A stretch of DNA of 20,000 bases from an uncultured virus (IMG/VR IMGVR_UViG_3300045971_000981) (lineage: Duplodnaviria; Heunggongvirae; Uroviricota; Caudoviricetes), in the IMG/VR virus record IMGVR_UViG_3300045971_000981; one strand, written 5' to 3'. Both the position numbers and the translations under genes were made by a program. The notes under the pieces are model-generated. The model had not been told where the DNA came from. It saw only the letters and a program-made list of their open reading frames with translations, and made no database searches. Of this stretch, positions 1-20,000 are shown piece by piece. Position 1 is the stretch's first letter. Every line of letters begins with the position of its first letter.

Positions 1-784
1 CCAGAAGGCACAGTGCCCAGACCGCATCTTCGATCAGCCCGATTCCCCGCTTCGATGAAAACGCAGACTTGTCGCCACCAAATTTCTCGCTCAACACATG
101 ATGGATGCAAAAATCGGCAAACCGTTTAATACTCAGAGCTTCATCCGCTCGGTTAGGAATCACCCACCGCCCCACAGCGGTACTAGCGCGAACCTGAGCC
201 ATCCGTGCCGTGATACGCCCAAAGACTTCTTGGGAGAGGTCTTCTCCTGTGCTCCGGCTAGATTTAACAACCTCAGAGACTAGAAGCAGTGGCTTCAGAA
301 CATTAGTCCGCTCTGGGTTGTATTTCTTGGCAGGGCGATAAAACTCCCTAATCATCTGGGTGAGTTGCTGGGGGATGGCGATGTGAGACGGATGCCTAGC
401 AACTGCGGTCAAGGACGCTTCTTCAGCTACAATCATCTCGCAGTCTAGCTTGGCGAGTCCGATCGCATCCATCGGGGTCATGCCTGATTCTTCCAAATCC
501 TTCCGCCATTCATCAGCAGATTTAATCTGTTGGCGGATGACAGCCTCTTGATGCTCCTCGAATCGAGAGTATTTGAGCGCTATTCGATCTGATTCGTCTG
601 GATGCGGAGAAGGATGCTGCCCTGTCCAATCCCATAACAGCACGTCAAACACAAGCTGGAAATTATCAGCGTTGGGAACTACTGCATTAATCAACATGGC
701 TACGTCAGCCACGCAGTCCTCGAAAGACTTCTCTTCGTTCATTGATGCAGCAAACTTATCTCTTATCTCTTGAAGGGTGGTCAT
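1..784 (-). CDS. Partial (>=261 aa) protein: unknown N-terminal domain plus C-terminal Cas10d-CTD/Cas11d-like domain
   Basis: Translated by hand: SD AAGGAG then ATG at 784, open to the window edge. C-terminal half reads IPQQLTQMIREFYRPAKKYNPERTNVLKPLLLVSE...QVRASTAVGRWVIPNRADEALSIKRFADFCIHHVLSEKFGGDKSAFSSKRGIGLIEDAVWALCLL. This matches, in order and spacing, recalled cyanobacterial Cas10d C-terminal motifs (P..LT..YR.FYRA.K.YNP..N.VLKP; RV.ASTA.GRWVI..R..E...I..FA; F.GD; LI.D...LY.L). Confidence 0.8.
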   Translation of the reverse strand, partial: MTTLQEIRDKFAASMNEEKSFEDCVADVAMLINAVVPNADNFQLVFDVLLWDWTGQHPSPHPDESDRIALKYSRFEEHQEAVIRQQIKSADEWRKDLEESGMTPMDAIGLAKLDCEMIVAEEASLTAVARHPSHIAIPQQLTQMIREFYRPAKKYNPERTNVLKPLLLVSEVVKSSRSTGEDLSQEVFGRITARMAQVRASTAVGRWVIPNRADEALSIKRFADFCIHHVLSEKFGGDKSAFSSKRGIGLIEDAVWALCLL

Positions 785-789
785 TGTTT

Positions 790-900
790 TCTCCTTAGCT
801 GGGGTAACATCTACCAGCCCCTTACAGGGATTATGTAGCCGCGATCGTGGCAGGTTGTGCAGCCCATCTTCCCGCTAGCGGTATTCGCCCCTGCCACGAT
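790..900 (-). promoter_or_regulatory. Structured ~115-nt 5' leader of the Cas11d-like gene
   Basis: 11-bp inverted repeat ATCGTGGCAGG/CCTGCCACGAT (844-854 and 890-900) enclosing the palindrome CCGCTAGCGG (872-881), followed on the minus strand by a TCCCT-GTA-AGGGG hairpin and the SD. Confidence 0.45.
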
Positions 901-903
901 TGG

Positions 904-912
904 ATTATATCA
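904..912 (-). promoter_or_regulatory. Extended -10 promoter (TGaTATAAT)
   Basis: Perfect TGnTATAAT just after the stop of the upstream gene. The predicted TSS (~897-898) lies near the start of the leader stem. No good -35. Confidence 0.55.
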
Positions 913-913
913 T

Positions 914-1477
914 CTATTCAGGAGTGAGGTCTTTTAGGTAACTATTCATCACGATAATGTCGTAATGTTCCTGTGGCATGAGCTTGCAGCTTCCGGTCGA
1001 GACGACAATATCACCCTGGTTGAAAGTCACTTCATCTTCCAAGTCTTCGTTGTCGTCAGGGTCTTCGTACCAGTCCTTGGCGATCGCCTCCATCACGTCG
1101 AACGGATCCTGCCCTGGTTCACAACGGAAAACAAAGCCGATCGTGTACTCGCCTCCACCTCTGTCCTCATGCATTTGCCCAAAGTAGTACCAGGTCAGAG
1201 TCCTGTCTGGCATGTAGCGACGAAGCACGTCATAGTCATGCTCTGAGATGGGCTGAAAAGATCCAGCCAGAATATCGACTTCACGATCGTTCTCGTCGTT
1301 AGGAAAATGTTCTTCGTACTCTTCCAGATACTCATTCAGGTACACGGCAGCGATCTTATTGAGTATGTCCTCTGGCTGTTTCCCTGAAGAGTCAGAGAAA
1401 ACAATTTTTATCGTATCTTCAGTCCTGCCGTTCAGCTCTTTATGGAGTGTCGCGGAATAGTAAGATCTAGATTGCAT
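914..1477 (-). CDS. Acidic hypothetical protein with two tandem homologous domains (187 aa)
   Basis: GGAGG SD before ATG 1477. The two halves share YY...H....G..E.TI..VF.....G..P.D....IA ... GS........YD. Very Asp/Glu-rich. Confidence 0.8.
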   Translation of the reverse strand: MQSRSYYSATLHKELNGRTEDTIKIVFSDSSGKQPEDILNKIAAVYLNEYLEEYEEHFPNDENDREVDILAGSFQPISEHDYDVLRRYMPDRTLTWYYFGQMHEDRGGGEYTIGFVFRCEPGQDPFDVMEAIAKDWYEDPDDNEDLEDEVTFNQGDIVVSTGSCKLMPQEHYDIIVMNSYLKDLTPE

Positions 1478-1493
1478 GGTAATCCTCCAAAGT

Positions 1494-2606
1494 TCAAATT
1501 CTAAACAACCGATCGCGCACCGTATCAAACAGCGTATCCGTATCCCCAGTCCAGTTCAGCGCAAACTTGTCACCAGTCAGCTTGTCCAAGCAGGCATCCC
1601 CAACCATCTGATCTGGGTGATCCTGAAAATAACGATTGATTTTCACAGGGGAGCCAGTCTTCCCTGTAACTTCGTGCCACTCATCAACGTTGATCCAGTT
1701 GGGCTGGTCATTACTCCGGCTTTCTCGCTTTCGCAACACCAACAAATCAGTACAGACCTCCGTGCCAGAGATTTCCCTGAAAGTCTGCATGGGCAGTCTC
1801 ACCGCACCTAGCAGATCGACTTGAAGGGCAAGGAACGCTCTCCAGCGAGTGTTGGATTCGTTCGCGCCCACACTGTCCAGGGTAGAAGTCGAAGTAATCA
1901 GCACTGCCATGGCACCTGGCTTAAGCAACTGCATGGTCTGATAGATAGCACTGGCATGAAGCCCCACCTTGATATTGACTTTGCTTGTAACCTTGCGCTT
2001 CACACCATCCTCGAAGGGGACGTTGCCCACGGCTAGGTCAAAGTAATTCTCTGGCAGTTGCGGCTCCAGGATGGAGCGGTGGAACCAGTTATCGGTTGGG
2101 TGTAGCAGGCTGGCAACTCGTAGGCTGGTCGGTTCAATGTCTACACCAGAAATACAGGTGGTTTTCTGAAGGGATCTAGGCATGAACAGGGCAAACTGCC
2201 CCATTGCACACCCAGGCTCAATCACGTTGCCTTGCCAGAAGCCCTTGTGAACTGCATAGTCCCAGATGATTTGAATCAATCTAGGATCAGTCTGGTGCTG
2301 GTTCAAGACAACCGACCTAGCTGCATTGAAAGCGCTGAAACCAAGAGCCTTCTCAAGCTCTTCTCGTAGTTCCTGTTCTGAGTTTGACTGGGGGTTGATC
2401 AGCTTGGGTCCGATCGCACCGAAGCCAGGAAACTTTGTCAGCGCTCTCAGATTCTCAGGGTCGGCGTGGTCTTTGCTGAGAGCATAAACCGCATCAACAC
2501 AATCGCGGAATCGCTGCAACGGCTTCCGGGTTAGCAAGTGATCGATGTATGCTTCCCATGCAGTTTCGTCCGGGAATGCTGGGTGGAAAAGATTGCTGTA
2601 GTTCAT
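1494..2606 (-). CDS. Stand-alone N6-adenine DNA methyltransferase domain of the DarB/SNF2-helicase-MTase family (370 aa)
   Basis: FPGFG, HQTDP (FYTP equivalent), motif I VIEPGCAMGQF, VDIEP, motif IV VGNVPF, LKPGAMAVLITSTSTLD, GAVRLP..TF...GTEVCTDLLVLRK, INRYFQDHPDQMVG. No helicase module follows. Confidence 0.85.
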   Translation of the reverse strand: MNYSNLFHPAFPDETAWEAYIDHLLTRKPLQRFRDCVDAVYALSKDHADPENLRALTKFPGFGAIGPKLINPQSNSEQELREELEKALGFSAFNAARSVVLNQHQTDPRLIQIIWDYAVHKGFWQGNVIEPGCAMGQFALFMPRSLQKTTCISGVDIEPTSLRVASLLHPTDNWFHRSILEPQLPENYFDLAVGNVPFEDGVKRKVTSKVNIKVGLHASAIYQTMQLLKPGAMAVLITSTSTLDSVGANESNTRWRAFLALQVDLLGAVRLPMQTFREISGTEVCTDLLVLRKRESRSNDQPNWINVDEWHEVTGKTGSPVKINRYFQDHPDQMVGDACLDKLTGDKFALNWTGDTDTLFDTVRDRLFRI

Positions 2607-2622
2607 GGTTACCGCTGTTTTT

Positions 2623-3258
2623 CTATTTCGTCATCTCAAGCTCAACGATCGGAGTCCATCCCGCAGGGGCGATCGTCACCTCGTAGGGAATCTCAAACTC
2701 AATACCAAATAGCTTGGCTCGGCGATCTCCACCGTAATGAACGACCTTGACTGTCTCTCGGCTTATTTCCGGGAAATCTTGCTGGGCAACCTCAAACAGT
2801 CGATCGAACTTAGATAACGACGATCCATAGTTTTTCTCCAGCACAACGCCGATCGCGGCATCTGTGTACGCTGGATTGCTACTGTTCTGCCTGGTTAGGC
2901 GAATTTCTTTGATCATAACCTGCTCCTTGCACATGATTAGATTGTTCAGTTCCTCCAAGTTTTCCAACAGCGCCAACAACTCAGATTCTTCCGCTTCTGC
3001 CCTAGCGATCGCATCCTTAGCAAGAACAGGTCTGAATTCGGTTGCAGCAAGTATTAGTTCATTCAGCCACGCAGCAGCTTTAAGGGCACTACTCTTTGTG
3101 CAAAGAATCGCCCCATCAACGAACTTTTTCCCATCCTTGTCTTGACTGACAGATACCTTCCGGAGTACCCAGCCCTCTTCGCTCAATGCGTTTTTACCAG
3201 GAACCATCGTCTCGTTATTCTGGGTCGCAACAACCCAAGTCTTGAGTCTATTACTCAT
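2623..3258 (-). CDS. Hypothetical protein (211 aa), apparently an in-frame fusion of two genes with an internal start at 2916
   Basis: GAGGG SD before ATG 3258. A second SD, AAGGAG (2928-2923), precedes in-frame ATG 2916 (97-aa C-terminal unit). Both starts are preceded by the same 23-nt repeat. Confidence 0.7.
   Translation of the reverse strand: MSNRLKTWVVATQNNETMVPGKNALSEEGWVLRKVSVSQDKDGKKFVDGAILCTKSSALKAAAWLNELILAATEFRPVLAKDAIARAEAEESELLALLENLEELNNLIMCKEQVMIKEIRLTRQNSSNPAYTDAAIGVVLEKNYGSSLSKFDRLFEVAQQDFPEISRETVKVVHYGGDRRAKLFGIEFEIPYEVTIAPAGWTPIVELEMTK
2928..2950. repeat. 23-bp direct repeat, copy 1 (pairs with 3269-3291)
   Basis: TGCACATGATTAGATTGTTCAGT vs TGCACATGATTAGATTATTTAGT, 21/23 identical. 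Each copy directly precedes an SD on the minus strand. Confidence 0.8.
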
Positions 3259-3268
3259 GATTTCCCTC

Positions 3269-3291
3269 TGCACATGATTAGATTATTTAGT
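3269..3291. repeat. 23-bp direct repeat, copy 2 (pairs with 2928-2950)
   Basis: See copy 1. Confidence 0.8.
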
Positions 3292-3296
3292 CCATT

Positions 3297-3515
3297 TTAC
3301 TCGATCGACTTCCCCCTAGCCTGAGCAACAGTCCCCCGCACCGAAACTATGTCATTGACGATCTCCACTCGCACCCGCCCCGTCAACGCCTGCCCAGTCC
3401 TGATCAACACAGTCAATCGATTCATTGCCTCAGAACGATTCAGGCAGGGGGGTTCGTCCCTAATTTCAGGACTACTTTCCCCCACCCGATACCACACGAA
3501 ATATCGAGTTCGCAT
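3297..3515 (-). CDS. Hypothetical protein (72 aa)
   Basis: ATG 3515 follows the AAA ATPase stop (TAAgATG), consistent with translational coupling. Confidence 0.6.
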   Translation of the reverse strand: MRTRYFVWYRVGESSPEIRDEPPCLNRSEAMNRLTVLIRTGQALTGRVRVEIVNDIVSVRGTVAQARGKSIE

Positions 3516-3516
3516 C

Positions 3517-5118
3517 TTAATACCCAGTATTCGCCGAGGGCAAATCTGCCCATGCTTGTTCAAGCCTGCTGAACTTTGCCGCTTCCACCACTGCCAGTGG
3601 CTTCTTTTTACTGGCTACTGCCAACAGCCCATCCAATTCCAGGATGCGACCTTGGCTTTTAGCAGAGATCGCCGCACCCTTGACGATCGCTGCCAACTCT
3701 GCCCCAGAGAACAGATGAGTTGCGATCGCCAGTTCGCCTGCAAATTGCTGAGCCTTTCCACGATCAAGCCTTTTGGCTAGATGCAACTCCAGAATCTCAG
3801 CCCTGCCCAGTTCATCGGGCAAGTCAATCCTGAATATCTCATCGAACCTTCCAGCCCGCAGGAATTCAGAGGGTAACGCAGAGATGTCGTTCGCGGTCGC
3901 TACCAGGAACACAGGCTCCGCACAGTCGTTCATCCAAGTCAGGAATTGCCCGAACACCCGTCTGGTTGTGCCACCATCATTATCCCCGGCACCCCCAAAC
4001 ATCTTCTCCACCTCGTCGATCCATAGCACACAAGGCGCTGACGCTTCGACTAGCGCAAAGATATGAGCTGTCTTGCTCTCAGAACCACCGACGTATTTGT
4101 CCAGGAAAGCGCTGGGCTGCAACTGGATAACTGGGCAGCCCAGAATCTCTCCAGCCGTTTTCGCTAACAAACTCTTGCCCGTGCCAGGATGCCCAGTCAG
4201 AAGGATGCCCCTTGGTCGATCGTCCCCAGCCTCTTTGGTCAGCAAGGACGATCGCTCGGTTAGCCACTGGCGCAGGTAAGTGATCCCTCCTAATTCCACA
4301 TCTGGTTCTGATGCGACCAACAGCCCAGATTGCTTCAGCCGCTCAACTTTGGCATCGTGCAATGCCGCGATCGTGCTCTCGCCCAGTTCACTGTGGGCAG
4401 AAATTGCCTCACGAACGACAGAACCTATCTGCCGAACAGATGGAAGCCCTTGCGCTGCTCGTACCAACCGCGCCCAGAACTCTGGAGTGTCGGTGTACCG
4501 GAACGCTCCCGATTCCCGCCGTCGATTGGGTAGGTCAACAACCGCCCTGATATGTTGCCCAATCTCCTCGCCTGTGGGGGGCAGAATTTTGATAACCTCA
4601 ACCCGCCCATTGAGTTCTGGGGGAATCTCCAGGTTTTCACCAACGAGAATGATCCGCCGTGCCTGTGTGATCCGGCTGGTGGCTAACTCGTCGATCGTCG
4701 TCTTCAGAACTCTCTGACGGGCAAAAGTCGCTGCCGGATCGCCCGTTGCCCCGTTGATATACTTGTGGGCATCGAGCAACACGAAGATGCCACTGTCTCG
4801 CTCTTGTCCTGAGTCCCGACGTATGCTGTCTTGAGAGCGAATCAGCCCCAGGAATTTATCAGGTGTATTTTGCAGGTAGGTCTCGTCTGTGAAGCTATCA
4901 GCCCTGAAGCCGATCTCACCTCGATTGCTTGTCGTCACTGCCCGCAAACCGTCAGTCACGTCCCAGACGAAAACATGGGGAATATGGCTGGCTGGGCTGG
5001 TGAGGGTGGCAATTCCCTCTAGGATTCTAAGTTCCTCACAGGAGGGGCAGTCGATCGCCACTGCCACGCCAGAATTTAACTTGTGAGCGATCTGCTCAAA
5101 AATGCTAGTTGTCGTCAT
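3517..5118 (-). CDS. Ycf46-like AAA+ ATPase (SpoVK/Ycf46/Vps4 family), 533 aa
   Basis: Walker A GHPGTGKS, pore loop KYVGGSE, Walker B VLWIDEVEK, sensor-1 VATAND, Arg finger FLRAGRFD, degenerate N-terminal AAA module (IFVLLDAHKY). GGGAG SD before ATG 5118. Confidence 0.92.
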   Translation of the reverse strand: MTTTSIFEQIAHKLNSGVAVAIDCPSCEELRILEGIATLTSPASHIPHVFVWDVTDGLRAVTTSNRGEIGFRADSFTDETYLQNTPDKFLGLIRSQDSIRRDSGQERDSGIFVLLDAHKYINGATGDPAATFARQRVLKTTIDELATSRITQARRIILVGENLEIPPELNGRVEVIKILPPTGEEIGQHIRAVVDLPNRRRESGAFRYTDTPEFWARLVRAAQGLPSVRQIGSVVREAISAHSELGESTIAALHDAKVERLKQSGLLVASEPDVELGGITYLRQWLTERSSLLTKEAGDDRPRGILLTGHPGTGKSLLAKTAGEILGCPVIQLQPSAFLDKYVGGSESKTAHIFALVEASAPCVLWIDEVEKMFGGAGDNDGGTTRRVFGQFLTWMNDCAEPVFLVATANDISALPSEFLRAGRFDEIFRIDLPDELGRAEILELHLAKRLDRGKAQQFAGELAIATHLFSGAELAAIVKGAAISAKSQGRILELDGLLAVASKKKPLAVVEAAKFSRLEQAWADLPSANTGY

Positions 5119-5611
5119 GGCTGATCTCCCAGTATCGTAGTCCCAGTTTCTTGTTCCAGTCAGCAACGATCGCCGATCGCTCCGGCTCAGGCAAAACATC
5201 CATAGTGAAATCATCGAGCAAGTCTGCGATCGTTACGTCAGCCGCATCCAGCACCGCTTGCTGCTCAGGTGTGCAGAGATACTTGTTGAAGGCTCTAGAA
5301 ACAACTTCGCAATCATGATCAGAGAAGCCCTGGAACATTGTTGTCGATAGCATTTCCCACACCTGTTGTGGGATGTCAACGGTTGGTGTTCCCTGGATCA
5401 TGGCATCAATCTCTTTTCTGCAACCTCGATAGTGCTCTGTGATCACGATCGGATGAGAATGCGCCGCTTCCGCTTCCGTCACCCGCACCGACAATCTCCA
5501 AGGCTCTTTTTCAGCGTAGTCCAGCGCAATTTCAGCCGCTTGCATACCATCCTTAGCTTCGATAATCATGGTCAGGCAGACTGTGAAACACTTGCTCTGT
5601 TCTTCAGTCAT
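5105..5611 (-). CDS. Hypothetical protein (168 aa)
   Basis: ATGA overlap with the LRR gene stop, GGAG SD, and its end overlaps the AAA start. Confidence 0.75.
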   Translation of the reverse strand: MTEEQSKCFTVCLTMIIEAKDGMQAAEIALDYAEKEPWRLSVRVTEAEAAHSHPIVITEHYRGCRKEIDAMIQGTPTVDIPQQVWEMLSTTMFQGFSDHDCEVVSRAFNKYLCTPEQQAVLDAADVTIADLLDDFTMDVLPEPERSAIVADWNKKLGLRYWEISHDDN

Positions 5612-6186
5612 GGTGAAGTTTCTCCCTTGATAACTTCTACACCCTTGGCTTCCAGAGCTAGAATCTCTGGTGAATCAGGGGCGATCGGATTGTTGCGGAT
5701 GTAAAGGTGCTTCAGCTTCGGCAGTTCCAGGATTGAACTAGGAAGGCTGGTAATATTGTTCCTGGTTATATCTAGCGCGATCAGGCTGGTTAATTGTCCA
5801 ATCTCGTCAGGCAGGCAATCTAATCGGTTATCAAAAGCGCTCAAGTCTTTCAGCTTGGTTAGGTTTCCGATCGATCCTGGAAGCTGAGTGAGTTGGTTAT
5901 GGCTGACGCTAAGCATGGTCAGATTCTTCAGCGCTCCGATCTGCTCTGGAAGCCGAGCAAACTGGTTCCAGGAAATATGTAACTCTTCGAGGCTTGTGAA
6001 GTCGCTAATCCATTCCGGCAGCGTAGTCAGCTTGTTGTCAGAGATGGACATCTCTCGCAAGTTCTTCAGTAGCTGGATGCTAGCCGGGAGGCTAGTGATC
6101 TCAGACCCCATCAAATTCAATTCCCTAGTCTTCTTGGCGCTCAGAAGTCTGCGCTCAATTACATCATTCATGCTCATCACGCTCAT
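5608..6186 (-). CDS. Stand-alone leucine-rich repeat protein (192 aa)
   Basis: Six consecutive 23-aa repeats (L..LP..IG.L..L..L.I..N.) plus an N-cap (TRELNLMGSE) ending in NNPI. ATGA overlaps at both ends. Confidence 0.95.
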   Translation of the reverse strand: MSVMSMNDVIERRLLSAKKTRELNLMGSEITSLPASIQLLKNLREMSISDNKLTTLPEWISDFTSLEELHISWNQFARLPEQIGALKNLTMLSVSHNQLTQLPGSIGNLTKLKDLSAFDNRLDCLPDEIGQLTSLIALDITRNNITSLPSSILELPKLKHLYIRNNPIAPDSPEILALEAKGVEVIKGETSP

Positions 6187-6413
6187 GCCGTCACCGTCCC
6201 CTTCTGAGTCGTAACCACGACTTCTTCATTCGCCACCTGATGAAACTCAGGTTTCAGCGTCAACCCAGTCTGATCACCCAGCAGTGCCCGAACTTCTGCG
6301 GTTTTACCCAGGCAAGCGCTGCCCTGCATTCCATGTGCCTCTACCTTGACCGTCAGGTCAGGGTAGATCGCTACTTCAATGTATTCGTCCACGATCACAA
6401 TCTCCAATTTCAA
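6183..6413 (-). CDS. DUF2997 family protein
   Basis: I.PD.TV.VEAHG..G.AC...T..V...LG......KPEF motif, lying next to DUF1257 and a Ycf46-like AAA. True start may be GTG 6392 after GGAG. Confidence 0.8.
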   Translation of the reverse strand: MKLEIVIVDEYIEVAIYPDLTVKVEAHGMQGSACLGKTAEVRALLGDQTGLTLKPEFHQVANEEVVVTTQKGTVTA

Positions 6414-6464
6414 AAACGACTAGCTAGTGTACTTCGGCTGTGACGAAGTACAATCTCACAGACT

Positions 6465-6884
6465 TCACGCCAAAACTTTATCCCGAATCTGGAACCGAAC
6501 AGCGCCATCGCCACTAGCAGGCACTTCCACGACTTCCTTCTCGGAACCAAGCTCCCTGGTAAGCAGTGCAATCTGGTACTGTTTGACCAATTCCTGGGGA
6601 AAGTTCGGAATCCTGATGCCAGAGAACCCGTCATCCATGAGCATGTCGTATTCTTTGGTCTCGGAATTCCACAGGAAACCAAGATCAGGTTGGGCTGTGG
6701 GTGCAATATCCTTCGCCCGTACCACGATGTTCGCCATATTGTCACTAGAACCGTCGCGGTACCAGCCCTGAATCTTGACCGGATTCATGTGAACTTCTGG
6801 TAAAACATTGAATAGCTTCTCCAATGCGGCAATCAGAGCCGCACGATCGGTCAACTTAGCCTTAATCGTTGCAAAATGGGACAT
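6465..6884 (-). CDS. DUF1257 (Ycf35-like) protein
   Basis: MSHFATIKAKLTDRAALIAALEKL N-terminus, I.GW, DLGFLWN...YDM..D. AAGGAG SD. Confidence 0.85.
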   Translation of the reverse strand: MSHFATIKAKLTDRAALIAALEKLFNVLPEVHMNPVKIQGWYRDGSSDNMANIVVRAKDIAPTAQPDLGFLWNSETKEYDMLMDDGFSGIRIPNFPQELVKQYQIALLTRELGSEKEVVEVPASGDGAVRFQIRDKVLA

Positions 6885-6907
6885 AAAAACTCCTTAAAAA
6901 CTGGAAC

Positions 6908-7951
6908 CTAAGCAATCCGTCGATACGTCACACCCTCATCATCACCCTTGGCGTATGTCTCCTGCCTGAAATTCAGGCTCAAGTACTCCATCAACTGATC
7001 TCGCATCGTTCCCACCTGGTCAATGAGCCGATTGGCATTAAATTCCAAGTCACGCGAGACCAAATCAATTTTTTCCGCCAACTTATCTGCCCGTTCAGCG
7101 GTATTCGCCACGTAACCGCCAGTGGTTTTAGTGGCTTCCATCATTTCAGCCGCTTGTGTTAGCAGATCCTCTACTTCTGCGTTCATTTGCTCGATCGCAG
7201 GCTGCCTGAAATCCTCGATCGACATCATCATCTGCGGCAGCATCGTCACGTTTCCACCAGAAATCTCGCTAACAACAGCTTTCAGCGCTTCTAGCTGTGT
7301 TCGATGCACTTCCGGGATGTAATACAGTCCGCCTGAATCCGTCTGAGCAACAATTCCGCAGACTTTCACGAAATTCTTGATCAGCCCGCGCATTTCTTCA
7401 GCGGTCATCTGCTGAAATTCTTGATACTTATCAATCAACTGCTGGATAGCAGGATGCCAACAGGAATAGTGGAACTCATGGGTGTTCTTGTTCCACCGCA
7501 CCTGCGAAATCGTTGGGCAATCGGCATCGGTGCCCTGTTCGTTTGCCCGCCATTCCTTCAGAACCAGATTGACGCAAGGGTCTGTGTCAGCAGTCTCTGT
7601 CTCGGAAACTTTACCCCAGAACCACCCGTCCTTTTGACGCTGTGCCTTACTGCGATTAACAGCACCGAAAGCCTTCGTGAAAAACTGCTTCGGGCGAAGT
7701 TGAGCGGGTAGAAATTCTTCTCGCAGCCCATTCACGGTCGCAGATACCTCCAAGTCTGCGTAATCGAAGCGTGTTTGGGATGGGACTGTCCAGTAAACCA
7801 GGAACCCGATCGTCCTTGCCCCTAACTTCTGCTGAATCCGAACAGACTCTCTCATCTGTTCAAACCCACTCTTAGCGGTGTGCCTGCTACCAGTCATGGA
7901 GCCGCTCTCCACAACATCGCTCACAACTCTCGCGCCTAAATCTAAAGTCAT
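6908..7951 (-). CDS. DUF6744/DUF3150-like protein (347 aa)
   Basis: GFLVYWTV...DL......GL.EEFLP.......F.KA N-terminal motif, GGLYYIP motif and a helical C-terminus. AGGAGG SD. First gene of the AAA operon. Confidence 0.6.
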   Translation of the reverse strand: MTLDLGARVVSDVVESGSMTGSRHTAKSGFEQMRESVRIQQKLGARTIGFLVYWTVPSQTRFDYADLEVSATVNGLREEFLPAQLRPKQFFTKAFGAVNRSKAQRQKDGWFWGKVSETETADTDPCVNLVLKEWRANEQGTDADCPTISQVRWNKNTHEFHYSCWHPAIQQLIDKYQEFQQMTAEEMRGLIKNFVKVCGIVAQTDSGGLYYIPEVHRTQLEALKAVVSEISGGNVTMLPQMMMSIEDFRQPAIEQMNAEVEDLLTQAAEMMEATKTTGGYVANTAERADKLAEKIDLVSRDLEFNANRLIDQVGTMRDQLMEYLSLNFRQETYAKGDDEGVTYRRIA

Positions 7952-7981
7952 CGTTTCCTCCTTGGGATGAAAAATCCCTGA

Positions 7982-8026
7982 ACGATTAGACTATTTCCTC
8001 TATTCCAGGATATTCCATAAAATCCA
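7982..8026 (-). promoter_or_regulatory. Putative promoter with phased direct repeats upstream of the AAA operon
   Basis: -10-like TAGTCT (7993-7988) followed by AATCGT. TGGAATA occurs at 8017-8011 and 8007-8001 and GGAAATA at 7998-7992, spaced about 10 bp apart. Confidence 0.35.
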
Positions 8027-8076
8027 TTGATGCAAGAGAAATCCACGTCTATTTTTCAGGGAGTGTTTACCTGTCG

Positions 8077-8376
8077 CTATGCAAGTGGGTTTACCTCCTT
8101 GATTTGCTTGATCAGCTCATCGAAAACAGACTCGTTAGCCAGGGCGATCGCCTGTGCCTCCCTCTTAGCAGAGCGTCGTCCGCACTCCACCAGCAACTTG
8201 CTTTTCTGTGGGTCGCCAGTCAGGTTCCACGAGATGCTTTTCTTCCCTCCACCGCCATCGGTGATTAACAATTGGATGACATCGGCGTAGTAACCAGCAG
8301 CCTTCCCTCTCAAATCCCGGAAATCTACAGACAGGGAATATCCGCGCTGCCCAATCTCGCCTCGAAGTTCACGCAT
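8077..8376 (-). CDS. Hypothetical protein (99 aa)
   Basis: AAGGAG SD before ATG; co-oriented with neighbours. Confidence 0.75.
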   Translation of the reverse strand: MRELRGEIGQRGYSLSVDFRDLRGKAAGYYADVIQLLITDGGGGKKSISWNLTGDPQKSKLLVECGRRSAKREAQAIALANESVFDELIKQIKEVNPLA

Positions 8377-8404
8377 GGTCGTTCTCCTTGTAAAAATGAG
8401 TAAT

Positions 8405-8436
8405 AAAAAACCGCACCATTTCTGGCACGGCTTTTT
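8405..8436 (-). terminator. Rho-independent terminator
   Basis: GCCGTGCCA-GAAA-TGGTGCGGT-TTTTT on the minus strand, just downstream of the 8459 stop. Confidence 0.7.
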
Positions 8437-8458
8437 AACCGAATATGTGAAATCTGAC

Positions 8459-8644
8459 TTACTGCTCTTTAGTTAAAGAGATAGCGACACCCATTGCGAT
8501 ACCGTTTAATACCGCCAAGAGCAGCACGATCGTGAGTTGAATCCACGTCAGCTCAGGAAGCACGAGTATAAGCGCGGTTATCAACATGAGGCTGAGCATC
8601 GGTGTTGATGCCACCACTAGAAAATGCTGACTATTCACCCACAT
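8459..8644 (-). CDS. Small two-TM membrane protein (61 aa)
   Basis: AGGAGG SD before ATG 8644; two long hydrophobic stretches. Confidence 0.7.
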   Translation of the reverse strand: MWVNSQHFLVVASTPMLSLMLITALILVLPELTWIQLTIVLLLAVLNGIAMGVAISLTKEQ

Positions 8645-8979
8645 GAATCCTCCTTGCGATCGTCGTCGCATTCAAGTACAACCAAATACGTGAACCCAGG
8701 CGCGGTTACGCTTGAGTTAACGTCCTTTTTTACTCGCCCCGCTTCAACCAGGGCATCACGAACCGACGGCTTCAAGTCTGGATAGCCTCGCTTGTCGATC
8801 GTCTCTGGAGCTAGCTGTCTAAAAACCGGAACTAGATCCGGCAGAAATAAGCAGCCCCATTTGAAATGCCTGTAGATCCGTAGCCTGTCACGCTCCGCCA
8901 CCTTCACCGCACCCAGCCTCTTTTCCCTGATTGTTTCAAGGACTAGATCCAGAGCAGCGATCGCCTCAGTTTTCTTCAT
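8635..8979 (-). CDS. Hypothetical basic protein (114 aa)
   Basis: Start moved to ATG 8979 (MKKTEAIAAL) because the upstream part of the track ORF overlaps a better-supported gene. Confidence 0.65.
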   Translation of the reverse strand: MKKTEAIAALDLVLETIREKRLGAVKVAERDRLRIYRHFKWGCLFLPDLVPVFRQLAPETIDKRGYPDLKPSVRDALVEAGRVKKDVNSSVTAPGFTYLVVLECDDDRKEDSCG

Positions 8980-9136
8980 GATGGATAAACCCCCAGAGAG
9001 GATATATAGTTGCGACCAGGAAAAAAGCCAGCCACAATTCCATGTCAGTCTTCCGGGAAGCTTCTCGGATTGCTGCCCTGTTGAGCAGGACGTAGAGAGC
9101 ACCGATACCGAAATAGAGCGCGATCGCTGTTAGCAT
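8966..9136 (-). CDS. Small two-TM membrane protein (56 aa), not in the ORF track
   Basis: GGAGGT SD then MLTAIALYFGIGALYVLLNRAAIREASRKTDMELWLAFFLVATIYPLWGFIHHEEN; fills the gap between neighbours. Confidence 0.7.
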   Translation of the reverse strand: MLTAIALYFGIGALYVLLNRAAIREASRKTDMELWLAFFLVATIYPLWGFIHHEEN

Positions 9137-9166
9137 GACTCCACCTCCGCAGGATTGATGATTGAT

Positions 9167-9670
9167 TCATACATAGACATCCCTGTCCGTGACAGGCATG
9201 AGCAACCCTTCGATGTAGGCTACGCCATCATCGTCTTTTCCTGATCTGACCACAAGGGGAGACGATGTGCTGGTCGTGTTAATGAACAGCCTGATGATAG
9301 GACGCTCAGTATGAGCTTCTTGAGCGGCGATCGTCATCTCCGCCAGCTTGACTAACATGTGAGGATCGACCGTGATTGCAGCATGGGTTTCAGGACTAAT
9401 CTCGTCAACGTAACGCGCTACTGCCTTGGGTATCGTTTCGGCAGAGGTTCCGCCACCGTCAGCGCCCTCTTCTATTGGGATGCTCAACTCATCCAGTTTG
9501 ACAATCCCGGCAGTGTCGCTGCTGTAATGTGGCAGGCGAACCGCATAGAATCCATCTGTCGCGTACAAGCCCCTCGAATTGACCTTGGCGATCGCTTCTG
9601 ACTCTCCAATGCGGAATCTCGCCTTGAGTAAGGCTCTGGATAGCTTTTGCTTAATCCGTAATTCGCTCAT
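9167..9670 (-). CDS. Truncated DNA polymerase III beta-clamp-like protein (167 aa)
   Basis: LYATDGFYAV (compare DnaN ATDGHRL), ITVDPHMLVKL, SPLVVR and terminal GLLMPV (compare DnaN C-terminal YVVMPMR). Confidence 0.55.
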   Translation of the reverse strand: MSELRIKQKLSRALLKARFRIGESEAIAKVNSRGLYATDGFYAVRLPHYSSDTAGIVKLDELSIPIEEGADGGGTSAETIPKAVARYVDEISPETHAAITVDPHMLVKLAEMTIAAQEAHTERPIIRLFINTTSTSSPLVVRSGKDDDGVAYIEGLLMPVTDRDVYV

Positions 9671-9673
9671 TAT

Positions 9674-10276
9674 TCATCTCCAGTAAGGCTCTGAATATAG
9701 GTAGGTAGCACCCTCGATCGCGCCTGGGTTATCCTGTGCGAACACTGTCCACACCACGCCATCGGTCACCTCACGCCGATAGCTGAGCGGATAAAGGCGA
9801 AGGATCGTAGCACGGGCATGACCTTCCCTCATTTCCCTCGTCGTTACATAATAGAAGTGGCGATCGCACCCATCTAGAAGAGGTTCGTAGAGAGGTCGGT
9901 CAGTGATCACGATCGCGTCCTCACCGTAGCATTTAAGTTCGCTGTGGGCTGGTACAATCCGAGTTGGGAAAATACCATCAGTCGAACGCAAGTCCTTGCC
10001 TGTCGTCATATCTATTGCTGTGGTCATTCTGTACGATCGTGATGAAAACAGCAAATAGTTGACTCCTAGCGGTGACTGAATAACCCCTTCTTGACGTGTC
10101 AGGGTTTCTAGCTCCCAATGTTCTACAGTTTTGATTCCAGGGTGGAATGTCTGCAACAAGCAGCCTTCCCACCAATCATCGCTTAGCATATCTTCCAGGA
10201 ATTCTTGGTATCGTCGTGCGGTCTCCCACGCCATCTCACCCGTTACTTGTCTGAATGGAGTGATATTGATTGGCAT
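9674..10276 (-). CDS. Hypothetical protein, paralog A (200 aa)
   Basis: Shares TPFRQVT, LQTF.P..TVEHW.LE, RIVP.H, TDRPLYEPLLDG.DRH, LYPLSY.REV and TYLYSEPYWR with the next gene. Confidence 0.85.
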   Translation of the reverse strand: MPINITPFRQVTGEMAWETARRYQEFLEDMLSDDWWEGCLLQTFHPGIKTVEHWELETLTRQEGVIQSPLGVNYLLFSSRSYRMTTAIDMTTGKDLRSTDGIFPTRIVPAHSELKCYGEDAIVITDRPLYEPLLDGCDRHFYYVTTREMREGHARATILRLYPLSYRREVTDGVVWTVFAQDNPGAIEGATYLYSEPYWR

Positions 10277-10279
10277 TGC

Positions 10280-10840
10280 TTACCTCCAGTAAGGCTCTGA
10301 ATATAGATAAGTCGAACCGCCGATCGCTACCACACGACCCTCGATCGCAATCACGCTGTCCACAAACACCGTCCACAACTCGCCGTTATTTACCTCGCGC
10401 CCATAACTGAGCGGGTAAAGGTGACGGATCCTAGCCACAGTGCTGGCATGGTTTATGCCATACGGCACGAAATAGATGTGACGATCGCGCCCATCTAGCA
10501 GTGGTTCGTATAAGGGACGGTCTGTACATACGATCGCCTCATCGCCGTAACCATCAAAATCCCAGTGAATCGGCACGATCCGGTAGGGGAAAACATCACC
10601 TCCCTCTACTAGACCGCTCTTTGTATCTACTTCCATGCTGAAACGCGATGCGGGATGAATGCGTTCCCCAAATTTGACCCGTTCAAGTCGCCAGTGTTCT
10701 ACGGTTTCCTCAGCAGGGCAGAAGGTCTGTAAAAAACACCGGTCGAATTGGTATAGGTTTGACAGCCAAGCATCGTATTTCTTTGCGGTGTCACGCATCA
10801 TAGATCGTGTCACCTGTCTAAACGGTGTGTTTCTGACCAT
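10280..10840 (-). CDS. Hypothetical protein, paralog B (186 aa)
   Basis: Tandem paralog of 9674-10276, separated by 3 nt. Confidence 0.85.
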   Translation of the reverse strand: MVRNTPFRQVTRSMMRDTAKKYDAWLSNLYQFDRCFLQTFCPAEETVEHWRLERVKFGERIHPASRFSMEVDTKSGLVEGGDVFPYRIVPIHWDFDGYGDEAIVCTDRPLYEPLLDGRDRHIYFVPYGINHASTVARIRHLYPLSYGREVNNGELWTVFVDSVIAIEGRVVAIGGSTYLYSEPYWR

Positions 10841-10952
10841 TGGTTTTACGCTCGTTAGGCTCAGCTAAAACTGTAAGTGAATCAAATGCTTCCTAGACGC
10901 TAGGTTACAGGGTCGATCGTCCGGGAAATGTAAGCTAAGAAAACTTGATGAA

Positions 10953-11320
10953 TCACTCTGGCACCTTTAGTACTGGCAGTGGATCCAGGAACGATTCGAC
11001 TTTGATATTGCTACCATTGTCAGTCGTTCTCTGCCGTTTCACCGTGCAGCCAGTGCTAGCGATCGCCGTGGTGATCTTTTCTGCTAGCTGAAGTGTGAAC
11101 TCAACACCCTGCGACCTTGTGGAAATCAGAGCGTCGTTCATATAGGTCGTTCTTCTGTTATGCAGAAGCAGCCCTTTCCGATCTAGATCGTCGATCATCT
11201 CATCAAGATCTGGAGTGGACGCACAATAAGATCTGGAGTGGACGCACAATCAATTAGGATGTGGTCACCCTTAACGAGAACACACGCAGTCAACGGAATA
11301 TCGCTCAGATCTAATATCAT
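10953..11320 (-). pseudogene. Hypothetical gene frameshifted by a 23-bp tandem duplication
   Basis: GAGGG SD and ATG 11320 (MILDLSDIPLTACVLVKGDHILID). Removing one 23-bp copy joins it in frame to CASTPDLDEM...LKVPE, giving 114 aa. Confidence 0.75.
11205..11250. repeat. Perfect 23-bp tandem duplication
   Basis: AAGATCTGGAGTGGACGCACAAT twice (11205-11227, 11228-11250). Confidence 0.97.
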
Positions 11321-11349
11321 GGTTACCCTCTTCAGTTCTTGGAATCCTA

Positions 11350-11399
11350 CGATTAGTATAAATCATCTAATCGATAGCCACTAAGAATTCGGCTATACT
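11350..11399. promoter_or_regulatory. Divergent promoter region with two adjacent inverted repeats
   Basis: TATACT on minus (11360-11355) and on plus (11394-11399). Inverted repeats CGATTAG..CTAATCG (11350-11373) and ATAGCC..GGCTAT (11374-11396). Confidence 0.45.
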
Positions 11400-11403
11400 T
11401 TAT

Positions 11404-11829
11404 ATGCCACACCCAACCCTGCCAATCATGGAATTTTCCCAACTCCTCAGCAACCCGCTAATCAGCTTGTCGATCGGAGCTACGATCGGCTCCCTCCTCC
11501 CAACCGCCTTCAAGTCTCTCTCCACACTAGCAACCACCCTACTGCAAACTAAGGTCATTCCAGTCGAAACCGTGACCAAGGCGTTCGATGCCCTGGATCA
11601 AGGACTGCGAACCTATGCCGGGGAAGGTAACCCAGTTTCCACCAGCGAGATTTACTGTGCAGCTCGTGTGGTTGCCCAGAATATCAGCGACAGACAACTA
11701 ACCGACTCTGAATTGAAATCCTGGACAGCCTACCTTGCTAAGAAGTTCGACGGTAACGCCATGTTGTCTAAGAAGTTGCCTGCCACCTTGAGCCCGATCG
11801 CGGGTCAGGTTCTTAAAGCACTTCAATAA
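11404..11829 (+). CDS. Hypothetical protein with hydrophobic N-terminal helix (only plus-strand gene)
   Basis: Occupies a gap in the minus-strand genes, has its own -10 and terminator, and carries LLSNPLISLSIGATIGSLL. Start could be ATG 11428. Confidence 0.8.
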   Translation: MPHPTLPIMEFSQLLSNPLISLSIGATIGSLLPTAFKSLSTLATTLLQTKVIPVETVTKAFDALDQGLRTYAGEGNPVSTSEIYCAARVVAQNISDRQLTDSELKSWTAYLAKKFDGNAMLSKKLPATLSPIAGQVLKALQ

Positions 11830-11860
11830 CAAGTTTCACGCTCACAAACTCCAGTCACCC

Positions 11861-11881
11861 GCCCCCGCAAGGGGGCTTTTT
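11861..11881 (+). terminator. Rho-independent terminator
   Basis: GCCCCC-GCAA-GGGGGC-TTTTT between convergent genes. Confidence 0.85.
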
Positions 11882-11896
11882 ATTGCCAAGTCAACG

Positions 11897-12400
11897 TTAA
11901 ACCCGATCGGTCAAGATCTTATAGCTGAACCCAAGCCCCAATTCCTCAACAACTTCACCGATCGACATTCCTGGGTACGTCCCGTCGGCATCTATATCTA
12001 TTCCACTGCACTGCCATTCATTGCTAGGGATTCCGTAGACGTAAATCACACCTTCACGCTCTACCTCTACAGCGAAGCAGTAAATTGCCCCATTATTGAA
12101 AATAAAGTAATTAGTGTGGGTAGCCTCTGCGAAGCGATCGTCCCTTCTCGGTTCAGTCACAGCGCCGACATACTTGGCGCGGTACTCTCCCCGGAAATCC
12201 TCACAGACTCCATCGACGAATAGGAACGAACCTTGACCGCCGATAACCCGCAGTCGCATACTGTCTTCTGGGTCACCCTCTTTGGAAGGATCTTGAAGGC
12301 AGTCCGTAAAACGAACTCTAGCTGGATGACTACCTGAGTCACCCAGCTCTGGATGACTGCCCTTCGCGGGTTCATAGATTTTAATCGTGTGGTACATCAT
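11897..12400 (-). CDS. Hypothetical acidic protein (167 aa)
   Basis: GGGAG SD before ATG 12400. Confidence 0.7.
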   Translation of the reverse strand: MMYHTIKIYEPAKGSHPELGDSGSHPARVRFTDCLQDPSKEGDPEDSMRLRVIGGQGSFLFVDGVCEDFRGEYRAKYVGAVTEPRRDDRFAEATHTNYFIFNNGAIYCFAVEVEREGVIYVYGIPSNEWQCSGIDIDADGTYPGMSIGEVVEELGLGFSYKILTDRV

Positions 12401-12650
12401 CAGCCATCTCCCAAGCATAGGCTAGCGCTGTCTTCACGGCAGTTGTCATGGGCATTCCCTCATAGCGCTGGATAATACCGTCTGCCATCAACTCTGCCAA
12501 AGCAGTAATAGTCACAGGCATGGCATTTTCAGCCCCAACACCAGGGACTTGCTCAAGAACCTCGACGACGATCGACCGGAACTGACAAGGGTCGCTTGCT
12601 TGGAGCAAGTCGATGATTATTTGCTTGGCTGATTCAACAGTGTCATTCAT
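12381..12650 (-). CDS. Hypothetical protein (89 aa), possibly winged-helix-like
   Basis: Compact ORF in the gene run; ITALAELMADGIIQR weakly resembles a wHTH recognition helix and wing. Confidence 0.65.
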   Translation of the reverse strand: MNDTVESAKQIIIDLLQASDPCQFRSIVVEVLEQVPGVGAENAMPVTITALAELMADGIIQRYEGMPMTTAVKTALAYAWEMADDVPHD

Positions 12651-12668
12651 AGTTGGTTCTCTTGGTTT

Positions 12669-13025
12669 TCAGGTCGGTAAGGTAAGCTGTTTCAGGAGTT
12701 GAATAGTGCTGCCCGTAAAGCTGTTCTTGCTGAGTTTGCGGATCTTAGCGGCTGTATCACTGTAGATCCGCGCATCGTTAATCTGCTTCAACTCATACAG
12801 ATCCACAGCCCCTTCCATCGCATGGATGGCGTAGGGTGTGTCTTCCAGCCCCGAACGAAACTTGCCTTCCTTGTCATACATGAGTGGACATGCCCGCATT
12901 GACGACAAGCGATCGTCCCTGCAATTTGTCGCCGTACTGATCGGGGTCATCCTCACGGCGAATGGACACCCGATCTTTGAACAGACGTTGATAGTTTGGG
13001 GCGCTGAATCATATTTAACGGGCAT
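12669..13025 (-). CDS. Hypothetical protein with four Cys, possibly metal-binding (118 aa)
   Basis: AAGGAG SD; C....CP...C...CP pattern. Confidence 0.7.
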   Translation of the reverse strand: MPVKYDSAPQTINVCSKIGCPFAVRMTPISTATNCRDDRLSSMRACPLMYDKEGKFRSGLEDTPYAIHAMEGAVDLYELKQINDARIYSDTAAKIRKLSKNSFTGSTIQLLKQLTLPT

Positions 13026-13062
13026 ACCGTTCGTGCTCCTTGATTAGCCTGTATACTCCATT

Positions 13063-13224
13063 CTAACTCAGCACCTCAGAAACACGGTAGCCTGAGCACC
13101 GCAGCTCTGCCACTTCTGCCAATAGTTGGGCAAAGGGCAGAGCTTTAACCAACTTCACAACAATTTCACCCTTGGCATTAATCAGGGTGATCAGCGCCAG
13201 GGGCGTAGCAGGGTAAGTATTCAT
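13063..13224 (-). CDS. Small hypothetical protein (53 aa), not in the ORF track
   Basis: MNTYPATPLALITLINAKGEIVVKLVKALPFAQLLAEVAELRCSGYRVSEVLS; starts 5 nt after the upstream stop and fills the gap. Confidence 0.55.
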   Translation of the reverse strand: MNTYPATPLALITLINAKGEIVVKLVKALPFAQLLAEVAELRCSGYRVSEVLS

Positions 13225-13229
13225 GGTGT

Positions 13230-13547
13230 TTACCAGTCCGGTTCAAGAATGGCGTTGATAAAGGGAATGCCATCTCTCATCACGGCTTCATAGCTGTTGA
13301 CGTAGATGTCAGGGATATTGGCGCAGACATCGATCGCCTTGTGAAGTAGCGCGATCGCGTCTTTGTCCTCCCACAGAACAAGAGTCACGATCGCCCTATT
13401 CTGCAACAGCCACTCGAAAAGTAGCTGCGTTCGGAGTTGCGCGTGAGGTTTGCTATCCTCGATGGCGAGTAAGTCACGATCTCCTAGGCTGGTTACCCAT
13501 CGTGACGGCAGGGTTACCCGCCATGTGTGAGAAATGTTGATGGTCAT
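13230..13547 (-). CDS. Hypothetical protein (105 aa)
   Basis: ATGA overlap with the upstream gene and GGAG SD. Confidence 0.75.
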   Translation of the reverse strand: MTINISHTWRVTLPSRWVTSLGDRDLLAIEDSKPHAQLRTQLLFEWLLQNRAIVTLVLWEDKDAIALLHKAIDVCANIPDIYVNSYEAVMRDGIPFINAILEPDW

Positions 13548-14284
13548 AAGGTTGCTCCATGCAGATACTTCACGTCTTTTAGCTGTGTAAATGCGTTGTC
13601 CCAGTCGTCTTCACCAAAGCAGGTTGCGTCTTTGTAGATGTAGCAGCTATACTGTTCAACCGTCATACCCTCAACCATTTGCCAGCCCAGCGCGATCGCT
13701 AGCTTGGTTTCTTGGGCAGAGATCCTGTAACCTTTGGGCTTTCGATGCCTCTTCATGGTGTAATGCAAGGAAATACCACCCTCGCAAAGAGCAGTCTCAC
13801 CGTGAACCGTGACATGCCTCAGAATAGTAAACCCCATAGTATTCTGAATGAGCATGGTCGCTTTTTGCCCAAGTAGGGTGGAAAGCTTGTTGGTGTCCCG
13901 CTCCGTTATAAACGCGGTTACCTTTTCTACGATCTGTTCATGGGTTATGGAGCTGCGATCGTAGAACTCAAAGAACTCGCTCCCTATGCGGCAGAGAATA
14001 CGCTGCACATCCAGAATCACGTATTCACAGAGACGGAAAGATTCCGTGCCATTCCAGCCCTTGAACCCAACAGGCAGACCGTCACAGAACATCTCGCCCC
14101 ATCGCTCTCTGGTGATTTCCGCTGGGGACGTGCAGAAGCTATTAGCCACGTCTTCTTCGGAGCCGACGATCGCCCCAGGATATTCCTCCTGAATTTCCTC
14201 GATCGTCCTGCATGGATAGGCGGGGTCTTCTTCATCTCTGACATCGATGACCCTGTCTCCAGGGATGTAGATATAGGTCAGCAT
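13544..14284 (-). CDS. Two-domain hypothetical protein, N-terminal half DUF1419-like (246 aa)
   Basis: AGGAG SD and TAATG overlap. P.EIT.ERW.EM....LP........ESF...E motif recalls the DUF1419-type EIT..Y..ML..LPP..F...E motif; family call is tentative. Confidence 0.65.
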   Translation of the reverse strand: MLTYIYIPGDRVIDVRDEEDPAYPCRTIEEIQEEYPGAIVGSEEDVANSFCTSPAEITRERWGEMFCDGLPVGFKGWNGTESFRLCEYVILDVQRILCRIGSEFFEFYDRSSITHEQIVEKVTAFITERDTNKLSTLLGQKATMLIQNTMGFTILRHVTVHGETALCEGGISLHYTMKRHRKPKGYRISAQETKLAIALGWQMVEGMTVEQYSCYIYKDATCFGEDDWDNAFTQLKDVKYLHGATL

Positions 14285-14466
14285 TAAATCACTCCTACGA
14301 TCGTGATGGGCAGGGAAACGTGCCGGGAAATAGCAAATGCTCTACGGCGGATTAGCTCTGCCAAGTACTTGGCTTCCAAGCGATCGGCTGCTTGAATTCT
14401 CATTGAGATTGCACCGATTTGAACTACATAGTTATGTAACATGGTCATCTTCCTGAATGTTTGCAT
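14284..14466 (-). CDS. Small hypothetical protein (<=60 aa)
   Basis: TAATG coupling to the next gene; start may be 14448 or 14442. Confidence 0.6.
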   Translation of the reverse strand: MQTFRKMTMLHNYVVQIGAISMRIQAADRLEAKYLAELIRRRAFAISRHVSLPITIVGVI

Positions 14467-14474
14467 GAAAAAAC

Positions 14475-14515
14475 CGATCGCGGGTCTGAGGAGGCGGGCG
14501 ATCGGTTGGGTGATG
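14475..14515. repeat. 41-bp intergenic direct repeat, copy 1 (pairs with 14952-14992)
   Basis: CGATCGCGGGTCTGAGGAG(G/A)CGGGCGATCGGTTGGGTGATG, 40/41 identical. This copy forms an AACCGATCGC/GCGATCGGTT hairpin plus T-run on the minus strand. Confidence 0.95.
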
Positions 14516-14533
14516 ATGGGTTGCTAGCTGACA

Positions 14534-14923
14534 CTAATAATCTAGTGGCCAGTAGCTACTGTGATAAGTCACGCCTTTTTCTAGGTAGCGATCGCGCAGC
14601 CCAATCCAGGTATCTCGATAGGGTTCTGGGTTAGGGTTTACGTACTGGTCATCACCTCCTATTACGATCGTGAACTCTTGGTCTGGAGCTTCGTACCTCA
14701 AACTCCAGATAAAACTTAGCGCGATCTCCCAGTTCTCTACAAATATCTGCACCACGCCAACAAGACCTCTCATTTCCTTAGCGCCAAAAAGCCATCCCTT
14801 TCCTAAAAAGTAATGCTGTAGAAGTGGGGAAAAATCTCGAAAATACACAGCAAAATAGCCGTCTTTTAGGTGGGAGCAATCGTGAATCTCGATTTTAGGA
14901 AGATGGCTGTAATCCTTGTTCAT
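14534..14923 (-). CDS. Hypothetical aromatic-rich protein (129 aa) flanked by 41-bp repeats
   Basis: AAGGA SD before ATG. Confidence 0.75.
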   Translation of the reverse strand: MNKDYSHLPKIEIHDCSHLKDGYFAVYFRDFSPLLQHYFLGKGWLFGAKEMRGLVGVVQIFVENWEIALSFIWSLRYEAPDQEFTIVIGGDDQYVNPNPEPYRDTWIGLRDRYLEKGVTYHSSYWPLDY

Positions 14924-14951
14924 GGTTTCCTTCTATAGATTGCGTGAGCAG

Positions 14952-14992
14952 CGATCGCGGGTCTGAGGAGACGGGCGATCGGTTGGGTGATG
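14952..14992. repeat. 41-bp intergenic direct repeat, copy 2
   Basis: See copy 1. Confidence 0.95.
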
Positions 14993-15013
14993 TGGATGGC
15001 GATCGTGCAGGTA

Positions 15014-15391
15014 TCATCGCCCCTGCATAGAGGCTACGCATTTCTCCATGAAAGCGGCAACGAATTCTTCGCCTTCCTCTAGGGAGGGAAAGAAGCGGTA
15101 GGAAATTTGTTTCATCCGTTGCCCGCGTTCTTCATAGAAGTTGGTTGCAGTATCTCCTGCAATTTCCCATTCCGCGCTTTTCCCTAGCCCACAATAGGTT
15201 TCGCCCCAGTGAGGTGGCTTGAGAAATACAATGTCAGCAGATCGGACTTTTAGCACCTTCCTGGGTGCGGGTTCCGATTCTTTGTAGATGATAGTCCCGT
15301 CTGGTTCTCGACGGACGAACACGCCGTAGTGGGTGTACGCCAGGATAGCCCCAGGCTTACATCGGCGTTTGAATTCTGCGAGGTTTTTCAT
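15014..15391 (-). CDS. Hypothetical protein (125 aa)
   Basis: Clean ORF in the co-oriented run. Confidence 0.75.
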   Translation of the reverse strand: MKNLAEFKRRCKPGAILAYTHYGVFVRREPDGTIIYKESEPAPRKVLKVRSADIVFLKPPHWGETYCGLGKSAEWEIAGDTATNFYEERGQRMKQISYRFFPSLEEGEEFVAAFMEKCVASMQGR

Positions 15392-15433
15392 ATTCTTTAC
15401 AGGCTGTGTTGTGGCTATAGATCGGTGGATTGA

Positions 15434-15736
15434 TTAGACTAGTTCTGGCTCTCGGAGTAATTCGTACATTTTCTCCATGTAGCGATCGTAGATCGCCGCA
15501 CAGACCCAGATGTCATAGTACGTGCCCATCCAGCGGATCTGGATGTCAGGCTCGTCTGTGTCAGCCTTGACGCTGAGCTTGATTCCCAAGTCAGTCTCTA
15601 TGTCTGCAACCAGTTGGTTGCAGAACGAGCCGTCTCTGTAGACATCGGCTTCGGTAATCCCTCCGAAGAACCGATGGTATTCGCGGTTCCCATATCGGAG
15701 GTCTACCCAGTTGCCGTTTTCCAATTCATGATTCAT
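15434..15736 (-). CDS. Hypothetical acidic protein (100 aa)
   Basis: Start placed at ATG 15736 (MNHELENG), overlapping the upstream stop. Confidence 0.7.
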   Translation of the reverse strand: MNHELENGNWVDLRYGNREYHRFFGGITEADVYRDGSFCNQLVADIETDLGIKLSVKADTDEPDIQIRWMGTYYDIWVCAAIYDRYMEKMYELLREPELV

Positions 15737-15977
15737 AGGGTTGCCTTGTGGAAGAGCAGTTTCTGTACCATTTCTCAAATTCGTTCAGGGAAGCGAACCG
15801 ACCTTTTACCAGCCATAGCTCGATCTCAAGGCGATCGCTATACCATTTCCGGCGGTAAACTTCCAATTCCAATCCCCTAGTAGAGACAACGATGTCACCT
15901 ACGCTGGGGATGCCCAATGTGCGGAATTCCTCGCCTAAGAACTGTAGGTTTAATTTAGGTGAGTTCATCTTTTTCAT
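15726..15977 (-). CDS. Hypothetical protein (83 aa)
   Basis: Short overlaps with both neighbours. Confidence 0.65.
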   Translation of the reverse strand: MKKMNSPKLNLQFLGEEFRTLGIPSVGDIVVSTRGLELEVYRRKWYSDRLEIELWLVKGRFASLNEFEKWYRNCSSTRQPYES

Positions 15978-16788
15978 CTAGAATGCAAACAAAAATGCAA
16001 GCAAAAGCATCTAGCGATGCAACCTTTCCGATTTCAGCCGAAAGATCCAATCTTTCGGCATAGATCCGAGCATCCAACTGCTCGATTCTTTTCTGGTGTG
16101 CCTGCCTTTTTTGCATGGAATCTAGCCCCCCGTGCATTTCAATCCAGGCTAGTAAGTCCCTGCGGAAACTTGGAAAGCTTCCCTGCGGGAATTTTTCCAA
16201 GAAAAACTTAGCTGCATCCAGTCTGGACATCCCACGAACAGTCCTGCCCGCTTCCTTGCGGACTTGCCTGAATTCGACGACTGCTTGAGGGGATAGCTCT
16301 GCTTTCGCAAAAAGCTCTTTTGATGCAACGGACCTTGGCATTTTTATCCCATTAGGGCACGGAAGTCCGTGCTTCGAGAAATAATTCCACATCAGCATGT
16401 GTGCCTGCCAATAGCCGATAGGGAACGCGTACTCAGAGCCGTCGGGCATTGTACATAGACATATACCGTAGGCTGACTCCGTAGCTATTTGCCCTCTCTC
16501 TGTACGCCCCCTATGTTGTGGGGGATGTCTGGGCATATCCAATGACCATTGATGTATATTGCTGATCTCACATATGTCTTGTGAGACCTCGTTTGGTAGA
16601 ATTATGTTCAATTCTTTACCGAGATATGTCCGAACTTTGAGGCACTGTTCCGCCTCGAATTTCCATTCGCGAGTTGTTTTGTACGCTATGCAAGTTATCT
16701 TGCTAGCTGACAGCGCCTTACGAAGGGCTTCAGTTATGTTAGTTCTGCGTGAGCGCAGAACACTTGCTGCTGCCCATGCCATCGCCAT
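15955..16788 (-). CDS. Hypothetical basic protein (277 aa)
   Basis: GAGG SD before ATG 16788, directly after the 48-bp repeat. Confidence 0.7.
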   Translation of the reverse strand: MAMAWAAASVLRSRRTNITEALRKALSASKITCIAYKTTREWKFEAEQCLKVRTYLGKELNIILPNEVSQDICEISNIHQWSLDMPRHPPQHRGRTERGQIATESAYGICLCTMPDGSEYAFPIGYWQAHMLMWNYFSKHGLPCPNGIKMPRSVASKELFAKAELSPQAVVEFRQVRKEAGRTVRGMSRLDAAKFFLEKFPQGSFPSFRRDLLAWIEMHGGLDSMQKRQAHQKRIEQLDARIYAERLDLSAEIGKVASLDAFACIFVCILDEKDELT

Positions 16789-16798
16789 CTCATCCTCT

Positions 16799-16846
16799 CG
16801 CACTCTATCGGGGCGCGTCCCGTAATGGTTTACCGATCGCTCTTAT
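16799..16846. repeat. 48-bp direct repeat, copy 1 (pairs with 17128-17175)
   Basis: CGCACTCTATCGGGG(C/T)GCGTCCCGTAATGGTTTACCGATCGC(T/C)CTTAT, 46/48 identical. Each copy abuts an SD on the minus strand. Confidence 0.95.
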
Positions 16847-17117
16847 CGCAGCATAAGAGCTTCTTGAATCTTGGGTATCCGATGTACAGATTTACAGCTT
16901 CCTTGCTGAGCAGCAAGGCTCTCAGAAATAACTGATACAGGCGATCGTTACCGCCCTCGCCTCGATGAGCGAGGGATTTGTGGTGACCTCCACCTGCGGG
17001 TAGCTTTTCGCGGTATTCCCGCATCATGGCCCCCCCACCAATGAAATAGAATCCGATATGGTCGCACCCGACCTCGAACGGGGTGCCATCTTCGGCTGTT
17101 AATTTTAGATCTATCAT
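16830..17117 (-). CDS. Hypothetical protein (95 aa) flanked by 48-bp repeats
   Basis: GGAG SD 7 nt before ATG 17117; the stop codon lies inside repeat copy 1. Confidence 0.7.
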   Translation of the reverse strand: MIDLKLTAEDGTPFEVGCDHIGFYFIGGGAMMREYREKLPAGGGHHKSLAHRGEGGNDRLYQLFLRALLLSKEAVNLYIGYPRFKKLLCCDKSDR

Positions 17118-17127
17118 TGTCAATCTC

Positions 17128-17175
17128 CGCACTCTATCGGGGTGCGTCCCGTAATGGTTTACCGATCGCCCTTAT
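17128..17175. repeat. 48-bp direct repeat, copy 2
   Basis: See copy 1. Confidence 0.95.
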
Positions 17176-17195
17176 GCAGCGATCGTGGTCTTCGT

Positions 17196-18101
17196 CTAAT
17201 CTTCGTAGTCAACATCAAGACCTTCATAGTCTTCGTCTTCATCATGGCTATCTTGCACGGTTGGCTCACATCCCCACTCTGCCATCAGATCACGCCACTT
17301 CTGGGTGGCTTCTTCCAGATCCTTTAAGACCAAAGATGCCTGTTCTTGCATTTTGGCACCTTGCAAGACACTCCCAGGACGGGGCTTGCTTGCAAAGAAT
17401 GCATCCCCGTAACCTAGTAGGGCAGAGATCCGGGTTCCCAGACCGTACTCTTGTGCCCATTTGCCGTGGGCGTACTTGAGGGCGCGGCGTATCTGCCGAT
17501 CGCGCAATAGCTGCTCTCCTGTGATCATGCGCTCAAACCCCAAGGGAGCCATATGGGTATTGTGCCACTCTGCCCATTCTGCATAGTCAGGGATCTTGTC
17601 ATCCCCTAGGCAGTAGGAGTTATACCAGCGATCGTATTGATCCTTGGTCATCCCCGCCTTAACACGGGTCAATTCTGTATAGTGTTTGCCACCTTTCCGC
17701 TCTGAAGGAAGGTAGACACCGAAGATTTCTTCGCCCTCTTTCCATGAGTGGAGCATGATCGTGCCGCTGGTCGTCTCGTACCAAAAATAGAGCGTCTGCT
17801 CTTGGTACTCCCACCCAGAGGAACAATAACTGCCAGGGTGTCCGTACTCAGAGTTATCCGCCTGCCCTTGCAGGTAGATCTCTCGTTCCAGCAGGAAAGA
17901 GATGGAACCTTCCAGGCTTTCCCCCAGGCTAGAAGGTTCTGAGTTCCAAATTACATGCTGGACGAGAGCGAACTGCTCTCGCGTGAAAGAGAATCCTTCG
18001 ATTTCATCGATCGTCGGTAACCCGTTTATCACCCATCTGCCAGTCCCATCGGCTAGCCGATCGGTCGCTTGATTAACAGCGGAACTAAATGCAACGCTCA
18101 T
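17196..18101 (-). CDS. Hypothetical protein with a very acidic C-terminal tail (301 aa)
   Basis: GGGAGG SD before ATG 18101, downstream of a consensus promoter; ends DSHDEDEDYEGLDVDYED. Confidence 0.8.
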   Translation of the reverse strand: MSVAFSSAVNQATDRLADGTGRWVINGLPTIDEIEGFSFTREQFALVQHVIWNSEPSSLGESLEGSISFLLEREIYLQGQADNSEYGHPGSYCSSGWEYQEQTLYFWYETTSGTIMLHSWKEGEEIFGVYLPSERKGGKHYTELTRVKAGMTKDQYDRWYNSYCLGDDKIPDYAEWAEWHNTHMAPLGFERMITGEQLLRDRQIRRALKYAHGKWAQEYGLGTRISALLGYGDAFFASKPRPGSVLQGAKMQEQASLVLKDLEEATQKWRDLMAEWGCEPTVQDSHDEDEDYEGLDVDYED

Positions 18102-18148
18102 GATAATGCCCTCCCAGGCTGAAATAGTCGAATAGATAATATAGTCCA

Positions 18149-18177
18149 ATCATACCATCGCAGAATCTACCAGGCAA
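18149..18177 (-). promoter_or_regulatory. Sigma70-type promoter
   Basis: TTGCCT-17 bp-TATGAT with an extended TG one base upstream of the -10. Confidence 0.65.
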
Positions 18178-18205
18178 ATAGACCCGGAAATTCTGCGAGG
18201 TGTCT

Positions 18206-18463
18206 CTAGAGATTGTTCAGCCAATTTTCGACACTGTTTCCCCATGCAGGGGAATTACCATTCTCGTCAAGGTCTGGCAGATCTAGCGGTTGATCCATCA
18301 ACGCAAACAACTCGTCAAGGATCGCCCCTTCCTCGTCCAGCCGTTTTTCTAGGCGGACGATCGCCATATATCGCTGTCTAGAAGCGTACTGTTTCCAGAG
18401 CCGCGATCGGCTCCGTTGCGGGGACTTGACGGATAGCTCGAAATCGTACGGTAGAACAGTCAT
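18206..18463 (-). CDS. Hypothetical protein (85 aa)
   Basis: GAGG SD before ATG. Confidence 0.7.
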   Translation of the reverse strand: MTVLPYDFELSVKSPQRSRSRLWKQYASRQRYMAIVRLEKRLDEEGAILDELFALMDQPLDLPDLDENGNSPAWGNSVENWLNNL

Positions 18464-18498
18464 GGCAATCCTCTAGGTAGTAGGGTCAGGGTGAAAGT

Positions 18499-18530
18499 CA
18501 CAGCAGAAAACCAGGTGGTTTTCTGCTGTG
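18499..18530. repeat. Perfect 14-bp intergenic inverted repeat
   Basis: CACAGCAGAAAACC-AGGT-GGTTTTCTGCTGTG. Confidence 0.9.
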
Positions 18531-18556
18531 TGTGTGGGATCTGTTAGCGATCGCCC

Positions 18557-18823
18557 CTATGCTGCACAGGGTGATGCCTTGAAAATCTCGCTTGCCTTTT
18601 TATCGGCGATCGCCCAGGCATTACCCTGCTTGATAAACAGCGATCGCATACCCTCACGGGTTACGATATGCTTCTCTGCGTATGGCTTGATCTGCCCATA
18701 CCTAACCCCGTGTTCCCAGAGTTCTTCCGCACGTTCTCTACCCATAGGGAATAGTAGCCATTCAAGTTGTGTTTCCCCAAGCTCAATGGTAGTCCAGGCT
18801 AGGCATACATCGGTATTAGGCAT
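18557..18823 (-). CDS. Hypothetical protein (88 aa)
   Basis: GGAGG SD before ATG. Confidence 0.75.
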   Translation of the reverse strand: MPNTDVCLAWTTIELGETQLEWLLFPMGRERAEELWEHGVRYGQIKPYAEKHIVTREGMRSLFIKQGNAWAIADKKASEIFKASPCAA

Positions 18824-18865
18824 AGTAATCCTCCAAAAATTAACTAAGGTTTATAGGGCGAAAAT

Positions 18866-18902
18866 CCCCGCAGAAAAACACCCCGCATTTCTGCGGGGTG
18901 TT
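18866..18902. repeat. Two mutually exclusive 11-bp hairpins
   Basis: CCCCGCAGAAA (18866-76) pairs with TTTCTGCGGGG (18888-98), or AACACCCCGCA (18877-87) pairs with TGCGGGGTGTT (18892-902). Confidence 0.85.
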
Positions 18903-18934
18903 AAAACTTGACCGGGAAAATTGCCATGAAAAAT

Positions 18935-18962
18935 AACCCGCTAGGCGATCGCCTAGCGGGTT
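18935..18962. repeat. Perfect 28-bp palindrome centred on HIP1, terminator-like on the minus strand
   Basis: AACCCGCTAGGCGATCGCCTAGCGGGTT, followed by ATTTTT on the minus strand. Confidence 0.9.
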
Positions 18963-18986
18963 GCTGTGTGGATAGAGTGATCCGGG

Positions 18987-19505
18987 TTAGCCTACACGAA
19001 TATGCTTCATTCTGTTTTTGGGTGTAGGTTTACGCCCGATCGGACGCTTAGCGGGTTTACCTACGGTTTTTATCGTGCCGCGCACGATCGCAGCATCCAG
19101 GTCTAAACCGATCGCGCCTGGGAACGATCGCAAGCTTGTTAGCTCACAGTCTAGGGGCATGGCTACCGGGAACCATTCACCGGATCTATTGCGCTGAAAT
19201 ACTGCGATCGGAACGTCACCCGATCGAGGGTTGTTCCGGTAAACAACACTAGGACTATGAGCATAGATAAATAACTCATGAAGTCTAACCGAGAGGGTTA
19301 CATCGGTATAGGTGTTTTTCTTGCTTGTCTTGTCATTTAGTCTGGTAACCCGCCGATCGTGTTGGCAGTACTCAACACGTAGCCCGCTAGGGGTCACATG
19401 ATGATCGCCCGTGCCATAGCTGTGACGATCGGTCAAGTATCGCTCATTCTTAACGATCGGCTTAATGGGTAGCTTGTCTAATGGGATAGGTTGAGATATT
19501 GCCAT
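18987..19505 (-). CDS. Hypothetical basic protein (172-180 aa)
   Basis: Long ORF between two hairpins; start ATG 19505 or TTG 19529; Lys/Arg/Pro-rich tail. Confidence 0.7.
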   Translation of the reverse strand: MAISQPIPLDKLPIKPIVKNERYLTDRHSYGTGDHHVTPSGLRVEYCQHDRRVTRLNDKTSKKNTYTDVTLSVRLHELFIYAHSPSVVYRNNPRSGDVPIAVFQRNRSGEWFPVAMPLDCELTSLRSFPGAIGLDLDAAIVRGTIKTVGKPAKRPIGRKPTPKNRMKHIRVG

Positions 19506-19528
19506 AGTCGGGTTAGGGTATGTGGACA

Positions 19529-19568
19529 AAGAAAAGCGATCGCGGCATAGGGTACACTGCGATCGCTT
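19529..19568 (-). terminator. Terminator-like hairpin formed by two HIP1 sites
   Basis: AAGCGATCGC...GCGATCGCTT (19568-19559 and 19543-19534) followed by TTCTT, 18 nt after the 19586 stop. Confidence 0.5.
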
Positions 19569-19585
19569 AGTGAGGCTAGGCTGAA

Positions 19586-20000
19586 CTACTTGGTGGTTTT
19601 CATTGCCTTATAAGCCTCAATCCGGGTTTTAACCATAGCGCGGGCGATCGATGGTAATAAAAAACTCTCAGGATTTTGATCATTGAAAGTTTTCACAATA
19701 CGCAAAGTTTCACACTCTGTAAATGCATCATCGGTCACGTTGTGGCTAAACTCGCCATCAATAACGTTATGCTTGTAACCCGCTTTATCAAGCAACTTCA
19801 TTACCTTGTCAGCGATAGACGAATCAAGACGATTGACGATCGGGGCAAACTGCGATCGCAGAGAATTGTAATAGTCTAGCCATTCCTCAGCAGCAGTTGG
19901 GGCATCCTCAGCAGTTGGGGCATCCTCAGCAGTTGGGGCATCCTCAGCAGTTGGGGCATCCTCAGCAGTTGGGGCATCCTCAGCAGTTGGGGCATCCTCA
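19586..20000 (-). CDS. Partial hypothetical protein with (EDAPTA)n repeats
   Basis: The track ORF 19586-19801 stays open to the right edge: (EDAPTA)6-AEEWLDYYNSLRSQFAPIVNRLDSSIADKVMKLL... Confidence 0.8.
   Translation of the reverse strand, partial: EDAPTAEDAPTAEDAPTAEDAPTAEDAPTAEDAPTAAEEWLDYYNSLRSQFAPIVNRLDSSIADKVMKLLDKAGYKHNVIDGEFSHNVTDDAFTECETLRIVKTFNDQNPESFLLPSIARAMVKTRIEAYKAMKTTK
19891..20000. repeat. 18-bp perfect coding tandem repeat, at least 6 copies
   Basis: CAGCAGTTGGGGCATCCT six times plus CA, truncated by the window edge. Confidence 0.97.

Follow-up and report, generated by a model that had tools for sequence, protein, structure and literature searches.

What is a domain of a Cascade small subunit doing on viral DNA in which no other cas gene can be recognised? 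The question is raised by the gene at the left end of a 20,000-nt stretch from an uncultured virus (the window). Cas11d is the small subunit produced from the 3' end of cas10d, and two copies of it line the type I-D Cascade's belly. The earlier note had read the gene as an orphan Cas11d-like fusion on a cyanobacterial mobile element, acting either as a decoy that poisons the host Cascade or as the opening gene of a reduced form of type I-D. On balance we take it to be a candidate anti-CRISPR (Acr) of a mobile element, probably a cyanophage, directed against the type I-D system of the host, a reading that we consider somewhat favoured.

The gene runs leftward off the window. The identical full-length protein P0001 is 271 aa long, which leaves just 10 residues outside the window (Table 1). 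It belongs to a conserved family of 16 proteins of 268–282 aa with mutual identities of 48–57%. A non-functional remnant was considered and rejected; the family is intact and conserved, and the 28 rows in which both modules are present (N+C) carry no breaks. All motifs on which the earlier note had based a kinship with Cas10d (IPQQLTQMIREFYRPAKKYNPERTNVLKP, QVRASTAVGRWVIPNRADEALSIKRFA, FGGDK and LIEDAVWALCLL) are present in the translation, and the Shine-Dalgarno sequence noted earlier is also there. Of 21 upstream regions (window and relatives), 11 have SD-like AAGGA or GAGG within the last 20 nt. A promoter belonging to the gene itself had been claimed as well. The extended -10 motif is perfect, but the generic promoter scan, which requires both hexamers, lists no minus-strand site there, so the promoter is a sequence motif only. 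The pattern TGnTAnnnT is found up to 160 nt upstream in 5 of the 21 regions (the window, L004, L005, L014 and L016); most relatives lack it. The 130-nt leader, which extends from the -10-like motif to the Shine-Dalgarno sequence, contains an 11-nt inverted repeat. The window's 5' leader folds no better than its shuffled versions (z -1.09), and no consensus pairs of a conserved leader structure are seen across 10 loci. Among the public runs listed there is no RNA run for expression of the element.

Table 1. Features at the left end of the window (positions counted from the first letter of the window)
Feature	Position	Strand	Remarks
Two-module protein gene	2..784	minus	261 of 271 codons visible; last 10 and stop lie left of the window
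N-domain, residues 1-127	404..784	minus	six-helix acidic domain without known relative
Cas11d-like module	2..403	minus	residues 128-261 lie in the window, the full protein reaching 271; helical bundle
Shine-Dalgarno AAGGAG	791..796	minus	sequence read at 796..791, 6 nt 5' of the ATG (784..782)
11-nt perfect inverted repeat	844-854 / 890-900 (span 844..900)		35 nt apart
Extended -10-like motif TGATATAAT	904..912	minus	read at 912..904, directly past the stop codon of the upstream ORF; candidate promoter only
ORF directly upstream	914..1528	minus	up to 204 aa; no family match
DarB-like antirestriction-type DNA methyltransferase domain protein	1494..2606	minus	370 aa; phrog_10089, E 1.8e-62

True homology to Cas11d, which is the C-terminal domain (CTD) of Cas10d, extends over residues ~128–271. 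The homology that the earlier note proposed is real. The NCBIfam model TIGR03174 matches residues 116–245 with its positions 805–931 of 946 (E 3.5e-11); the score of 41.9 bits comes from only the last ~130 profile positions and lies below the curated whole-protein cut-off of 60 bits. With this score and an N-domain unrelated to Cas10d, the protein is not a full Cas10d/Csc3, the equivalog that TIGR03174 describes. Three Cas10d models of PADLOC also match the orphan protein (4.3e-12 to 3e-11), and in a tblastn search against plasmids all four matches (4/4) map to the 3' ends of genes annotated as cas10d. An alignment of the C-module with Cas10d by hhalign reaches 99.7% (E 6.9e-27). Searched against the PDB, the family profile covers residues 6–144 of the 146 residues of Cas11d chain 7sba_J (E 1.8e-5). 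The same chain is the top structural match in Foldseek (E 2.3e-4, TM 0.75 normalised to target), followed by two Cas10d chains (E 2.4e-3 and 3.6e-3) and then by a match with E 0.65. VIA aligns 135 of its 146 residues with the C-module at an rmsd of 2.2 Å and a Z of 17.6; a further match has Z 16.9, and the first unrelated chain has 8.0. The only detectable relatives of the C-module are Cas10d proteins of type I-D (up to 139.6 bits), the closest being P0035 with 36.6% identity across 134 aa. The basic character is kept, with a net charge of +4 against +3 for the Cas10d-CTD.

The module thus shares its fold with Cas11d (PDB 7SBA, chain J) and is clearly homologous to it along the whole subunit, but several features set the two apart. 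The Cas11d of type I-D systems is made inside cas10d from an internal start, whereas the orphan is a stand-alone gene outside any cas operon. Its Cas11d-like module is fused behind the 127-aa acidic domain, and no conserved internal start is seen at the boundary in the alignment. Unlike Cas10d, it also lacks the D-x-x-L-F loop, whose residues D1054, L1057 and F1058 are conserved in 69%, 63% and 75% of 36 rows on the Cas10d side; the N+C orphans have lost the loop at 1057/1058 in 28/28 cases. In an unrooted tree of 83 rows, a 99/96 branch has all 46 non-Cas10d forms on one side (28 N+C, 13 solo and 5 C+X) and 29 Cas10d rows, six solo-length rows and one 233-aa row (P0029) on the other. The orphan forms, proteins of mobile elements, make a clade distinct from Cas10d. 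Both modules also exist as separate genes, as the N-domain alone (P0040, P0041 and P0047, also in L021), as the solo mimic or as the mimic fused to other domains, among them a sigma-70 region-4-like HTH. For the solo protein P0043 no viral locus was found, and a locus search with P0033 gave one truncated copy.

Fusion of the Cas11d-like part to an unrelated N-terminus of ~130 aa had been proposed, and this is correct; hhalign gives 0.13% for the N-domain against Cas10d, by which a piece of Cas10d was rejected as its source. A second Cas11-like domain was rejected likewise (0.2% against the protein's own C-half). The model of the N-domain is a confident helical fold (pLDDT 95.7, pTM 0.80), while the full-protein model has a pTM of only 0.60 despite a pLDDT of 87.8, suggesting that neither domain has a set position relative to the other in a single chain. 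Structure searches find no relative of the N-domain, the best matches being at chance level in VIA (Z 6.1), BFVD (E 0.27) and Atlas (score 0.78, TM <0.5). The domain is strongly acidic, with a net charge of -15 in P0001, a median of -10 and a pI of 4.7 (n=35). ArdA and Ocr are acidic DNA-mimic anti-defence proteins, and the N-domain resembles them in its strongly negative charge; the family also occurs near ArdA in L001. No similarity of fold or sequence to ArdA or Ocr is detected, however, in Atlas, VIA or BFVD, and the N-domain as a DNA mimic is only an idea.

A predicted complex points to a possible partner of this domain. With the C-domain of the closest Cas10d, the orphan protein scores 0.81, while the best of three controls has 0.00. 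Of 157 solved complexes, 116 attain this mark, as do 2 of 215 mismatched pairs; these counts hold only roughly because author-made alignments were used. The complex prediction was a single job; its runs share at least 45% of contacts, with a partner pLDDT of no less than 78. The predicted interface is formed by N-domain residues 4–100 and Cas10d residues 1028–1096. It is thus the N-domain, and not the Cas11d-like module, that is predicted to contact the Cas11-like domain of Cas10d, and the predicted site contains D1054, L1057 and F1058 of the D-x-x-L-F loop. The interface positions differ between Cas10d and the orphan consensus at 21/28; the two are the same at 7/28 interface positions against 43/101 other positions, which is a trend only (Fisher p 0.12). 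The deletion of the loop in the orphans and the absence of kinship between the N-domain and Cas10d argue against the contact being an echo of intramolecular packing. Because the Cas10d chain (chain 1 of the prediction) is homologous to the orphan's own C-module, an N-to-C contact between orphan copies is equally possible.

In the rest of the window no cas gene is recognised, either among 28 ORFs searched with Pfam or among 29 ORFs searched with NCBIfam, as the earlier note had observed. The window also holds no CRISPR array, no Rfam family and no tRNA, and PADLOC finds no defence system in it, only weak generic similarities to a methyltransferase (mad2) and an AAA protein (IetA). The loci of the relatives are alike: neither cas nor tns families adjoin the homologues among 111 ORFs of seven loci (Pfam), nor among 27 ORFs of six of these loci (NCBIfam). 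With no cas gene found in the window or in these loci, the orphan status of the gene stands, and so does its mobile-element setting, as the relatives lie on phage or viral contigs (L023 and L024 are IMG/VR contigs). The DarB-like methyltransferase of the window lies two genes upstream of the orphan on the same strand and may point to an anti-defence setting. In the homologous arrangement of L023, a DarB-like methyltransferase and, downstream, a 1560-aa DarB-like helicase protein flank the homologue. ArdA (~9 kb) and DUF932 lie upstream of the homologue in L001. In L008, L018 and L024, the gene is found within the tail-gene block, directly before the tape-measure gene, and the homologue in L008 is surrounded by genes for major capsid, cement, Mu gp36/gp37-like and tape-measure proteins. 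Downstream of the relatives, the genes belong to IS200/IS605 or encode a tape-measure protein, a DarB-like helicase protein or a small HD hydrolase. The loci vary widely, with tail genes, DarB-like genes, ArdA and an HD hydrolase, IS elements and integrases. No Aca-like HTH neighbour is seen in the window or in the seven loci, and no known acr or aca gene is seen near family members. A 48-mer from the left end of the window matches nothing in viral_contigs; 7.9 kb left of the window are contained in a 27,810-base contig of run X1.

Cas10d scores above the cut-off in 107 of 401 sampled genomes of the class, which makes the presumed target a frequent one among the hosts. Of the 401, a single genome has the N+C form. 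The only cellular genome with a full-length relative is G001, a MAG of unstated completeness, in which no Cas10d is detected and the only TIGR03174 match is the orphan itself. One orphan fragment is found in G081, where Cas10d is present. The 401 genomes yielded no CRISPR spacer that targets the window, with two candidates per genome scored. A match in G376 (36 nt, 92%) was rejected as a spacer, as it lies around a HIP1 site within coding sequence and belongs to no repeat array. The matches in a search of these genomes with the window DNA are mostly to the AAA-ATPase core.

Inhibitors derived from Cas proteins are known. The precedent cited in the earlier note is accurate, AcrIB3 being reported as a Cas5 homologue that inhibits type I-B of Listeria. 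AcrIB4 is reported to be derived from the small-subunit-encoding region and is predicted to replace Cas11 (bioRxiv 2025.06.06.658234). The orphan is similar to AcrIB3 and AcrIB4 (derived from Cas5 and from the Cas8b C-terminus/Cas11b, respectively) in that all are homologues of Cascade subunits located outside cas loci on mobile elements. AcrIB3 and AcrIB4 are reported to form clades apart from true Cas proteins, as the orphans do, and the identity to the parent is comparable (a reported 38% there, 36.6% here). The orphan family differs from the known Cas-derived Acrs by its CRISPR subtype, I-D rather than the I-B of Listeria, in a different host phylum, and by the added N-domain. Set against AcrIB4 as it is described, it is this extra domain rather than the mimic that is the predicted binder. 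Acr activity is demonstrated for AcrIB3 and AcrIB4, whereas the orphan family is a candidate. In the available text of a 2023 review (PMC10212523), AcrID1 (SIRV2/SIRV3 gp02), from an archaeal virus, is the only type I-D inhibitor named. It is acidic and, as these sources report it, proposed to bind Cas10d and to block the DNA path (PMC10212523, PMC9123187); the orphan is also acidic, with Cas10d as its presumed target. AcrID1 is a 13-kDa homodimer of archaeal-viral origin and not a Cas homologue, unlike the orphan, and a search of the whole PDB with the family profile (E up to 1) does not retrieve it (entry 6THH), the only rows being those of Cas11d and Cas10d and one at chance level. The main text of the preprint by Katz et al. 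has no mention of I-D, Cas11, Cas10d or cyanophage, and the 358 viral cas genes in its supplement might include Cas10d-type matches.

A decoy Cas11d, as suggested earlier, is close to the explanation that we prefer, with the difference that the mechanism would not be that of a plain decoy, as the novel N-domain is the predicted gripper. Cas11d is reported to join Cascade in trans and to be required for dsDNA binding (bioRxiv 2020.04.18.045682). After entry, the viral protein would engage the minor filament of Cascade. The N-domain would clamp the Cas10d-CTD or Cas11d; it would presumably also bind free Cas11d, since this has the same sequence as the Cas11-like domain of Cas10d. The mimic module may fill or block a Cas11d slot, and the small-subunit filament would be capped, displaced or sequestered, so that no stable R-loop could form on dsDNA. 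This would amount to subunit poisoning, a mode proposed for AcrIB4, which derives from Cas8b/Cas11b. From the predicted complex we infer binding to Cas10d/Cas11d, and we infer that the protein may inhibit type I-D interference. A more specific version, possible but tentative, makes the protein the founding member of the first bacterial family of anti-type-I-D Acrs, a two-part 'minor-filament capper'. Here the acidic domain would grip authentic Cas11d or Cas10d through the very loop deleted in the viral copy, with the mimic placed in the neighbouring slot. The N-only genes, solo mimics and mimic fusions of cyanophages would then be a combinatorial toolkit around a captured small subunit.

Counted against the Acr reading are the G001 genome without Cas10d, the tail-block position in three loci, which would also suit a protein of virion structure or assembly, the lack of an Aca-like neighbour and of spacers against the window, and the downstream DNA of this element, which lies beyond the window. 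Alternatively, a nucleic-acid-binding module may have been exapted for a phage function unrelated to CRISPR, for example as an accessory of the DarB-like antirestriction module or as a protein that is packaged, injected or used in tail assembly. The place of the gene inside a split DarB-like module in L023, with the same methyltransferase upstream in the window, is in line with such a role. So are its position before the tape-measure gene, its presence in G001 and the basic charge kept as in DNA-contacting small subunits. Nevertheless we consider this explanation unlikely. The neighbourhoods differ so widely between loci that a moron or accessory gene is a better fit than a constant companion of a single module, the sole detectable relatives are I-D Cas10d proteins, and the specific contact predicted by the model is with an authentic Cas10d-CTD. 

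The predicted contact could also reflect only the homology of chain 1, 36.6% identical to the protein's own C-module, if the N-domain binds the Cas11d-like module of another copy to give a head-to-tail dimer or filament, which could still be anti-defence. The fusion of N and C in 28 of the 83 tree rows suggests that the modules work together, and the low pTM leaves the domains free of each other within one chain. However, the loop of the predicted site is deleted in all N+C orphans, and most interface positions differ between Cas10d and the orphan consensus. N-only genes without a Cas11d-like module alongside (L021) further indicate that the N-domain has a partner encoded elsewhere, and self-assembly therefore appears improbable to us. 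Least credible is a pro-CRISPR role, which we regard as very improbable: the first gene of a reduced I-D derivative or of a CRISPR-guided transposon, or a phage Cas11d that assists or re-programs the host Cascade. The gene does run off the window with the downstream DNA beyond it, Cas11d is reported to complement Cascade in trans (bioRxiv 2020.04.18.045682), and type I-D CRISPR-guided transposons are reported to occur in cyanobacteria (PMC9881144). A nuclease-less derivative continuing to the left, the second proposal of the earlier note, finds no support in the relatives' loci, where no cas or tns family was seen in the Pfam and NCBIfam searches described above. The window has no array, the orphan clade stands apart from all Cas10d rows, and the module is without the loop conserved in Cas10d. 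Moreover, extra Cas11 and Cas7 are reported to have modestly lowered activity in the I-D transposon study (PMC9881144).

If the protein is indeed a type I-D anti-CRISPR, its target is a widespread one, as type I-D, with Cas10d in more than a quarter of the sampled genomes, is a major cyanobacterial CRISPR system. Type I-D also serves as a genome-editing tool, and a bacterial inhibitor derived from Cas11d would be an off-switch for such tools. Profile searches with cas sub-domains can reveal anti-defence genes in cyanophages, where nearly all neighbours are unannotated. The family would also be a natural probe of how an internally translated small subunit enters Cascade, and it would plainly exemplify how a fragment of a cas gene was taken up by a virus and joined to a new binding domain.

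The C-terminal module (residues ~128-271) of the two-module protein is homologous to Cas11d, the C-terminal domain of Cas10d (Csc3). The earlier note proposed this homology, and profile comparison with Cas10d/Csc3, a plasmid search and comparison of the predicted structure with Cas11d all bear it out. The NCBIfam Cas10d/Csc3 profile TIGR03174 matches residues 116-245 at profile positions 805-931 of 946 (E 3.5e-11), and three PADLOC Cas10d models concur. The protein's 41.9 bits are below the 60-bit whole-protein cut-off, as expected where a single domain is matched. In a tblastn search of 72,556 plasmids, four of four matches lie on the 3' ends of annotated cyanobacterial cas10d genes, one within a canonical cas3'-cas10d-cas7d-cas5d-cas6 operon. 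A profile of 16 family members matches solved Cas11d end-to-end (chain 7sba_J, residues 6-144 of 146, E 1.8e-5). With the AlphaFold2 model (pLDDT 87.8, pTM 0.60), Foldseek ranks Cas11d best, followed by two Cas10d chains (E 2.4e-3 and 3.6e-3) and the next chain at E 0.65. The Foldseek-independent VIA search gives Z 17.6 for Cas11d, with an rmsd of 2.2 Å over 135 of 146 residues, then 16.9 for Cas10d residues 828-975, 9.4 for an archaeal Cas10d and 8.0 for the first unrelated chain. The closest Cas10d, P0035, shares 36.6% identity over 134 residues.

The motifs quoted earlier from the translation are all found in the ORF. A 71.6-kb contig encodes an identical protein that is complete at 271 aa (P0001), which shows that the window stops just 10 residues short of the C-terminus. 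The strong SD is confirmed as AAGGAG, 6 nt 5' of the ATG. The gene was also credited with its own extended -10 promoter; the motif is present, but a two-hexamer promoter scan lists no site there and most relatives do not conserve it, so the promoter stays a motif observation. Immediately before the SD, some 20-45 nt ahead of the start codons, five relatives' loci (L002, L003, L008, L009 and L011) share a conserved GC-rich hairpin-like motif of the type CCGGG-ATTAGCGC-CCCGG; other small hairpins stand at this position in the window and in L001. No consensus structure of the upstream regions is found over 10 loci.

The N-domain (residues 1-127), modelled alone, has a confident fold (pLDDT 95.7, pTM 0.80). 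As proposed, it is an unrelated fusion partner: hhalign relates it neither to its own C-half (0.2%) nor to Cas10d in any portion (0.13%, where the C-half, run as the positive control, reaches 99.7%). No match is found among solved chains (best Z 6.1), viral models (best E 0.27) or Atlas clusters. The domain is strongly acidic, with a net charge of -15 in P0001 and a median of -10 (pI 4.7) over 35 domains, while the Cas11d-like module is basic like Cas10d C-termini (median +4 vs +3).

An exhaustive profile search gives 96 representatives. The module occurs in the two-module (N+C) form of ~270 aa seen here, in a solo form of ~143 aa, and at the N-terminus followed by an extension of ~120-170 aa of unknown kind (P0033, P0044, P0048, P0052, P0054 and P0086); the extension of P0086 has similarity to sigma-70 region 4, and a 137-kb IMG/VR contig carries a truncated copy of the P0033 type (L026, 8001-8411). 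The N-domain is likewise encoded by itself, apart from the Cas11d-like module: in proteins of 126-130 aa (P0040, P0041 and P0047), in L021 (2069-2476), where the gene order is that of the L008 phage, and in L022 (1312-1779). Candidates with the module behind other N-termini all proved to be Cas10d fragments by domain mapping and NCBIfam scans. In a tree of 83 modules without a known root, a 99/96 branch separates 46 orphan rows (the non-Cas10d forms) from 29 Cas10d rows, six solo-length rows and P0029. P0029, a partial protein of 233 aa with a Cas10d-profile score of 180 bits, has two tandem Cas11d-like modules and could represent the end of a Cas10d with a small subunit, separate or duplicated, behind it.

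Almost all window genes lie on the minus strand. In agreement with the earlier note, none of the window's ORFs is identified as a cas gene by Pfam, NCBIfam, PHROGs or PADLOC, and no CRISPR array, Rfam family or tRNA is found in the window. A DarB-like antirestriction-type methyltransferase (phrog_10089, 1.8e-62) is encoded two genes upstream of the two-module gene. HIP1 octamers, whose abundance is a cyanobacterial signature, number 21 against 0.43 expected. Fragments of the window recur with no differences in a second pond metagenome from a separate study. Other features are collected in the table. The leucine-rich-repeat (LRR) protein, unusual in a phage or mobile-element gene set, also matches XopAC-type effector models in their LRR part (NCBIfam, 4.3e-46). 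The AAA ATPase (phrog_8638, 2.9e-95) is about 31% identical to mycobacteriophage AAA-ATPases, and Pseudanabaena plasmids carry DUF6744 relatives. In L002, L006, L007, L008, L011, L021 and L022 a small ORF of cluster C3 precedes the Cas11d-like gene; the window's homologue is 11.6 kb away. The 18-bp repeat belongs to a minus-strand ORF open at its 5' end (19586..19999), in which it would be translated as six-residue units.

Features of the window and of the Chroococcidiopsis locus L001
Feature	Position	Strand	Remark
Two-module protein gene	784..2	-	ORF crossed by left window edge
Perfect extended -10-like motif TGATATAAT	912..904	-	Directly after stop of upstream ORF
AAA ATPase, DUF1257 and DUF6744 protein cluster	3517-7951	-	
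192-aa leucine-rich-repeat protein	5608-6186	-	Pfam LRR_8, LRR_14; phrog_6688
Exact 23-bp direct repeat	11205-11250		Two tandem copies
89-aa ORF, C3 homologue	12381-12650	-	No family match
Perfect 18-bp tandem repeat	19891-20000		6.1 copies; right window edge
L001 ArdA gene	532-1038		9 kb upstream of homologue
L001 HD phosphohydrolase gene	10889-11443		Small, RelA/SpoT-type; directly downstream of homologue

Relatives are located in one genome contig, 21 metagenome contigs and two IMG/VR contigs. L008 is clearly a tailed phage, judging from its gene order of major capsid, cement, Mu gp36/gp37-like, homologue, 146-aa ORF and tape measure. In L023 (IMG/VR) a DarB-like methyltransferase stands on one side of the homologue and a DarB-like helicase protein of 1560 aa on the other. 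L001, an element in a Chroococcidiopsis MAG, also carries DUF932 upstream and an integrase downstream, and IS200/IS605 genes and integrases are present in L009 and L014. Gene order is otherwise only loosely conserved, as expected of an accessory gene. No cas family is detected in 111 neighbouring ORFs of seven loci by Pfam or in 27 ORFs of six loci by NCBIfam, which gives the mini type I-D system suggested earlier no support from these loci; we consider this or any other pro-CRISPR role very improbable.

Cas11d is translated from inside cas10d and is present in two copies per Cascade; it can be supplied in trans, and dsDNA binding depends on it (bioRxiv 2020.04.18.045682). PAM recognition leads to Cas11d movement (PMC9123187). 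AcrIB3 and AcrIB4, which mobile elements encode, are Cascade-subunit homologues that stop type I-B at a step before DNA binding. The counterpart of AcrIB4 in Cas8b is the Cas11b region, and AcrIB4 is a predicted Cas11 replacement (bioRxiv 2025.06.06.658234). A 2023 review names only one I-D inhibitor, the acidic, archaeal-viral AcrID1 (PMC10212523). Literature searches on Cas11d, type I-D cyanophage anti-CRISPRs and phage-encoded Cas11 homologs brought up no paper that describes Cas11d as an orphan or viral protein; the main text of Katz et al. mentions neither I-D, Cas11 nor cyanophage.

Prompted by the published AcrIB4 prediction, we co-folded the full protein with the closest Cas10d (residues 1000-1163), and the outcome was 'supports binding' (score 0.81; best of three controls 0.00), with at least 45% of contacts agreeing between runs and a partner pLDDT of at least 78. 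Among solved complexes 116 of 157 attain this mark, as do 2 of 215 mismatched pairs; these counts hold only roughly here because our own alignments were used. Unexpectedly, the predicted interface involves N-domain residues 4-100 and not the Cas11d-like module, so the pass is not simply memory of the solved Cas11d-Cas11d contact. On the Cas10d side the predicted site covers 1028-1096, including D1054, L1057 and F1058. Cas10d conserves these residues; the module of the orphans themselves has a deletion there (1057/1058 in 28 of 28). The Cas10d and orphan consensus differ at 21 of 28 interface positions vs 58 of 101 elsewhere, a trend only (p 0.12). The result is a model in which the N-domain would bind the Cas10d C-domain; its main alternative reading is contact between the protein's own copies, and such self-assembly seems to us unlikely.

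Among 401 sampled genomes of the class containing the L001 genome, Cas10d is above cut-off in 107 and the N+C orphan is present in one (G001). No Cas10d is detected in G001, a MAG of unstated completeness; this single genome counts mildly against the anti-CRISPR reading, and a phage role unrelated to CRISPR keeps a minor share of our expectation. Another genome, G081, has a 108-aa open frame (G081:C54:10087-10341) matching only the last part of the module, which may be an orphan fragment, and a full Cas10d on a different contig. With two candidates per genome scored, neither a prophage related to the window nor a spacer matching it is found in these genomes. On balance we lean towards an anti-CRISPR role for the two-module protein. 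Like AcrIB3 and AcrIB4, its family is a Cascade-subunit homologue encoded on mobile elements; unlike them, it concerns another subtype (I-D) and another host phylum, and binding is predicted for an additional, acidic domain.
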